Assembly: GCA_963737065.1 (NCBI GenBank)
Contig: CAVTRC010000001.1
Coordinates: forward strand, 448,001 to 512,000
Reading direction: 5' to 3'
Length of the DNA: 64,000 nucleotides
Origin: Candidatus Eremiobacteria bacterium
GTDB lineage: Bacteria; Vulcanimicrobiota; Vulcanimicrobiia; Vulcanimicrobiales; Vulcanimicrobiaceae
Notes under the pieces: generated by a model
Database searches by the model: none
Told to the model about the DNA's origin: nothing
Seen by the model: only the letters and a program-made list of their open reading frames with translations
Position numbers and translations under genes: made by a program
Shown here: positions 1-64,000 of the stretch, in pieces
Layout of the letters: each line of letters starts with the position of its first letter
How positions within the stretch are numbered: the first letter of the stretch is position 1

Positions 1-672
1 CTCGCCGGCGATCAACGAGATCGACTCAGGGCCGGTCCATGCGAATGCGATCGTCGACCAGAAAATCAAGTCTTTCACGCCCGCGGTCGGGCGTATTGAG
101 TGCACGTTTATCGGTGTCGCCGACCCGAATCGATTCCACGCGTAGATGCCCACGCCGATGAGTAGCAGCGTCACGCTCCAACGCGCGACCGCGCCGACGT
201 TGTTCAACCACTTCTCGACGTCGAGGCCAAAAATGTTGAGCACCGTACCGATCGCGAGACCGCCGATCGAACACAGCATAAAGAAGCTCGCCGACGTGCG
301 CAGACCCACACCACCGGGTGAAATATACAGCGCGTTTCCGACCATGAAGTACAACAGTGCCGGGAAATACGGAAGATTGGTCGTCCAATAGCTCCAGCCG
401 GTCATGAACCCGCTGAACGACCCGAAAGCGTGCTTGCTCCACATGTAGAGCCCGCCTTCTTCCGGATACACGGAATTCAAATAGATAACCGCAATCGCGA
501 GCGGCACGAACATCGCGAAGCAGCCGATGATCCAGACGGTGACGGAACTCGCGCCGGCTGCTGCAGCGGTCGCACACCATTGCAGATTCGAGCCGGTAAT
601 AACGAAGAACAACACAACGTCGAGCAGTCCGAGACTGCGTTTGAGATGCACCGTTTCAACCGGCGATGCCAT
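1..672 (-). CDS. APC-family amino acid permease, truncated by the left window edge
   Basis: Manual translation from ATG 672: MASPVETVHLKRSLGLLDVVLFFVITGSNLQW...YPEEGGLYMWSKHAFGSFSGFMTGWSYW, with the typical APC P-x-x-GG-x-Y-x-W motif and hydrophobic helices. Absent from the ORF track because it has no stop in the window. Confidence 0.88.
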   Translation of the reverse strand, partial: MASPVETVHLKRSLGLLDVVLFFVITGSNLQWCATAAAAGASSVTVWIIGCFAMFVPLAIAVIYLNSVYPEEGGLYMWSKHAFGSFSGFMTGWSYWTTNLPYFPALLYFMVGNALYISPGGVGLRTSASFFMLCSIGGLAIGTVLNIFGLDVEKWLNNVGAVARWSVTLLLIGVGIYAWNRFGSATPINVHSIRPTAGVKDLIFWSTIAFAWTGPESISLIAGE

Positions 673-722
673 GCAAAAGGGCGGGTTCTCACCCGCCCCC
701 GCATTATCCGTCTATCGTTACG

Positions 723-1193
723 TTATTCGATTACGGTTGCATAGAAGTTGTCGCCGGTCCAGTAGCCGTACGCGACGATCTGACGTCCGACGGCAACTCT
801 ACCGGTCTGCATACGGTCGAGTGCCGGTTGATCGTTGATGACAACCGTCTTCGTCGCTTGCTGAATCGTGACGAGATGACCTTTTACCGCCGTGATCGTT
901 CCGACAACGCGTGCGCGATGCGGCCCGACGGCATAACTTGGGCATTTTCCGTTCGACGTCCACGTGCCGTTCGACCAGTCGCCGCAGATTGGATCGCCGT
1001 ATTGATTGTTCGGCCCCATCGCAGCAGTGTCGTCGAGGTCCGCGTTCGGATCCTTATCGACCGTCGTCGTGGTTGTCGTCGTTGTTTGCTGCGTCGTGGT
1101 TCCTTGCGTGTCTTGATTTTGCGTTTGCGCCATCGCGACCGCCCCGGTTGAGAGTGCGAGCAGCGCTGCAAGCGCGAGGCTAACATATTTCAT
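723..1193 (-). CDS. Secreted hypothetical protein with Thr/Gln-rich linker and small beta-rich C-terminal domain
   Basis: Signal peptide MKYVSLALAALLALSTGAVAMA, poly-Thr stretch, Cys pair. GGGTAC motif 10 nt before ATG 1193. Confidence 0.75.
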   Translation of the reverse strand: MKYVSLALAALLALSTGAVAMAQTQNQDTQGTTTQQTTTTTTTTVDKDPNADLDDTAAMGPNNQYGDPICGDWSNGTWTSNGKCPSYAVGPHRARVVGTITAVKGHLVTIQQATKTVVINDQPALDRMQTGRVAVGRQIVAYGYWTGDNFYATVIE

Positions 1194-1254
1194 GTCACCC
1201 AATGTACCCGCAGATCATACCCGACTTAGCGTTGCACCCGCTCGCTTGCACGAC

Positions 1255-2376
1255 TTAACGCTCGTAAAGCCGACGCCGCACGGCTGCTTGCACGACTTCA
1301 TGTTCCAGCGGATGCAGCCGCGCGAACACCGCCCGTCCGTCCTCTTCCGGGCTTACGCGCATCGGACGCCGAGCGAGGACGGGACCGCGGTCCGCTTCGA
1401 GCGTCACTACGTGCATCGTTGCGCCGACCCAAGCGCTTCCGGCGCTAAGGGCATCGCGTACTGCGCGTGCGCCGCGAAACGCCGGGATTTCGCACCCGTC
1501 CGGCATGCCGACGACGTCACGGCTGGAATCGAGCGGTAAAAACGCGGGATGAATGTTGAGCAACGCGGGAAACGCGGTGACAAAACGGGCGTCGAGCAGA
1601 TGCATCCAGCCGAGCAGCAACACGAGTTCGGGTTCGGAGCTCGACACGCGACTCAGCAACATCGCATCGTAGCGGCCGCGTGACTGTTGCGCCCGATCCC
1701 ACACGACGCTTTGCGCTGAAATGCCGGCGCGTTCGGCCCGCTGCAGGACGTATGCATCGGCGCGATTGCTGACAACGGCGCGCAGATCGAGTGGTAATCC
1801 TGCGCGGACGCTGTCGATTACCGACTGCGCGTTCGTGCCGCTTCCGGATGCAAGAATGACGGTTCGCGGCGGCCGTCCTACGAATTGCATCGGATCGAAT
1901 TGTTCCGCGATCCGTGCCCGCGTCTGCCGTTGATAGTACGCGATGAGCCGCTCCGCGCCGACGGCCGCGATCACGGCACGCGCATAACCGCGTGCGCGAA
2001 GTTCGCACAGCGCAACGGCGAGCAATGCTGGGCCGACCGCGCTTCCGCGTTCGCTTCCGACAACGCCGAACGGGCCAAAAACGCCGGCGCCGTGTGCCGC
2101 CGCGACACCGCGCAGCCACGCGAAGCGCAGTCCCCGTGCGTCGAACGTGGCGAAACCGATCGGCGTGCCGTCGCGTGTTGCGACGACGTTCGAACCTGCA
2201 TTCGCTTCGCTGCTCCAGGTGCCGCCGAACGCATCATCAATCCACGCAAGAACGCGATCGGAAGCGCCGTGATGAACGTTCAGCGTGACGCCGATCGTAT
2301 CGAGCGTCCGCTGCTCGTGCGCGACTCGCTGCGCGCCATAACGTTCGTCGAGCTCGACGACGAGGTTGGCAAACAC
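1255..2376 (-). CDS. purN: GNAT acetyltransferase-like domain fused to phosphoribosylglycinamide formyltransferase
   Basis: C-half has ILASGSGTN, LNIHPAFLP, GATMHVV..ADRGP (PurN motifs). N-half has FGPFGV..SERGSAVG..LL..AL..LRARGY (GNAT motif A/B). Directly downstream of purM. Confidence 0.88.
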   Translation of the reverse strand: MFANLVVELDERYGAQRVAHEQRTLDTIGVTLNVHHGASDRVLAWIDDAFGGTWSSEANAGSNVVATRDGTPIGFATFDARGLRFAWLRGVAAAHGAGVFGPFGVVGSERGSAVGPALLAVALCELRARGYARAVIAAVGAERLIAYYQRQTRARIAEQFDPMQFVGRPPRTVILASGSGTNAQSVIDSVRAGLPLDLRAVVSNRADAYVLQRAERAGISAQSVVWDRAQQSRGRYDAMLLSRVSSSEPELVLLLGWMHLLDARFVTAFPALLNIHPAFLPLDSSRDVVGMPDGCEIPAFRGARAVRDALSAGSAWVGATMHVVTLEADRGPVLARRPMRVSPEEDGRAVFARLHPLEHEVVQAAVRRRLYER

Positions 2377-2385
2377 GTATCGCGG

Positions 2386-3423
2386 TTACGTCCCCGAGCG
2401 ATGCACGACGACGTGCGGCTCGTCGTCGCGGCGCGACTCGATTCGCCCGACGATGCGCGCGGGCGGAGCGGCCTGCAGTGCTTTTTCCGCATCGGCATGC
2501 GGCACCACGAGCGTGTAGCCTATGCCCATGTTTAGCGTGCGATACGCTTCGTCATCGCGCAACGAGCCGCGGCGCACGAGCTCGGCCATGATCGGCGGCA
2601 CCGTCCAACGCGTCTGGTCGAAGACGGCTTTTACGCCTGCGGGCAGCGTGCGGGGAACGTTCTCGAGCAATCCGCCACCGGTAATGTGCGCCATCGTTTT
2701 GACCCGCGCAACATGCTCGATCGCGCGCACCGCGTCGTAATACGACGGATGTTCGGCGAGCAAGGCATCAGCGTATGTCGTTCCGTCGAACGTTGCGTTC
2801 CACTCATCGCGTGGAATGAGGGCGCGCGCGAGCGAGTACCCGTTGGTATGCAAGCCGACCGCCGGTAAACCGACGATCGCATCGCCGGCTTCAACCGTCT
2901 CCGGTTTCGGCACGTCGTTTACGTCGACGATACCGACGATCGTACCCGCTAGATCGAAATGTCCGGGCGCGTAGAGGCCCGGCATCTCAGCCGTTTCACC
3001 GCCGAGCAACGCGCAGTCGTGCGCGCGACACGCGTTCGCGCATCCTTCGACAACGGCGGCAGCGACCGCCGGATCCAATTTTCCGGCGGCGAAGTAATCG
3101 AGGAAAAACATCGGCGTCGCATTGACGACCAAGATGTCGTTCACACAATGATTGACGAGGTCGCGTCCTACGCCGCCGTACCGGTGGAGCTCCGCGGCGA
3201 TCAAAATCTTCGTGCCGACACCGTCCGCGGAGGCTACGAGCGCGCGATCGCCGCCGCCCGGTAAGCGAAAGATGCCGCCAAACCCACCGATCGCGTCGAG
3301 CTGATCCGGATGACGCCACGAACCGAGCACGGATTTGTACCGCGCGACTGCTTCGTTCCCGGCGCCAATATCGACGCCGGCGCGCGCATACGCGTCCTGG
3401 GTCCGACTTTCGTCGCTCACCAC
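2386..3423 (-). CDS. purM: Phosphoribosylformylglycinamidine cyclo-ligase (AIR synthetase)
   Basis: YARAGVDI, DGVGTK, GGETAEMPG, GLHTNGYSL, HITGGG, TLNMGIG motifs. Confidence 0.97.
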   Translation of the reverse strand: MVSDESRTQDAYARAGVDIGAGNEAVARYKSVLGSWRHPDQLDAIGGFGGIFRLPGGGDRALVASADGVGTKILIAAELHRYGGVGRDLVNHCVNDILVVNATPMFFLDYFAAGKLDPAVAAAVVEGCANACRAHDCALLGGETAEMPGLYAPGHFDLAGTIVGIVDVNDVPKPETVEAGDAIVGLPAVGLHTNGYSLARALIPRDEWNATFDGTTYADALLAEHPSYYDAVRAIEHVARVKTMAHITGGGLLENVPRTLPAGVKAVFDQTRWTVPPIMAELVRRGSLRDDEAYRTLNMGIGYTLVVPHADAEKALQAAPPARIVGRIESRRDDEPHVVVHRSGT

Positions 3424-3517
3424 CGCACCTGCGAAGGGCGAACAGAGCGTAGCAGACGAAAGTAGGAGACGTTTCTTAGCATCCGATCCACTAGTTCACC
3501 CAACTGAAAGGTAGCCC

Positions 3518-5041
3518 ATGCAAGTCCGTATCGCACACGATGCGCCGGCCACCGTGCGCACCGGCGCGCTGGTCGTTCCCGTATTTTCCGGATCAGAATT
3601 GACCGGCCCGGCGAAAGCCGTCGATGCCGCGCTCAACGGTGCAATCGCCGACGTTCTTTCGTCGGGTGAGATGAAAGGCAAACTCGCCGAGCTCGCATAC
3701 CTTCACGCGAAGGATCAACCGTTCCACCGCGTGCTCGTCGTTGGACTCGGTGAATCGGACAAGTTCGAACCGTTCATGCTTGCGCGTTATGCGGGAACCG
3801 CCGTTCGCTACCTCGGACGCCGGAAGATCACCGAAATTGCAATCGCGCTGCCGGAAGCGGCAAGAGCCGATGCGACGGCCGCCGCGTCATTCATCGCGGA
3901 GGGTTCAATTTCCGGATCGTTCGACACGTCGATTTATCAAGGCGATGAAGACAAACGCAATGCGATCGAGACGGTGACGATTCTTGCGGGCGATGCCGAT
4001 GTGGGCGCGCTCGAGGCCGGCTGTAATCGCGGCACGATTCTCGGCGAAGCCGTAAACTTCGCGCGCACGCTTGCCGTAACACCGGCAAACGACATGACGC
4101 CGACGATTCTTGCGGATGAAGCGACGAAAGCTGCCGGCGAAAGCGGCCTCGAGGTCGAAGTCTTCGACGAAACGCGGGCGCGCGGCGAAGGAATGGGGTC
4201 GTTCCTTTCCGTCGCTCAAGGCAGCGCGCAGCCGCCGAAATTCATCGTGCTTCGCTATAGCGGCGATCCGGGCAACAAAGAACTGATCGCGCTCGTCGGC
4301 AAAGGCATTACGTTCGACACCGGCGGTATTTCGCTGAAGCCGCCGGAGCGTATGGAAGAGATGAAATACGACATGTCGGGTGGCGCGGGCGTCATTGCGG
4401 CGATGCGCGCGATCGGCAAACTCAAGCCGAAGATCAACGTTGTCGGCCTCGTTCCCGCGACGGAAAACATGCCCGGCGGAAAAGCGACGAAGCCGGGCGA
4501 CATCGTGAAAGCGATGAACGGTAAAACGATCGAAGTGATCAACACCGATGCGGAAGGCCGCTTGATTCTTGCGGATGCGCTCTGCTACGCGAACAAACTG
4601 GGCGCAACGAAGATGATCGACTGCGCGACGTTGACCGGCGCATGCGTGATCGCGCTCGGGCATGCCGCAAGCGCCGCCGTAACGAACGACGACGCCTTCG
4701 TCGAACAGTTCCTCAACGTTGCAAAGTCGACCGGCGAGCGGTACTGGCACATGCCGATGTACGAAGATTACGGCAACGCGATGAAGAGCGACATCGCGGA
4801 TTTGAAAAATACCGGCGGTCGCGCTGCCGGCACGCTTACCGCCGCGGCATTCTTGAAGTCGTTCGTGGCCGAAACGCCGTGGATTCACCTCGACATTGCA
4901 GGGACCGCGTACCTCGACAACGAGTTCGCGTGGCAAGCAAAAGGCCCGACCGGCACACCGGTCCGCGCGCTCGTCTCCTACGTCGAAACGCTCGCGGGCT
5001 CACCGGTGATTCACGCAAACGGCGTGAAGGCAACCGTTTGA
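3518..5041 (+). CDS. pepA: Leucyl aminopeptidase (M17)
   Basis: GKGITFDTGG, MKYDMSGG, NTDAEGRL, ATLTGA, WIHLDIAG motifs. Confidence 0.95.
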   Translation: MQVRIAHDAPATVRTGALVVPVFSGSELTGPAKAVDAALNGAIADVLSSGEMKGKLAELAYLHAKDQPFHRVLVVGLGESDKFEPFMLARYAGTAVRYLGRRKITEIAIALPEAARADATAAASFIAEGSISGSFDTSIYQGDEDKRNAIETVTILAGDADVGALEAGCNRGTILGEAVNFARTLAVTPANDMTPTILADEATKAAGESGLEVEVFDETRARGEGMGSFLSVAQGSAQPPKFIVLRYSGDPGNKELIALVGKGITFDTGGISLKPPERMEEMKYDMSGGAGVIAAMRAIGKLKPKINVVGLVPATENMPGGKATKPGDIVKAMNGKTIEVINTDAEGRLILADALCYANKLGATKMIDCATLTGACVIALGHAASAAVTNDDAFVEQFLNVAKSTGERYWHMPMYEDYGNAMKSDIADLKNTGGRAAGTLTAAAFLKSFVAETPWIHLDIAGTAYLDNEFAWQAKGPTGTPVRALVSYVETLAGSPVIHANGVKATV

Positions 5042-5061
5042 ACTAACGTGTCAGCGTAGCT

Positions 5062-6315
5062 TTGTCGAAGGACGAACCGACACCAGGGCCCGGGCGACTC
5101 CGGGCCCTTTTTCGCAATCGCGAATTCGTTGCGTACTTCATCGCGCGGCAAAGCGGATGGTTTGCAACGTCGGTCGCGGACGTGACCATCGGATGGCAAG
5201 TCTTTGCGATACGCCACCGCGCGCTTGATCTCGGTCTCGTCGGGTTGATTGCGTTCGTTCCACAGCTTCTGCTTGCGCTTCCGGCAGGCATACTGGCGGA
5301 TCGCGTTGACCGCAGACTGCTCGGCGTCGTCGTCAACGTCGTCAACTTCGTCTGCTCTCTTATCTACATCGCGCTCGCGGACGCGCATGCGGCGTCGATT
5401 ACGGCGTGGTTCTCCGTACTCGCAGTGCAATCGATAGCTTTCGCCGTCGGCGCGCCCGCGCAACGGTCGATCCTCGCACAGATCGTTCAAGGCGAGCGCT
5501 TCTTGCGCGCCTCCGCGCTCACGTCGTCGGCTGCGCAACTGATCACAATCGCCGGACCCGCAGTCGCCGGGCTGCTCATTGCCGTCGACGTGCCGTTTGC
5601 GTTCGCCGCTGCCGCTGTTGCGCAACTCATCACGGCAATTTCGTACGCAATGCTGACGCCTCGACCGCCCGAGCCGAGCGCGCACGCCGGCGTTTCGCCG
5701 CTGAGCGGCGCACTCGACGGCGCGCGCTACATCTTTGCGAATAGCGTCGTGCTCGGCGCTATCTCACTCGATCTCTTTGCCGTATTGTTCGGCGGCGCAA
5801 CCGCGCTGCTGCCGGTCTTCGCGACGCAGATTCTCCACGTCGGCGCATTCGGCTTCGGACTCCTGCGCGCGGCGCCCGCGATCGGCGCGGCCTGCACGGC
5901 GATCATCATCGCTCGACGGCCGCTTCGCCGTCACGCCGGGCGGTGGCTCTTCGCGTGCGTCGCGGGCTTCGGCGTTTTCACGATCGTCTTCGGGCTCTCG
6001 CGTTCGTTCTGGCTCTCGTTCGCCGCGCTCGCGCTCGCCGACGCGTGCGACATGGTAAGCGTGACGATTCGAACCGCGCTCGTGCAACTGCGCACGCCGG
6101 ACATCATGCGCGGGCGCGTCTCCGCCGTCGAAAACATCTTCATCGGTGCATCGAACGAACTCGGCGCGTTCGAATCCGGCGGAGTGGCATCCCTGATCGG
6201 CGCCGCGCCGAGCGTTGTTCTCGGCGGTGCCGGAACGTTGATCGTCATCGCGCTATGGACGCTGCTGTTTCCGTCGTTACGCCGATTCGATCGCTTGACG
6301 GACGAACGAGAGTGA
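5062..6315 (+). CDS. MFS transporter (MFS_3/EntS-like exporter)
   Basis: About 12 hydrophobic segments, GILADRVDRR motif A, TPDIMRGRV motif. Confidence 0.9.
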   Translation: MSKDEPTPGPGRLRALFRNREFVAYFIARQSGWFATSVADVTIGWQVFAIRHRALDLGLVGLIAFVPQLLLALPAGILADRVDRRLLGVVVNVVNFVCSLIYIALADAHAASITAWFSVLAVQSIAFAVGAPAQRSILAQIVQGERFLRASALTSSAAQLITIAGPAVAGLLIAVDVPFAFAAAAVAQLITAISYAMLTPRPPEPSAHAGVSPLSGALDGARYIFANSVVLGAISLDLFAVLFGGATALLPVFATQILHVGAFGFGLLRAAPAIGAACTAIIIARRPLRRHAGRWLFACVAGFGVFTIVFGLSRSFWLSFAALALADACDMVSVTIRTALVQLRTPDIMRGRVSAVENIFIGASNELGAFESGGVASLIGAAPSVVLGGAGTLIVIALWTLLFPSLRRFDRLTDERE

Positions 6316-6331
6316 CGGCGAATCGAACGCC

Positions 6332-7174
6332 ATGAACATTTTACGTGCGCTCGCGGCTTTCGTTACGGCAACCGTCGCGAGCACGCTCGTGCTCGCTTTT
6401 TCGCCCGTATCAGCGCAAACGAATGCGGTCGTTTCCGTTCTCTATGCCGGCTCGCTCGTGACACCGATGGAGGGTCCGATCAAGTCTGCATTGGCTGCGA
6501 AGGGAATCGACGTTCAAGGCCAGGGCGCGGGGAGCAAACAGCTCGCGAATTTTATCGCGTCCGGAATCAAGAACCCGGACGTGTTTATTAGCGTCGATCC
6601 AAAGCTCGTCTCAGGCCTGGGATCGAAGGTTGCACACGCGGAGACGTTTGCGGCAACGCGCCTTGGTATCGGGTGGTCCGATACATCGAAGTATGCGGCA
6701 CTTTTTCGAAGCGTCGCCTCCGGTAAGACGAGCGTGCTCATTGCATTGCAAACCCCGGGATTGAAGATCGGCCGCACCGATCCAAAACTCGACCCGAAAG
6801 GCACATACACCGTTGAAGCGATGAAACTGCTCGCCGGCGCGGACGAAGAGGAAAAAATATTCGGGCCTGATGAGAACAGCATGCAGACGTTTCCCGAAGA
6901 GGACTTGCTTGCGCGAATCGACGTCGGTGAAGCGGACGTAGGCTTCTTTTACAAAACCGAAGCCGTTGCGCGAGGCCTTCACTTCGTACCCTTGCCGGGC
7001 GCCGCAGCAATGAGCGACAAGATCACGTACACGATCGCAGTGATGAAGGCCGCGCCGCATCCGGATCAAGCCAAGGCATTCGAAGATTTCATCGTCAACG
7101 GAGAAGGCAAGACGATCCTGCAAAAGGCGGGCGTCGACTACTTCACCACACCGCGCTCGGTATCGCCGATTTGA
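6332..7174 (+). CDS. Molybdate/tungstate-type ABC substrate-binding protein (ModA/WtpA-like), with no adjacent permease
   Basis: Signal peptide; YAGSL, GAGS..LA, PDVFISVD, TDPKLDPKG, ITYTIAV motifs. Confidence 0.8.
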   Translation: MNILRALAAFVTATVASTLVLAFSPVSAQTNAVVSVLYAGSLVTPMEGPIKSALAAKGIDVQGQGAGSKQLANFIASGIKNPDVFISVDPKLVSGLGSKVAHAETFAATRLGIGWSDTSKYAALFRSVASGKTSVLIALQTPGLKIGRTDPKLDPKGTYTVEAMKLLAGADEEEKIFGPDENSMQTFPEEDLLARIDVGEADVGFFYKTEAVARGLHFVPLPGAAAMSDKITYTIAVMKAAPHPDQAKAFEDFIVNGEGKTILQKAGVDYFTTPRSVSPI

Positions 7175-7205
7175 CGTAACGGCTAAATAGTTGTACGCTA
7201 CAACT
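7171..7205 (+). promoter_or_regulatory. Sigma70-type promoter with overlapping palindromic operator for the marR gene
   Basis: TTGACG (7171-7176), 17 nt, TACGCT (7194-7199). Perfect inverted repeat AGTTGTA-cgc-TACAACT (7189-7205). Start codon at 7207. Confidence 0.7.
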
Positions 7206-7206
7206 G

Positions 7207-7665
7207 TTGAAAGGGACAACTAGTAGAACGTCCTCCCCGGCGGACGCCGCGGCGTTCGAGGACGAAATCGTCGCGCTGATCCGTGCGCTCGGGCTGCATC
7301 GTCCCGATCGCACGCCATGTGGTCAGCCCGTGTCTGTTGCAGAGGCACAAGCGTTGCACGAACTCGCACGCGAGCCGAGTCTATCGCAGAACGTACTGGC
7401 CTCCAGAATGCATCTGGAGAAGAGCACGATCAGCCGCATTGCAAGTGCGTTAGAGAAATGCGGCTGGCTCGCGCGGACGCGTGACGAGGACGACTCACGG
7501 GTATTGCGTCTGCGACTTACACCACTCGGGTCGCGCGTCGCTCGAAACTTGGCGAGGTCGCGCGCCGAAAAATTCGCTCGCGTTTTTCATTCGCTGCCAC
7601 GCGATCGCCGTACAGCGGTCATCGAATCGCTCGCTCTTCTCTCGGAGGCGTTAGATGCGGACTAG
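7207..7665 (+). CDS. MarR-family transcriptional regulator
   Basis: LSQNVLASRMHLEKSTISRIASALEKCGWLARTRDEDDSR..RLTPLG winged HTH; N-terminal TPCG Cys. Confidence 0.9.
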   Translation: MKGTTSRTSSPADAAAFEDEIVALIRALGLHRPDRTPCGQPVSVAEAQALHELAREPSLSQNVLASRMHLEKSTISRIASALEKCGWLARTRDEDDSRVLRLRLTPLGSRVARNLARSRAEKFARVFHSLPRDRRTAVIESLALLSEALDAD

Positions 7666-8134
7666 AATCGGTTTCATTGTGACGCTTGCGCTTCTTACGG
7701 CGCCGGCTTCAGCGGACACCGCCGCACAACATCACGCGACGGTCATGTCGCACGGAGCGCAGGTAATGCCGTTCGATCGGAAGGCGGCCATGCATATGTT
7801 CACGCCGACCTCGCGCGGTGGCACGCTCGAACTCATGGTTCACAGCATGAATGCAACGCAAATCACGATCGTCCGCGCTCACCTACGCTCGGAAGCGGCG
7901 AAGTTCGCGGTTGGGGACTATTCCGACCCGGCATACATTCACGGGAAATCAATGCCGGGACTCAAGGGTATGGAGCAGAACGTCATCGCCGTTCGCTATT
8001 CCGATACGTCGATGGGCGGACGAATCGTGTTTTGGGGTTCGGACCGGCAAGCGATCGAGAGCGTCCATAAATGGCTCGCGGCGCAGCGCGCCGACCACGG
8101 CACCACGCACCGCGAGTGCAACATGAAGATGTGA
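7655..8134 (+). CDS. Secreted His/Met-rich conserved hypothetical protein, possibly metal binding
   Basis: Signal peptide; HHATVMSHGAQVMPFD..HMF, GDYSDPAYIHG..MPGL; overlaps the marR stop region. Confidence 0.75.
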   Translation: MRTRIGFIVTLALLTAPASADTAAQHHATVMSHGAQVMPFDRKAAMHMFTPTSRGGTLELMVHSMNATQITIVRAHLRSEAAKFAVGDYSDPAYIHGKSMPGLKGMEQNVIAVRYSDTSMGGRIVFWGSDRQAIESVHKWLAAQRADHGTTHRECNMKM

Positions 8135-8140
8135 GCGTCG

Positions 8141-8180
8141 AAAGACGAAAATCCGCGAATATCGCGGATTTTCGTTTTTT
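8141..8180. terminator. Bidirectional intrinsic terminator
   Basis: 14-bp stem ACGAAAATCCGCGA-ata-TCGCGGATTTTCGT followed by TTTTT and preceded by AAAG; lies between convergent genes. Confidence 0.88.
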
Positions 8181-8196
8181 ACGCAAATTACACTGA

Positions 8197-8742
8197 TTAC
8201 GGATACGTCGGCGACTCAATCGGCTCTTCGACTTCTTCTCTCCAAGTGGTCATGGGACCGTCAACGGTGACGAGCTGCAAGAGCTGCCAAAGGCTGCCGG
8301 TATTTTGCGTGTCGTCTCTAATCGATTTATCGTCTAAGCCGACATCGCTCGACCGTTCGGGTGCCGCAGTAACGTACTCGCCCGACGCCGCGTTTTGAAT
8401 CGTTACGTAGCTTTTCCCGATACCGGTCTGCCCTGCATCTGCGAGGGTCCATCGCGTGCGCCGGCCGTCATCCTCTTCCGCGAACGCCGGTTGTTTCGAA
8501 TCTCCGTTTTGCGCGCAGAGATACGTTTCGCGCCACGTGTTCGTGTTCATCAGGGATAGCGTGTAATTGCCCTCCGCTTGAGGAACGATGTGCCACGTTG
8601 TCAACATTCGCTCTGCGTGCATGGAATGCGCGTGCAAGTTCACGCCGCCTTGCTGCGCCGCCTGTCCTCCGAGGAATCGCACTGTTCCGGCGTCATCGCT
8701 CGCCGCTACGATGTTGAAGAACCCGTTTAACGTATATGGCAT
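8197..8742 (-). CDS. Hypothetical protein with probable ricin-type beta-trefoil repeats
   Basis: Three W-containing repeats (WHIVPQAEGNYTL, RWTLADAG..YVTIQNAASGEYV, LWQL). GGGAG upstream; no signal peptide. Confidence 0.6.
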   Translation of the reverse strand: MPYTLNGFFNIVAASDDAGTVRFLGGQAAQQGGVNLHAHSMHAERMLTTWHIVPQAEGNYTLSLMNTNTWRETYLCAQNGDSKQPAFAEEDDGRRTRWTLADAGQTGIGKSYVTIQNAASGEYVTAAPERSSDVGLDDKSIRDDTQNTGSLWQLLQLVTVDGPMTTWREEVEEPIESPTYP

Positions 8743-8890
8743 GTTCGTCTCCCAAATCGAGATGCATGGTTGTACCCGCTAGTTGCGAGTGGACAGCGCA
8801 GCTCACGGCTGCTTCTACGACCGGCAATTCGCAGGCCGGATGCCCGTCTGCCAGCCTATCGTGCTCGTGCCGCCGTCCTGAATCGGCGTC

Positions 8891-10117
8891 CTAGAATGCA
8901 CCGAGACCGGCCGGTGAACCGAGGCCCGTGTAGACGCTGAACGGCACCTTCGCGACACGATGCAGCGAGGAACGATGTGCGTAAAGATACGATGTCGTTT
9001 GGCCGTTACCAGCGAGCGCATACGCCGAAGCAACGATCGGTGCGCCGACACTCGTGCCTCCGGCGACGAGCCATCCGCCGGCTAGTGCATCAAACATCGA
9101 TACGCCGGATTGCGGATCGGCAACCGCGCCCACGTCAACGCTTGACTTCGTCGCGCATGCCGTCACGCCGGCCTGCCACGACGGGCGCGGCTCGTACGCA
9201 CTGCAGCCATGTCCGGTCCAATACCACGACCGTTGTACGAACGCCGTGCCGCTCTTCTGCAAAATCGTTCCGCCGACCGATGTCACGTACGGCGACACCG
9301 CCGGATACGAAGGATACTTCTGATCGCCGGACGCGGCGGTGATCGCAACACCCGCATGATCGAAGTTCGCGTCGTAGCTTCGTTCGCCGCTCCACTCGCG
9401 TGCATAATAACTGTTGCTTACGACGCGCGCGCCTCTTGCGACGGCCGTGTCCACCGCGCTTGCGAGATCGGCGACCGTCGCCGACTTCGCTTCGACCAGC
9501 AGAATCGAACAACGCGGACAGATCGCGGAAACCATCTCGACATCGATTGCTTCTTCTTCGGACCATCCCATGTTGAACGACGGGTACGCGGTGCCGCCGT
9601 GTTCGTCGATCTTCCGGAAGCATCCATTGAAGCTCGTGCATTGCCCGAGGCCGAACGTCGTGCGGTAGATCGCGAGATCCGCTTCGATCGCCGGGTCGTC
9701 GTACGCGTCAACGATCGCGACCGTCGTGGAAGCTCCTTCGCGCAATCCGTAGGCGCTCTGCAAATCGAGTGGATGGAAACCGGGAACGAGCGACTCGGGC
9801 AAACGTCCATCCAAAATTGCGCCCGCGTTTACGTTGAGCGCCACGCTGCAACTGACGGTGGCTTCGGCGATGGCCGGAATGCACGCGAGCACGTTCGATC
9901 CGGGAAGCGCCGCGGCGCTGTCACCCGGGAGGGCGGCGGCGCTGTCGCCACCGGGCAGTTCGTACGTTCCGTCACCTCCCGGCAATGCAGCGGCACTGTC
10001 CTGCGCCGAAGGACCATGCGGTACCGGCAACGGTGAAACGACCGGAGCTGATCCACCATTGCCGGAACAGCCGGAAATCAACGCAGCCGCAATCCACGGA
10101 ACAAGCGTTCGTCGCAT
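8891..10117 (-). CDS. S53 (sedolisin-like)/S8 peptidase lipoprotein
   Basis: Lipobox LISGC; AIVDAYD, EEAIDVEM (E-x3-D), AASGD, GGTSVGAP catalytic motifs. Confidence 0.88.
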   Translation of the reverse strand: MRRTLVPWIAAALISGCSGNGGSAPVVSPLPVPHGPSAQDSAAALPGGDGTYELPGGDSAAALPGDSAAALPGSNVLACIPAIAEATVSCSVALNVNAGAILDGRLPESLVPGFHPLDLQSAYGLREGASTTVAIVDAYDDPAIEADLAIYRTTFGLGQCTSFNGCFRKIDEHGGTAYPSFNMGWSEEEAIDVEMVSAICPRCSILLVEAKSATVADLASAVDTAVARGARVVSNSYYAREWSGERSYDANFDHAGVAITAASGDQKYPSYPAVSPYVTSVGGTILQKSGTAFVQRSWYWTGHGCSAYEPRPSWQAGVTACATKSSVDVGAVADPQSGVSMFDALAGGWLVAGGTSVGAPIVASAYALAGNGQTTSYLYAHRSSLHRVAKVPFSVYTGLGSPAGLGAF

Positions 10118-10125
10118 ACGTTCGG

Positions 10126-12705
10126 CTAAGTCCGTACCCAGCCCGACTTCATTGCTAACGCCACCGCCTCACGCCGGCCACTACATTCCAATTTCCGGCA
10201 GATCGAACGGACGTGTGTGTCGATCGTGTGCGTGCTGCGGCCGCTCTTTGAAGCGATCTCTTTCGAACTGGCGCCGGCGGCCAGAAGCAACAGAATTTCG
10301 CGCTCAACCGGCGTCAGTACGGCATAGCCGCCGCCGGACATATCTTGCGGAAACGGTAACTTTGCGAGAAGGCGCGCCAACCCACCGAAGTGCACCGATC
10401 GAAGGCGCTCCAGCGCGGCGGCGATCTCCGCCGGCTCAGCCTGTCCGAGTGCGCGGCGATAGTACGCGCGCACCGCGTGAATGAGTGCCTGAAGGCGCCC
10501 CTTGCGCTGAACTGCGGCTTCGGCCTCGGCGATGAAACGATGCGCCGCGGATGAGTGGCCGCGTACGAGTTCGACGAGGGCAAGAACGAGCAGCGTACGC
10601 ACAGTGCGGTGCCGGCTATGCCGCGAGGCGGCCAGCGCCTCTTGCGCTCGCGCCATCGCTTCGTGCGTCTCCTCGCTCAACCCGCATGACGCCGCATAGA
10701 GTGAAATCTCCGCGCATCGGTATGCGCGCCGCGTGTTGCCGGTAACGGCCGGTTCACTGCCCGCGAGGATGGCATGCGCCTCGGTAAAATCGCCGTTCCA
10801 TGCCGCTCGCAACGCGCGCGACGGCAACAGCGTCTCGGCAACCGTGTGCGGCAACAACCCATCCGTGCGCGCAATCTCTTTCTCCAAGCGTTCGATCGCG
10901 AGATCGTCGCCGCGGCTCGTTTCGATGTCGATCGATGCAAGCAATCCGTACATACGCGTCTGCACGCCGCCGCTCTTACGCGCCGCTTCGATCAGCCGGT
11001 CGAGCAGCGCGAGGCTTTCGATCGGATCGTCTTCGTCATCGTAGGTGATCGTGTAGAGCACGCTGTACGCGCGAGCGACGACGTCGAAGAGCCCGCATGT
11101 TTGCGCGAGATCGATCGCGAGATTGGCATAGTTCCACGCGTTTCCGCGATCCGGAAGCATGTGATGCACGTACGCGGCTTGTTGGTAGAACCGCGCCCGT
11201 GACGCATCGGAGACACTCGCGTCGATCGATGCAACCGCTTGTGCCACCACGTCCACCGCGCGTTCGAGCAAACCGGCGCGGGCGAGCGCGCTCGCATACG
11301 TGCCGAGGAGTGAAACGCGGCGTGCCGGCGCGATGCTCGTGTCGGCTGCGTACGGTGCCAGAAACGCAACCGCATCGCGGTCGTGACGGATCAGTTCGAT
11401 CGCGTAGCGGTCGACGATCGAGAGACGAATCTCCGCATCGTTTGCTCGCGTAATGGCATCTACGAAGTCGCGTTCCGCCGCATCGAAATGTCCGCGCCCG
11501 GAGAGCGACATCGCTTTGACGGCAAGAACGCGCGCATCGCTAAGCTGCGCGTGTTCGACCAGAGCGACCGCATTCGAAATCGCTTCTGCTTCCCCGCGCT
11601 CGTACACCTCGACGCCGCGCTCAGCCAGCAGCCGCGCAACCGATTCACGGTCCTGCGCGAGCGTGTAGAGGGCGAGCGCGCGCGCCGTCTCATCGCGACG
11701 CTCGAGGATTGACGCTCCGCGAAGATGCGCGCTAGACGCGCGATCGGCGCCGGCACGGCGCAATTCGGAATCCAAGAAGTCGCGAAAGAGATCGTGATAC
11801 CGGAAAACGCCGGGCACTACTTCGCTGATGAACGACGCCTCGCGACGCAGTTCCGCGAACACCGCGCTCGAGCCGCCGAGATCGGCGACCATTGAAGCAT
11901 CGAACGATGAAAACACCGAGGTGTCGAGGAGTAAGGACTGCTGCTCGGGTGTGAGCCCCGAATAGACTTGCTCCGCGAGATACCGGTAGACCATCTCACG
12001 AGCACCGGCCGTGGCCGCACGAAGATCCGTTGCGTACGTACGCGTGCGAACCGCGATGGAAAGGGCAACGGGCCAACCGGCGGTCAATTCACGCAGCGCT
12101 GCGACCTCGTCTCCCGCGATTCCGCCTTCCGCATCGTCGGCAGCGGCGAGGGCCTCGTCTTCGGTAAAACGCAGATCGTCCTCGCCGACGGGGACGTCGA
12201 TCGTTCCGTATCCGAGCCACGACGCAACCGGAAGACCGGCATCCGAGCGCGTCGCGATGATCCAGTTGATGCGCGCCGTCGTGCGTTCGATAAGCGCAAC
12301 GATCAGCTCGACGACACGCGGATCGACAGCCGCATGATGGAGGTCATCGATGACCACCGTGGCGACGACACGGCGCAGATGCTCGCCGAACCACTCAGTA
12401 AGCGTTGAAATCGGTGCTTCTTCGCGAATGATACGCGACTGAATCTGCGGGAATGCCGAAACGGCGCTTGGCGCGACGGTTTCGATCGAACGCGCAAGGC
12501 CGTGAGAGAATGCCAGCAGCGTCGCATCTTCGCGCGGCACGTCATACCGCACCGCGTCGATGCGCGACGTAGCGAGAAAATCGCGAAGCGCCACGGTCTT
12601 TCCGAACCCGGCCGGCGCCACGATTAACGTGACCGGAAAACGAGCAGCGCGCGCGAGCCGCTCGTTGACGCGCGAACGCATCAATCCCGCAACTGCGATG
12701 GCCAA
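10126..12705 (-). CDS. MalT-like large ATP-binding LuxR-family regulator
   Basis: APAGFGKT Walker A, VIDDLH Walker B, DLRFT, TAGWP, FRYHDLFRDFL, helical repeats, C-terminal LTPVEREIL..GASSKEIA..TIDTH LuxR HTH. Start uncertain (TTG 12705 or ATG 12681). Confidence 0.9.
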   Translation of the reverse strand: MAIAVAGLMRSRVNERLARAARFPVTLIVAPAGFGKTVALRDFLATSRIDAVRYDVPREDATLLAFSHGLARSIETVAPSAVSAFPQIQSRIIREEAPISTLTEWFGEHLRRVVATVVIDDLHHAAVDPRVVELIVALIERTTARINWIIATRSDAGLPVASWLGYGTIDVPVGEDDLRFTEDEALAAADDAEGGIAGDEVAALRELTAGWPVALSIAVRTRTYATDLRAATAGAREMVYRYLAEQVYSGLTPEQQSLLLDTSVFSSFDASMVADLGGSSAVFAELRREASFISEVVPGVFRYHDLFRDFLDSELRRAGADRASSAHLRGASILERRDETARALALYTLAQDRESVARLLAERGVEVYERGEAEAISNAVALVEHAQLSDARVLAVKAMSLSGRGHFDAAERDFVDAITRANDAEIRLSIVDRYAIELIRHDRDAVAFLAPYAADTSIAPARRVSLLGTYASALARAGLLERAVDVVAQAVASIDASVSDASRARFYQQAAYVHHMLPDRGNAWNYANLAIDLAQTCGLFDVVARAYSVLYTITYDDEDDPIESLALLDRLIEAARKSGGVQTRMYGLLASIDIETSRGDDLAIERLEKEIARTDGLLPHTVAETLLPSRALRAAWNGDFTEAHAILAGSEPAVTGNTRRAYRCAEISLYAASCGLSEETHEAMARAQEALAASRHSRHRTVRTLLVLALVELVRGHSSAAHRFIAEAEAAVQRKGRLQALIHAVRAYYRRALGQAEPAEIAAALERLRSVHFGGLARLLAKLPFPQDMSGGGYAVLTPVEREILLLLAAGASSKEIASKSGRSTHTIDTHVRSICRKLECSGRREAVALAMKSGWVRT

Positions 12706-12802
12706 CCCCCTGTCGCCGTGAGTACCCGCCTTGCTTCTACCCGCATTCCATGAAAGCAACAACCGGGTCGCGGAGCGAAGCACGCCACCGTACGATTGCG
12801 CC

Positions 12803-13633
12803 ATGGACACCGATTACGAACGGGTGGCAAAAGCCATCGATTTTCTCATCGAGCACCGGCACGACCAGCCCTCGCTCGACGACGTCGCTCGCGATGCTGG
12901 TTTGAGTCCGTTCCACTTTCAACGGCTTTTCCGCCGTTATGCCGGTGTGACGCCGAAACAATTTCTGGCCGCCCTAACGCTCGAATCCGCGAAGGCGCTC
13001 TTGGACCGAAACGCAAGCGTACTCGATGCGGCACTCGACGTCGGTCTCTCCAGTCCGGCGCGTCTGCACGATCACTTCGTCTCGATCGACGCGATGTCGC
13101 CCGGCGAATATAAGTCGGGAGGGACGGCACTACACGTAACGTACGGCGTGGCGCAGACGCCGTTCGGTTCGATGCTCGCCGCGACGACCACGCGCGGCGT
13201 CGCAATGCTCGAATTCGTCGAAGCCGGATTCACGTTCGATGCGGCACGAACGGCATTACCGAATGCAATCTTCACGCACGATGATGCCGTTGCAGAATCA
13301 ATCGCCGCACGCGCTTTCGGCGATGAGACCCGGCCACTTCATCTCCACGTACGCGGAACGAATTTTCAGCTACGCGTGTGGAGCGCACTGCTCAAGGTGC
13401 GTCCCGGCGCGGTGAAAACGTATGCGGACGTTGCGCGCGACATCGGCGAACCCAACGGTGCGCGCGCGGTCGGTAGTGCGCTCGGCGCCAATCCCGTCGC
13501 GGTCCTCATCCCGTGTCACCGTGTTATCGCGAGCACCGGTATCGTCGGAAATTACAAATGGGGTGCGGAAAAGAAACGCGCGCTGCTCGCGTGGGAGTCA
13601 GCGCGCGAATCGAGAAGCGCCACGGTGCACTAA
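12803..13633 (+). CDS. AraC-HTH / O6-methylguanine-DNA methyltransferase fusion (Ada-like, lacking the Zn domain)
   Basis: LSPFHFQRLF..GVTPKQF AraC domain; GTNFQLRVW, ARAVG, PCHRV active site. TACGAT 6 nt before ATG 12803. Confidence 0.92.
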   Translation: MDTDYERVAKAIDFLIEHRHDQPSLDDVARDAGLSPFHFQRLFRRYAGVTPKQFLAALTLESAKALLDRNASVLDAALDVGLSSPARLHDHFVSIDAMSPGEYKSGGTALHVTYGVAQTPFGSMLAATTTRGVAMLEFVEAGFTFDAARTALPNAIFTHDDAVAESIAARAFGDETRPLHLHVRGTNFQLRVWSALLKVRPGAVKTYADVARDIGEPNGARAVGSALGANPVAVLIPCHRVIASTGIVGNYKWGAEKKRALLAWESARESRSATVH

Positions 13634-13869
13634 GTATTGTCGCGAACGCTCCGTTTTGCGTTATCGACGCCTTCTTTGATGCGTTCTTTCGCCTCGTCGG
13701 CGCCGGAGGCAAGCTTCTCTTCCGGCGTCATTGCGTTGCCTGAAGTTTCGCGACGCTCGCGCTCCGCTTCGGCGGCGGAATGATGCATGGCGCCCGCGGC
13801 GCTATCGCGTACGTCCTGTACGCCTTTCTTGACTTCGTCCGTGATGCTGTGGCCGTTTTCGGTACTCAT
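13630..13869 (-). CDS. Small hydrophilic, LEA/general-stress-like protein
   Basis: 79 aa MSTENGHSITDEVKKGVQDVRD..., charged and helical; preceded by GTTTC-N15-GGGTAC. Confidence 0.7.
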   Translation of the reverse strand: MSTENGHSITDEVKKGVQDVRDSAAGAMHHSAAEAERERRETSGNAMTPEEKLASGADEAKERIKEGVDNAKRSVRDNT

Positions 13870-13879
13870 GCTCAAAGGA

Positions 13880-13905
13880 GTACCCGCGTGGTTGCAGCCC
13901 GAAAC
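13880..13905 (-). promoter_or_regulatory. SigB/SigF-like promoter
   Basis: Minus strand GTTTC-N15-GGGTAC, 10 nt before ATG 13869. Confidence 0.7.
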
Positions 13906-13915
13906 GAGCGGAGTT

Positions 13916-14746
13916 ATGGTCGCGTCCAATATCGCCAAGGACGACGCACGCCCGTACGAGCCTGCGAAGGGCCCGGCGCTGCGTCGCATCACCGCGGGGG
14001 CCATCAAGCGGCGTAAGGGGACCGCGGTCGTTCCAATGATCACCGCATATGATACGCCGTTTGCAAGTTTTGCCGAGGAGGCGGGAATCGACTGGATTCT
14101 TTGTGGCGACAGCCTCGGTAACGTCGTACTCGGCTACGACGAAACGACCGCGGTGACGATGGACCAAATGATCCATCACACCGCTGCGGTCGCGCGCGGG
14201 ACCGCGCGCGCACACATCGTCGCGGACATGCCGTTCGGCTCGTATCAGGTCAGTAATGAAGAAGCGGTGCGTAATGCGATTCGTTTCGTGAAAGAAGCCG
14301 GTGTGCAGTCGGTAAAACTCGAGGGCGGCGTGCACGAAGCGGATCGCGTGCGTGCTATTGCTCGCACCGGCATTCCCGTCGTGGGACACATCGGCGTAAC
14401 GCCGCAGACCGCCGGTCTGGGTCCGGGCTACCGCAAGCGAACGCACCGCGATCGGCTTCTGCAAGATGCGCTCGCGATCGAAGGAGCCGGCGCGTACGCG
14501 ATCGTGCTTGAAGTCGTCGACTTCGACATCGCACGCGAGTTGACGGAGCGCTTGTCGATTCTCACGATCGGAATCGGTTCCGGCAACGCATGCGACGCGC
14601 AGGTGCTCGTACTGCACGATCTGCTCGGGATGTACCCGCATTCGCCGCCGTTCGCAAGACGGTTCGCAGAGATCGGCGCGCAATCGATCGCCGCGTTGCG
14701 CGATTATGCGACAGCGGTTCGCGAACGAAGCTTTCCCGAAACGTAA
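13916..14746 (+). CDS. panB: 3-methyl-2-oxobutanoate hydroxymethyltransferase
   Basis: MITAYD, LCGDSLG, ADMPFGSY, VKLEGG, GHIGVTPQ, TIGIGSG, QVLVLHD motifs. Confidence 0.96.
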   Translation: MVASNIAKDDARPYEPAKGPALRRITAGAIKRRKGTAVVPMITAYDTPFASFAEEAGIDWILCGDSLGNVVLGYDETTAVTMDQMIHHTAAVARGTARAHIVADMPFGSYQVSNEEAVRNAIRFVKEAGVQSVKLEGGVHEADRVRAIARTGIPVVGHIGVTPQTAGLGPGYRKRTHRDRLLQDALAIEGAGAYAIVLEVVDFDIARELTERLSILTIGIGSGNACDAQVLVLHDLLGMYPHSPPFARRFAEIGAQSIAALRDYATAVRERSFPET

Positions 14747-14764
14747 ACCTCCGCACGCGCGCGG

Positions 14765-16399
14765 CTAGCGTGCGTCCCAATCTTCGGGATGAACGGGAAT
14801 CTGCAGCATGTTGCGTTGTAAACCGGTGACGCGGCGATTGACGCCGTCGAAGTACACTTCGTAGTAGAGCGGAATCACCGGCGCGTCGTCGTGGATCAGC
14901 TGTTGGATGTCGTTGAAGTCACGATCGCGTTGCGCTTCATCCGGCGTGCGCGCTTGGTCGTCGAATAACGCCTCGAAGCGTTTTGAACAGTAAAACGAAT
15001 GGTTCGAGCCGCCCGGCACGGCTTGGACGCAACGCAGGTTTAACGACTGTTCGGGGTCGCCGCCGCCGACCCATGACTCAGTTGCGATCGCCGCTTTTCC
15101 GTTACGCAAGAGTCCGGTAAAACTGAACCACGTACGCGTGGGGTTCGTTTTGACGGTGAAATGCATTCCGGCCGCCGCAAGCTCAGATTGCACGAGCGTT
15201 GCGATTCGTACGGCGATCGGGTTCTCGGCATCCGCTCCGATCACGCCGGAGAGCGCATCATGATCTTTCGCCCACCCGCCCTCACCAGAGCGCCAGCCCG
15301 ATGCGCTCAACTCGCGTTGCGCGGCGCGAATGTCGTGAGGATACGGTTGAATGGCGGGAGCACTCCACGAGACGATCGGAGGCGGCAGAAACGATCCGGC
15401 GTTCGGATATTGATGATGCCAGATGTTTGCGAGCTGATTGACATCGACGGCATACGCGATAGCGCGGCGGACGTAGACGTCATTCGTCGGCGACGCCTGC
15501 GTCTGGAGATATAAGAATCCGGTCGCGTTCTCCGGCGTGCGTACGATGCGTACGTTTGGAAGGCGTTCGGCTTGCTCCACGTTATCCGGCGTCAGGCGTC
15601 CGACGTCGGTCGCGCCGGACTGCAGCGCGACGAAATTGGAATTGAGGTTCGGAACGATCTGCAGCACGATCTGCTTCAACTTCGGTTTCGGGAAAAAATA
15701 CTCGTTCGGTTCCAAAACGATGCGATCGCCACGGTTCCACGTCGTCACCCGGAACGGCCCGGTCCCGAACGGCGCATTTTCCCACGGCGTACCGACGACT
15801 TTGGTATCGGCAAAGACGTGTTTCGGCAAAATCCCGTACGGATAATCCGACTGCGCGAAGAGCACGCGTACCGCCGCGTTCCACGGTTCACGCAGCCGGA
15901 TAACAACGGTGTGGAGATCCGGCGTTTGGAGTGATACGATCCGTCGATACGATTCCACCGACGTCGCGCGATTGCGCGGATCGAAGATCGCGCGATAGGT
16001 GAACGCGACGTCCGCCGACGTCAGCAGCGCACCGTCCGCGAAACGGACATTGGGGCGTAAATGGTAGGTGATGCGCGTACTATCCGCCGAGATGTCACCG
16101 TTTGTTCGCGATGGCACGCGCGTTACGAGAATCGGCACGACGCGATTGCGTGCATCGAGCCCGACGAGGGTTTGGCAGAAGAGCGCCTCGAGCCATATAT
16201 CGTCCTGATCGAGCGTAATGAACGGCGAGAGCGACGCGGGGTCGCCCGCAAACGCGATGCGCAGCACATGACGCTCGCGCGGAATCCCACCACGCGAACA
16301 CCTTGCGAATGCTGCTACAGCAAGCGCCATCAACACCCAGCGAAGGATGAGTCCGGTCCGCCGAGTCATTCCACTCGTATTCGGCGCGCCGGATTGCAT
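14765..16399 (-). CDS. Peptide/nickel ABC substrate-binding protein (family 5), with no adjacent permease
   Basis: YHLRPNVRFADG..LTSADVAFT, GTGPF, VRRAIAYAVD, DAPVIPL motifs. Start uncertain (16399 or 16369). Confidence 0.9.
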   Translation of the reverse strand: MQSGAPNTSGMTRRTGLILRWVLMALAVAAFARCSRGGIPRERHVLRIAFAGDPASLSPFITLDQDDIWLEALFCQTLVGLDARNRVVPILVTRVPSRTNGDISADSTRITYHLRPNVRFADGALLTSADVAFTYRAIFDPRNRATSVESYRRIVSLQTPDLHTVVIRLREPWNAAVRVLFAQSDYPYGILPKHVFADTKVVGTPWENAPFGTGPFRVTTWNRGDRIVLEPNEYFFPKPKLKQIVLQIVPNLNSNFVALQSGATDVGRLTPDNVEQAERLPNVRIVRTPENATGFLYLQTQASPTNDVYVRRAIAYAVDVNQLANIWHHQYPNAGSFLPPPIVSWSAPAIQPYPHDIRAAQRELSASGWRSGEGGWAKDHDALSGVIGADAENPIAVRIATLVQSELAAAGMHFTVKTNPTRTWFSFTGLLRNGKAAIATESWVGGGDPEQSLNLRCVQAVPGGSNHSFYCSKRFEALFDDQARTPDEAQRDRDFNDIQQLIHDDAPVIPLYYEVYFDGVNRRVTGLQRNMLQIPVHPEDWDAR

Positions 16400-16495
16400 G
16401 CATGCAGGAGCGCGCCGGCTAGAACGCCGGCGCGCCGACTAACGAGCTGAGGACTCGTTAGTTGTAGGAGGCACCCTACAGCTTTTCACTCGTTA

Positions 16496-16612
16496 CTATG
16501 AGGAGAGTGCCGGCTTCCGTCGTTGGCGCGTGCACGTACGGCGTGATGCGTACGGACGCGAGCGAGCAACCGGGACGACGCCCATCGGTGCTGCGGCAGC
16601 GGCCTTTCTCAT
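16496..16612 (-). CDS. Putative 38-aa basic small peptide within a structured intergenic RNA
   Basis: AGGAGGT, 7 nt, ATG; MRKAAAAAPMGVVPVARSRPYASRRTCTRQRRKPALSS*. Below the ORF-track cutoff and could be non-coding. Confidence 0.4.
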   Translation of the reverse strand: MRKAAAAAPMGVVPVARSRPYASRRTCTRQRRKPALSS

Positions 16613-16737
16613 GCGGTGTACCTCCTGCATTAACAATAGGCCGCGCACACGTCGCGCCGACATACTCAAAACCGGGTAGGACGCGATTGGACAGCTCTAA
16701 CGGGCGCTAGGCGAGCTTCGAAACTCCGAGAAAGACG

Positions 16738-18306
16738 TTATCTCGCATCACCGTCCTGCAAGATCCGCATCGCTGCATTGCGTCCGTTGATCGCAATGAC
16801 GCTCCCGCCGGGATGCGTGCAAGCGCCGCAGAGATAGACGCCGTCCATCGGCGTCCGGTAGTGCAATCGGTTGCTCCACATGTATTGCGGACGGCAATCG
16901 CCCTGGAAAATGTGCCCGCCGGTTAGACCGACCTTCGCCTCGATATCCGGTGGGCCCATGACTTGCGCGTCGATGACGACATCGGGAAAGTTCGAGCAAA
17001 ACCGTCCGATCGACGCGAACGCCGTTTCTTTAGCGCGCTCGCGATGCGCGTCCCACGTGCCGTCCGCAAATTTATACGGCACGTACTGCACGAACGCGCT
17101 CATCGTATGCGTTCCCGCCGGCGCGACACCGTCGTCAAAAACGCTCTGAAAGTACATCTCGGCCCATACCCGCTCCGCCAAGCGGCCTGCCTTCGCAGCT
17201 GCGAAGCCGTCCGCCCACTGCGCTTTCGTCAGCGGCGCGTTGATCTGACTATAGTGATGCGGCTGCAGGGCTCCGGGACGCGCGGTAAAGTTCGGAAGCT
17301 CGCGAAGCCACATGTTGATCTTTAGCGTGCAGCCTTCGATCGGAATCGCTTCGACGTGCGCTCGCCACGCGGGATCGGCGTCGACGCACAATCGCAGCGT
17401 AACGCGCGGATCGGCATTCGAAACGACGACCGGCGCGTCGACGCGATCGCCGCTTTCAAGCACGACGCCTTGGCCGGGAACGATCTGCGCCACCGGTGTG
17501 TTGAGCGCGATTTCGGCGCCCGCTTCTCGCGCTGCGTCGGCGAGATAAAACGACACCATCCCCATGCCGCCTTTGACGTATCCCCACGTGCCGGGCAATC
17601 CGTCGAGCCTTCCACTCGAATGATGAAATCGTATCGAAGCCGTGCCCGCCTCGAATGGGCTCGCGTTGGTCCCGATGACGCCCTGGCCCATCAGCGCGAG
17701 TTGCAGGCGCTCGTCTTCGAGATAGCGCTCGACGAACTCGGCCATCGACCACTCGAAGAGCAATGCGCGCGCATGTGCGTCGTTCCCGATGCGCGTTTCC
17801 AGCTCGTCGCGCGTCGGAGGTTCGCCGATCCACATGTCACGTTCGTCGGGCGGACGAATCGCATCACGCAAACGACGCACGACGGCCGACATTTCGTGAA
17901 AGCCGTCGACGTCGCGCGGCGATAGATGCGCGATTTCGCGCGCGCATAGCTCGTCGTCTTCGTACAGTTGCACGCTGCTGCCATCTTCAAACGGAACGAA
18001 CAATCCGTTCGATGCCGGATGGCAGACGAAACCGCGCGCCGGCAGATCGAGCTCCCGCACGACGAGCGGATGGAGCAGCCCGTTCACGTACGCACATGGG
18101 GACATCCGTACGCCGGGAAACGGCTCTTCGATCGTGCAGGCGCCGCCGACGCGCTCGCGAGCCTCGAGCACGAGGACACGCTTGCCGGCACGCGCCAAAT
18201 ACGCGGCGCAGGCAAGGCCATTGTGGCCGGCACCGACGACAACGACATCCCGCCGTTGTACGCGCTTAACGGACGTAGCTACCGCCGTTGAGGTCGACCG
18301 TCGCAC
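16738..18306 (-). CDS. Phytoene desaturase-family NAD(P)/FAD-dependent oxidoreductase
   Basis: VVVGAGHNGLACAAYLA, LEAR..VGG, YVKGGMG, GGHIFQG, YLCGACTHPGGSV. Start uncertain. Confidence 0.9.
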   Translation of the reverse strand: MRRSTSTAVATSVKRVQRRDVVVVGAGHNGLACAAYLARAGKRVLVLEARERVGGACTIEEPFPGVRMSPCAYVNGLLHPLVVRELDLPARGFVCHPASNGLFVPFEDGSSVQLYEDDELCAREIAHLSPRDVDGFHEMSAVVRRLRDAIRPPDERDMWIGEPPTRDELETRIGNDAHARALLFEWSMAEFVERYLEDERLQLALMGQGVIGTNASPFEAGTASIRFHHSSGRLDGLPGTWGYVKGGMGMVSFYLADAAREAGAEIALNTPVAQIVPGQGVVLESGDRVDAPVVVSNADPRVTLRLCVDADPAWRAHVEAIPIEGCTLKINMWLRELPNFTARPGALQPHHYSQINAPLTKAQWADGFAAAKAGRLAERVWAEMYFQSVFDDGVAPAGTHTMSAFVQYVPYKFADGTWDAHRERAKETAFASIGRFCSNFPDVVIDAQVMGPPDIEAKVGLTGGHIFQGDCRPQYMWSNRLHYRTPMDGVYLCGACTHPGGSVIAINGRNAAMRILQDGDAR

Positions 18307-19006
18307 CGTTCGCGTAGTTGCCTCTCTCGGATGCGAAGAATGCGATCACATCACCGATCTCTTCTGCCGTACCGATGTAACCGAGCGGCACTTCCGCCTC
18401 CAACTCCGCGCGCCGCTGCGGAACCTCGAGATCCGCGGCTGCCATATCGGTTTCGATAAAACCCGGCGCAATCGAGATCGCGCTGATGCCATACTTCCCG
18501 CACGAACGGGCAATCGATTTCGTGAGATTGACGAGAGCTGCTTTACTGGCGCCGTAATCGGCGAAATTCAACTCGCCGCGATGCGCGGCGCGCGACGTGA
18601 CGTTGATAATCTTGCCACGACCCTGGGCGCGCATATGCTGAAGCGCGAGATAGGTCAGGTCCGCCGTGCCGAAGAGATTGATTGCAAACGTTCGCTCCCA
18701 GCCGCGCCGCCACGCATCGAAGTCGTTGTCGAAGAACGGATTCTCGGAAAAAACGGCGCCGTTGTTGACGAGCACGTCGATGCGTCCGTACGACGAAATG
18801 CACGACTCGATCACCGCCGGCAAACGTGCGTGCTGCGCGAGATCGCAGTGAACCGCGCGCGCACGCGAGCCTAATTCCTCCGCCAACACGTTGGCTTCCG
18901 CCGCCTTCGTGGCATACGTGAAGATGATTTCGTGTCCGTCCCGATGGAGCGCGCGAACGGCGGCGGCTCCGATCCCGCGCGATCCGCCCGTTAAAAGAAC
19001 GACCAC
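18266..19006 (-). CDS. SDR-family oxidoreductase
   Basis: TGGSRGIG, LVNNG, YGASK, APGFIET motifs. GTG start at 19006 chosen. Confidence 0.93.
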   Translation of the reverse strand: MVVLLTGGSRGIGAAAVRALHRDGHEIIFTYATKAAEANVLAEELGSRARAVHCDLAQHARLPAVIESCISSYGRIDVLVNNGAVFSENPFFDNDFDAWRRGWERTFAINLFGTADLTYLALQHMRAQGRGKIINVTSRAAHRGELNFADYGASKAALVNLTKSIARSCGKYGISAISIAPGFIETDMAAADLEVPQRRAELEAEVPLGYIGTAEEIGDVIAFFASERGNYANGATVDLNGGSYVR

Positions 19007-19014
19007 GCGGCGCG

Positions 19015-20385
19015 TTAGCCGGCGAGGTCGCGCGGCTCGTACCCGCGCGGAACGTTCGGATAGACGCCGGTGAGACAGCCGAGGCACATTTCGTCACGTT
19101 TACGCCCCGTCGCGGCAATGAGTCCGTCGAGGCTGAGATACCCTAGCGAATCCGCGCCGGTCTTCAATCGGATCTCTTCCACGGTATAATTCGCCGCGAT
19201 CAGTTCGTCGTACGTTGCCATGTCTACGCCGAGATAGCACGGATGCTTGATCGGTGGCGACGTGATGCGCAAATGCACTTCTTTCGCGCCCGCATCACGA
19301 AGCAGCGTCACGATGCGCGGGGTCGTCGTCCCGCGAACGATGGAGTCGTCGACGACGACGACGCGTTGACCGCGCAGGTTCTCGATGACCGGATTGAACT
19401 TCAACTGCACGCCGCGGGAACGCATGTTTTGATCCGGACTGATGAACGTGCGTCCGATGTAGCGGTTCTTGATCAGCCCCTCGATGTAGGGCAAGCCGCT
19501 CTCGGCGGCATATCCGATGCCGCCCGGCACCGCGGAGTCGGGAATGGCCATCACGACGTCCGCGTCGACCGGATGCTGTTTGGCAAGTTCACGACCCATC
19601 GCGTAGCGCGCCATGTAGATCGACCGCCCATTGAGCGTCGAATCCGGGCGCGCGAAGTAGATGTATTCGAACATGCACATCGCCGGACGCGCATCTTCTT
19701 TCACAACGCGATGCGATTCGAGGCCGTTCGGTGTAATGCGAATGACTTCGCCCGGTTCAACTTCGCGCATGTATTGCGCGCCGATTGTCGGCAATGCGCA
19801 CGATTCGGACGCGACCGCGTAGCCGCCGTCGGGAAAGGAACCGATGCACAGCGGGCGCACGCCCCACGGATCGCGGAAGGCGAACAGTTCGTCTTTCGTG
19901 CACAGCACGATCGAATACGCACCCCTCGCGACGCCGAGAACGTGCTTGATCCGGTCGAGCATCGTGCCGGGAGCCTCGACGATCGCCTTCGCCATGACTT
20001 CGGAGTCGGAGGTCGCTTGCAGCGTCGTCGACGGTGAAAGCGCTTCGCGCAGCTGATCCGTATTCGTCAGATTGCCGTTATGCGCGAACGCGAAATCGCC
20101 GATTTCCGTCGATTCGAGCAACGGTTGCGCGTTCACGACGACCGAAGATCCCGTCGTCGAGTAGCGCGTGTGCCCAACCGCGATATATCCGGAGAGCTGC
20201 CGCAGCAGCTCCTCGTCGAAAATGGCTCCGATCAGGCCCATATCTTTGTGCGAACGGATCGTCCCGCCGTCGGCCGCCGCGATACCCGCGGATTCTTGCC
20301 CCCGGTGTTGAAGCGCGTAAAGGCCGAAATACGCCAGTCGCGCAGCGTCGCGTCCCGGCGCGATGATCCCCGTAATACCGCACAT
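19015..20385 (-). CDS. purF: Amidophosphoribosyltransferase
   Basis: MCGI N-terminal nucleophile, LQHRGQE, GHTRYST, FEYIYFARPDS, VVDDSIVRGTT, C-terminal CLGC Fe-S ligands. Confidence 0.98.
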   Translation of the reverse strand: MCGITGIIAPGRDAARLAYFGLYALQHRGQESAGIAAADGGTIRSHKDMGLIGAIFDEELLRQLSGYIAVGHTRYSTTGSSVVVNAQPLLESTEIGDFAFAHNGNLTNTDQLREALSPSTTLQATSDSEVMAKAIVEAPGTMLDRIKHVLGVARGAYSIVLCTKDELFAFRDPWGVRPLCIGSFPDGGYAVASESCALPTIGAQYMREVEPGEVIRITPNGLESHRVVKEDARPAMCMFEYIYFARPDSTLNGRSIYMARYAMGRELAKQHPVDADVVMAIPDSAVPGGIGYAAESGLPYIEGLIKNRYIGRTFISPDQNMRSRGVQLKFNPVIENLRGQRVVVVDDSIVRGTTTPRIVTLLRDAGAKEVHLRITSPPIKHPCYLGVDMATYDELIAANYTVEEIRLKTGADSLGYLSLDGLIAATGRKRDEMCLGCLTGVYPNVPRGYEPRDLAG

Positions 20386-20445
20386 GATCCCCAGCGCTAA
20401 TTCAACACACGAACGGGTGTTCCAGCTTGGATAAGAGGCGGCTCC

Positions 20446-21117
20446 TTAGTCGTTTGAACGCCGCCCGCCGCCGCCGGTGAGTTGAAGGATCGCAAGGAAG
20501 ATATTGATCGCGTCGAGATAGATCGAAACCGCCATCTGAACCGGCGTCAGCCCGTCTCCGCCGGCGCGCAAACGTGCAAAGTCGATCAGCACGAGCCCCG
20601 TAAAGATGACTAAAATCGCCCACGAGTACGCGGTCGGCGAAATGATGTGCACGAAGAACGAGATGATGCCGATCACGACGAGCGCAAGCAGCGCGATGAA
20701 AAAGATCCCTTGGAAGCGTCGTAGATCGAGCCCGGTGGCATACACGACTGCGCCGAGCGCAAACATGCCGAGTCCCGTCGTTAGCGCCGCATTGAATACG
20801 ACTTCGTTGCCGGCGGTATGCGCGTAATATCCGACGATCGGCGAGAGAAAGATGCCCTCGAGGAACGTGAACGCGTAGAACATGACGAGCGCGAGCGGGC
20901 CGTTCTGGCGCACGAATTGCATGACGAGCAACAGAATGAACGACGCGAAGAATGCGATCCGGCTTACGCCGAAGCCGACGTTGGGAAACAGGTACACGCC
21001 GAGCGCCGTGAGGCACATGCCGAGCGCCGTGATGCCAAGCACTTGCCCGAGCAGCGATTGCGTCGCGACCGCGGGACTTCCGCGATAAGACGGGTTGGGC
21101 TGAAATCGATAAGCCAT
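20446..21117 (-). CDS. Bax inhibitor-1/YccA family membrane protein
   Basis: About 7 TM helices; C-terminal AVSIYLDAINIFLAIL signature. Confidence 0.9.
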   Translation of the reverse strand: MAYRFQPNPSYRGSPAVATQSLLGQVLGITALGMCLTALGVYLFPNVGFGVSRIAFFASFILLLVMQFVRQNGPLALVMFYAFTFLEGIFLSPIVGYYAHTAGNEVVFNAALTTGLGMFALGAVVYATGLDLRRFQGIFFIALLALVVIGIISFFVHIISPTAYSWAILVIFTGLVLIDFARLRAGGDGLTPVQMAVSIYLDAINIFLAILQLTGGGGRRSND

Positions 21118-21170
21118 TGCTTTAGATACTAACCTCCGCGCATCTCGAGAGTTACACGAACCGCCGCATC

Positions 21171-21199
21171 TTGCATATCGAACGTATGTTCGGTATAGT
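21171..21199 (+). promoter_or_regulatory. Sigma70 promoter with Gram-positive-type LexA (SOS) box
   Basis: TTGCAT (21171-21176), 17 nt, TATAGT (21194-21199). Spacer contains CGAAC-GTAT-GTTCG (21179-21192). Confidence 0.88.
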
Positions 21200-21206
21200 G
21201 AAGACC

Positions 21207-22091
21207 ATGCGCGGCGTGGGCGTTATCGAGCAAACGGCAAAGAGCGTAATAAACGCCGTCCCCGGCATGCCCTTCAAGTGGTCGATCAATCCGTACCGCG
21301 GCTGCTATCATCAGTGCCGTTTCTGCTACGCGCGCCGCACGCACACGTTTCTCGAGGAAGACGGCAGGCGCGAATGGGGCACGCGCATTTACGTCAAGAT
21401 CAATGCGCCGGCCGTCGTCCGGTCCGAGCTTTCAAAGCGGTCGTGGAAACACGAAGACGTCGCGATCGGGACGGCGACCGACCCATACCAGCCGCTGGAA
21501 GGCCGTTACCGTATCACACGCAGGATCCTCGAAGCGCTGCGCGACTACGACACTCCGGCGAGCCTTATCACGCGCTCGCCGCTCATCGTGCGCGATATTG
21601 ATGTTCTGCAATCACTCGCTCGCGGCGCCGGCGCGCACGTTTCCGTGAGCGTCGCAACGATGGACGAGCGTCTCGCGCGCGAGATCGAACCGACGGTTGC
21701 GCCGCCGCGTCAACGCGTGCGCGCAGTGACCATGCTCGCGGAGGCTGGTATCGACGTCAGCGTTGCGCTTGCACCCGTACTGCCCGGTATAACGGACGCG
21801 CAAGAACAACTCGACGCGGTCGTACGCGCCGCGCGTGAGGCCGGTGCGCATCGCATTTGGCACAACACACTCAATCTTCACGACGTGACGCGCGACGAGT
21901 TTTTCGACTATTTGAAAGAGCATCGCCCGCAATTGATTCCACGGTACGCCGATCTTTATCGCGGCAAATACGCGCCGCGCGCGATTTCCGAAGCGATCGG
22001 CGCGCGCGTCCACGCAGCGTACGAAACAGCACCGCTGCGTCACATCGAACGCATTGCCGCTCGCATCCCCGCGCAACTGAGCTTGATCTAG
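21207..22091 (+). CDS. Radical SAM protein, Rv2578c/SplB-like DNA repair family
   Basis: SINPYRGCYHQCRFCYAR, IYVKIN, GTATDPYQPLE motifs; SOS box upstream. Confidence 0.9.
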   Translation: MRGVGVIEQTAKSVINAVPGMPFKWSINPYRGCYHQCRFCYARRTHTFLEEDGRREWGTRIYVKINAPAVVRSELSKRSWKHEDVAIGTATDPYQPLEGRYRITRRILEALRDYDTPASLITRSPLIVRDIDVLQSLARGAGAHVSVSVATMDERLAREIEPTVAPPRQRVRAVTMLAEAGIDVSVALAPVLPGITDAQEQLDAVVRAAREAGAHRIWHNTLNLHDVTRDEFFDYLKEHRPQLIPRYADLYRGKYAPRAISEAIGARVHAAYETAPLRHIERIAARIPAQLSLI

Positions 22092-22628
22092 CTAATCGCT
22101 GAGGTCATCGATTTGAAAGACGACGGCGTCGACCTCGGTCACCACCTCAGACGTCTCGGCCGGCTCCATCGGCGAAGCGCCGTCGGCGGCCGTGACCGCG
22201 TCAAAGACCGCTGCCGTCACCAAACCGTACGCAACGTGAGGAATGATGTCGGAGAGCCAGCCGCCGACTCCCCACGTGCGCGGGTCCGTTGCACCGAGGC
22301 GGGTCGCGGGGCCTTCACTCGCAAGCATCGCTGCGGCGCCGAGTGCGAATCCGGATAAGATCAGCGGAACGCGCGGAACGCGCGGACGAATGACGCCGTA
22401 CAACGCGCCGATGCCCACTCCGACGGCGTATCCACTGAGTGCGCCTAATGCGGACGCACGGTTGTCATTCTCGATCGGAATCCCCGCTCGTTGGGACAGT
22501 CGCTTCACCGTCTCTGCGGGCACGTCACTGGAATCGCGCGCACGTAATGCGATATCGGCATAGCTGCTAACGTCGAGCGCCATCGTTCCGACCGCGCCGG
22601 CAATGGCACCGTGTATCATCGTGCTCAT
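22092..22628 (-). CDS. Conserved hypothetical membrane protein
   Basis: Gly/Ala-rich TM segments; TDPRTW...WLSDIIPHVAYG; GGGTAG 9 nt before ATG. Confidence 0.75.
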   Translation of the reverse strand: MSTMIHGAIAGAVGTMALDVSSYADIALRARDSSDVPAETVKRLSQRAGIPIENDNRASALGALSGYAVGVGIGALYGVIRPRVPRVPLILSGFALGAAAMLASEGPATRLGATDPRTWGVGGWLSDIIPHVAYGLVTAAVFDAVTAADGASPMEPAETSEVVTEVDAVVFQIDDLSD

Positions 22629-22707
22629 GGGGCCATCCTACCCGGGATTCACCCGCCCGCCTTCCACCCTCGGCACGACGCTCATCCATCGATAAGCGGG
22701 AACGGAC

Positions 22708-23979
22708 CTACGCTACTGCTGCGATGTCGGTTCGATAGCTCAACTCGGTGGTGTTGAGGCGTTTCGCTAACACCTTCACCGCATCGTATGCACCGGTGCG
22801 CGCGTCGGCAAGCGTTTCGCCGAGCGCCGTCACGGTCAGCACCCGTCCGCCGGCCGTTTCCACGGTACCGTCAACGAGCGAACTGCCGCCCCAAAAAGCT
22901 TGCGCACCGCGCGGCAGCGAAATATCGGCGTTCAATCGGTGAAGCGGTGTATTGCTCCGCGGATAGTCGTTCGTTGCGAGCACGATCCCGACGCAACTCT
23001 GCGTCGAAAGCGTCGCAAGCGTCAGGTCCATCGCTTCCTCGGCGCACGACTTCAGAAGCCCGGCAAAATCGCCGTTGATGCGCGGCATCAACACTTGCGT
23101 TTCGGGATCCCCGAATCGCGCGTTGAACTCGATGACATACGGCCCCTGTTCGGTCCACATGAGGCCGCAATAAAGTACGCCGATGTACCGTTCGCCTTCG
23201 GCGAGCAAGCCGCGCAGCACCGGCGCAAGAATGCGTTCGCGAACTTGATCGTCCATGTCTTCGGGAAATTGATACGGCGGCGAATACGCGCCCATACCGC
23301 CCGTGTTTGGACCGGTGTCGCCGTCACCCGCGCGCTTGTAATCGCAGGCAGCGGCCATGGGCACCATCGCGCGGCCGTCTGCGAGTGCAAAGACGCTCAA
23401 TTCGCGTCCGCTCAGCCGTTCTTCCAGGAGCACGTCGCTGCCGCCGCCGGGAATTTTGTTGTTCGTGTACCAGTCGGTGAGGACGGTACGCGCTTGCGCG
23501 ACACGATCGCAGACGACGACGCCTTTACCGGCGGCCAACCCATCTGCTTTCAGTACCACACCGTCGCCCGTCCACTCATCGAGCGACTTCATCGCGCTCG
23601 CAAGCGAATGCGCGACCGCCGCGCGGGCGGTCGGCACGCCATGCCGTTCCATGAATCGCTTCGCGAACACTTTGCTCGACTCGAGGCGCCCGCCGGAACG
23701 ATTCGGACCGAAGACCGCTATGCCGGCATCGCGGAGCCGGTCACCCACACCCGCTGCGATCGCAACTTCCGGACCCAACACGGCGAGATCGATGTTCTCC
23801 GCTTGCGCGCGTTCGACAATCGATATTCCGTCGGTTACCGGAATATTCCAATTCGTTGCGCGCGATGCTGTGCCGGCGTTTCCGGGCACCGCAAAGAGTC
23901 CATCGATGGAGGGCGATTGCGCGATCTTCCACGACAGCGCGTCTTCGCGCGCGCCGTTGCCGACGACGAGAACGCGCAC
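22708..23979 (-). CDS. purD: Phosphoribosylamine-glycine ligase
   Basis: VLVVGNGARE, LESSKVFAK, KADGLAAGKGV, GPNTGGMGAYSP, EFNARFGDPE. GTG start at 23979. Confidence 0.97.
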   Translation of the reverse strand: MRVLVVGNGAREDALSWKIAQSPSIDGLFAVPGNAGTASRATNWNIPVTDGISIVERAQAENIDLAVLGPEVAIAAGVGDRLRDAGIAVFGPNRSGGRLESSKVFAKRFMERHGVPTARAAVAHSLASAMKSLDEWTGDGVVLKADGLAAGKGVVVCDRVAQARTVLTDWYTNNKIPGGGSDVLLEERLSGRELSVFALADGRAMVPMAAACDYKRAGDGDTGPNTGGMGAYSPPYQFPEDMDDQVRERILAPVLRGLLAEGERYIGVLYCGLMWTEQGPYVIEFNARFGDPETQVLMPRINGDFAGLLKSCAEEAMDLTLATLSTQSCVGIVLATNDYPRSNTPLHRLNADISLPRGAQAFWGGSSLVDGTVETAGGRVLTVTALGETLADARTGAYDAVKVLAKRLNTTELSYRTDIAAVA

Positions 23980-23980
23980 G

Positions 23981-25525
23981 TTACTCCCACTCCACGGTTG
24001 CGGGCGGCTTCGAGGTAATGTCATAGGCGACGCGATTCACGCCTTGTACTTCGTTCACGATGCGCGTCGAAATTTTCTCGAGCAACGGATGCGGGAGGCG
24101 CGCCCAATCAGCCGTCATTCCATCTTCGCTCGTAATCGCCCGCACGGCGACGAGATTCGCGTACGTACGCCCGTCTCCCATCACGCCGACGCTGCGAACC
24201 GGAGTCAGCACGGCAAAATACTGCCACGGATGCGGCTGCAGTTCACACGCGTTGTCGATTTCTTCCCGTACGATCGCATCGGCGTCGCGCACGATCTCGA
24301 GGCGCTCGTCGGTAATGTCGCCGATAATCCGTACCGCGAGTCCCGGTCCCGGAAACGGCTGACGCTGCACGATATGTTGCGGTAAACCGAGAACGCGCCC
24401 GAGCGAACGTACTTCATCTTTGAAGAGCGAACGCAACGGCTCGATGAGCGCGAAGTTCATCTGCTCGGGCAAGCCGCCGACATTGTGGTGCGATTTTATC
24501 TTGTGTCCCGCTTTACTCTGCGGCGTCTTCGACTCGATGACATCGGGATAGAGCGTACCCTGCACGAGATACTTGACGCCCGGAATCTTGGCCGCTTCTT
24601 CTTCGAAGACGGCAATGAACTCATGCCCGATGATGATGCGTTTGCGCTCGGGATCCTCAACGCCGGCCAGTTTATCGAGAAACCGTTTGCGCGCGTCGAC
24701 CGCAATGACGTTGAGATGCAGCACGTCGCGGAACGCCTGTAGAACGGACTGCCCTTCACCTTTGCGCAATAGCCCGTGATCGACGAAGATACATGTCAGC
24801 TGTTCGCCGATTGCGCGTGACACGAGCGTCGCCGCGACCGCGGAATCAACGCCGCCCGAAAGCGCGCAAATCACCTTGTCGCCGCCGACGTTCGCGCGAA
24901 TCTCACCGACGAGCGCATCGACGACGTTTTCCATCCGCCACGTTGCATCGAGCCCCGCAACGCCGTGCAGGAAGTTCTCGAGAATCCGCGTTCCGGCGTC
25001 CGTGTGCGAGACTTCGGGATGGAACTGCACACCGTAGATCTTACGTTTGCGATCGCCCATCGCTGCAACGTTGCAACGCGGCGTCGATCCGAGTTCGATG
25101 AACCCGTCGGGAAGCTTCACGACCGAATCGCCATGCGACATCCAAACGCGCGACGCGTGCGGCACACCTTCCCAGAATCGTTCGTCGGAATGCTGCGTCG
25201 TCAGGGTTGCGGGACCGTATTCGGCGTGGTGCAGCTTCACGAGCTGCGCGCCGAGATGGCGTGCGAGGAGCTGCATGCCGTAACAAATGCCGAGGATCGG
25301 CACTCCGCTCTCCCAGATTACTGGATCGAGATCGGGTGCGTCGGGGACGAGCGTGCTTTCGGGGCCACCCGAAAGAATCAGCGCAGCCGGATTACGCGGC
25401 GCGAGTGCCGACCATGCAATATCGAATGGAACGATTTCGCAATAGACACCGAGTTCGCGCGTGCGACGCGCAATCAGCTGACTGTATTGCGCGCCGAAGT
25501 CCAGGATGAAAACGGTCGCGGGCAT
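23981..25525 (-). CDS. guaA: GMP synthase (glutamine-hydrolysing)
   Basis: LDFGAQY, GICYGMQ, QFHPEV, SGGVDS, KSHHNVGG, KPPATVEWE. Confidence 0.98.
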   Translation of the reverse strand: MPATVFILDFGAQYSQLIARRTRELGVYCEIVPFDIAWSALAPRNPAALILSGGPESTLVPDAPDLDPVIWESGVPILGICYGMQLLARHLGAQLVKLHHAEYGPATLTTQHSDERFWEGVPHASRVWMSHGDSVVKLPDGFIELGSTPRCNVAAMGDRKRKIYGVQFHPEVSHTDAGTRILENFLHGVAGLDATWRMENVVDALVGEIRANVGGDKVICALSGGVDSAVAATLVSRAIGEQLTCIFVDHGLLRKGEGQSVLQAFRDVLHLNVIAVDARKRFLDKLAGVEDPERKRIIIGHEFIAVFEEEAAKIPGVKYLVQGTLYPDVIESKTPQSKAGHKIKSHHNVGGLPEQMNFALIEPLRSLFKDEVRSLGRVLGLPQHIVQRQPFPGPGLAVRIIGDITDERLEIVRDADAIVREEIDNACELQPHPWQYFAVLTPVRSVGVMGDGRTYANLVAVRAITSEDGMTADWARLPHPLLEKISTRIVNEVQGVNRVAYDITSKPPATVEWE

Positions 25526-25596
25526 CGAGCCGCGTCATTCGTCCCGCTATCGGCGCGCTCTTCTTAAACGCAACGTTGGCCGGCCGCGCTGATGTG

Positions 25597-26136
25597 CTAA
25601 GCGGAAGTCTGTGCCGCCTTGATGGCTGCGTTGTAGTCCGGCTCGCTCGTGAGTTCCGGAACGAGTTGCACGTATTTCACCCGCTTGTCGGCGCCGATGA
25701 CGATGATCGCGCGCGCCAGCAGTCCGGTCTCTTTGATTCGGACACCGTAATCGTAGCCGAAGCGATGATCGCGATAGTCGGAGAGCATCTCGAGTTTTAC
25801 ATCGCCCTCGGCTCCGCACCAGCGCGCTTGCGCGAACGGCAAATCCATGCTCACCACATAGGCTCGAACGTTTTCGCCCAACTCGCCGAGGCGCGTGTTG
25901 AACGTATGCGATTCGGTCGAGCACACGCTCGTATCGAGCGACGGCACGATAATGAGCATCGCGGCGCGCGTGCCGCGATCGGTGAGGTCGTCGAGCGTCT
26001 TCACCGAAAGATCTGCCGCGCTCAAATGCACTTCAGGCGCGGGGTCTCCGGGTTTGAGTTCGGGCCCAACGAGCGTCAACGGATTGCCGCGTGCGGTCAA
26101 CTTTCCGGTACGTTCTTGTAACGTCTGCGTTGCCAT
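25597..26136 (-). CDS. tpx: Thiol peroxidase (atypical 2-Cys peroxiredoxin)
   Basis: PSLDTSVC, SMDLPFAQARWC, EPDY motifs; GGAGG RBS before ATG 26136. Confidence 0.95.
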   Translation of the reverse strand: MATQTLQERTGKLTARGNPLTLVGPELKPGDPAPEVHLSAADLSVKTLDDLTDRGTRAAMLIIVPSLDTSVCSTESHTFNTRLGELGENVRAYVVSMDLPFAQARWCGAEGDVKLEMLSDYRDHRFGYDYGVRIKETGLLARAIIVIGADKRVKYVQLVPELTSEPDYNAAIKAAQTSA

Positions 26137-26161
26137 AATTACCTCCCGCACGCAAGAACAC

Positions 26162-26535
26162 AAAGAAACCCGCAAAGTTGCGGGCCTCTTTTCGGCTTTC
26201 CATTCATTCCCGGACCTTCGTGCCGGGAATTTTCTTCGTGCTTCTCAACGACGACAGAAAGAAACCCGCAAAGTTGCGGGCCTCTTTTCGGCTTTGCTAT
26301 TCATTCCCGGACCTTCGTACCGGGAATGAACTTCTGTCTAGGCGAGAAGCCCCGAAGCGTGCTATGGCACGTAAGGTGCTTCTCAACGACGACAAAAAGA
26401 AACCCGCAAACGCTGCGGGTCTCTTTCGGCTTTGCTATTCATTCCCGGACCTTCGTGCCGGGAATTTCTTCTGTCTAGGCGAGAAGCACCGAAGCGTGCT
26501 ATGGCACGTGAGGTGCTTCTCAACGACGACAGAAG
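26162..26535 (-). repeat. Tandem array of three structured repeats (96, 138 and 137 bp), each ending in an intrinsic-terminator-like hairpin on the minus strand
   Basis: Plus-strand units start at 26162, 26258 and 26396 (AAAGAAACCCGCA...CAACGACGACA). Each has CCCGCA/TGCGGG and ATTCCCGG/CCGGGAAT stems; the two long units add a GAGAAGC..CGTGC-TATG-GCACG..GCTTCTC stem. Confidence 0.93.
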
Positions 26536-26539
26536 GAAA

Positions 26540-26866
26540 TTAGCGGTACGAAGGACGCGATTGGAAGCAATCGCGGCAATATACCGGCTTATCGCCGCGC
26601 GGTTGGAACGGGACTTCCGCCACGCCGCCGCATTGGCTGCACGTCGCGCGGAACATCTCCCGCTGGCCGCCGCCACCGCCGCCGCCGAAGCCGCTGCGGT
26701 TTCCACCTTGGCGACCGCCGCCAGACGCTTTGCGCGCAGCGCGGCAATCCGGACAACGGTTCGGCTTGTTGGCAAAGCCCTTCATGGCGAAGAACTCTTG
26801 CTCGCCTGAGGAAAACGTGAACTGACGTGAACAATCGACGCAGTTCAGATACTCATCTTGGTACAT
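26540..26866 (-). CDS. Zinc-ribbon (zf-trcl-like) plus CxxC-x17-CxxC domain protein with Gly/Arg-rich linker
   Basis: CVDC..FTFSSGEQEFF..KGF.N.PNRCPDC; GGGRQGGNRSGFGGGGGGG; CSQC..VPFQPRGDKPVYCRDC. Confidence 0.93.
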   Translation of the reverse strand: MYQDEYLNCVDCSRQFTFSSGEQEFFAMKGFANKPNRCPDCRAARKASGGGRQGGNRSGFGGGGGGGQREMFRATCSQCGGVAEVPFQPRGDKPVYCRDCFQSRPSYR

Positions 26867-26964
26867 GCTTAAACGAGGACTCCTCGATTACTTAGTGCTC
26901 ATTGTTCCGGGAATCGACTCGTTTAGCCCAACGTGGGAACCAGACCGCGAAACCTAGACGCCTC

Positions 26965-26993
26965 AATCTACCATGCCCGGCGCGAAACGGCAA
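26965..26993 (-). promoter_or_regulatory. Sigma70 promoter for the zinc-ribbon gene, implying a ~90-nt 5' leader
   Basis: TTGCCG, 17 nt ending in TGG (extended -10), TAGATT on the minus strand. Confidence 0.65.
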
Positions 26994-27055
26994 CCATCAG
27001 AGAACCGAAAGCAGGCAGCCGAGCCGAAACCACCTCCGACCGACCTGATCGACGA

Positions 27056-28447
27056 TTACGCATGGATCAGATCGCTGACGCGCCGGCAACCCATCTGAAG
27101 AACTCCGCCGTACGGCGCAAGCGGTCGAGGCGGGCATCGTCCCCTGTACAAGAGGCGTTCGCCTGCCGTCATCCGGTCAAGCCACGCAAACGCAGCATCG
27201 GTCTGGTGCTCGGCGGCAAGAGTGCCCGCAAAAGAAATCAATGTCAGCGGGTCGGATACGACGCGCTCGCGCCGCACGATCGACCGGGCGTGCTCGAGAT
27301 CCGACTGTCCGGTTCGCTCGTCGCCTCGCCGTATTTCGAGATAACTGAGGAGTGCGTATGCGCCTAACGCGTCGTTTGGATGCGCTCGCACGAGCAGTCG
27401 TGCATCGGCCGCCGAACGGGACGGGGCAGTCACGGCTTCGCTTAGTGCCCGCACGAATCTCGCGTACGCGTCATCCGGCGCCAATTCTAATGACTCCGAC
27501 GCGATGGCGTCGGCGCGTTGGTAATCGCGCCTGAGATATGCCAGGAGCGCCAAGTTGTCGCCGGGCTCGGACCACGCGGAGTTCTGCGCTTGCGCAGCTT
27601 CGAACTGTGCGCGTGCTTCGTGCGCTCTTCCTCGTGCGAAGAGGAACGCGCCGTACCACGTCCGTGCCTCCACGGATTGTGGATCGAGCGCGACGGCCTT
27701 ACGGAACTCTGCTTCCGCGCGCAGTGGATCGCCGAACTCAACGTCGGCCTGTGCCAGCGCCGCGTGGCCGTCGGCAATCGAATCATCGAGCGCGATTGCG
27801 CGGCGCGCTTCGATAAGGGCGGTTCTCGCGTCAACGGATGCCTGTACCGGATCGCTTTCGCGCAGTGCGAGGCTGATGAGCGCATAGGCGAGTCCCGCAT
27901 GCGCAGCGGCATTGCCGGGTGCACGATGGAGCGCGCTGCGAAACTCGGCGATGCTCTTCTCTACGTCGTCCGTGCTCTTCGCGAGGAACCACGTCGTGTA
28001 CGCGCGCTGGACCAATATCGACTCGGCAGTCGAATCGTGCCGGATTTGAGATGCGGCGAAAATGACGACGAATGCGAGAGCGACCGCCCCGAGAGCGAAT
28101 GGTGCTTTTGGCAAGGGGTGAACGTTATTTACCGTGGCATCCGAAGTTACGGGAATCACCAAGCGGTAACCGCGCCGCGGAACCGTCTCGATTCGAACGG
28201 TGGCGTCGGCATCTTCAAACGCGCGCCGCAACCGAAAGATTACATGGATAAGGTTGCCCTCTTCAACCGGCGCATCGCCCCATACGGCTTCGATCAACCG
28301 TTGCTTCGACACGACGGCGTTCGGCGTGCGGAGCAAAACCTCCAATACGTCGATCGCTTTAGGGGGAAGCGCAATGATACGGCCATCACAGCGCAGCACG
28401 CGCTCGTTCACGCTCAGCAGGTAACGCGAAAACGCGATGGCGTCCAC
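27056..28447 (-). CDS. OmpR/CadC-type winged-helix regulator with one TM helix and TPR repeats; probable 3' frameshift
   Basis: LPPKAIDVL..VVSKQRLIEAVW..VEEGNL..IETVPRRGYRL, TM FALGAVALAFVVIFAA, TPR repeats. Confidence 0.88.
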   Translation of the reverse strand: MDAIAFSRYLLSVNERVLRCDGRIIALPPKAIDVLEVLLRTPNAVVSKQRLIEAVWGDAPVEEGNLIHVIFRLRRAFEDADATVRIETVPRRGYRLVIPVTSDATVNNVHPLPKAPFALGAVALAFVVIFAASQIRHDSTAESILVQRAYTTWFLAKSTDDVEKSIAEFRSALHRAPGNAAAHAGLAYALISLALRESDPVQASVDARTALIEARRAIALDDSIADGHAALAQADVEFGDPLRAEAEFRKAVALDPQSVEARTWYGAFLFARGRAHEARAQFEAAQAQNSAWSEPGDNLALLAYLRRDYQRADAIASESLELAPDDAYARFVRALSEAVTAPSRSAADARLLVRAHPNDALGAYALLSYLEIRRGDERTGQSDLEHARSIVRRERVVSDPLTLISFAGTLAAEHQTDAAFAWLDRMTAGERLLYRGRCPPRPLAPYGGVLQMGCRRVSDLIHA

Positions 28448-28535
28448 GTAGCACCTCCATACCGCGACGCTGCGCTAAGGATTTCGTCAGAGTTTGTTCA
28501 TGACATTTCGTCGCGCATGTCGGCAAAATAGTGGC

Positions 28536-29198
28536 ATGCGTGTGCCCTTCATGATTCTCGCGTTGAGCGCCGTACTCGCCGGCTGCGGAGGCGGCGGAAC
28601 GACGACACCGAATCCGCGTTCGACCATTACGCCGCCGTCCACCGGCACACCGGGTCCGACGCCGGCGGCGGTGGTCTATCAGCCGCTCAGCGTCGGCGAC
28701 CAATGGACCTACGCCTGTGGGCTTCGCGGCCAACCGAGCACGTTTACTATTACGCATAGCGTCACGTCTACCGTGACGGTCAATGGCCAACTCACCTACG
28801 CGTTCGCGCTGCAGATTCCGTCGTCGCCGTCGCAGATCGCGACTGAAACGATGCTGCTTGCAAACGATACGCAAGGCAATCTGATCCTCTACGGTTACCT
28901 CGGCGACAACGGCGCGGTTCAAGCGATCGCGCCGACGGTCATCGCGCCGCAGAATCCGGTCGCGGGCACAAACTATAACTACCCCGCACCGGACGGATCG
29001 ATAATAACGCGCGTGTTTGAAACGTTTACGGCGACGAACCCGACGCCGTATGGAGGCGTGTATCCGCGCGTCGCCGTGTACGACGAAAGCGGTGGAACTC
29101 ACAATTACGGTTACGCGCCCGGCGTAGGAATAGCCGAAGAAGATCACGGACCGAATCTCGAATACGATTGCCTCATCTCGGGACTCGTCTTGAAATAA
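28536..29198 (+). CDS. Hypothetical lipoprotein
   Basis: Lipobox LAGC, Pro/Thr linker, YQPLSVGDQWTY and YAPGVGI motifs. Confidence 0.8.
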   Translation: MRVPFMILALSAVLAGCGGGGTTTPNPRSTITPPSTGTPGPTPAAVVYQPLSVGDQWTYACGLRGQPSTFTITHSVTSTVTVNGQLTYAFALQIPSSPSQIATETMLLANDTQGNLILYGYLGDNGAVQAIAPTVIAPQNPVAGTNYNYPAPDGSIITRVFETFTATNPTPYGGVYPRVAVYDESGGTHNYGYAPGVGIAEEDHGPNLEYDCLISGLVLK

Positions 29199-29204
29199 GC
29201 ACGC

Positions 29205-30464
29205 ATGAAAATTCATCCGAGATTCTTGCTTGTTAGCGCACTTCTGCTTTCCGCGTGCGATAGCGGGAACACGAATGTCCCGGCGTCCACGGCAGCACCC
29301 GCGTCAACGCCCACGCCGCCCGGCGAGCGGTTCGACGAGACCATAAATCGCGCGTATATTGACAACTGGGGTGTCGAGCTCGGCGTTTACGAAAACGGTG
29401 AACCGTATTACGTTCACGGATACGGACTTCGCGATCGAGGTCTTCCCGATTCATTCTACGGGCCCGGCGTATGGAAGATTCCTCAGCCCGACGTCGTCTT
29501 GAACCTTCCTCGCGGAAGATTTGCGCCAGATGCCGGTACAATCTTCGACATCGGTTCGATCAGTAAAGAATTCACCGCAGCTGCGATTTTGTTGCTACAA
29601 CAAGACGGCAAACTTTCGGTCAACGATTCCGTTGCGCGCTATTTCCCGAGCCTTCCGGGCGCCTCGCAGCTGACCCTCGTGAACCTGCTGCAGCATTCGA
29701 GCGGCTACGTGGACTACAACAACTTCTTTGGGTACCCGGACTTCTCGCCGGCATACGAAGCGTTCATGCAAAGCGGCCAGGCGAACTACCAGCCCATCGT
29801 CGACCGTTTATCTGCATTTCCGCTGCAATTCGCGCCGGGATCACAATACTCGTACAGCAACACGAACTACCTGCTGCTCGGAATGATCGTGGCGCGCGTG
29901 AGCGGAGAGCCGCTCGCGCAGTTTTTAGAGCAGCGGATATTTCGTCCGCTCGGGATGGCGAGCACGCATCAGGGATATCCCTCGCAAGGCACGACGGATT
30001 TCGCGCTCGGGTACTACGACAACAACGGCGTTGAACAACGCACGTATCAGTGGAACCTCGCCTGGCTTGCAGGACCCGGCGGAATCACCTCCACCGTTAC
30101 CGATCTCGAGAAGTGGGACGAGGCCGCTCGTCGCCCGGGGCTGCTTACCTCGGCATCCCTTGCGCAGATGTTTGCTCCAGGACCGTACCCGCAGTCGTAC
30201 GGCACGTACGCGTTCGGCTGGATCGTTGCAACGCTGGCTGGCCATTCATACATCTGGCACGATGGCGCCATCGGCGGGTTCGTTTCCATGAACGCGACGT
30301 TTCCGAACGATCGCGTCGATATCATCGTGCTCGTGAACAATGCAGCCGCCGAAGATCCGTACGACGTGATTCCCGCGCTTTTCGACGCAGCGTCACCCGC
30401 TTCGACCAACAACGCAGAGCCTACGTTAAGATCTCTTTCAGCCGGTCCGCATCGCGTGCCCTGA
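29205..30464 (+). CDS. Serine hydrolase lipoprotein, beta-lactamase class C / D-peptidase family
   Basis: Lipobox LSAC; GSISKEF (SxxK), LLQHSSG, YSYSNTNY, WHDG. 3' end overlaps the convergent purP by 44 bp. Confidence 0.92.
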   Translation: MKIHPRFLLVSALLLSACDSGNTNVPASTAAPASTPTPPGERFDETINRAYIDNWGVELGVYENGEPYYVHGYGLRDRGLPDSFYGPGVWKIPQPDVVLNLPRGRFAPDAGTIFDIGSISKEFTAAAILLLQQDGKLSVNDSVARYFPSLPGASQLTLVNLLQHSSGYVDYNNFFGYPDFSPAYEAFMQSGQANYQPIVDRLSAFPLQFAPGSQYSYSNTNYLLLGMIVARVSGEPLAQFLEQRIFRPLGMASTHQGYPSQGTTDFALGYYDNNGVEQRTYQWNLAWLAGPGGITSTVTDLEKWDEAARRPGLLTSASLAQMFAPGPYPQSYGTYAFGWIVATLAGHSYIWHDGAIGGFVSMNATFPNDRVDIIVLVNNAAAEDPYDVIPALFDAASPASTNNAEPTLRSLSAGPHRVP

Positions 30465-31557
30465 CGAGTTCCATCGCGATGCGTTCGCCTACGGATACGT
30501 CGCGGCCCCAGCGATAGGCGGAGTACGGCGTGTATCGCGTCCCGGGTGAGCCGGGTATGCGCAGCGAGACGTCGTAGCAGACGAAATCCTTGGGCGGCCC
30601 GGCGACGATGACGCATTGCAGTGCGAATGGACCGATGACGCCGGGCAGATGTGCTTCGCGCGCGGCCTTGACGAAGCGTTCGCCCATCTCAAACGCTTTT
30701 TCCAACATCGATTCGGTCAGCGTCGCAGCGATATGGCCGGCTTCTTCCAAGCGCATCGGCACGCTTCGCAGCGCGTCAAGCACGGCGGGCGGAACGTTGC
30801 GAAAGCCTTCGAGGTTCGTTTGCCGTCGCGTATCGGTTCCCATCAACTCGAGTTCGCCGAACATCGGCGAATAGAAAAAATTTAAGTTGATCGATGGGCC
30901 GAGCAGATATTCTTCGATGACTGCTTCGCTTAAGCCGGCCGGGGTCAACATCCCCGCTTCGATCAGCCGGGTCGCGGTCGCGCGATACTCCTGCATCGAC
31001 GATGCGAGAAAGAACATGCGCTCGAAACTCACCTTCGCGTGCGGCGCCTTCACCATGACCAACCGATCGATGTCGTCCGGTGAGGCAAACTGTTTAGGAT
31101 AGCGGATATCTGCACGGTGCATCAGCGCATATTGATTCGCCGCCTCATCGCGTTCTTCAGCACGCAATAGGAAACGATTGCCGAAAAATGGTACGCGCAT
31201 ACCGCGTTCGATTTCGTCATAGCTGTGCTTCTGATGCAAGTACACTTCGAACGACCGGTTTGGAACGAACACGACGTTCGCCTCGCGCAACCGTTGCTGC
31301 ACATCATCGCGCAGTATATCGGGAAATTCATGCAATTCGATCACGTCGTCAACGCATCCGCGCGGCACCGGCGATTCTTTGCGACGAAAGTGCTCCGTAT
31401 ACGTGCGTTCACGTCGGTTTGCCGTAATAACGAGATTCCGCACGCCCTGCGCGCGCGCTCCATAGGCGACTTCGAGCGCCGAATGACTTCCGATCGAAGC
31501 GAGCGTCAAGCGCGAGCGGTCGTACGACGCGAGCGCTTCAGAGACGTAGTCGAGCAC
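30421..31557 (-). CDS. purP: PurP-like ATP-grasp protein (FAICAR synthetase family), divergent paralogue
   Basis: ASIGSHSALEV, VPNRSF, FFGNRFLLRAEER, EEYLLG..NLNFFYSP, GPFALQ, DVSLRIPGSPG, VGERIAME. Confidence 0.88.
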   Translation of the reverse strand: MLDYVSEALASYDRSRLTLASIGSHSALEVAYGARAQGVRNLVITANRRERTYTEHFRRKESPVPRGCVDDVIELHEFPDILRDDVQQRLREANVVFVPNRSFEVYLHQKHSYDEIERGMRVPFFGNRFLLRAEERDEAANQYALMHRADIRYPKQFASPDDIDRLVMVKAPHAKVSFERMFFLASSMQEYRATATRLIEAGMLTPAGLSEAVIEEYLLGPSINLNFFYSPMFGELELMGTDTRRQTNLEGFRNVPPAVLDALRSVPMRLEEAGHIAATLTESMLEKAFEMGERFVKAAREAHLPGVIGPFALQCVIVAGPPKDFVCYDVSLRIPGSPGTRYTPYSAYRWGRDVSVGERIAMELVRARDADRLKEILT

Positions 31558-31566
31558 GAGGCGGGG

Positions 31567-32559
31567 TTACTCTCCAACACGTACCTTTCCCGCCAGTTTT
31601 CGCCAGACAACCACGGTGTACACAATGACGATCGCCATGCCGACGACCGCGACGCCGAGCGCGCTTGCAAGTGCAACCGCGGACGGCGAAACGGTGAATA
31701 TCGAGAGACTATTGCGGCCGTCGGGAAACCCGCGGACGAGATTCGGGTACATCGTCGCCGCCGCAACGCCGAGCAATAGCGCGATGAAGGCCGATGACGC
31801 GATGAAGGTTGCAAGCTCGGTGCGCCGTCTCGCGAGGAATACGACCGAGACGAACGCTGCGGCGGCAAGAACCCCGAGCGCGTCGATCCACGGATTGAAG
31901 AGCGCATCGGGACGGATGACGAACGTTCCAACCGTTACGGCAATAAAGAGTACGAGCGTCATCGCCCAAAGGCGCGGCAGCGTTGCGCGCGCACGTTCGG
32001 CGGGTATGCCGTCCACGCGCAAGACGACAAATGCCGCGCCATGTAACGCCAGCGTTACGAGGGCGAAGAGGCCCACCAAGAGCGCGTACCAGTTCAGCAA
32101 GAACGCGAACGTTCCCATAAAATAGCCGTCGCGGTCGAGCGGAACGCCACGTATCAGATTGCCGAGTGCAACGCCGAAGAACAGAATCAATAGCGCGCTC
32201 GCAGCCGTGAAACAAAAGTCCCAAAACTGATGCCACAGCGGGCTCTCGTAGTGCTCGCGCAGTTCAAGCGAGACGCCCCGGCCCATGAGCAGCCACAGCA
32301 CAACCATGAACGGCAGATAAAAGCCCGAAAACGACGACGCATAGCCTTTCGGGAACAGTGCGAAGAGCAGCGCGCCCGCCGCCACGAGCCAGACCTCATT
32401 GCCGTTCCAGAAGGGCCCGATGGCCTGCATTGCGGCCAAACGTTCGCGATCGTTTTTCGCGAGAAGCGGTGTAATGGATGCAACGCCGAGATCGTATCCG
32501 TCGAGCACTACGAAACCGGCGATCATGAACCCGACGAGTAGAAACGCGACGATGCTCAC
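31567..32559 (-). CDS. cydB: Cytochrome bd ubiquinol oxidase subunit II
   Basis: LDGYDLG, IGPFWNGNEVWL, FFGVALGN motifs. Confidence 0.96.
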   Translation of the reverse strand: MSIVAFLLVGFMIAGFVVLDGYDLGVASITPLLAKNDRERLAAMQAIGPFWNGNEVWLVAAGALLFALFPKGYASSFSGFYLPFMVVLWLLMGRGVSLELREHYESPLWHQFWDFCFTAASALLILFFGVALGNLIRGVPLDRDGYFMGTFAFLLNWYALLVGLFALVTLALHGAAFVVLRVDGIPAERARATLPRLWAMTLVLFIAVTVGTFVIRPDALFNPWIDALGVLAAAAFVSVVFLARRRTELATFIASSAFIALLLGVAAATMYPNLVRGFPDGRNSLSIFTVSPSAVALASALGVAVVGMAIVIVYTVVVWRKLAGKVRVGE

Positions 32560-33905
32560 GACACCGCCTCGACCGTGCCTTCATCGAGCGAAGTCGATGC
32601 GGGACCTTGCCCGATCTCGCGCAGCACCAAATACAGATAGAGTAGACCGAGAATGAAGTACATCCCGACGAAACCGATGATCGTAAAGATCGTTTCACCG
32701 GACACGACGGTCGGCGAAACCGCGTCGTTCGTTCGCATCAGACCGTAGACGATCCAGGGCTGTCGTCCGACTTCGGTCACGACCCAGCCCGCTTCGTTCG
32801 CGACATACGGAAACGGCATCGCAAGCATCAAGATCCATAAAAGCCATCGCATGCGAAAGAGCTTGTTGCGCCACAGAAGCAACGCCGCAACGACCGCAAT
32901 TGCCGCAAAAACGCTCCCAAGGCCGACCATCACGTGATACGCGTAATATGTCAGCTCTACCGGCGGCCACAACGCGTGGGCGTACGCGCGAAGGCCCTTG
33001 ACGTTGGCCGTGAAGTTCCCATACGCGAGAAAGCTCAGCACGCCGGGCACGACGATCGGATCGATGAGTTGGCGATTTCTCACATCCGGCATGCCGATGA
33101 TGGCGAGCGGCGCACCGTCCTTCGTTTCGAACAGCCCTTCCATCGCGGCCAGTTTGATCGGCTGAAATTGCGTGACATTCTTGCTGTTTTGATCCCCGGT
33201 CGGAAACGTGGACATGACCGAGAACACGAGCGCCACGACGACGCCGACCCGAAGAAAACGCCGGCCATACTCTTGGTTGCGCTGCGATAACAGATAATAC
33301 GCGCCGATCCCGCTTACGATGAATCCACCGGTCACCAGCGCGCCCGAAATGACATGCGTGTATTGCCAAAATGCAAACGGCGACGCGAGCACGGCCCACA
33401 AATTGCCCATTTGAAATGAGCCGTCGCGCGCGACGGTGTATGCGACGGGATGCTGCATCCACGCGTCGGTGGCGACGATGAAGAATCCCGACGTCCACGA
33501 TCCGAGCCAAACGAGCACCGCAGCGACCGCCTGGAATGCGGACGGCACGGCGCGCCGCCGGTAAAATAGCGCGCCGAGAAACACCGACTCGAGAAAGAAT
33601 GCGTATATGGCTTCCATCGAAAGCGGCTGCCCGACGACGGAACCCGCGCGTGCGGCAAATGCCGCCCAATTTGTGCCGAATTGAAATTCCATCGGAATGC
33701 CGCTCACGACGCCGATCGCAAACCCGATCGTGAAGAGCTTCGTCCAAAATTCGGCGGCCGCCGCTTCAATTGGATCGCGCGTGCGATATGCACGCCATGT
33801 GAACCACGCGACGAACGGAGCGAGCCCCATCGTCGTGATCGGAAACAAATAGTGGAACATGATCGTGAAGGCAAACTGCAAGCGGTCCGCGATCACGACG
33901 TCCAT
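32556..33905 (-). CDS. cydA: Cytochrome bd ubiquinol oxidase subunit I (short Q-loop)
   Basis: RLQFAFTIMFHY, EFQFGTNW, QPIKLAAMEG, HVMVG, TEVGRQPW. Confidence 0.97.
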   Translation of the reverse strand: MDVVIADRLQFAFTIMFHYLFPITTMGLAPFVAWFTWRAYRTRDPIEAAAAEFWTKLFTIGFAIGVVSGIPMEFQFGTNWAAFAARAGSVVGQPLSMEAIYAFFLESVFLGALFYRRRAVPSAFQAVAAVLVWLGSWTSGFFIVATDAWMQHPVAYTVARDGSFQMGNLWAVLASPFAFWQYTHVISGALVTGGFIVSGIGAYYLLSQRNQEYGRRFLRVGVVVALVFSVMSTFPTGDQNSKNVTQFQPIKLAAMEGLFETKDGAPLAIIGMPDVRNRQLIDPIVVPGVLSFLAYGNFTANVKGLRAYAHALWPPVELTYYAYHVMVGLGSVFAAIAVVAALLLWRNKLFRMRWLLWILMLAMPFPYVANEAGWVVTEVGRQPWIVYGLMRTNDAVSPTVVSGETIFTIIGFVGMYFILGLLYLYLVLREIGQGPASTSLDEGTVEAVS

Positions 33906-33914
33906 GGCTCTACT

Positions 33915-35048
33915 CTACGACGACGGAATGGCCGGGGTTAAGACCTTTCGCGCTTCCGGCGAGTCCTGATATTCGATCGTCAAGAGCGAGCGCAAGCGTG
34001 CCTGCGAGCTGTTCGTCTCAGGCGTACTCATCCGTTTCAACGTTGTAATTTCAGCATACAGCAACTTCGGCATGTCGCGATCGCGCGGATAGATGCGCTG
34101 CATTCCTTCGATCGCATCCGCAATAAGGAGCGCCTGACCCGCCTCACGGTTGCCGTAGTTATAGTCCAGCATGAAGTTCACGTGCTTTAGTTCGTTTTCA
34201 ATGCCGAGCACGGAGTACCCCATTCGTCCGAAATATTCGTCGGCAGGAGCGAGCGTCGAGAGATAGACGTCGTGCGGAACGGCTTTGACGCTCGCAATAA
34301 TGAGCGGCGACGTCATATTCTTTAGGCGCTGCAGAATCGTGTCGGCGTTTGCCTTGTCGCCCGGCGCATCGGAGCTCAGCGTGCCGGCCGACGCCATCTG
34401 GACGGCCCGCACGAATTCCGGCCCGTAACTCGTCGGCAAATGGGCTAACGGAAAGTTCGCGCCGGCGGCGCGCTGGAACGCAACCGTGCGCCACGACGGA
34501 TCTCCCGTCAAAATCCACGCACGCCACGGTGCTTCTACTTGTTGGAGCGCTGCATCAACGTCGCCGGGATAGTCGTGCGCGTTTGCCGTCGCGTCATCGT
34601 CCGCGAGCCGAGCGAGCGTCGCCGGGGAATCTTCCGCATCGGCACGCTGCAAGAGATCCTGCGCATTACGAACCATTGCCGAATCGGCTGAATTCTTGAT
34701 AACCCAGTTCGCTGCTTCGCGCACGTACCACGCCGCTCCGTCGTGATTGAGCAACGGATCGTAATGCAATCCCGTGCCGACCTGTACGGCGAGCGTCGCA
34801 ATTTCGCCGTACGCGGGATCGGTCGGACGCTGCAGCGAGTACGCGCGTCCGGCATCGAGGATGGTCGAGAGGTACTGTTGCTGATCGGCGAAGTCCCAAT
34901 TGCGCTGCGCAGCCCTTTGATACGCCGCCTTCATTTGATTGTAGAGCACCTGCGGGTCAGCTTCGATCGCAGCCCGCGCCACGACGGGCGAAAGCATCAG
35001 TGTCGCGAGCGCCGCCGCGGCAATCGTTTTATAAAACGCTCGAGTCAT
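33915..35048 (-). CDS. Secreted hypothetical all-helical protein
   Basis: Signal peptide ending VARA; APADEYFGRMGYSVLGI segment; no family recognised. Confidence 0.75.
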   Translation of the reverse strand: MTRAFYKTIAAAALATLMLSPVVARAAIEADPQVLYNQMKAAYQRAAQRNWDFADQQQYLSTILDAGRAYSLQRPTDPAYGEIATLAVQVGTGLHYDPLLNHDGAAWYVREAANWVIKNSADSAMVRNAQDLLQRADAEDSPATLARLADDDATANAHDYPGDVDAALQQVEAPWRAWILTGDPSWRTVAFQRAAGANFPLAHLPTSYGPEFVRAVQMASAGTLSSDAPGDKANADTILQRLKNMTSPLIIASVKAVPHDVYLSTLAPADEYFGRMGYSVLGIENELKHVNFMLDYNYGNREAGQALLIADAIEGMQRIYPRDRDMPKLLYAEITTLKRMSTPETNSSQARLRSLLTIEYQDSPEARKVLTPAIPSS

Positions 35049-36051
35049 CCAACACTAAACGAAGATTGTTCGTCAAAAGTGCATTCTTGATCTCGCGCGC
35101 GATGCGCCGGCCGGTCGACATCGGCTCGGAATAATTCAGGTAAGAGTATGGTGATCCGTCGATGAAGAGGTTCGTTCCGGCGACGATGCGCGCCGAGATT
35201 TCCATAACGTAGAACTGCATGTCCGGAGTGATAATCGTTTCGATGCAAAACGCGCCGAAGAGCCCTTTCGGACCCGCAATATCCTTGCTGACACGTACCA
35301 CGTTTTCACCCATACGTAACGCCTCCGCGAGCATCGACTCGCGCAGGCTCACCGGCTGGTTGCCGACGACGACGTACGAAGGGCTGACGTCCATGCCCTC
35401 TTGCGCGGCAGCCGGAATGCGTCCCAGCGAATCAACGTTTGTTTCGTAACGCCGATCCATCGACATGATTTCGAGGCGGTCTTGCAACGGTGAATAGAAA
35501 TAGTGGATGTAGACCGGAACGCCGATGATGTACTCCTGAATCGTGTACGCCTTCTGCAGTTCCTTTGAACGCTTCTCGAAATCCCGGGCGTCACGAATAA
35601 ACATGTAACCCTTTCCACCGCCGGCGCCATAGAGCTTGACGATGACGGGCCGATCGATCTCCGCGCCGCTTTTGAATTGCCGCGGCATCAAGATGCCGGC
35701 CGTGATAAGCCACTCCCGTTGCAGTTCGCGGCTCGCTTCCCAGTCGAGCACGGCTTTGTTTCCGAAGTACGGGATCGTCATCTTCTTATGCTCTTCGAGC
35801 GACAGATACGCAACGAACGAGCCGTGCGGAACGATGATGACCTTGCGCTTGTCCAGCTCACCCATCAACGATGGAAATTCGGAATACGCATCGACGCCGA
35901 TTACTTCGTCGATGAACGCAAACGAGCGGTAGAGCTTCTCCGTATCGCGATTCGCAACGGCAAGCGTCTTGAATCCTTCATCGTGCGCGCCTTTGAGGAT
36001 CTGGAGCGCGGAATGCGAGCCGAGCGTTGCAATCGTATAGGGACGGTTCAT
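35029..36051 (-). CDS. purP: FAICAR synthetase (archaeal-type PurP)
   Basis: IATLGSHSALQILKGA.DEGF, VPHGSFVAY, GGGKGY, QEYIIG, DRRYETNVD, VVGNQPVSLRES, EISARIVAGTN, MSTGRRIAREIK. Confidence 0.92.
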   Translation of the reverse strand: MNRPYTIATLGSHSALQILKGAHDEGFKTLAVANRDTEKLYRSFAFIDEVIGVDAYSEFPSLMGELDKRKVIIVPHGSFVAYLSLEEHKKMTIPYFGNKAVLDWEASRELQREWLITAGILMPRQFKSGAEIDRPVIVKLYGAGGGKGYMFIRDARDFEKRSKELQKAYTIQEYIIGVPVYIHYFYSPLQDRLEIMSMDRRYETNVDSLGRIPAAAQEGMDVSPSYVVVGNQPVSLRESMLAEALRMGENVVRVSKDIAGPKGLFGAFCIETIITPDMQFYVMEISARIVAGTNLFIDGSPYSYLNYSEPMSTGRRIAREIKNALLTNNLRLVLDDSSVL

Positions 36052-36500
36052 TCTTTTCCTTCGTAGCGAGCCATTTCAATGGCGGGGTTGCACAGCAGCC
36101 GTTCTGCCGCCATGCGCACCACCGACGCATCGACCGCCGCACCGCGTCGATCCAGCAAACGCCATGCGACGAAACGGCGCGGCTGCGAAATGCCGGCAAT
36201 GCGCTTCCCGCCAAGATGTTCGCGCGCCTCATCGTGCGCACCGTGCTCGGCGATCCATACTTCACCAGGCCGCGGCCGGTCGACTCCGAGATCGGCTAAA
36301 CGATGCGTATTCGGGTTGAAGATCGTCTCATTCGATTCGATCCGCGCAATGAAATCGTCGCGTGCGCCTTCGTCTTCGACCACCCAAATTTCACTGCGTT
36401 CGACGTGCGCGACGTCGACGCTCAGACGCTGCAGCGTCGTCAGCGTCGTGTATGCCGCGTTGTCCGGAATCTTCAGGGAGATCGCGATCGTACGCTTCAA
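36048..36500 (-). CDS. purS: Tandem (double-length) PurS-like protein
   Basis: TTG start overlaps the purQ stop (TTGA). About 150 aa, with two halves ending IFNPNTH and LLCNPAIE (PurS LLxNPxIE motif); adjacent to purQ-purL. Confidence 0.7.
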   Translation of the reverse strand: MKRTIAISLKIPDNAAYTTLTTLQRLSVDVAHVERSEIWVVEDEGARDDFIARIESNETIFNPNTHRLADLGVDRPRPGEVWIAEHGAHDEAREHLGGKRIAGISQPRRFVAWRLLDRRGAAVDASVVRMAAERLLCNPAIEMARYEGKE

Positions 36501-37267
36501 CGGCTTTGCACTCCGATGACAAAGCTGCGAAACAGGACCGCTCCACCCGAGGGTTCGAGGATCGAATGGCTGCCGCGGCGCTCGGGATGATTGAACGTCC
36601 ACCCGTCGCGTTCCGGGTGCGGCATGATCGCGAGCACGTTGCCGCGCGCGTTGACGAGCGCGGCCGCATTGAGCGCCGATTGATTCGGCGTTGCGGCCGG
36701 ATCGACGCGGCCGTCGGAATGCGCGTAGACGAACGCGATATGCCCACTGTCTTGCAATTGCCGTAAATGCTCGTCATCCGCCGCGAGGCGCCCCTCGCCG
36801 TGCGCCGCCCATGCGGGAATCAATTCGTTCGGACCGAGCGCTGCGGTGATAGGCGAACGCGCGGGATCGAGCGACAGCTTCACCCACGTGTGCTCGCAAA
36901 TAAAGTGCGGCATGGGCCGGTTCTTCGTGAATGCCGCCGTCGGCCTGCGCACTGGACCCGTACCGGGCACGAGGCCGGACTCGAGCAGGATCTGCGCGCC
37001 GTTGCAAACGCCGAGCACGAGCTTTCCTTCGCGCGCGCCGTCGATGACGTAATCCATCATCTCGTCGTGCGCGGCGATCGCGCCCGCGCGAATCCGGTCT
37101 TCGTACGCGAACCCGCCCGGTAATACGTATGCCTCAAACTTCGGCAACATCGACGCGCGGCTCCAATGGACGAGGTGCGCGTCCCCTCCGCAGTCGCGCA
37201 GCAATCGCAGCGTTTCCTCTTCCGAATTCGTACCGGGGAAAACCAGAACGGCGATGCGCTTGCTCAC
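36497..37267 (-). CDS. purQ: FGAM synthase glutaminase subunit
   Basis: VFPGTNSE, PGGFAYED, GVCNGAQIL, HGEG, MPHPER. Confidence 0.95.
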   Translation of the reverse strand: MSKRIAVLVFPGTNSEEETLRLLRDCGGDAHLVHWSRASMLPKFEAYVLPGGFAYEDRIRAGAIAAHDEMMDYVIDGAREGKLVLGVCNGAQILLESGLVPGTGPVRRPTAAFTKNRPMPHFICEHTWVKLSLDPARSPITAALGPNELIPAWAAHGEGRLAADDEHLRQLQDSGHIAFVYAHSDGRVDPAATPNQSALNAAALVNARGNVLAIMPHPERDGWTFNHPERRGSHSILEPSGGAVLFRSFVIGVQSR

Positions 37268-39537
37268 GGGTACACCTCGCGCAAGGGCGCGATCCACAAC
37301 TCCTGCAAGCGCTTCAAGTCGAAGGCTTCATCGTCAATGGCGAGCACCGGCTGATCGACCGTAACGCCGATTTCGTGTACGCCTTCGACGTCGTCGGCCA
37401 TCCCCTCGAATGCATCGACATCGTCCGCCGCGACTTCGACGATGAAGCCACCTGATTCGCCGAAGAGTGCCTCGATGTCCCCGACGCTGCCGTGCGTCCA
37501 CTGCCACGGATCATCGACCTGCGCGCCCACCGGCTTTTCACCGCGGCGCAACGTCGGGAACGCCATCTCGCAGAGCGCGGCCAGCAAGCCGCCGTTTCCG
37601 ATTGAGTGCGCGGCTCGCAACACGTCTGCTAGCGCCGCCTCCAACAGCAACCCGTGTTGCGCGCGTGCACTATCGTAGTGGATGCGCGGCACGCGCGGAT
37701 CGTGCCGGCCCAGCACATCGAGCACGACGGAACCACCGAGCGCGGGACGAGGCGTACCAACCAAATACAGCACGGACCCCGGTTGTTTGAGACGCATCGT
37801 CACGACGTTCGCAACATCCATCATCGACCCGACACACGCGACGATCGGCGACGCGGGTATCGCGTTGCCGCTCTTCGACTCGTTGTACAGGCTCACGTTA
37901 CCGGATACAAACGGCGTCTCGAACGCGCGCGCCGCGGTCGCAAGCCCGTCGATCGCCGCGACGAATTCGCCGAGATGCGCCGGATTTCTCGGATTCCCAA
38001 AGTTCAAACAATCGGTCAAACCGATGGGACGTGCGCCGGCTGCGACGCACTTGCGTACCGCCTCGTACACGGCGTGCTCGCCCGCAAGCCGCGCATTCAA
38101 TCGTCCGAAGCGGGGGTTTCCCGCGACGGAAAGTGCGACACCGAGCGTCGATCCGAACACCGGCGCCAGCACGCCGGCGTCGCCTCTGCCGCGCGGCACA
38201 ACCGTTGCACCGCGAACGACGCAATCGTAACGGCGGTAGAGCGGTTCTCGGGAACAGACGTCGCGATGCTGCAGCACGCGCTCGAGCAGTTCGTCCAGTT
38301 GCATGCCGGTCACGAGCGGCGCTTCGTCGACCACCTGATCCGTCACGCGAATGTCGTCGTGCGCCAAATCATCGCGAATGGCGCCGGTGAGAAAATCGCT
38401 ACCAACGTCCATCACGACCCGGCCGTGATGTCGCAGCACGTAGCGCTTTTCCGCCGTCACCTTCCCCACGACGACCGCGCGCGCGTTGTACGCGATCTGC
38501 GGCAGTGTGAATTCCTCGTTGTAGATGCGCAGAATGTCGGACGTGATCTCCGGCGGCACGACCCAAATCAGTCGCTCTTGCGTCTCGCCGACCGCGATGA
38601 CTTCGGGTCGGAGATTCTCAACGGCCACGTTGACCTTATCCAGATCGATATCCGCGCCGTATCCGCCGGCCGACGTAATCTCCGCCGAACACCCCATGAT
38701 GCCGCCGGCGCCAAGATCTTTGAATCCCGCCGTAACGTTACGATCGCGCAAGAAGCCGAACGTCGCGTAACTCGCGCGCATCAACACGTTCTTTAAGAAC
38801 GGATCGGGAACTTGGACGGCGCCGCGATTCGATTCCTCATCCGCCGCGTCGAGCGTCAGCGACGAGAACGATGCGCCGCCGAATCCGCTCGGATCCGTCG
38901 CCTTGCCGACAAGAACGATATCCCAGCCATCGGCGCCTTCGGGCGCGTACGAATGGATGATCTCAGATTCCTTGACGATGCCCATAGCGACGACGTTTAC
39001 CAAGCAATTGTCGTCGAACCGCTCGTCGAAATACACGTCGCCCGCGATATTGGGAACGCCGATCGCATTACCGTACGCGCTGATTCCGTCGACAGCCGCT
39101 TGCGCGACGTAGCGCTGATGCGACTGCGGATCGTCGATCAAACCGAAGCGCAATGCGTCAGCGACGGCGATTACTTCCGCTCCCATGCAGAGCACGTCAC
39201 GGACGATGCCCCCGATACCGGTTGCAGCCCCCTCAAACGGGACAACTTGCGACGGATGATTGTGCGACTCGTGCGCGATAACGATGCCGTATCGTTCACC
39301 TTGATGCTCGCCAAGGTGTAAGATGCCTGAATCTTCGGAAGGCCCGAGGACAACGGTTGGTCCGTTCGTCGGCAGTTTTCGCAGATGATGCCGGCTCGAT
39401 TTATAACTGCAATGCTCGCTCCATTGCGCGTCGAACGCGTGCAGTTCGACGATCGATGGCGAACGCCCGAGCGTCTTTTCGATCGAGCGCAATTCGTCGC
39501 CGCGCAGCGCGACGCCCGACGTATCGAGTTCAGCCAA
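37264..39537 (-). CDS. purL: FGAM synthase subunit (small-type PurL)
   Basis: WSEHCSYKSS, ESHNHPS, GAATGIGGIVRD, DLGAGG, TDCLNFGNP, SGNVSLYNE. TTG start at 39537 chosen. Confidence 0.96.
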   Translation of the reverse strand: MAELDTSGVALRGDELRSIEKTLGRSPSIVELHAFDAQWSEHCSYKSSRHHLRKLPTNGPTVVLGPSEDSGILHLGEHQGERYGIVIAHESHNHPSQVVPFEGAATGIGGIVRDVLCMGAEVIAVADALRFGLIDDPQSHQRYVAQAAVDGISAYGNAIGVPNIAGDVYFDERFDDNCLVNVVAMGIVKESEIIHSYAPEGADGWDIVLVGKATDPSGFGGASFSSLTLDAADEESNRGAVQVPDPFLKNVLMRASYATFGFLRDRNVTAGFKDLGAGGIMGCSAEITSAGGYGADIDLDKVNVAVENLRPEVIAVGETQERLIWVVPPEITSDILRIYNEEFTLPQIAYNARAVVVGKVTAEKRYVLRHHGRVVMDVGSDFLTGAIRDDLAHDDIRVTDQVVDEAPLVTGMQLDELLERVLQHRDVCSREPLYRRYDCVVRGATVVPRGRGDAGVLAPVFGSTLGVALSVAGNPRFGRLNARLAGEHAVYEAVRKCVAAGARPIGLTDCLNFGNPRNPAHLGEFVAAIDGLATAARAFETPFVSGNVSLYNESKSGNAIPASPIVACVGSMMDVANVVTMRLKQPGSVLYLVGTPRPALGGSVVLDVLGRHDPRVPRIHYDSARAQHGLLLEAALADVLRAAHSIGNGGLLAALCEMAFPTLRRGEKPVGAQVDDPWQWTHGSVGDIEALFGESGGFIVEVAADDVDAFEGMADDVEGVHEIGVTVDQPVLAIDDEAFDLKRLQELWIAPLREVYP

Positions 39538-40735
39538 GTGCCGTCCCCTGCGGCGTAGGCACCTGCCCTTGCTGCTGCAGCATCGCATCGGCGTGCAACA
39601 CCGCAGAACGCGCATTTGCCTGCATCAAGAGCGTACGTCCGTAGAGCACCGTATCTTCCAGTCCAAGCAACTTTGCGCAGTCCAACGCAAGCTCTTGCGG
39701 ATCGCCGTGCCAGTCGAGAACCGGCGATGACGAGGCCGAATTGAGCATTGCGCGTAGGCTGTCGTCTTCGTCCACCGCGACGAAGAACAGCCGCGCGAAC
39801 GTCGCTTCCAACTGCTGGACGAGTTGCAACACATATCCCGGCGTCTTCGACGGGCTCGCGACATGCCGAACGGTCGGCAATCCCAGTTGCTGCAGCGCCG
39901 CGACGACGGCGTTGATCGATTCCGACCGCTCCGGAGAATCCCCGACGACGGCCGCCATGCCGGGGCGCATGACCGGAAACGTTCCGACGAGATCGGCGAC
40001 TTCTTCATACGCGGATTTCACGCGCGCAAGCGAGGCGTCATCGACGGTTTCCAGGTTGCGGTACATTTGTTTGTCCAGCATCAGCTCTTCACGGCCTTGC
40101 GGCCAAATGCGCCACGAGTCGTTATCGATCACGTCGGCGATGACGAGTTGCCCCTTGTCGGGACCTCCGGTGAGCCGGCCGTATTCGATTTTGAGATCGA
40201 CGAGCAGCACGTCGCGTTTGCGCCACGCGTGCGAGAGAATCTCGAACGTCAGCCGCGCAAGCTCCGTCATGACGCCCACTTCATTCGGATTCGCGATGCC
40301 GTTGCCGACGATCGCATCGGGCGTGATCATCGGGTCGTGCTGCGCGTCATCTTTAAGAAAAAATTCGATGACGCGCGGAACCATCAGCGCTCCGCGCTGT
40401 ACGCCGGGGTTGCGCTTGACGAACGAACCTGCGGCAACGCCACGGACGACGACTTCGAGCGGAATCATGTTGCAGCGGCGTACGAGCATCTCGTTGTTAT
40501 CGTCGTCCTCGCCGCCGTTCAAATAGTGCGTCGGAAGTCCGCACAGATTAAGCAATCGGAAGACGCGCGCGGTGGTCTGCGCAGCAAGACGGCCTTTTCC
40601 GGCGATCTCATTGCGCCGCGCACCGTCGCCTGCCGAAACTTGATCCGTCTGCGCAACGACGAGTTGGTCCGGCGAGCCGGCCGCTTCGTAGAGAACTTTC
40701 GTTTTGCCCTTCGCGATTTCGATGCCCTTATTCAC
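39530..40735 (-). CDS. purC: SAICAR synthetase fused to a degenerate PurE-like domain (PAICS-like architecture)
   Basis: GKTK, IPLEVVVR, FFLKDD..HDP, DLKIEYG, ADVIDNDSWRIWP, DKQMYR, then a ~140-aa PurE-like C-terminal domain. Confidence 0.9.
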   Translation of the reverse strand: MNKGIEIAKGKTKVLYEAAGSPDQLVVAQTDQVSAGDGARRNEIAGKGRLAAQTTARVFRLLNLCGLPTHYLNGGEDDDNNEMLVRRCNMIPLEVVVRGVAAGSFVKRNPGVQRGALMVPRVIEFFLKDDAQHDPMITPDAIVGNGIANPNEVGVMTELARLTFEILSHAWRKRDVLLVDLKIEYGRLTGGPDKGQLVIADVIDNDSWRIWPQGREELMLDKQMYRNLETVDDASLARVKSAYEEVADLVGTFPVMRPGMAAVVGDSPERSESINAVVAALQQLGLPTVRHVASPSKTPGYVLQLVQQLEATFARLFFVAVDEDDSLRAMLNSASSSPVLDWHGDPQELALDCAKLLGLEDTVLYGRTLLMQANARSAVLHADAMLQQQGQVPTPQGTALG

Positions 40736-40845
40736 TTAGAAGGCGCTCCACTTTAAGTGTAGCTTGCCCTGCGCTCCATCGAAGGGCGCCCCAAACCGGC
40801 GTGGCGCTGCGAACAGTGTTGAGATCGGGACTTCGCCGGGCGAAT

Positions 40846-42267
40846 TCACGTGTTTACCTCTACGATCTTTTGTTGCGGAAATTGCGGCAATGCGTCGAGA
40901 TCATCCGCGAGCGCGCGCGCGCGTTGTGGTGCGGTGCCGACGTGTTTGCCGGGGTCGAGCAGACGGCGAACCTCCGCCGGATCGATGAGCGCGGTGAGCG
41001 ACGGCTCCGCCGAGAGCGTTTGCGCAAGCGGATTGTCTTCGCCTGCGGCGAGCGACGTCCACGCTCGCATTGCCGCGCTGCGGATCGTCTCGTGCAATTC
41101 CTGACGATTGCCGCCGGCGCGAACGGCCTCCATCATCACCGCCTCCGTGCCGGCAAACGGCCCGTAGGTTCGGAGATTGTGCGCAATGCGCCGCTCCTCG
41201 ACCCGCAGACCGTCGATCACTTTGCGTGCGAGCGAAACGATCTCGTCGGCGCAGAGTAACGCCTCGGGAAGAATCGTTCGCCGGTTCGCGCTGTCGTCGA
41301 GCGTCCGTTCCAAGTAATTCGTTGCCGCGTTCTGCCAAGCGACGTCGGCGTAGCTCACAAGCAAACGCGCAAGCGAATCGATGCGCTCGCTGATGATGGG
41401 GTTACGTTTGAACGGCATCGCGGAACTGCCGACTTGTGATTTTCCGAACGGTTCGGCAACTTCGCCGAACTCGGGGCTCGAGAGAATACGAATGTCCGCG
41501 GCAAACTTTGAAAGCGACGCGCCGAGTCCGGCGAGCGCGGAGAGCAAAAGATAGTCCAGCTTGCGCGGGTACGTCTGGGTGCTGATTCGGCGCGCTTGCA
41601 AACCGAAGCGCTGCAATACGTCCCGTTCGATTTGTGCGGAAGCACCGGAGCGATCCAGCAAGTGCTCGTACGATGCTGCCGTGCCCACCGCACCGCGCAG
41701 CCCCTTCGTCGTCAACTGCTCGAAAACGAATCGCAAGTTGGTATCGTCAATCAACAGATCTTGCGCGTAAACCGCGAGACGGTATCCGAGCGTCGTCGGC
41801 TCGGCGGGCTGCAAGTGCGTGAACGCCATGCACACGAGCTCGCTGTACTGCCGCACGCGTCCGGCAAAGGCGTTGAGCAGCGCGCGAAGGTTCTCACCGA
41901 CCAGCGAGAGCGCACGTCGCAGCCGGTACGTTTCGACCGTGTCTTCGATATCCATCGACGTCGCGCCGAGATGCAGTTTCCCGCCTCCGCGCTTCGCCTG
42001 CGCCGCGAACACGTGAATCTCCGCCATCAGATCGTGATGGATTTCCCGCTCGATCGCGAGTGCAGCGTCGATGTCGACGTCGCCGGCGTGGGCCTCGATA
42101 TCGGCGAGTTCGTCGGCCGCTACGAGTCCGTGACATGCCTGCGCCCGTGCAAGCGCCACCCACACCGCGCGCCACAGCTTGCGTCGCTGTTCCTCGGAGA
42201 AGAGCGCGCGAAGCTCGGCACGGCCGTATCTCCAAGAGAACGGCGACGCATACGTACGGTAATCCAT
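40846..42267 (-). CDS. purB: Adenylosuccinate lyase
   Basis: HHDLMA, HLGATSMD, FTHLQPA, GSSAMPFKRNP, ERTLDDSANRR. Confidence 0.96.
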   Translation of the reverse strand: MDYRTYASPFSWRYGRAELRALFSEEQRRKLWRAVWVALARAQACHGLVAADELADIEAHAGDVDIDAALAIEREIHHDLMAEIHVFAAQAKRGGGKLHLGATSMDIEDTVETYRLRRALSLVGENLRALLNAFAGRVRQYSELVCMAFTHLQPAEPTTLGYRLAVYAQDLLIDDTNLRFVFEQLTTKGLRGAVGTAASYEHLLDRSGASAQIERDVLQRFGLQARRISTQTYPRKLDYLLLSALAGLGASLSKFAADIRILSSPEFGEVAEPFGKSQVGSSAMPFKRNPIISERIDSLARLLVSYADVAWQNAATNYLERTLDDSANRRTILPEALLCADEIVSLARKVIDGLRVEERRIAHNLRTYGPFAGTEAVMMEAVRAGGNRQELHETIRSAAMRAWTSLAAGEDNPLAQTLSAEPSLTALIDPAEVRRLLDPGKHVGTAPQRARALADDLDALPQFPQQKIVEVNT

Positions 42268-42293
42268 GGGACGAAGGCTCGGTTCGCCCCCGC

Positions 42294-44420
42294 TTAGAGT
42301 GCTGCCTCGTCGCCTTTCGTCGCAGCCGCCAAAGTGGCGGAGCGGAGTTCGAAATCCGCTAAAGCGAGCGAAAGATGTTCGGGCGAACCCGAGTCGATCG
42401 CCCGCAGGCCCGCTTTGCGAAGCGCCTCATCGGTGAAGTGCCGCAACTGTTGTTCGGTCATCCCTTCCGTCCGCGCTTCGAGCGTCTCCATCGCCGCGTC
42501 GAGATCGAACTCGAGCGGCTTGCGATCCAGCAGCTCGCGCAACTTCGCGCGGCGGCTTCCCGGGTCGAGCTCGTGCAAGTCAATCGTCTCGGTAAGGCGT
42601 TCGCGCACTTCCGGATCGACCTTTTCAGCATCCGCAACCGTGGCGAGAATGAAGATCGGCACCTTATTGGCTTCGAGTTCGTCAACGAGCACCGCGAAAT
42701 GCGCGAGTGCGCCGGGATCCGCATATTCGGGTACGTCAACCGCGACAAGCGCGCGCCCGCGATGGCGCGCGCGGAGCATAGCCTCGTCGATGTCGTCCAC
42801 GAGCGTATCGAATACGGGGAGTGACGTCTGTTCTGCAAGGCTGCGAATCACGCACTGCTTTGCGGCGTTCGAAGACCCGGCGATAAGCACCGCGCGAGGG
42901 ACCGTGATGCCTTGCGATTCCATCGTTTCGACGTGCGCGAACATCGCCGCGAGCAAACGCAGCCGCTCGACAATGAGTTCGGGCAGAACCACGTCATCAA
43001 TCGGCAAGTTGACGGCCGCGGCGGCGCCGTCGATGATCCTGGTGACCTGATCGATCGTGGCTTCGGCCGGCGTCAAATCGACGACTGCGGCGAAGCCGGC
43101 GATCATCGCCTGATCTAACGCGTCACGCGATTTCGCCGCTGCAACGATCCATACGCGATCGGTCTCGGCGAGCGATTCCCATTCCTTGACGATCGCTTGT
43201 ACGACTTCACGGCGCATCGCTTCGTATTGCATCGAGCCGCCGGATACGAAGAAACGTTCGGCCTCATCGATGAAGAGAATAGAACGCGTACGCTTCGCCG
43301 ATTCGAACAAACGCGACACCGTCGAAGCGCCTTGGCCGACGTATCCGATTTTTATTTGCGAGAACGACAGGCTGTGCAGCGATGCAGCAGACGCGCGAGC
43401 GAGCGTTTGCAACACGTCGGCCGGTTCCGCGCAATTGCCGGCGACCAAGAACAGTCCGCGTCGCGCCGAGCAATCCCCGAGACGAAACATCAGTACCTGG
43501 CGCAGCAGTTCATCCTGCACGACGGAGGAGACGGGAAGTGAACGCACGATCGCGGCGGTCCCGTCGTACTCGCGCAACTCGTCTTCCAGCTTGCGCAACC
43601 GTTCGTCGAGCGTCTTGCGCTGACCGAAGTGCTGCACGACCGTACGAAACTCCGCCGCCTCTTTTTCCACGCTGGGCAGATGCCGTTCGAGCGCGCGCTG
43701 AAACGATACCCCGTATGCGCGGATGAACGGATTTTCAAGATCGGCGTGGACGAGCGTCGGCTTCTTGTCCGGAAAGCGCGTCAAGAGCACGTTGCTGCGC
43801 CGATCGTCGATCACTTCAGCGAACGTTTCGTCGAGCGCATCCTTTTCACGAACGCCCGGGATCTTCCAGGCGCGATCCGCGATCGCCCCGTCGCGCGGAC
43901 CATCGAAACCGATCAGCGGATGGCTCAATCCGGGTTCATAATGCGTGAACGCCACGAAACGGACGTCTTTGCCGTCACGCGCGAGATATGATGAGCGCGC
44001 CTTCTTCACCGGCGCCAAACATTGATCGCGCGCAACGAAATAGCCAATCAGCGCAAGCACGATGTAGGCCGCCGCAGCGATGAAGGCGCCGGCCGCCTGG
44101 AGCAGTGCTACCGCCGCGACGGCGGCGAGCACAAACGCCGCAATGGAAAACCACTGGTATCCGATCAGCCATCCGAAGGTAAGCGCCGAGGTGATGCTCT
44201 CACGCTCGCGCGCCGCCTGCACCTTCGCGAAAACGTCGCGCCAGGTCGCAGTCGCCATCGTGTCCAGGGCAGTACGAATCTCGCCCAGCCGTTCGCGGTC
44301 GTTGACGATCTGCCGCTCCAGATCTTCGCATTCAGCGCGCGCCCGTTCGACGTCGCTCTGAAGTTCGCGCTTCGGATCACCGCCGTATGTCCCAGCCTCC
44401 TGCCGGATCATGACATCCAT
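42294..44420 (-). CDS. Membrane-anchored protein with coiled coils and two degenerate AAA+ modules
   Basis: Coiled coil, two TM helices, GYVGQG pore loop and ILFIDEAE Walker B, but no GxxxxGK[ST] in either module. Confidence 0.8.
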   Translation of the reverse strand: MDVMIRQEAGTYGGDPKRELQSDVERARAECEDLERQIVNDRERLGEIRTALDTMATATWRDVFAKVQAARERESITSALTFGWLIGYQWFSIAAFVLAAVAAVALLQAAGAFIAAAAYIVLALIGYFVARDQCLAPVKKARSSYLARDGKDVRFVAFTHYEPGLSHPLIGFDGPRDGAIADRAWKIPGVREKDALDETFAEVIDDRRSNVLLTRFPDKKPTLVHADLENPFIRAYGVSFQRALERHLPSVEKEAAEFRTVVQHFGQRKTLDERLRKLEDELREYDGTAAIVRSLPVSSVVQDELLRQVLMFRLGDCSARRGLFLVAGNCAEPADVLQTLARASAASLHSLSFSQIKIGYVGQGASTVSRLFESAKRTRSILFIDEAERFFVSGGSMQYEAMRREVVQAIVKEWESLAETDRVWIVAAAKSRDALDQAMIAGFAAVVDLTPAEATIDQVTRIIDGAAAAVNLPIDDVVLPELIVERLRLLAAMFAHVETMESQGITVPRAVLIAGSSNAAKQCVIRSLAEQTSLPVFDTLVDDIDEAMLRARHRGRALVAVDVPEYADPGALAHFAVLVDELEANKVPIFILATVADAEKVDPEVRERLTETIDLHELDPGSRRAKLRELLDRKPLEFDLDAAMETLEARTEGMTEQQLRHFTDEALRKAGLRAIDSGSPEHLSLALADFELRSATLAAATKGDEAAL

Positions 44421-44431
44421 ATATACCTCGG

Positions 44432-45418
44432 TTATCGGCGGCTAAGAGACGAAAGCTCCGTCGTTATCCTCTCAACCAACGTCCGATGCTCTTCAGGATC
44501 GCTTCCCGCGCTGCCGGTGACGATCGACTCTACGCCGCGAACGGCGCGCTCGTACGCTGCGCGCGCGCGCCGCTCGCCGATCCGCATCGCAATCGGGCGC
44601 AGAACCCGTTCGCGCCAGCGCGCGCGGGCCGGCAGGTCGCCGCCCGGCCGCGCGAGCTCCCAGATGAACGAACATTCCGTCGCGAGCGCAGAAAGCAGGG
44701 GGATCGCCGCGCCGCGCGGATCGTTCGTAAAAAGTTCGTGCGCGATACCCATCGCTTGCGCGGTCTTCCCGTCGACGAGTGCGCTCGCATAGAGGTATGC
44801 TTTCGGATCGTCGATCGAGAGCGATTCGCTCTCGAGCTCCTTGAACGTAATCTTCTTTCCGGTCAGCGCAAGTTTCTCGAGGTCGTTTCGCACGGCGGCG
44901 AGTTCGGCTTCACTGCGTGCAAGCTCCGAGACGACACGTGGTTCGGCGGTCGCGCGCAGTGCATCGAGCGTTTCTCGAATGAAACGCGTGCGCGTCTCTT
45001 CGTTTGCCGACGTATCGATCCGTAGTGCGGCGCGTCCCAACTGCACCCCGAGCGGTTCCGGACGCTGCGAACGCGGGGACAGCAGGTCGGTGATCACGAG
45101 CGTATTTCCCGACGGCACGTTTTCGGCAACCGCAAGCAAATCGCGGCGCGGCTGCGCTTTGAGCGATTGAGCGTCGGTAACGAGCACGACGCGCCGGTCG
45201 GCGAGAAACGGCATCGCCGAAAGCGCTTCGCGCACCCGGACTGCGTCGGACCATTCCGATGCCGGGAGGCGTTCGAGATTGAGGTCGCGCAGGTCGGAGG
45301 GCAAAAGCCGGTCGAGCACGAGTTCCACCGCGCGCTCCGCCAGCGCGCGTTCCGTGCCTTCGATCACGACGAGCGAGCCGATCTTCGGTTCTTTATCGAC
45401 GAACTCGTAGTACTTCAC
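44432..45418 (-). CDS. holA: DNA polymerase III delta subunit
   Basis: DLNLERL, AMPFLADRRVVLV, VRNDLEKL motifs; ~328 aa; GTG overlaps the upstream stop. Confidence 0.85.
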   Translation of the reverse strand: MKYYEFVDKEPKIGSLVVIEGTERALAERAVELVLDRLLPSDLRDLNLERLPASEWSDAVRVREALSAMPFLADRRVVLVTDAQSLKAQPRRDLLAVAENVPSGNTLVITDLLSPRSQRPEPLGVQLGRAALRIDTSANEETRTRFIRETLDALRATAEPRVVSELARSEAELAAVRNDLEKLALTGKKITFKELESESLSIDDPKAYLYASALVDGKTAQAMGIAHELFTNDPRGAAIPLLSALATECSFIWELARPGGDLPARARWRERVLRPIAMRIGERRARAAYERAVRGVESIVTGSAGSDPEEHRTLVERITTELSSLSRR

Positions 45419-45876
45419 AGCGATTCGACGTAGCGTTTGAGCGATGAGAGCGTCCGCAGATTTTCCTTTTGGAAACCCCACACGAGCAACGGCGTTGCTA
45501 TTTTGAACAGGCCGGGCGATTCCCACGTCAGCCGCAATTCCCGAATCACTAAGGTGCTGCGGTCTCTCGGCTCAAAACTGTACCTGATGCGCGCGTCCAC
45601 GTCCACGCTAATCGGCCGCCGCACTTGCGCGACTTGATGAAAGCCTATGTGGCTCGGTGGTTCGAATTCGGTAACGACGCCCTGCTTTTCGACCGGAGGC
45701 GCTTCCACATACGTCGTTCCCACTCGGATCGGATACGGCGTGATCGTGTTCGTCCCGCCGAACGCGCTGGAGTCGGCGAGCCACCTGCTGTAGTTCGGGA
45801 GGTCGGCAACGACGGCAAAAACGATGTGCGACTGCGCCGCCATCTCGGAAGAAAACCGGAATTCCTTAACGGCCAT
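45415..45876 (-). CDS. SRPBCC/polyketide cyclase family protein
   Basis: VFAVVADLPNYSRW, VGTTY, VTEFEPP, C-terminal LSSLKRYVE helix. Confidence 0.85.
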   Translation of the reverse strand: MAVKEFRFSSEMAAQSHIVFAVVADLPNYSRWLADSSAFGGTNTITPYPIRVGTTYVEAPPVEKQGVVTEFEPPSHIGFHQVAQVRRPISVDVDARIRYSFEPRDRSTLVIRELRLTWESPGLFKIATPLLVWGFQKENLRTLSSLKRYVESL

Positions 45877-45886
45877 CGACGCGCCG

Positions 45887-46906
45887 TTATACGAGCGCGC
45901 TGAAGCCGGCACGATATTGCAGCGGCGGAATCGTTTCATGATACGGCGGACGAACGATGCCATACTCGGTAATGAATGCGGTAACGAGGTGTCCCGGCGT
46001 TACGTCGAAAGCCGGATTGTACACCCTCGCGTCCTTCATCGACACGGTGACCGCGCCGAACGACGTGACTTCTTCAGGTTTACGCTCTTCGATCTGGATT
46101 GCATCCCCGTTTGCAATCGAAAAATCGAACGTGCTGCGCGGTGCGGCAACGTAAAACGGAATACCGTGATGCGCGGCGAGAACAGCCAGGCCGTACGTCC
46201 CGATTTTGTTGGCCGTATCGCCGTTGGAGGCAATGCGGTCGGCACCGACGATGACGAGCTCGATGCCTTTACGCTGCATCGCGATCGCGGCCGCGGCGTC
46301 CACTTGCAGCGTTGCCTCGACGTCTGCCTGCGCGAGCTCAAAGTATGTCAGCCGTCCGCCCTGAAGCAGCGGGCGGGTTTCGTCTACGTACACATGTGGC
46401 TTTTTGCCCGCGCGCGCCGCGTGAATGATCACCCCGAGCGCGGTACCGCCACCCGCGGTCGCGATAGGTCCGGTGTTGCAATGCGTAAGAACGCTCGCGC
46501 TTTTTGGTAGAATCTCGAGACCGTGGTCCGCGATCGCTTTGTCGATTGCAATCTGTTCGCGATGGATTGCTTGCGCTTCGAGCAGCATGTCGGGCGCGGC
46601 TAGAACCCGGTCCACCGCCCACGCGAGATTTACTGCGGTTGGACGTGCACGCCGCACGCGTTCGGCGGCGCGATTGAACTCGGCGTCGTCAGCGATCGTC
46701 GCGCGAAGTAACGCTACGCCGTAAGCGCCGAACACACCGATAGCCGGGGCGCCGCGCACGGCGAGCGTCTCAATGGCCTGGACGATATCCTCGACGTTGT
46801 GCGCACGTTTCCGCACGACTTCGTGCGGCAGCAGTCGTTGATCGATATACGAAACGGCCTCGCCGTCCCAAGACACAGCGGAGAGATCTTCGTCCGTAAA
46901 TGACAT
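45887..46906 (-). CDS. mtnA: S-methyl-5-thioribose-1-phosphate isomerase
   Basis: IDQRLLP, VRGAPAIG, RPTAVNL, THCNTG, ETRPLLQG, GDTANKIGTY, NPAFDVTP. Confidence 0.96.
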   Translation of the reverse strand: MSFTDEDLSAVSWDGEAVSYIDQRLLPHEVVRKRAHNVEDIVQAIETLAVRGAPAIGVFGAYGVALLRATIADDAEFNRAAERVRRARPTAVNLAWAVDRVLAAPDMLLEAQAIHREQIAIDKAIADHGLEILPKSASVLTHCNTGPIATAGGGTALGVIIHAARAGKKPHVYVDETRPLLQGGRLTYFELAQADVEATLQVDAAAAIAMQRKGIELVIVGADRIASNGDTANKIGTYGLAVLAAHHGIPFYVAAPRSTFDFSIANGDAIQIEERKPEEVTSFGAVTVSMKDARVYNPAFDVTPGHLVTAFITEYGIVRPPYHETIPPLQYRAGFSALV

Positions 46907-46959
46907 CGCGCCGAGCTTTCTGGCCCGGCGCGATGAGTCCATTGTCGCCGCTTTAACGC

Positions 46960-47253
46960 TCAGACGCCGGCTGGGACATGAGCCGCGTAGCACGTTCGGC
47001 AATATACCGGGCGATCGCCGCGCGGCCGGAAGGGCAGTGTCGTGCTCACGCCGCACTGCGCGCATACCGCCTCGAAGGTTGGGCGTTGTGCCGGCGACGC
47101 AATCTCGCCGTTCTGCGAACGCCGCGCTTGGCGACACTCACGACAACGTTGCGGCTGATTTACGAAGCCTTTCTCTGCGAAAAATTGCTGTTCGCGTGCA
47201 GAGAAAACGAACTGCGTACCACAGTCCTTACAAGTGAGCATCTTGTCTTCCAC
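46960..47253 (-). CDS. Second zinc-ribbon plus CxxC-x17-CxxC domain protein
   Basis: CKDC..FVFSAREQQFFAEKGF.N.PQRCREC; CAQC..LPFRPRGDRPVYCRTC. No Gly-rich linker. Confidence 0.92.
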   Translation of the reverse strand: MEDKMLTCKDCGTQFVFSAREQQFFAEKGFVNQPQRCRECRQARRSQNGEIASPAQRPTFEAVCAQCGVSTTLPFRPRGDRPVYCRTCYAAHVPAGV

Positions 47254-47364
47254 TGAGTAGGAGCCTCCGCGCGAGCACTACTTGGGCTTGCTCAAATGCG
47301 ACTTTGGTAAGAGAACCCCTCCTTCGGAACGGTACGCAGCCAAGCGACGGCGCTCAAAAGCGAA

Positions 47365-47577
47365 CTAGTCGCTGCGCGCGTTTTTCGCATCCTCGGCGGC
47401 TATCGTCGGGTGCGTCTCGTCGTTCGTGTTCCGCGGCTCCGCATCGTTTCGTATAATGACCGGCCGTGGGCCGTTGTCCGACTCGTCGATCGGCGGGTTT
47501 TGATCTTCGTCGCTGTCTAGCGTGCCGCGATCAACGAGCGGGTCGCCGTCGCGAGTGAATTTATTGCGATCAGTCAT
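47365..47577 (-). CDS. Small acidic, probably disordered hypothetical protein
   Basis: 70 aa, Asp/Glu/Pro/Arg-rich; GGTTC-N15-GGGTAC 11 nt before ATG. Confidence 0.65.
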   Translation of the reverse strand: MTDRNKFTRDGDPLVDRGTLDSDEDQNPPIDESDNGPRPVIIRNDAEPRNTNDETHPTIAAEDAKNARSD

Positions 47578-47600
47578 AATGCGGGGTCGTACCCACGCTA

Positions 47601-48116
47601 TTACGATCGGAACCCGGCGCGCGGCGATTCATGCTGGTGCGCGAGCGCAACGAGCGACGCGGCGGCCATGGCCGCGAAATACCCTTTATCGCCTCGCTTG
47701 GGGTCGGCACGCTCAGCTGCCTGTTCCATGTTTTCCGTCGTCAACACGCCGAATCCGATCGGAACGTTGGTGGAAAGTTGCACCGCCATGATTCCGCGAG
47801 CGCATTCGCCCGCGACAAAATCGAAGTGCGGCGTTTCGCCTCGGACGATGGCGCCGAGCGCCACGACGCCGTCCACGTTGTCTTTCGCAATGATGCACTT
47901 CGATGCGAGGGGAAGCTCAAAACAACCCGGCACGTCGTAGACCAGAATGTCGGCGGGCTTTACCCCACACTCGGCGAGCGCATGTTGCGCGCCTTCTACG
48001 AGCAAATCGCTGAGCTCGCGATAGAACCGCGCAGCGATGATTGCAAACCGTTTTCCGGTGCAATCCGGCGCGGGCGAAGCGTTGGTACTTCCGTTCTGTC
48101 CGCTCCGCGGCTTCAC
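47601..48116 (-). CDS. ribH: 6,7-dimethyl-8-ribityllumazine synthase
   Basis: VPGCFELP, LGAIVRGETPHFDFV, FGVLT, ERA..KG motifs. Confidence 0.96.
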   Translation of the reverse strand: MKPRSGQNGSTNASPAPDCTGKRFAIIAARFYRELSDLLVEGAQHALAECGVKPADILVYDVPGCFELPLASKCIIAKDNVDGVVALGAIVRGETPHFDFVAGECARGIMAVQLSTNVPIGFGVLTTENMEQAAERADPKRGDKGYFAAMAAASLVALAHQHESPRAGFRS

Positions 48117-49525
48117 GAAGCGACCGTCTCGTCGAACATGTGGCCGAGTTTGGCGCGCTTTGTCGCCATGTACCGCTTGTTGTGGACGGTCGGCTGCGTT
48201 TGCATCGGCACGCGCCCGACGATCGTCAACCCGTAGCCCTCCAGCCCAAAGATCTTGCGCGGATTGTTCGTGATCAACCGCATCTCTTTGATGCCGATAT
48301 CGGCAAGAATCTGCGAGCCGATACCGTAGTCGCGCTTATCGATCGGAAGTCCAAGCGCGACATTCGCTTCCACGGTGTCGGCGCCGCGATCTTGCAACTC
48401 GTAGGCGCGCAGCTTGTTGGCAAGTCCGATGCCGCGTCCTTCTTGCCGTAGATACAGAAAGACTCCGCGGCCTTCTTTCGCGATCATCGTCATCGCGCCG
48501 TCGCGCTGCGCGGCGCAATCGCAGCGAACCGATTGCAAAGCGTCGCCGGTCAAACACTCGGAGTGCACGCGCACCAACACGTCTTTGCCGTCGCTGATGT
48601 CTCCCATGACGAGCGCGACATGCGTATTGCCGTCGATTGTCGTTTCGTAAGCGACGCCTCTCCAATCGCCCGTCGTCGAAGGCAGCGTGAATTCGGCAAC
48701 TTTTCTTACGAGTTTTTCCGTGCGCATCCGATAGGCGATGAGGTCCTTCACGGTGATCAGCTTAAGGCCGTGGCGATCGGCATACTTGCGTAACCCCTCT
48801 AGACGCTCCATCGTTCCGTCTTCCGCCATGATTTCGCAGATGACGCCGGCCGGGTACAGTCCCGCGAGGCGCGCGAGATCGATCGACGCCTCGGTCTGTC
48901 CTGCCCTCACGAGCACGCCGCCGTCACGCGCGCGCAACGGAAACGTGTGACCGGGGCGCAAGAAATCGGTGGATGTCGCATTTGGATCGATCAGTTTTTT
49001 GATCGTCGCCGCACGATCGTGCGCTGAGATTCCGGTGGTCGTAACGCCGCGAGCTTCTACGGATACGGTAAATGCCGTCTCGTGGACAGCCGTATTTTCA
49101 TTGACCATTTGCGGAATCTGCAGTTGGTCGAGGCGCGTGCCGACCATCGGCACGCAGATGAGGCCCCCGGCCTCCTTGCGCATGAAGTTGATTGCGTCCG
49201 CGCTAACCATCTGTGCCGCCATAACGAGGTCGCCTTCGTTCTCGCGGTCCTCATCGTCGAGCACGACGACCATCTTCCCGGCGCGGACATCATCGACGGC
49301 GTCTTCGATGGAATCGAACTCGCTCTCAGGCTCTTGATCGGCCGACGGCGCGAGTTCGGGCAGCACGTTGGTGAGGCGCCGCAAGGTTCCGTACGACGGT
49401 TCTCTGCGGCCCGAACGCAGAAGCGACACAGCCGATTCCGTCACCCCTGAACGCTGGGCAAGCTCCACTGCGGAAAGACCCGCCGCATCCATCGCAGCGT
49501 TAAGGGCGTCGGCGAACAGACTCAT
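48113..49525 (-). CDS. ribBA: XRE-type HTH fused to bifunctional DHBP synthase / GTP cyclohydrolase II
   Basis: N-terminal ~60 aa HTH (GLSAVELAQRSGVTESAVSLLRSGRREPS), then DDEDRENEGDL, TTGISAHDRA, RVHSECLTGD..RCDC, QEGRGIGL, TNNPRK. ATG at 49525. Confidence 0.95.
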   Translation of the reverse strand: MSLFADALNAAMDAAGLSAVELAQRSGVTESAVSLLRSGRREPSYGTLRRLTNVLPELAPSADQEPESEFDSIEDAVDDVRAGKMVVVLDDEDRENEGDLVMAAQMVSADAINFMRKEAGGLICVPMVGTRLDQLQIPQMVNENTAVHETAFTVSVEARGVTTTGISAHDRAATIKKLIDPNATSTDFLRPGHTFPLRARDGGVLVRAGQTEASIDLARLAGLYPAGVICEIMAEDGTMERLEGLRKYADRHGLKLITVKDLIAYRMRTEKLVRKVAEFTLPSTTGDWRGVAYETTIDGNTHVALVMGDISDGKDVLVRVHSECLTGDALQSVRCDCAAQRDGAMTMIAKEGRGVFLYLRQEGRGIGLANKLRAYELQDRGADTVEANVALGLPIDKRDYGIGSQILADIGIKEMRLITNNPRKIFGLEGYGLTIVGRVPMQTQPTVHNKRYMATKRAKLGHMFDETVAS

Positions 49526-49531
49526 CTCCCC

Positions 49532-49562
49532 ACGGTATGGCGCCGACTTGACAAATGTCAAG
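49532..49562 (-). promoter_or_regulatory. ribBA promoter with a perfect palindromic operator over the -35 box
   Basis: Minus strand TTGACA, 18 nt, TACCGT, 6 nt, ATG. Inverted repeat CTTGACA-aa-TGTCAAG at 49547-49562. Confidence 0.75.
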
Positions 49563-49746
49563 CTAGGCTGCACCGCCTGACTTTGCGTATTACATAGTCC
49601 ATGGGGTTGGTTCGTAGCCGGCCGGTTAGTAGGCAGCGACTTCGCGCGTAAGCGAGCTTGGGCTTTAAACGAACACTTCTTTTGGGTACACTCCGCGTAG
49701 ATTCTGTAATACAATGTAGTACTTACACGGGGGAAGGAGAGCCCCT

Positions 49747-50032
49747 CTGCCTAGGATCACGCGACTGTATTAGGACCAAAACAATGAGGACCCATTTATG
49801 GGAGCGCCGGGTCAGTCCGGAAGACGTAGAGGAAATTCTGTTAGGATGCGACGGCGAGGAACCGACATACCGACAGCGCCGCGACAGCGACTACCTCGTT
49901 ATCTACGGAGAAACCGGAGGCGGAAGGTTACTTAAAATGGTCGGGGAGTTTCTGTCGGATGGGCACTTCAGGGTGTTCAGCGCGATCGACATGGACGACG
50001 ACGAGCGTCGAGCGTATAGAAGGGGGAAATAG
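49747..50032 (+). pseudogene. BrnT-like type II toxin, disrupted by a nonsense codon and a +1 frameshift
   Basis: After AAGGAG: CTG-CCT-AGG-ATC-ACG-CGA-CTG-TAT-TAG-GAC-CAA-AAC-AAT-GAG-GAC-(C)-CAT. Repaired it reads xPRITRLY[W]DQNNEDHLWERRVSPEDVEEI...YGETGGGRLL...RVFSAIDM...ERRAY. Confidence 0.78.
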
Positions 50033-50039
50033 CAGCATC

Positions 50040-50288
50040 ATGGCAGCTGCGGGAAAGAAATCGCATGAACGGATGCTTCGGGAGCTTGAAAGATCGCAAA
50101 GCCACGAGATCGCTAACGCTGAGATCGTAACCGGGGAGCGTGGCGGAAGTGCTCCATTTTCGGTTCGCCTTAGTGCGCCGCTCCTTGAGCGACTTGATCG
50201 TATAGCGCGGCGTGAGAACCGCAAGCGCGGGAATCTAATTCAACACATTTTGTGGGAGTATGTTAGAGCCAGCGAAATGGACGCATAA
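50040..50288 (+). CDS. Ribbon-helix-helix (CopG/BrnA-like) antitoxin
   Basis: FSVRLSAPLLERLDRIARRENRKRGNLIQHILWEYV C-terminal RHH; immediately after the toxin. Confidence 0.82.
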   Translation: MAAAGKKSHERMLRELERSQSHEIANAEIVTGERGGSAPFSVRLSAPLLERLDRIARRENRKRGNLIQHILWEYVRASEMDA

Positions 50289-50600
50289 GCAACTATCTTC
50301 CACACAAAAGAGGACCGATTCACCCGATCCGCTCTCACGCGACGCCCTCGGCTTGGCTCCGCTGCGTGCTATTTTTTTGGATCGTGTTTTTTCTACACCA
50401 ACTGGTGACCTATATGGGACGATGCGCCGAATGTTGCGCGCGAGTCCGGACAGGCATACCGCTTGAGCGAACATGCCGGCATGGCTAGGCACTTACCGGC
50501 CGCGCCGTCTCGTCGACTCTTCGGCATTCCGCCGAACGCCACCGCCATCGCGGTGCGGCTCACGTAATGCCGGGTACCGAAACGCTCGGCACGATGCCAA

Positions 50601-50780
50601 TCACCCAGCCTGAATCGGTGTGATGCAGTGCCCGACGCCGTTCTTATTGCATTTGGGGCAATTCGTCGGGATACTGAACGCGGTTGCTCCTGCCGGCGGC
50701 TCGTTGCGAAGGCTGTCACCGTGCCACAGATGCTTGCACCAGAGGCATATTTTCTTTTCCACGCTCTCAATATTCGGCAC
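50601..50780 (-). CDS. 59-aa CxxC...CPxC small zinc-finger protein, not in the ORF track
   Basis: GTG start: MPNIESVEKKICLWCKHLWHGDSLRNEPPAGATAFSIPTNCPKCNKNGVGHCITPIQAG*; TAAAAT 12 nt upstream. Confidence 0.6.
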   Translation of the reverse strand: MPNIESVEKKICLWCKHLWHGDSLRNEPPAGATAFSIPTNCPKCNKNGVGHCITPIQAG

Positions 50781-50795
50781 GGCGCTTTCGTCATT

Positions 50796-51242
50796 TTACC
50801 TGAGCGTTTGAACGAGCGCTTTGCGCAACTCCTGGGGCAACGGGCGGCTCTTCTTCGTCTCACGATCCATGCACGCGACGGTCAGCGACATTACGGCTGT
50901 CGCATGCTGCGTACGTTCATTGAAAATGACGGTCTTCCAGCGTACGCTCGAACCGCCGACCTTCTCGAGATGCGTGCGCATGCGAAGCCAATCGCCCATC
51001 AGCGCGGGCGCGTGATACTCCGCTTCGGCACGTACGCGCGGCAACCAAAAGTCGAGTTCATCGAAGATCCGCTCATACGGAAATCCGAGTTCGCGGAACA
51101 TTTCCATTTCAGCGTATTCCGCGAACCGCCAGTACGTCGGAAAGTACATGATGCCGGCGATATCGACATCCGCCCATTGCACCGGTAATCGGGCTTCGAA
51201 AACGCGCGCGTTTTCCGGCAGTGTGTCTTTGAATCGCGTCAC
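50796..51242 (-). CDS. Acyl-CoA thioesterase (4HBT/hotdog family)
   Basis: VQWADVDIAGIMYFPTYWRFAEYA motif; GTG overlaps the ribE stop. Confidence 0.88.
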   Translation of the reverse strand: MTRFKDTLPENARVFEARLPVQWADVDIAGIMYFPTYWRFAEYAEMEMFRELGFPYERIFDELDFWLPRVRAEAEYHAPALMGDWLRMRTHLEKVGGSSVRWKTVIFNERTQHATAVMSLTVACMDRETKKSRPLPQELRKALVQTLR

Positions 51243-51853
51243 GCGTTCGCGTCCTTCGACAAGCTCAGGATGACACTTGCGGCGTAGCGCGCCAGCGGGT
51301 CGGCTTCGAGGTTGACCAGCGATCCCGCAACGCGATCCGCGAGAGTCGTGCGCGCCAGTGTTTCGGGAATGAGTGCCAATTCGAACCACCCGTCGCCGGC
51401 GCCCGCAACCGTCAGGCTCACGCCGTCGACTGCGATGAACGCTTTGTCGACGATCATTGGTGCAAGCGACGGCGGGCGCTCGACGCGCAGGCGTTCGCCT
51501 TGACCTTCCGGCGCGCGCGAAAGCACGTGCGCCGTAGCGTCGACGTGACCGTACACGAAGTGGCCACCGATTCGATCGCCGACGCGCAGCGAGTATTCCA
51601 GGTTCACTCGATCGCCTGGCTCCAATGCATCGAAATTGCTCCGTGCGATCGTTTCTGGAACCACGTCGAAACGAAGGCATTCGCCTTCAATCGCCGTGAC
51701 CGTCAAACACACGCCGTTGACTGCGATCGAATCTTTGACTGCCGGCTTCTCGTTTGCGACGCCCTCACATGCGAGGACGAGCGTCATCCCGCCGTTTGCG
51801 AGCCGCTCGCGTGACACGAGCGTTCCGCGGTAACTGATCAGTCCACTAAACAT
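51239..51853 (-). CDS. ribE: Riboflavin synthase (alpha chain)
   Basis: [45 protein letters not shown]. Confidence 0.96.
51251..51275 (-). repeat. REP-like dispersed repeat half embedded in the ribE 3' end
   Basis: TGTCATCCTGAGCTTGTCGAAGGAC (translates as VILSLSKD or CHPELVEG). Degenerate copy at about 5049-5073 on the plus strand. Confidence 0.5.
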
Positions 51854-52937
51854 CGAAAAGCCCGCTTATCACAACGTCACAGCCGATCTGGTCCATGCGG
51901 TCGAACCGCAACCTGCGCCGCAGCGTCGCAAGGTCGGCCCCGGCGAGTACCGGCACCGCAGCCGGTGCCGTCAATAGCACCGGTGCAATTGCCCAATAGA
52001 AGCGGTCGACGATGCGGGCTGCAATCGTCCTCGCAGCGAGCGTCGGTCCGCCTTCGCAGAGGACGCTTTGCACGCCGCGCTCACGCAGCGCGATCACGGC
52101 GTCGCGCAAGTTTAATTGCGACTCGTCGGCACTGCCTACAAACACGACGTCGGCAACTCCGCGCAGATTCGCAAAACGCTCCCGCGCGCCGTTCGGCGCG
52201 AGCACGATCGTCGTTGCATAGCCTTCGATGGGGGCGAATACGCGGCTGTGCTCCGAAACGCTGTCCGTTTCGCAGGCGATGATACGTTTGAACGGCTGCA
52301 GACGATGCGACGGCGGCCGCACGGTCAACTGCGGATCGTCGACACGCACCGTTCCCGCGCCGACCATGATTGCATCGTACGCGATGCGCAGATCGCGAAC
52401 GTAGAGGCGCTCTTCTTCACTCGTGATCCACTCTTGCACGCCGGGTTGCGACGTGATCCGTCCATCGAGCGACATCGCCATCTTTAGTGCGACGAACGGA
52501 CGGTCATGCGTTACCGCGTACGCAAAGGGCTCGATCAACTGGTGCGCTCGCGGCTCGTCGACGAGCTCGATTGCAATGCCGGCCTCGCGCAGCGCGTCGA
52601 TTCCGCCGCCGCTGGTCTTCGGATTCGGATCCCGCGTACCGATCACGACGCGCGCAACACCCGCTTCAATCAATGCGCGCGAACACGCCGGCGTCCGTCC
52701 GATATGGTTGCACGGTTCGAGTGTGACGTACACCGTTGCCCCGCGCGCGTCACCGGCTTGCGTCAGCGCGTTCGCTTCGGCATGCGGGTCGCCCGCGCGG
52801 TGATGATAGCCCTCACCGATGACGCGGCCGTCGCGCACGACGATCGAACCGACCGCCGGATTCGGTGACGTTGACCCAATGCCACGAGCCGCGAGTTCGA
52901 ACGCGCGGTCGAAGAAGAGCTGGTCGAGCGGACTCAC
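51846..52937 (-). CDS. ribD: Bifunctional pyrimidine deaminase/reductase
   Basis: [45 protein letters not shown]. Confidence 0.97.
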
Positions 52938-53536
52938 GCCCTCCCGTTCGCGACGGCGATAACGAATGCTTTTGCAACGCGAGCGCCGGCCGCGCGCAAC
53001 ACGCCGGCACAATCTTCCAACGTCGCGCCGGTCGTGCACACATCGTCGACAAGCGTCACCGCAACATCGTCGACGAGATCGCTCGGGCAAAGGAAGCGTC
53101 CGCGTGCCGAAAGCCGCTCGATTCGGTTGCGGCCGCGTTGCGTCTCGCGCGCGATGCAGGTCAGCACCGACAGCGTTGCGGCACCCGCGCGGATGCCCGC
53201 CACGCTCGAGATGAGCTCGATACCGTCGAAACCGCGAACGCGCCGGCGCGCGGCCGTTGTCGGAACGGGCACGAGCACATCATCCGGCCGAATCATCGCC
53301 GCCATCCGGGACGCGAGCGCCTCAGCCACGTCGCGCCGTCCGTCTTTCAACGCGTGCACGGCCGAACGCAACGGCCCTATGAAGTCGCCGAGCGCTACGA
53401 CATCGAGCGTGGCTAAACGGCGCTCGACGAACGGCGCGCGGAACGGCACGCACGCCTCGCACAATCCGCTGCCTTGTTTCATGCAGCCCGCGCACTGCTC
53501 GGGGAAGAGAACATCGATGAGCCGGTGGTACATCAC
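52934..53536 (-). CDS. ComF-family phosphoribosyltransferase-like protein
   Basis: N-terminal [31 protein letters not shown]. Confidence 0.9.
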
Positions 53537-53571
53537 CCGCTCATTACCGTGAACGCGACGCCGTGGCTAGA

Positions 53572-54600
53572 CTAAATGGTTACTTCTTCATTCGCAACGA
53601 CCGCGCCGCTCAGCGACGCTGATGCTGGAACCTGATACGACTGACCGACGATCGTATCGCGAAGCGTCGCGCGTTCACCGACCCTCGAACCTTGCCAAAT
53701 GATGCTCGCGTCGAGCATGGCGCCCGGTTCGATCCGAACGTCGTCACCGATGACGGACGGCCCGGTGACGCGAACGTTTGCGCCGACGTCAGCCCGCGCA
53801 CCAACCCAGACGTTGTCGCCAATTCGCGCGGAACGGTGAACTTGTGCACTCGGGTCGACTCCATTTGCACGCGTTCCCGGGATACGAAACCGCGCGTTCA
53901 CGACGTCCGCGCTTGCACGCCGATACTCATCGGGCGTTCCGATGTCGCACCAATACGCGCCGCGCGCGTCGTATCCGTAAAACGGCTTCCCGTCCTCGAG
54001 CAGTTCGGGAAAGACTTGTTTCCCAAAGTCGTAGAACTCGTTCGCCGGAATGCGATCGAAAATTTCCGGCGAAAATGCGTAGATTCCCGTGTTAACGAGT
54101 TTGCTGCGCTCCGTCCCCCGTGCAGGCTTCTCTTGGAATCCCGTGATCCGTCCGTCACCGTCGACGACCACGACGCCGTATTGATCGACGTTCGGACGCT
54201 CGACGAGACCGATCGTTGCCACCGCGCGCTTTTCTTCGTGCATCCGCACCAATCGATCGATGGGAAGATCCGTAAGATCATCGCAGCCCACGACGACAAA
54301 ATTGTGGTCTCCGAAAAAGCGCTGCAATGGCTTCACCGCGCCGGCGCTTCCCATCAGTACCTCCTCGTGTAAGTATTCCAGCCGCACGCCGAACGCGGAA
54401 CCGCTGCCGAGTGTCTGCACGATCGCATCTGCCAGATAGTGGACGTTGATTGCGATCTCGTCGTAGCCGTATGATTGCAAATAGCGGATCAAGTGAACGG
54501 CATTCGGAACGCCGGCGACCGGCACGAGCGGCTTCGGCACCGCTTTGGTAAGCGGGTAGAGGCGCGTCGAAAGACCGCCGGCAAGAATCATCGCCTTCAC
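53572..54600 (-). CDS. NDP-sugar pyrophosphorylase (mannose-1-phosphate guanylyltransferase-like)
   Basis: AMILAGGLSTRLYPLT..PKPL, FQEKP, YWCDIGT, C-terminal hexapeptide repeats. Confidence 0.92.
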   Translation of the reverse strand: MKAMILAGGLSTRLYPLTKAVPKPLVPVAGVPNAVHLIRYLQSYGYDEIAINVHYLADAIVQTLGSGSAFGVRLEYLHEEVLMGSAGAVKPLQRFFGDHNFVVVGCDDLTDLPIDRLVRMHEEKRAVATIGLVERPNVDQYGVVVVDGDGRITGFQEKPARGTERSKLVNTGIYAFSPEIFDRIPANEFYDFGKQVFPELLEDGKPFYGYDARGAYWCDIGTPDEYRRASADVVNARFRIPGTRANGVDPSAQVHRSARIGDNVWVGARADVGANVRVTGPSVIGDDVRIEPGAMLDASIIWQGSRVGERATLRDTIVGQSYQVPASASLSGAVVANEEVTI

Positions 54601-55352
54601 GTATTGCTCATTCCCTTCCCGCGGCCAGTCCTTAACTGCTCGCGTAGTACGAGCCACACAAAATACGGAAGCGCGAGCTGGCGGCGTAAGCGTTGCGGTT
54701 CGCGAATCAAGCGATACAGCCACTCCAAGCCTAGCCGCCTCCAAACCTGCGGGGCACGCTGCACGCGGCCGCTCAGCACGTCAAACGAACCGCCGACACC
54801 GACGGCAGCACCGCACCCGGTCGCTCGCAAATTGCGCGCGAGCCACATCTCTTGCCGTGGCGATCCCAACCCCACGAAGAGCAAGCCCGCGCCGCTCGAA
54901 CGAATCGCTGCTACGATCTGCGGCTCGTCGTCCGATGCAAAGAACCCGTTGCGCATACCCGCGACCTGCAATCCCGGGAAGCGCGCCTCGAGAATCGACG
55001 CCGTATCTACTGCGACGCCTTGCGCGCCGCCGAAGAAATATACGCCGACACCGTCGCTTGCGGCACGCAGACAAAGACGCTCGACCAATTCAACACCCGT
55101 TACCCGGTCGCGCAGTTGCGCGCCTCGACCGCGCGCTACGGCGAGCAATCCCACGGTGTCGCAGAGCGAAAGCGCGCAGCCGTTCACGACGTTGCGAAAC
55201 GATGAGTCACGTTGCGCGTATACCACCATTTCGGTACCGAGCGTTACGATCTGCGCCGATGCACGATCGCGAACGAACTGCATGATGCGATCGCTCGCCG
55301 CAGCGGCATCGAGCAGATCGAGGCGGCATCCGAGGATCTCGATCGATTGCAC
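54597..55352 (-). CDS. WecB/TagA/CpsF-family glycosyltransferase
   Basis: RVTGVEL, FVGLGSPRQE, GVGGSFDV, RAP..GLEWLYRL..EP.R. Confidence 0.94.
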   Translation of the reverse strand: MQSIEILGCRLDLLDAAAASDRIMQFVRDRASAQIVTLGTEMVVYAQRDSSFRNVVNGCALSLCDTVGLLAVARGRGAQLRDRVTGVELVERLCLRAASDGVGVYFFGGAQGVAVDTASILEARFPGLQVAGMRNGFFASDDEPQIVAAIRSSGAGLLFVGLGSPRQEMWLARNLRATGCGAAVGVGGSFDVLSGRVQRAPQVWRRLGLEWLYRLIREPQRLRRQLALPYFVWLVLREQLRTGRGKGMSNT

Positions 55353-55362
55353 GTAGTGAAGG

Positions 55363-56250
55363 TTAAGCGTGTGCGAGATATGGTGCCAGCAGTGGACGCA
55401 AGCGTTCCGCGACGGCATTCGGAGTTTCGTCGAGCGGCAAACGGCACGATCCGGCGCTAAAGCCCATCTGGTTCATCGCCCACTTGACGGCAATCGGATT
55501 GGTCGTTGCGAACAGCGCATCGATCAATGCGAGCAGCGAACGGTGAATTGAAGCCGCCTTCCGCGTGTCGCCGGATTGAAACGACGCGTGCAGCTCGCGA
55601 TACTCGCGCGAGCATAGATGCGATGCAACGCCGACCACGCCGTCGGCACCGACCGCTAGCGACGGCAAGAATAGGTGATCGTCGCCCGCCCACACCTTGA
55701 ATCCATCGCGGCGATCGCGCACAACGGTCGCAATCTGTTTAAGGTCGCCGCTCGACTCTTTGACGCCTGCGAGGTTACGGTGTCGCCGCATGAGTTCGAG
55801 GAGCGTCTCCGGCAGCATATTGGCCGCGGTGCGTCCGGGAATGTTGTACACGACGACCGGCAACGGCGTTGCATCGGCGATGGCGCCGAAGTATGCGAGC
55901 ATTCCGCTTTGCGTCGGCTTCACGTACGGCGGTACGACGACGAGAAGCCCGTCCGCGCCCGCAGCCTGTGCGGCGTTCGCTCCGGCGATCGTTGTGCGTA
56001 CGTCGTTACTGCCCACGTTGGCAATAACGGCTGCCCTTTCGCCCACGGCCTCTTTGATCGCGCGGAATAGGTCCGCACGTTCACTCGAATCGAGCGCCAT
56101 CCCCTCGCCGGTGGAACCGGCCACCACGAGACCGTCGTTACCGCGGTCCACGAGCCACCGCGCAAGCCGTTGCGCCTCCGCAACGTGCACGTTGCCGTGG
56201 CTGTCGAACGGGGTGACCATCGCCGTGATAATGGTGCCAAGGTCGTTCAT
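55363..56250 (-). CDS. dapA: 4-hydroxy-tetrahydrodipicolinate synthase
   Basis: TAMVTPF, GSTGE, YNIPGRT, VKESSG, TNPIAVK. Confidence 0.96.
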   Translation of the reverse strand: MNDLGTIITAMVTPFDSHGNVHVAEAQRLARWLVDRGNDGLVVAGSTGEGMALDSSERADLFRAIKEAVGERAAVIANVGSNDVRTTIAGANAAQAAGADGLLVVVPPYVKPTQSGMLAYFGAIADATPLPVVVYNIPGRTAANMLPETLLELMRRHRNLAGVKESSGDLKQIATVVRDRRDGFKVWAGDDHLFLPSLAVGADGVVGVASHLCSREYRELHASFQSGDTRKAASIHRSLLALIDALFATTNPIAVKWAMNQMGFSAGSCRLPLDETPNAVAERLRPLLAPYLAHA

Positions 56251-57464
56251 GGCGTTTCTCCCTCGAGATGAAATTGATCGTGCACGGCCGCTTCGGCCTT
56301 CGCGACGTCGCCTTCGGGCACCAGTACGGAGATCGTGATGTTGCTGTCGGTGCAGTGGATGATCTCCACGTTCGCGCGACTCAACGCATCGACGACTTGA
56401 TGCACGACGCCCGGAAGACAGCGCATCCCCGTGCCGACGACGGAAATCTTCGAGCATCCTTCGCGAACGCGCACGGCGAGATTGAGGTCGCCGAGCAGTT
56501 CCCGCACGTCGGTGCCCCGATCGCCGCCCACGACAAACGCAACACCCGCTTGATTGATCGTCACTTGGTCGATGGAGATCGCAGCGGCAGCAATGCGACG
56601 AAACATTTCCAGTTCCGTTTCCATACGCCGCGTGGGATTTTCGATGTCACCGCGGATCACGCGGACCCACGTCACGCTTCCGGATGCCGTAACGCCGGTG
56701 ACGGGACGTTTCTCGTCGATACGCTCGTCGACGATCGTGCCGAGATCGGTCTGTAACCCCCTGATCGAATAGCGCAAGCCGCGCCGTTGCGCGTAGCTCG
56801 CCGCCTTGTGATGCATCACCTTCGCTCCGTGCTCCGCGAGCTCGGTCATTTCTTCGAGCGAGGCACAATCGATGACATGCGCGTTCTCGACGCGCCGCGG
56901 ATCGGCGGTCATTGCACCGCTCACGTCGGTGTAAATATCCACGCGTTGCGCACTGAGCGCATGGCCGAGAGCAATTGCGGAGAGATCGGTACCGCCGCGT
57001 CCCAGCGTCGTGATTTTTCCGTGCTCGCTCACGCCTTGAAATCCCGCAATGACCGGGACGACGTCCGCGTGCAGCAACGCGAGCACCGCGTCGGGTTCGA
57101 CGCGTAACACGTTAGCATCGCCGAATCGCTCGTCGGTGATAATGCCGGCCTGCGCGCCGGTTAGCGCGCGCGCGTTAACGTTCATCGCGCAAAGTTCTTG
57201 TGCGAAGAGCCCCGCCGAGATGAGCTCGCCGCACGCAAGCACGACGTCCGCATTCGGCGTCCCGATCGTGCCGCCGATGAGCGCGAGCAGCGTGTCGGTC
57301 GCGTACGGCGCGGGCGCGCGCCCCATCGCCGAGACGACCGCTACAGGAGCATAGCCGGTTTGGCGTGCGTCGAGAATACGCGCAAACGCGACCTCGCGCT
57401 GTTCGCGGGTCGCAACCGACGTGCCGCCGAATTTGAGGACCGCAATTTTCGCCGTCACATTCAC
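56247..57464 (-). CDS. Aspartate kinase (DapG-like, with ACT domains)
   Basis: KFGGTSV, VVSAMGR..PYATDTL, TLGRGGTD, TDV.G.MTADPR, GAKVMH. Confidence 0.94.
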   Translation of the reverse strand: MNVTAKIAVLKFGGTSVATREQREVAFARILDARQTGYAPVAVVSAMGRAPAPYATDTLLALIGGTIGTPNADVVLACGELISAGLFAQELCAMNVNARALTGAQAGIITDERFGDANVLRVEPDAVLALLHADVVPVIAGFQGVSEHGKITTLGRGGTDLSAIALGHALSAQRVDIYTDVSGAMTADPRRVENAHVIDCASLEEMTELAEHGAKVMHHKAASYAQRRGLRYSIRGLQTDLGTIVDERIDEKRPVTGVTASGSVTWVRVIRGDIENPTRRMETELEMFRRIAAAAISIDQVTINQAGVAFVVGGDRGTDVRELLGDLNLAVRVREGCSKISVVGTGMRCLPGVVHQVVDALSRANVEIIHCTDSNITISVLVPEGDVAKAEAAVHDQFHLEGETP

Positions 57465-58435
57465 GTCTGGACGAACCCGCGGGCGAGCAGAAGTTCGAGA
57501 ATCTGCACGCCGTTCGTGGCCGCGCCCTTGCGCAGCTGATCTCCGGCGCACCACAAGACGAAATGACGTTTTGAGCCTTCGTCTTCACGGCGAAGACGTG
57601 CGACGTGCACCGCATCTTGTCCCTCGACGTCACGCGGCGTTACGATGCCGTCGCGATGAAAAACGACCCCCGGCGCGCGTTCCAGTGCCATCGCCAAGTC
57701 GTCCACGCTCGTATCGCGATCGGTTTCCACCCACACGGCTTCGGAATGCGCGGTACGCACGGGAACGCGCACGGTCGTTGCGCTCACCATCAACGCCGGC
57801 AGCCCGAGCATCTTGCGCGTCTCATCGCGCACTTTTTCTTCTTCTGCGCAGTAGCCGGTCGCATTCACGCGCCCGACTTGCGGAATCACATTGCGCGCAA
57901 GCCGCGCGGGAAAGGTGTTCGGCGGTGGCTCTCCTTCGCCGTTCACGACCGCGCGTTCGCCGGCGAGCAATTCGTCGAGGCCCGCGCGCCCTGCACCGCT
58001 TGCGGCTTGGTACGTCGCAACACGGACGCAACGCAATCCCGCTACGTCGCGCACCGGAGCGAGCGCGGTGCACAAAATGATCGCAGTGCAATTGGCGACG
58101 GGGAAAAGCCGGTGTTGACCGCGGACCACGTTCGCATTGACTTCCGGGATGATAAGCGGAACATCGTCGCGCAGGCGGAAGGTGGAACTGTTATCGATGA
58201 CGACCGCTCCGCGTTCGATCAGGGCGGGCGCGTACGCCTCACTCGCGTCTTCGCCGCTCGCGAAGAAAACAACGTCGTAGGCCCGCAGCGCATCGGCGCT
58301 CGCGACTTCGATGCCGTCTCGCGCACGCGACGCAAACTTCCCGATCCGCTCAACCGGAACGCGCCGCTCCGCCAACACGCGCAATATCGTCTCACCGACG
58401 ACACCCGTCGCTCCGACGACTGCTACGCTAACCAT
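57461..58435 (-). CDS. asd: Aspartate-semialdehyde dehydrogenase
   Basis: VGATGVVG, DNSSTFR, PEVN, NCT, YQAASGAG, RVPV..HSE, DQLRKGAATN. Confidence 0.96.
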   Translation of the reverse strand: MVSVAVVGATGVVGETILRVLAERRVPVERIGKFASRARDGIEVASADALRAYDVVFFASGEDASEAYAPALIERGAVVIDNSSTFRLRDDVPLIIPEVNANVVRGQHRLFPVANCTAIILCTALAPVRDVAGLRCVRVATYQAASGAGRAGLDELLAGERAVVNGEGEPPPNTFPARLARNVIPQVGRVNATGYCAEEEKVRDETRKMLGLPALMVSATTVRVPVRTAHSEAVWVETDRDTSVDDLAMALERAPGVVFHRDGIVTPRDVEGQDAVHVARLRREDEGSKRHFVLWCAGDQLRKGAATNGVQILELLLARGFVQT

Positions 58436-59153
58436 CGCGCTCACGCTGAGCCGCTCGCAGCGCATCGACGTCTAACCCGACGTGTAAGCCGGTCACGTTC
58501 GTCACCGCGCGGACGGCGGCACGCATACCCGGCACGAATGACTCGCGCGAGAACGAATCGTGACGAATCGTCAGCACCTCGCCGTCCGTCCCGAACAGCA
58601 CTTCTTGATGCGCCAGTAATCCGCGTAAACGCACGCTATGAATTGAAACCTCGGCGGGACCGCCGGCTTGAGTAATGCGTTCCGCGGTGAGCCGGGCAGT
58701 ACCCGAAGGTGAGTCTTTCTTTTGGTCGTGATGCAATTCAATGATCCCAATACTGGGAAACAGCTTCGCCGCTTCTTCGGCAAAGCGCATCATCAGCATT
58801 GCTCCAATCGAAAAATTCGGTACCAGCATCGCGCCGATGCCGCGTTCGCGCGCGGCCGCATCGAGCGCCTCGCGCTCGGCCTCACGCCATCCCGATGAGC
58901 CGATGACCGGGCGCACGCCGTGCGCGAGCGCATCCATCGAGACCGTGAATGACGACGGTTGCGTCGTGAAGTCCAGCAAAACGTCCGGCTTCTCGGCCGC
59001 GAACAACTCGTGCAAGTCGTCGACGATTCGTTCGTCCGGCGCGCGCGTACGTGCAAAACCACCGGCGTACACAACGCCGGCGGTCATTTGCATTGCTCGA
59101 ACGGCGACACGGCCCATACGGCCCAACGCGCCGGCAACAGCGACGCGTGTCAT
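58428..59153 (-). CDS. dapB: 4-hydroxy-tetrahydrodipicolinate reductase
   Basis: GALGRMG, DFT, PNFSIG, ELHHDQKKDSPSGTA. Confidence 0.96.
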   Translation of the reverse strand: MTRVAVAGALGRMGRVAVRAMQMTAGVVYAGGFARTRAPDERIVDDLHELFAAEKPDVLLDFTTQPSSFTVSMDALAHGVRPVIGSSGWREAEREALDAAARERGIGAMLVPNFSIGAMLMMRFAEEAAKLFPSIGIIELHHDQKKDSPSGTARLTAERITQAGGPAEVSIHSVRLRGLLAHQEVLFGTDGEVLTIRHDSFSRESFVPGMRAAVRAVTNVTGLHVGLDVDALRAAQRERDG

Positions 59154-59171
59154 GACGTCTCTCGGGTCTCC

Positions 59172-61337
59172 CTACATTTTCTCTAACGGAGCGTACTTCA
59201 ACATCAGCATCTTCTGACCGACGTTCGGGAAGTCGATTGTGATCAATCCGTCGCCGCCCGCACCGACGACGCCGCGAATCGTTCCCTCACCCCACTTCGG
59301 ATGCCGAACGCGGTCGCCGTCTTGCAGATCCATGCTCAGTCCGGCGCCTGCCGATTCGTGAATCGAGACCTCGCGCCAGCGCCCGCCGGACGGACGCGGC
59401 AGAACAACGCTCCCGCTTTCGAGATGTTCGAGACCCGGCATCTCTTCCAAGAACCGCGACTTCGGATACGCGTAGGTGTTGCCGAAGATCGCGCGCCGCT
59501 GCGCGTACGAGAGAAAGAGCCGGTCCATAGCGCGCGTCACACCGACGTAGGCAAGACGCCGCTCTTCCTCGAGCTCCGTCATGTCGGTCAGCGCGCGGCT
59601 GTGCGGGAAGACGCCTTCCTCGAGGCCAGTGAGGAACACCTGCGAAAACTCGAGGCCCTTCGCGCCGTGCATCGTCATCAGCGTGACGTAGGACGAATCG
59701 GGATCGAGCGCATCGAGATCGCTGATGAGGGCGATATTTGCGAGGAACCCGGCATGCGACGCTTCCGGTTCGGATGCCTCGTATTCGCGCGCCACGCCGA
59801 GCAGCTCTTGCAGATTCTCCATGCGAGCGCGCGCATCGTGCGTCTCTTCCGCTTGCAGCTCTCGAACGTAGCCCGAATCTTCCATCACGGTGACGAGCAG
59901 GTCGGACACCCTCGTTGACTGCGCTTGCGCGCGGAAGTTGCGGATCAGCTCCGCGAAGCGCTCAAGCTCCTTGAGCTTCTTCGGCACGGCCTCTCTGAGC
60001 AGCTCGCTATCGAACACCGCTTCGCCGACGGAAATGCCGCGCGCGTTTGCCGCGGTCACCAGCGCACCGAGCGTTTGCGCGCCGATTCCGCGACGCGGCA
60101 CGTTGACGATCCGCTTGAATGCGAGCGCGTCCGACGGATTCATCACGTAGCGCATGTACGCGATAACGTCCTTGATCTCTGAGCGCGCGTAGAACCCGAC
60201 GCCGCCGACGACGCGATACGGGATGCCGTCCGCGATCATCGCTTCTTCGAACACACGCGACTGCGCGTTCGTGCGATACAGAATCAAAAAATCGCGATAA
60301 GCCGCGCCGTCGCGTACCATCTCTTTGATTTTTTCGGTCACGTAGCGCGCTTCGTCGCGTTCCGTCGCGGCCGGGTAAACGGTAATTGCTTCGCCGTGGT
60401 CACGGCGCGTGAAGAGCTTCTTTTTCGCGCGCGTTTTGTTATTCGAAACGAGCGCGTTCGCCGCGTCGAGGATCCGTTGCGTCGAGCGATAGTTTTCCTC
60501 GAGCTTGAACACTTTCGCGCCCCGGAAATCTTCTTCGAAACGCAGGATCATCCGATAATCGCTGCCGCGCCATGAATAGATCGACTGATCGTCGTCGCCG
60601 ACGACGGTGACGTTTTTCGACTTAGCACCCAGTAGCGCAATGAGCCGATACTGCGCGACGTTTACGTCCTGATACTCGTCTACCAGGATGTATTGAAATT
60701 TCCGCTGGTATTTGTCACGAACCGTTTGCTCTTTTTCGAGCAGGTCGATCGTGCGAACGATCAAGTCGTCGAAGTCGAGGCTATTCGACTCGCGCAAGCG
60801 CCGTTCGTATTCGGTGTACACGTTCGCCATGCGTTCGCCGATGAATGACGTCTGCTTTTCGTGATACTGCTCGGGCCAAATCAGCGCGTTCTTCGCCTTG
60901 CTGATTTCGTGCAGGCATGCGCCCGCAGCGATTTGCCGTTCGTCGTAGTCCAGATCGTCGAGAATATCTTTGACGAGTTGGCGCTGATCGGTGTCGTCGA
61001 TGATCGCAAAGTTGGGCGAGATGCCGTTCTTCGTTCCATCGCGGCGCAACATACGCACGCACATCGAGTGGAACGTTCCGACCCATAGATCGCGCGAACG
61101 GGAACCGACCATACCTTCGAGACGCGTTTTCATCTCGCCGGCGGCTTTATTCGTGAACGTGACCGCAAGAATCCGATCTGCTTCGACGCCTTTTTCGTTC
61201 AACAAATGCGCGATGCGGTGCGTCAAGACGCGCGTCTTTCCGCTCCCCGCGCCGGCGAATATCAAAACAGGACCGTCGGTGTGGGCGACGGCCTTTGCTT
61301 GTACGTCGTTAAGGGTTTCGGACTCCACGATCATCAT
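59172..61337 (-). CDS. pcrA: UvrD/PcrA ATP-dependent DNA helicase
   Basis: AGAGSGKT, TFTNKAA, VDEYQD, VGDDDQSIY, ENYRS, HGAKGLEF, EERRLAYV, C-terminal RVRHPKWGEG domain. Confidence 0.96.
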   Translation of the reverse strand: MMIVESETLNDVQAKAVAHTDGPVLIFAGAGSGKTRVLTHRIAHLLNEKGVEADRILAVTFTNKAAGEMKTRLEGMVGSRSRDLWVGTFHSMCVRMLRRDGTKNGISPNFAIIDDTDQRQLVKDILDDLDYDERQIAAGACLHEISKAKNALIWPEQYHEKQTSFIGERMANVYTEYERRLRESNSLDFDDLIVRTIDLLEKEQTVRDKYQRKFQYILVDEYQDVNVAQYRLIALLGAKSKNVTVVGDDDQSIYSWRGSDYRMILRFEEDFRGAKVFKLEENYRSTQRILDAANALVSNNKTRAKKKLFTRRDHGEAITVYPAATERDEARYVTEKIKEMVRDGAAYRDFLILYRTNAQSRVFEEAMIADGIPYRVVGGVGFYARSEIKDVIAYMRYVMNPSDALAFKRIVNVPRRGIGAQTLGALVTAANARGISVGEAVFDSELLREAVPKKLKELERFAELIRNFRAQAQSTRVSDLLVTVMEDSGYVRELQAEETHDARARMENLQELLGVAREYEASEPEASHAGFLANIALISDLDALDPDSSYVTLMTMHGAKGLEFSQVFLTGLEEGVFPHSRALTDMTELEEERRLAYVGVTRAMDRLFLSYAQRRAIFGNTYAYPKSRFLEEMPGLEHLESGSVVLPRPSGGRWREVSIHESAGAGLSMDLQDGDRVRHPKWGEGTIRGVVGAGGDGLITIDFPNVGQKMLMLKYAPLEKM

Positions 61338-61382
61338 CTCGTAAGACTTCGCCGCGCGAGGCAAATCGGCCTCGGCGGTGTC

Positions 61383-62426
61383 TCACGATGCGGCGGAGGG
61401 CTGCTTTTGTCGTAATGCCAGCGCGTACGCTGATGCAAGGTACGCGAGCGTTGACTCTGCCCCCATGTTGGCATTTGCGCCATGCGCATCGAGTCCGTCG
61501 CGGCACGCGCCTCCGGCGTCAACCAACGGTACGCCGACGATGTTGGCGCCGTGATACCATTCGTGCGCGCGCCGCGCCGCGGCCAAGCGCTCGGGACGTT
61601 CATCGGCAGCAAATGCGGCCAGCTCTGCGTCCACCATCGCGACCGCTTCCAGGGGCTGTTGTGCAAAACGAGCCCGCGTTCCGCCGCGGCGATACCACTC
61701 GTCGTTACCGATCGGAACGAAAATGCCGTTTTCAAAAACGACCGTTTCGAGAAAATCGAGCGTTCGCAGTCCCGCGCGCACCATATCGTCGTTGCGCAGC
61801 GAACTGCCCGCGACGAGCAGCGCCTCCGGCAGGCGCGCGTTATCGTAGGTCATTAGGTCTTCGAACCAGCACCACGTCTCGTCGGCGGATTCATGAAGCC
61901 GTGCGAGAGACGACGTCGCCAGACGCTCCATCGCCGCGCGATAGAGCGGACGCGGCGCGACGGCGTACGCGTGATGCAATCCCAAGACCGCGTACGCCTG
62001 AGCGCGCGCGAACTGCAGCCACTCGAGCGAGGAAAGCGCCCGATCGAACATTTGCCCGCACAGGATGCGCCACTGTTCCGTCGGCGCAAATCGGAATCCG
62101 TATCCAAGCGCCCAGATCGCGCGTCCCACGCTGTCGTGCGTTCCGACCTCGTCGAGCCACTCCCGCGCATAGCTCATGAAATTATGAAAGCGCCCGTCAT
62201 CCAGCTGCGCATCGTGCAAGAATGAAAGATACGTCGACGCGAGACGCACTGACACGTCATCTCCGCACAATGCATGATGCATCAAGGCGACGATGAACGC
62301 GCGTGCGACATCATCCGTACAGTAACCGGTGGACCGGTTCGGCACGGAGTATGTCGCATGTTGGATGATACCGGTGTCGTCGCTCAGGACGGCGACGTGA
62401 TGAAGCGGGGGAAGTCCGGAGGTCAA
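61383..62426 (-). CDS. Glycoside-hydrolase-like (alpha/alpha barrel) protein coupled to a GT4
   Basis: DDTGIIQHA, GYCTDDVARA, LMTYDNARLPEAL, QQPLEA, NMGAESTLA; TTG overlaps the GT4 stop. Confidence 0.8.
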   Translation of the reverse strand: MTSGLPPLHHVAVLSDDTGIIQHATYSVPNRSTGYCTDDVARAFIVALMHHALCGDDVSVRLASTYLSFLHDAQLDDGRFHNFMSYAREWLDEVGTHDSVGRAIWALGYGFRFAPTEQWRILCGQMFDRALSSLEWLQFARAQAYAVLGLHHAYAVAPRPLYRAAMERLATSSLARLHESADETWCWFEDLMTYDNARLPEALLVAGSSLRNDDMVRAGLRTLDFLETVVFENGIFVPIGNDEWYRRGGTRARFAQQPLEAVAMVDAELAAFAADERPERLAAARRAHEWYHGANIVGVPLVDAGGACRDGLDAHGANANMGAESTLAYLASAYALALRQKQPSAAS

Positions 62427-63628
62427 GCGCTCGTGACGAGTTCGACGTGCGACGGAGGCGCGAGCTCGAGGAAGATTTCCCCGTATCGGCGCGCAACGTG
62501 CGACCACGTCATTTGACGGCCGAACCGGTACGCGCGGCGTTCCGTTGCACGGCGAAGCGACGGATCGTCGAGGAGCATCAGCAGACGATCGGCAATCGAG
62601 CCCGCGTCGCGGAACCCACACAAGAATCCGCGGCCGTGCGCGAGTAATTCTTCCGCATACAGGTACGGCGTCGAGATCACCGCCTTTCCGCAACCGACGG
62701 CATACGCGAGCGTGCCGCTCACGATCTGCACCGGATTGAGATACGGCGTGAGATAGATGTCGGTGGCCGCGAGATACGTAACCAGTTCATCAAAGTCGAG
62801 ATACTTATCGATCAACTGGACGTTGTTTTGCAACCCGTAATCACGCACCATCTGATGCAGTGATTCGCGGTACGATTCGCCTTCGTGCCGGCGAACGACC
62901 GGATGCGTTTCACCGAGAATGAGGTACAGCGCTTCGGGATGCCGCTTGACGACCTTACGCATCCCTTCGATCGCGTATTCGAGCCCCTTTCCGCGATTGA
63001 TCAATCCGAATGTCGAGATGACGAGCCGTTCTCCGATACCGAACGAGGCTTTCGCTGCATCAGTGGGTTGAAACGGCACGTCGGGCACGCCGTGATGAAT
63101 CAACGCGAGACGCGACGGGTCGATCCCGTAGACGCCACGCAGGAGTTCGCAGCCGGTGCCGGAGAGGGAAACTACTTTATCGGCGCGCTCGCACAATTTT
63201 CGGGTCACGCGCAACATCGTGTCGTCGGGGTCGGGAAGCACCGTATGGAGCGTGATGACGACGGGCTTGCTCACCTCGTCAAGGAGGTCACACAGCCATT
63301 CGCCGCGCTCGCCGCCGAAGAGCCCGTACTCGTGCTGAATGTTCAGCAGCTGTGCCGGGTCATCGTTGATGAAGCGCGCGATGTCGCGATAGCTGTAGCG
63401 ATCCTGTTCGCTCAGACGTGCCACGACTTCGCGCGGATAGCGCCGCGTCTCACCGCCGGGTTCGTCGATGGCGATGACGTCGCTCTTCGAACCAAAGGCG
63501 CGGTCGAACGACGTGACGACGTCGTGCGTAAACGTGGCAATACCGCATTCGCGCGGCGGATACGATCCGAGCAGAAGGACGGGCGGCACCGCGTGTAGTT
63601 CCAGTGCGTCGGCCGTTCTCGGCGTCAT
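62423..63628 (-). CDS. GT4-family glycosyltransferase
   Basis: SYPPRECGIATFT, QHEYGLFGG, KGLEYAI, SGTLAYA; GGAGG RBS before ATG 63628. Confidence 0.93.
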   Translation of the reverse strand: MTPRTADALELHAVPPVLLLGSYPPRECGIATFTHDVVTSFDRAFGSKSDVIAIDEPGGETRRYPREVVARLSEQDRYSYRDIARFINDDPAQLLNIQHEYGLFGGERGEWLCDLLDEVSKPVVITLHTVLPDPDDTMLRVTRKLCERADKVVSLSGTGCELLRGVYGIDPSRLALIHHGVPDVPFQPTDAAKASFGIGERLVISTFGLINRGKGLEYAIEGMRKVVKRHPEALYLILGETHPVVRRHEGESYRESLHQMVRDYGLQNNVQLIDKYLDFDELVTYLAATDIYLTPYLNPVQIVSGTLAYAVGCGKAVISTPYLYAEELLAHGRGFLCGFRDAGSIADRLLMLLDDPSLRRATERRAYRFGRQMTWSHVARRYGEIFLELAPPSHVELVTSA

Positions 63629-63706
63629 CGTTCCTCCATTCTGCGACAACAGGGCATAGGGGAGCCACGATATTAGGAAGCTCCTCCCTGGTTCGATAGT
63701 ACAAAT

Positions 63707-63733
63707 GTACCCGTCCGCGTCGCCGCGATAAAC
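63707..63733 (-). promoter_or_regulatory. SigB/SigF-like promoter of the GT4 operon
   Basis: Minus strand GTTTA-N16-GGGTAC. Confidence 0.72.
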
Positions 63734-63760
63734 CTGCGGAACGGTTAACGCTTGGTTTAA

Positions 63761-64000
63761 CTAGCGCTGGATCGGTTGGGTTGCACCAACCCGGGCGCCC
63801 AAGTCGAGCATGGCTCCAGGTTCGACCACGGCGTCATGTCCGATGACGCCGCCGGCCGGCACGTGAGCACGCGCGCCGACGACCGCGTTGCTCGCGAGAA
63901 TGCTGCTTTCAACGCTTGCTTCTTCCTCTATACGGACGCCATCCCACAGCACGCTGTTGCGCACGGTGGCGCGGGCGCCAATCGTAACGCCCGTGCCGAG
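63761..64000 (-). CDS. C-terminal hexapeptide-repeat end of a probable NDP-sugar pyrophosphorylase, truncated by the right window edge
   Basis: LGTGVTIGARATVRNSVLWDGVRIEEEASVESSILASNAVVGARA left-handed beta-helix repeats. Confidence 0.7.
   Translation of the reverse strand, partial: LGTGVTIGARATVRNSVLWDGVRIEEEASVESSILASNAVVGARAHVPAGGVIGHDAVVEPGAMLDLGARVGATQPIQR

Follow-up and report, generated by a model that had tools for sequence, protein, structure and literature searches.

A helix-turn-helix (HTH) domain of the XRE/Cro type is joined to the riboflavin biosynthesis enzyme RibBA in the 64-kb stretch of DNA that was analysed (hereafter the window). The presence of this predicted DNA-binding head, together with a strongly conserved matching site on the promoter of the same gene, suggests that HTH::RibBA most likely switches off its own gene, a protein thus taking the place of the usual RNA switch. 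We therefore consider it probable that HTH::RibBA is a bifunctional trigger enzyme, which supplies the sole RibBA activities of the cell and in addition represses its own promoter through the XRE HTH. Autorepression was the reading put forward in the original prediction, and the sequence data support it: those refutation tests that could be computed were run, and none of them refuted it. The coding features concerned are the following (window positions).

48113..49525, minus strand: whole HTH::RibBA coding sequence (470 amino acids plus stop)
49352..49525, minus strand: XRE/Cro-type helix-turn-helix domain, residues 1-58 (HTH_3 match, AlphaFold2 model, dN/dS)
49310..49351, minus strand: acidic flexible linker, residues 59-72 (pLDDT, dN/dS, alignment)
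48731..49306, minus strand: DHBP synthase (RibB) domain, residues 74-265 (PF00926)
48206..48703, minus strand: GTP cyclohydrolase II (RibA) domain, residues 275-440 (PF00925)
47601..48116, minus strand: ribH (lumazine synthase; PF00885, 164.6 bits), whose GTG start overlaps the ribBA stop (GTGA)

Profile searches with the 470-residue protein identified HTH_3 (PF01381) over residues 10-55 with 31.5 bits (cut-off 23) and HTH_31 with 30.5 bits (cut-off 27). The same searches returned DHBP_synthase (PF00926) at 288.2 bits, with profile positions 1-191 of 191 covered by residues 74-265, and GTP_cyclohydro2 (PF00925) at 233.5 bits, with profile positions 2-165 of 165 covered by residues 275-440. The in-frame fusion of a Cro/XRE-like HTH to an intact RibB-RibA that had been proposed from the sequence is thus borne out, given an HTH_3 score above the cut-off and the full length of both enzyme domains. 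In the AlphaFold2 model, residues 1-60 exhibit mean pLDDT values of 75-91 per 10-residue block, and the HTH forms a compact helix-turn-helix bundle with helices at residues 3-15, 19-26, 30-38, and 45-54. The pLDDT falls below 50 at linker residues 61-67, and the linker region is variable and gapped in the alignment of homologues. Median dN/dS is 0.12 in the HTH and 0.55 in the linker, compared with 0.05-0.07 in the enzyme domains; judged by these ratios, the HTH codons are under purifying selection. Comparison of the HTH with solved repressors yielded weak matches (best E value, 0.0014), and with residues 1-110 as the query, the ESM Atlas yielded nothing beyond generic clusters of DHBP synthases and HTH proteins, which did not inform on the architecture.

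Because HTH::RibBA is both the sole match to PF00926 and the sole match to PF00925 in this 95%-complete genome, the protein presumably must also be a working enzyme. Cysteines C324, C335, and C337 of the RibA domain are invariant among 45 sequences and reside within the motif HSECLTGDALxSxRCDC; we take this triad to be the counterpart of the E. coli RibA zinc ligands. The canonical RibBA of M. tuberculosis (RibA2, PDB 4I14) aligns end to end with the enzyme body, its residues 3-404 matching residues 69-463 of HTH::RibBA with an E value of 3e-138. This structure is devoid of an HTH and begins where the linker of HTH::RibBA ends. A predicted DNA-binding domain and an apparently active enzyme are combined in one polypeptide, as in trigger enzymes.

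The start of the gene and the elements preceding it were assigned as listed below.

49523..49525, minus strand: HTH::RibBA start codon ATG; homologues begin at the same residue; probable 5′ end of a leaderless mRNA
49532..49537, minus strand: -10-like hexamer TACCGT (TAnnnT), separated by 18 nt from the preceding -35 and by 6 nt from the ATG
49556..49561, minus strand: -35 hexamer TTGACA, the left half of the proposed operator (sequence and conservation)
49547..49562, no strand assigned: proposed operator, a 16-bp perfect palindrome CTTGACA-nn-TGTCAAG, conserved in orthologues and unique by position weight matrix (PWM)

An alternative TTG start further upstream would give a frame of 533 amino acids. 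However, relatives start at the same residue as the ATG, and in-frame stops occur 1-15 codons upstream of the ATG in 25 of 27 loci, the exceptions being the window's own genome (75 codons) and locus L011 (49 codons); on these grounds the start is assigned to the ATG and not to the upstream TTG. The window's own record seems to begin the gene 63 codons too early, and this annotation is corrected here, as is the naming of these proteins in databases, where they appear only as RibBA. The opposite possibility, raised in the original prediction, that translation starts downstream of the HTH was not borne out, given the HTH dN/dS of 0.12 and a linker whose inspected sequence contains no in-frame ATG, GTG, or TTG. 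The predicted 5′ end of the transcript lies too close to the ATG to accommodate a Shine-Dalgarno spacer, and the transcript is probably leaderless, beginning no more than about 3 nt from the start codon.

The sequence CTTGACAtttGTCAAG is a perfect palindrome at 49547-49562 that covers the TTGACA -35. Read along the minus strand it is CTTGACATTTGTCAAG (49562..49547), a perfect 7+2+7 arrangement, and the elements follow in the order TTGACA, 18-nt spacer, TACCGT, GGGGAG, ATG. All of the sequence statements contained in the earlier description of this region (TTGACA-N18-TACCGT-6nt-ATG, with an inverted repeat over the -35) hold at 49523..49562. A sigma-70 consensus scan of 47400-53700 called no promoter. 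With no more than 3 of 6 positions shared between TACCGT and TATAAT, the scan passes over the ribBA promoter, and since no call is made there, we recognise this putative promoter by its conservation and not by the scan.

A search of all 3.08 Mb of the genome for the pattern CTTGACANNTGTMAAG gave a single site with 0-1 mismatch; matches with 2 mismatches numbered 7, fewer than the 18 obtained with a reversed control pattern. When the genome was scanned with a PWM built from the other 86 sites, the window's site scored 28.9 bits, whereas the runner-up anywhere in the 3.08 Mb reached 16.0. The palindrome is more than a chance occurrence. As the left half-site doubles as a consensus -35, the evidence for an operator resides in the right half, and the occurrence of one site per genome leaves no regulon for cross-checking.

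We surveyed the site across 87 distinct HTH::RibBA fusion loci. The expectation that orthologues keep the palindrome at the same place was confirmed, with at least 12 of the 13 specified positions of CTTGACAnnTGTnAAG matched in 74 of the 87 loci (13 in 54 loci and 12 in 20; 11 in 7, 10 in 5, and 9 in 1), counts that overstate the number of evolutionary events, since related genomes cannot be treated as independent. In 83 of the 87 loci the site stops 18-23 nt short of the start codon, and its mean information per position is 1.51 bits, compared with 0.12 in the 40 nt upstream. Positions 2-6 are retained in 85-87 of the 87 loci and position 7 in 81. Promoter spacers are normally unconstrained; the right half-site, which lies within the promoter spacer, is present as T80 G87 T83 n A87 A87 G72, where each number gives the loci out of 87 that carry the nucleotide. 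A TAnnnT hexamer occurs at a spacing of 16-19 nt in 73 loci (17-18 nt in 65 of these) and lies 5-9 nt before the ATG or GTG in the same 73, exactly 6 nt in 47 of them. In the 14 loci where TAnnnT is missing from its usual distance, the sites are weaker and the layouts partly different. A second site matching at least 10 of 13 positions occurs in ten of the 87 loci, as against 0.5 expected, and 8 of these second sites are located 26-29 bp upstream. Five more near-complete genomes with the fusion were scanned, four of them single contigs and one in 7 contigs; in each, the sole site with at most one mismatch precedes ribBA. Inspection by eye for symmetric co-variation between the half-sites, or for co-variation between the recognition helix and the site, revealed too little variation, and too strong a dependence on phylogeny, to be of use.

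Of the 296 genomes in the window's family, 278 contain the HTH part, as do 5 of 5 genomes of the sister family, in most cases within open frames of about 470 amino acids; of 5 RibBA genes inspected in the next family, none carries it. The fusion spans more than 70 genera of this soil phylum; the concern that it might be unique to this assembly is thus removed by its presence in the two families. According to our reading of the genome tables, a site with at most one mismatch is present in 250 of the 278 HTH-positive genomes versus 4 of the 18 HTH-negative ones. Ten of the 18 HTH-negative family genomes were examined. Three encode an intact RibBA without the HTH, with no site before the gene; another three contain only C-terminal RibBA pieces at contig ends, and in the remaining four no RibBA was found, these two latter sets being uninformative. 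One of the three with an intact HTH-less RibBA keeps the arrangement TTGACA-17-TAGCCT-6-ATG and has lost the right half-site. In these sequences the site and the HTH are lost together.

Records from Dehalococcoidia and Terriglobia (L004, L005) gave weak HTH matches that proved to be stand-alone XRE proteins, not RibBA fusions; these were set aside, as were weak matches outside the order (L112-L116), which lie in frames of only 82-298 amino acids.

The same genome also has ribD, ribE, and ribH. Since the GTG of ribH overlaps the ribBA stop, ribBA and ribH are probably co-transcribed and translationally coupled. The ribD-ribE genes are without a palindrome site, and we propose that the regulated unit comprises ribBA-ribH only. 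No Rfam family reached its gathering score in the 64-kb window and no match at E ≤ 1 was obtained in 47000-54000, which argues that, as had been predicted, an FMN riboswitch precedes neither ribBA nor ribD. RF00050 was detected in 0 of 151 genomes of the phylum, using a search that detected it in 7 of 14 known genomes serving as controls.

In the mechanism that we infer, the HTH binds DNA and its effect is repressive. The enzyme body would dimerise, like solved RibB and RibBA proteins, and the flexible linker of about 14 residues would let two HTH heads take the two half-sites of CTTGACA-nn-TGTCAAG, which lie about 9 bp apart. Because the operator spans the -35 of the single ribBA-ribH promoter and the first half of its spacer, the bound protein would be expected to exclude RNA polymerase, and with a leaderless transcript, control would have to act at initiation rather than through a leader RNA. 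Such negative feedback would fix the level of RibH and of the first enzyme of both riboflavin branches. Given that an HTH is carried by every enzyme molecule and that there is one operator per chromosome, the affinity of this interaction would need to be tuned low.

A refinement of this explanation, and one compatible with it, is that the DNA affinity of the autorepressor is set by the ligand state of its catalytic domains. The candidate ligands are GTP, ribulose-5-phosphate, a pathway intermediate, or a flavin, such that the protein would sense either precursor supply or product level. We hold gating of this kind to be a tentative proposal, somewhat short of an even chance. It is in keeping with the identity of the fusion partner, which is the committed enzyme of both branches, and with the absence of FMN riboswitches from the phylum sample, which would make another form of flavin feedback useful. 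Precedents exist in BirA, NadR, PutA, and RbkR (PMC5397151), and a second, independent HTH::RibB lineage is likewise in its favour. However, the short, variable, and predicted disordered linker provides no obvious allosteric path between the catalytic domains and the HTH, and plain concentration-dependent autorepression accounts for all of the observations.

Alternatively, the site might be bound by a separately encoded regulator, or might simply be a promoter element, in which case the HTH would have some other role (nucleoid tethering or protein contacts, for example) or would be a relic. Extra weak matches point to several other XRE-type proteins in these genomes that could supply such a regulator. 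Yet the site and the HTH are gained and lost together, and each genome has a single copy of the site, located precisely at the HTH-bearing gene. Purifying selection on the HTH across more than 70 genera argues that the domain is not a relic, and we judge this alternative improbable. It is very unlikely that the HTH is instead an activator or promoter-remodelling factor (MerR-like, or recruiting RNA polymerase in a class II-like manner), for although a site over the -35 and spacer is in a position also used by some activators, and a -10 that is weak by E. coli standards could make a helper useful, MerR-type promoters have an over-long spacer, whereas these have a perfect TTGACA -35 with an optimal spacer of 17-18 nt in 65 of 73 loci, and the HTH-less relative retains the layout of -35, -10, and start although its right half-site is gone, suggesting that the promoter works without the protein.

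Autorepression by HTH::RibBA can be compared with several known systems. One is RbkR of Archaea, described in PMC5397151 as a winged HTH fused to a CTP-dependent riboflavin kinase whose DNA binding is altered by CTP, riboflavin, and FMN. Both proteins carry an N-terminal DNA-binding domain on an enzyme of the riboflavin pathway, and in both cases rib control is attributed to a protein in lineages without FMN riboswitches. RbkR differs in being archaeal rather than bacterial, in its winged HTH as opposed to an XRE/Cro-type domain, and in the use of a kinase rather than the first enzyme, RibBA; moreover, it governs a multi-gene regulon, whereas HTH::RibBA has a single predicted self-operator, and the two share no sequence relationship. 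With the domains HTH_3, PF00926, and PF00925, HTH::RibBA lies outside the RbkR family, and the proposal that it works like RbkR is one of analogy.

BirA, NadR, and PutA, also covered in PMC5397151, similarly bear a DNA-binding domain on an active enzyme of the pathway whose genes they repress from palindromic promoter operators. They differ in their enzymes, DNA-binding folds, and cofactors, and effectors are established for all three. Comparative genomics assigns to HTH::RibBA the corresponding operator of a trigger enzyme, in the form of one conserved predicted site on its own ribBA-ribH promoter. The 434 repressor, SinR, and HigA-type antitoxins, to which the HTH shows weak sequence similarity, offer a further parallel, since they have an HTH_3 domain, a short palindromic operator over their own promoter, and the autorepression logic proposed here. 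These proteins dimerise via small dedicated domains or partners, whereas the proposed dimeriser of HTH::RibBA is a 400-residue enzyme. The FMN riboswitch (RFN element, RF00050) has the same target, ribB or ribBA-ribH, and the same presumed feedback on riboflavin synthesis; it is RNA-based and acts on a long leader, in contrast to the predicted leaderless promoter of HTH::RibBA, at which RF00050 is not found.

We found no paper describing an HTH-RibBA fusion in the searchable literature outside subscription journals. In that literature, riboflavin control in bacteria consists of FMN riboswitches together with RibR in Bacillus, and the sole enzyme-fused riboflavin regulator is archaeal RbkR; the accessible text of a 2026 review names, for bacteria, only the riboswitch and RibR (PMC13028884). 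HTH::RibBA is thus a candidate for a well-defined, protein-based bacterial alternative, comprising one protein, one 16-bp site, and one promoter, in a little-studied soil phylum from which the FMN riboswitch appears to be missing altogether. RibBA would join the short list of trigger enzymes, and its HTH, operator, and leaderless promoter would offer for study a minimal, self-contained autoregulatory part.

A second HTH::RibB lineage was detected in Aestuariivirga-like Alphaproteobacteria, with a different HTH and its own, different palindrome (TATTAGC-N3-GCTAATA), and it is independent of the lineage in Eremiobacterota/Vulcanimicrobiota. This second lineage comprises 265 protein clusters. Cultured representatives exist on both sides, Vulcanimicrobium alpinus in the phylum of the window and several species of Aestuariivirga. 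A speculative and rather doubtful extension of these observations is that the first riboflavin enzyme has acquired a portable cassette, composed of an XRE-HTH and a leaderless operator-promoter, on two or more independent occasions, with substrate or flavin occupancy gating DNA binding. If that were true, HTH::RibB(A) would represent a protein sensor of flavin or its precursors, the bacterial counterpart of both the FMN riboswitch and archaeal RbkR. The first of the proposed captures is placed in an order of Eremiobacterota/Vulcanimicrobiota.

The gene at the centre of this analysis had been read, in the original prediction, as an XRE-type HTH fused in frame to an intact RibB-RibA, with a palindrome covering the -35 element of its own promoter. 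Both observations are confirmed, and the relevant features of the window are as follows.

Minus strand, in this order: comF-like gene, ribD, ribE and a 4HBT-type thioesterase gene
Plus strand, between the thioesterase and HTH::RibBA genes: pair of small ORFs
49562..49547, minus strand: palindrome CTTGACATTTGTCAAG, immediately upstream of the HTH::RibBA gene
49525..48113, minus strand: HTH::RibBA gene, with ribH next
HTH::RibBA residues 10-55: HTH_3 (31.5 bits; curated cut-off 23)
HTH::RibBA: DHBP synthase (288 bits; full profile covered)
HTH::RibBA: GTP cyclohydrolase II (233 bits)

Counted from the ATG at 49525, the protein has 470 residues, and its stop codon overlaps the GTG start of ribH (GTGA). 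Mycobacterium tuberculosis RibBA (PDB 4I14) aligns over residues 69-463 from end to end (E 3e-138), which makes the first 68 residues an N-terminal extension of an otherwise normal RibBA. An AlphaFold2 model built from 45 sequences, of which only the domain layout was used given its mean pLDDT of 72, places four helices over residues 3-54 (pLDDT of 75-91 as means of 10-residue blocks across residues 1-60), followed by a segment with pLDDT below 50 (residues 61-67), after which the enzyme is built. This gene supplies the sole DHBP synthase and the sole GTP cyclohydrolase II of a 95%-complete genome, and the region of the cyclohydrolase cysteine triad is invariant among the 45 sequences compared, so the fusion should also be a working enzyme. 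The two small ORFs on the plus strand (49658-50288) overlap one another, flanked by the thioesterase on one side and ribBA on the other, in a layout that resembles that of toxin-antitoxin pairs; one (124 aa) has no Pfam match, and the other (109 aa) has a borderline match to RHH_1 (20.9 bits; cut-off 20.5).

The open frame also extends upstream through 63 further codons (49526-49714, minus strand) to a TTG at 49714, yielding a protein of 533 aa, and a recorded 533-aa protein resides in the same 90% cluster. Thus, the deposited annotation probably starts this gene too early, hiding the promoter within the coding sequence. The ATG at 49525 is favoured as the true start because its equivalent is the start residue of twenty related proteins, because 25 of 27 loci listed have an in-frame stop 1-15 codons 5′ of the equivalent position (the exceptions being the window's own genome and locus L011), and because the longer frame would contain conserved promoter-like elements. 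A start downstream of the HTH would have undone the proposal, and the evidence points the other way. No in-frame ATG, GTG or TTG is present in the linker, and RibBA should therefore always be made with the HTH attached. Among 21 orthologues compared codon by codon, the median dN/dS is 0.12 in the HTH and 0.55 in the linker, and the two enzyme domains have medians of 0.07 and 0.05, ratios that are rough since dS is near 1; this pattern indicates that the HTH is translated and under constraint and that the linker behaves like a tether.

Nor is the fusion peculiar to one assembly. Of the named records, two MAGs are the closest, one of Candidatus Cybelea and one of Vulcanimicrobiota (Eremiobacterota), and a 72-residue query representing the HTH part matched 278 of 296 genomes of the window's family, Vulcanimicrobiaceae, as well as 5/5 genomes of a second family of the same order, tallies that include a dozen genomes flagged as unpublished. 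The remainder of the phylum sample (401 genomes) yielded weak matches only (E 1e-4 to 1e-6), which in the five genomes checked belong to 82-298-aa frames. All five RibBA genes examined from the next family in the same class encode a protein that begins MPLxxIEEAI and has no HTH; three of the five lie directly behind ribE. Because the fusion is present in two families of the order and absent from the next family, it is, as judged from this distribution, a derived trait that is order-wide rather than phylum-wide. The searches also returned proteins with tandem HTH_3 repeats or weak matches to the HTH query (P0030, P0031 and P0036; loci L102, L103 and L109-L111), some consisting of 5-11 such repeats (388-1235 aa); the window's family also has frames of 837-850 aa that match the query weakly.

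In the window, 18 nt separate the TTGACA of CTTGACATTTGTCAAG from TACCGT, and six bases separate TACCGT from the ATG. Upstream DNA was collected from 92 fusion loci, and the 87 distinct loci with at least 77 nt were scored against CTTGACAnnTGTnAAG, which has 13 specified positions. All 13 positions match in 54 loci, 12 in 20, 11 in seven, 10 in five and nine in one; co-occurrence of the palindrome with the fusion is therefore borne out by at least 12 matching positions in 74/87 loci. Genomes without a site of at most one mismatch carry weaker versions in the same position. In 83/87 loci, the distance from the end of the site to the start codon is 18-23 nt, and the mean information per position is 1.51 bits within the site versus 0.12 bits in the 40 nt upstream. 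Conservation of the left half-site could be explained by a consensus -35 alone. The right half-site falls in the promoter spacer and is conserved equally with the left (T 80, G 87, T 83, n, A 87, A 87 and G 72 of 87). A TAnnnT hexamer follows at a spacing of 16-19 nt in 73/87 loci, 5-9 nt before the start codon (exactly 6 nt in 47 of the 73), which is ATG in 54 fusion loci and GTG in 33. Such promoter-to-start geometry is that of leaderless mRNAs, as in actinobacterial leaderless genes, and offers no space for either a riboswitch or a Shine-Dalgarno sequence. A second site occurs in 10/87 loci, compared with 0.5 expected from shuffling; eight of the 10 lie 26-29 bp upstream, mostly in lineages with a weak primary site.

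Other elements were noted near the proposed operator. One to three copies of TT(T)ATGGGCAAAGCC, direct and inverted, lie 30-100 nt upstream in many genera (L011, L020, L022, L028, L031, L033, L054, L056, L057, L076, L077, L086 and L089), and seven copies of CTACGGGCAAAGCC, repeating every 94 bp, are found at another place on the chromosome in the window's genome (G000:C1:1068450-1069014); these could be a dispersed repeat or the sites of a second regulator. In several genera, a conserved (G)GTATATCA(T/C)C, not present at the window's locus, abuts the operator directly 5′ of the -35 (L015, L019, L026, L028, L029, L031, L062, L066, L074, L083, L086 and L089) and could represent either an UP-like element or a -10 that is upstream or divergent. 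Loci L016, L052, L061, L070, L090 and L104 carry a long, almost perfect palindrome, CATACTTGAAACGGTCGTTTCAAGTATG, at 40-70 nt upstream of the operator, with one similar copy on another contig of the window's genome (G000:C2:158193-158218).

The site is tied to the HTH in two ways. Within the window's genome, the exact pattern occurs once, two-mismatch matches are no commoner than for a reversed control pattern, and a matrix built from the other 86 sites scores the window's site at 28.9 bits and its nearest competitor at 16.0; in each of five other near-complete fusion genomes, four of them on a single contig and one on 7, the sole site with at most one mismatch precedes ribBA. By our reading of the table, such a site is present in 250/278 HTH-positive versus 4/18 HTH-negative genomes of the family. 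Ten of the 18 were examined, and seven of these reflect assembly gaps, which were not counted as real losses. In three family genomes, an intact RibBA begins at the position of the linker, with no site upstream. The most informative of them, G077, retains TTGACA-17-TAGCCT-6-ATG (L049, G077:C17, approximately 40 nt before the RibBA start) with CCGTTTGCT as the right half, as if the HTH codons had been cleanly deleted and the right half-site had decayed; this half would thus be needed by the HTH and not by promoter geometry.

The expected absence of an FMN riboswitch also held, as no Rfam family matches the 64-kb window. RF00050 was found in 0/151 genomes sampled across the phylum by a search that was positive in 7/14 control genomes. 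Since families without the fusion are thus also without the riboswitch, the fusion is not a one-for-one riboswitch replacement within the phylum.

Autorepression by HTH::RibBA is the most economical reading of a conserved, genome-unique site that is absent where RibBA has no HTH, and the enzyme-repressor interpretation is supported as far as sequence goes. Solved structures of RibB and RibBA are dimers. The dimeric enzyme body would present two HTH heads on flexible linkers to the 16-bp palindrome. This covers the -35 and the upstream part of the spacer in what would be the sole promoter driving a leaderless ribBA-ribH transcript. Autorepression would then provide a set point for the amount of the enzyme that opens both branches of the pathway; the site is carried by ribBA-ribH only, and ribD-ribE has none. 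Because ribE and ribBA are still adjacent in the sister family, it is plausible that an XRE gene with its own self-regulated leaderless promoter was captured between them.

No paper describing the fusion was found in the literature searched, and HTH::RibBA thus represents a variant not previously described there, kin in kind to known trigger enzymes. As judged from an excerpt of PMC5397151, it can be likened to BirA, NadR and PutA without being a member of their families, and archaeal RbkR is its closest functional likeness but not of the same family. For bacteria, the excerpt of a 2026 riboflavin review gives the riboswitch and RibR only (PMC13028884).

A full-library search with residues 1-110 of HTH::RibBA recovered a more distant fusion of 425 aa on three metagenome contigs.

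L125:1-444: second-lineage fusion
L126:2300-3778: second-lineage fusion
L127:2300-3778: second-lineage fusion

It has the same architecture (HTH_3, 30 bits; DHBP synthase, 283 bits), with a weaker cyclohydrolase-like domain (103 bits) that has no cysteine triad and an HTH that differs from that of the window (GITQGRVSQLV). Its own palindrome, TATTAGC-N3-GCTAATA, is perfect in L126 and L127 and reduced to TATTAG-N5-CTAATA in L125, and in all three loci it overlaps the -10 of a promoter that looks leaderless. The promoter reads TTGCAC-17-TAATAG-6/7-ATG in L126, and the other two contigs have variants of it, with -35 TTGCGG and -10 TAATAT in L125. The gene stands alone, neighboured by dipeptidase and isocitrate dehydrogenase genes. 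Because this lineage combines the same architecture with a different HTH and its own palindrome, the HTH::RibB(A) design seems, from the three upstream regions seen, to have arisen twice independently. A search with the second-lineage HTH matched 265 proteins at E<=0.001, and precomputed Pfam assignments give HTH_3, DHBP-synthase and cyclohydrolase-II domains in 116 of the best 120. Among the matches listed, some have Aestuariivirga sp. or Pseudomonadota bacterium as their named source, and the annotation is RibB or RibBA only.
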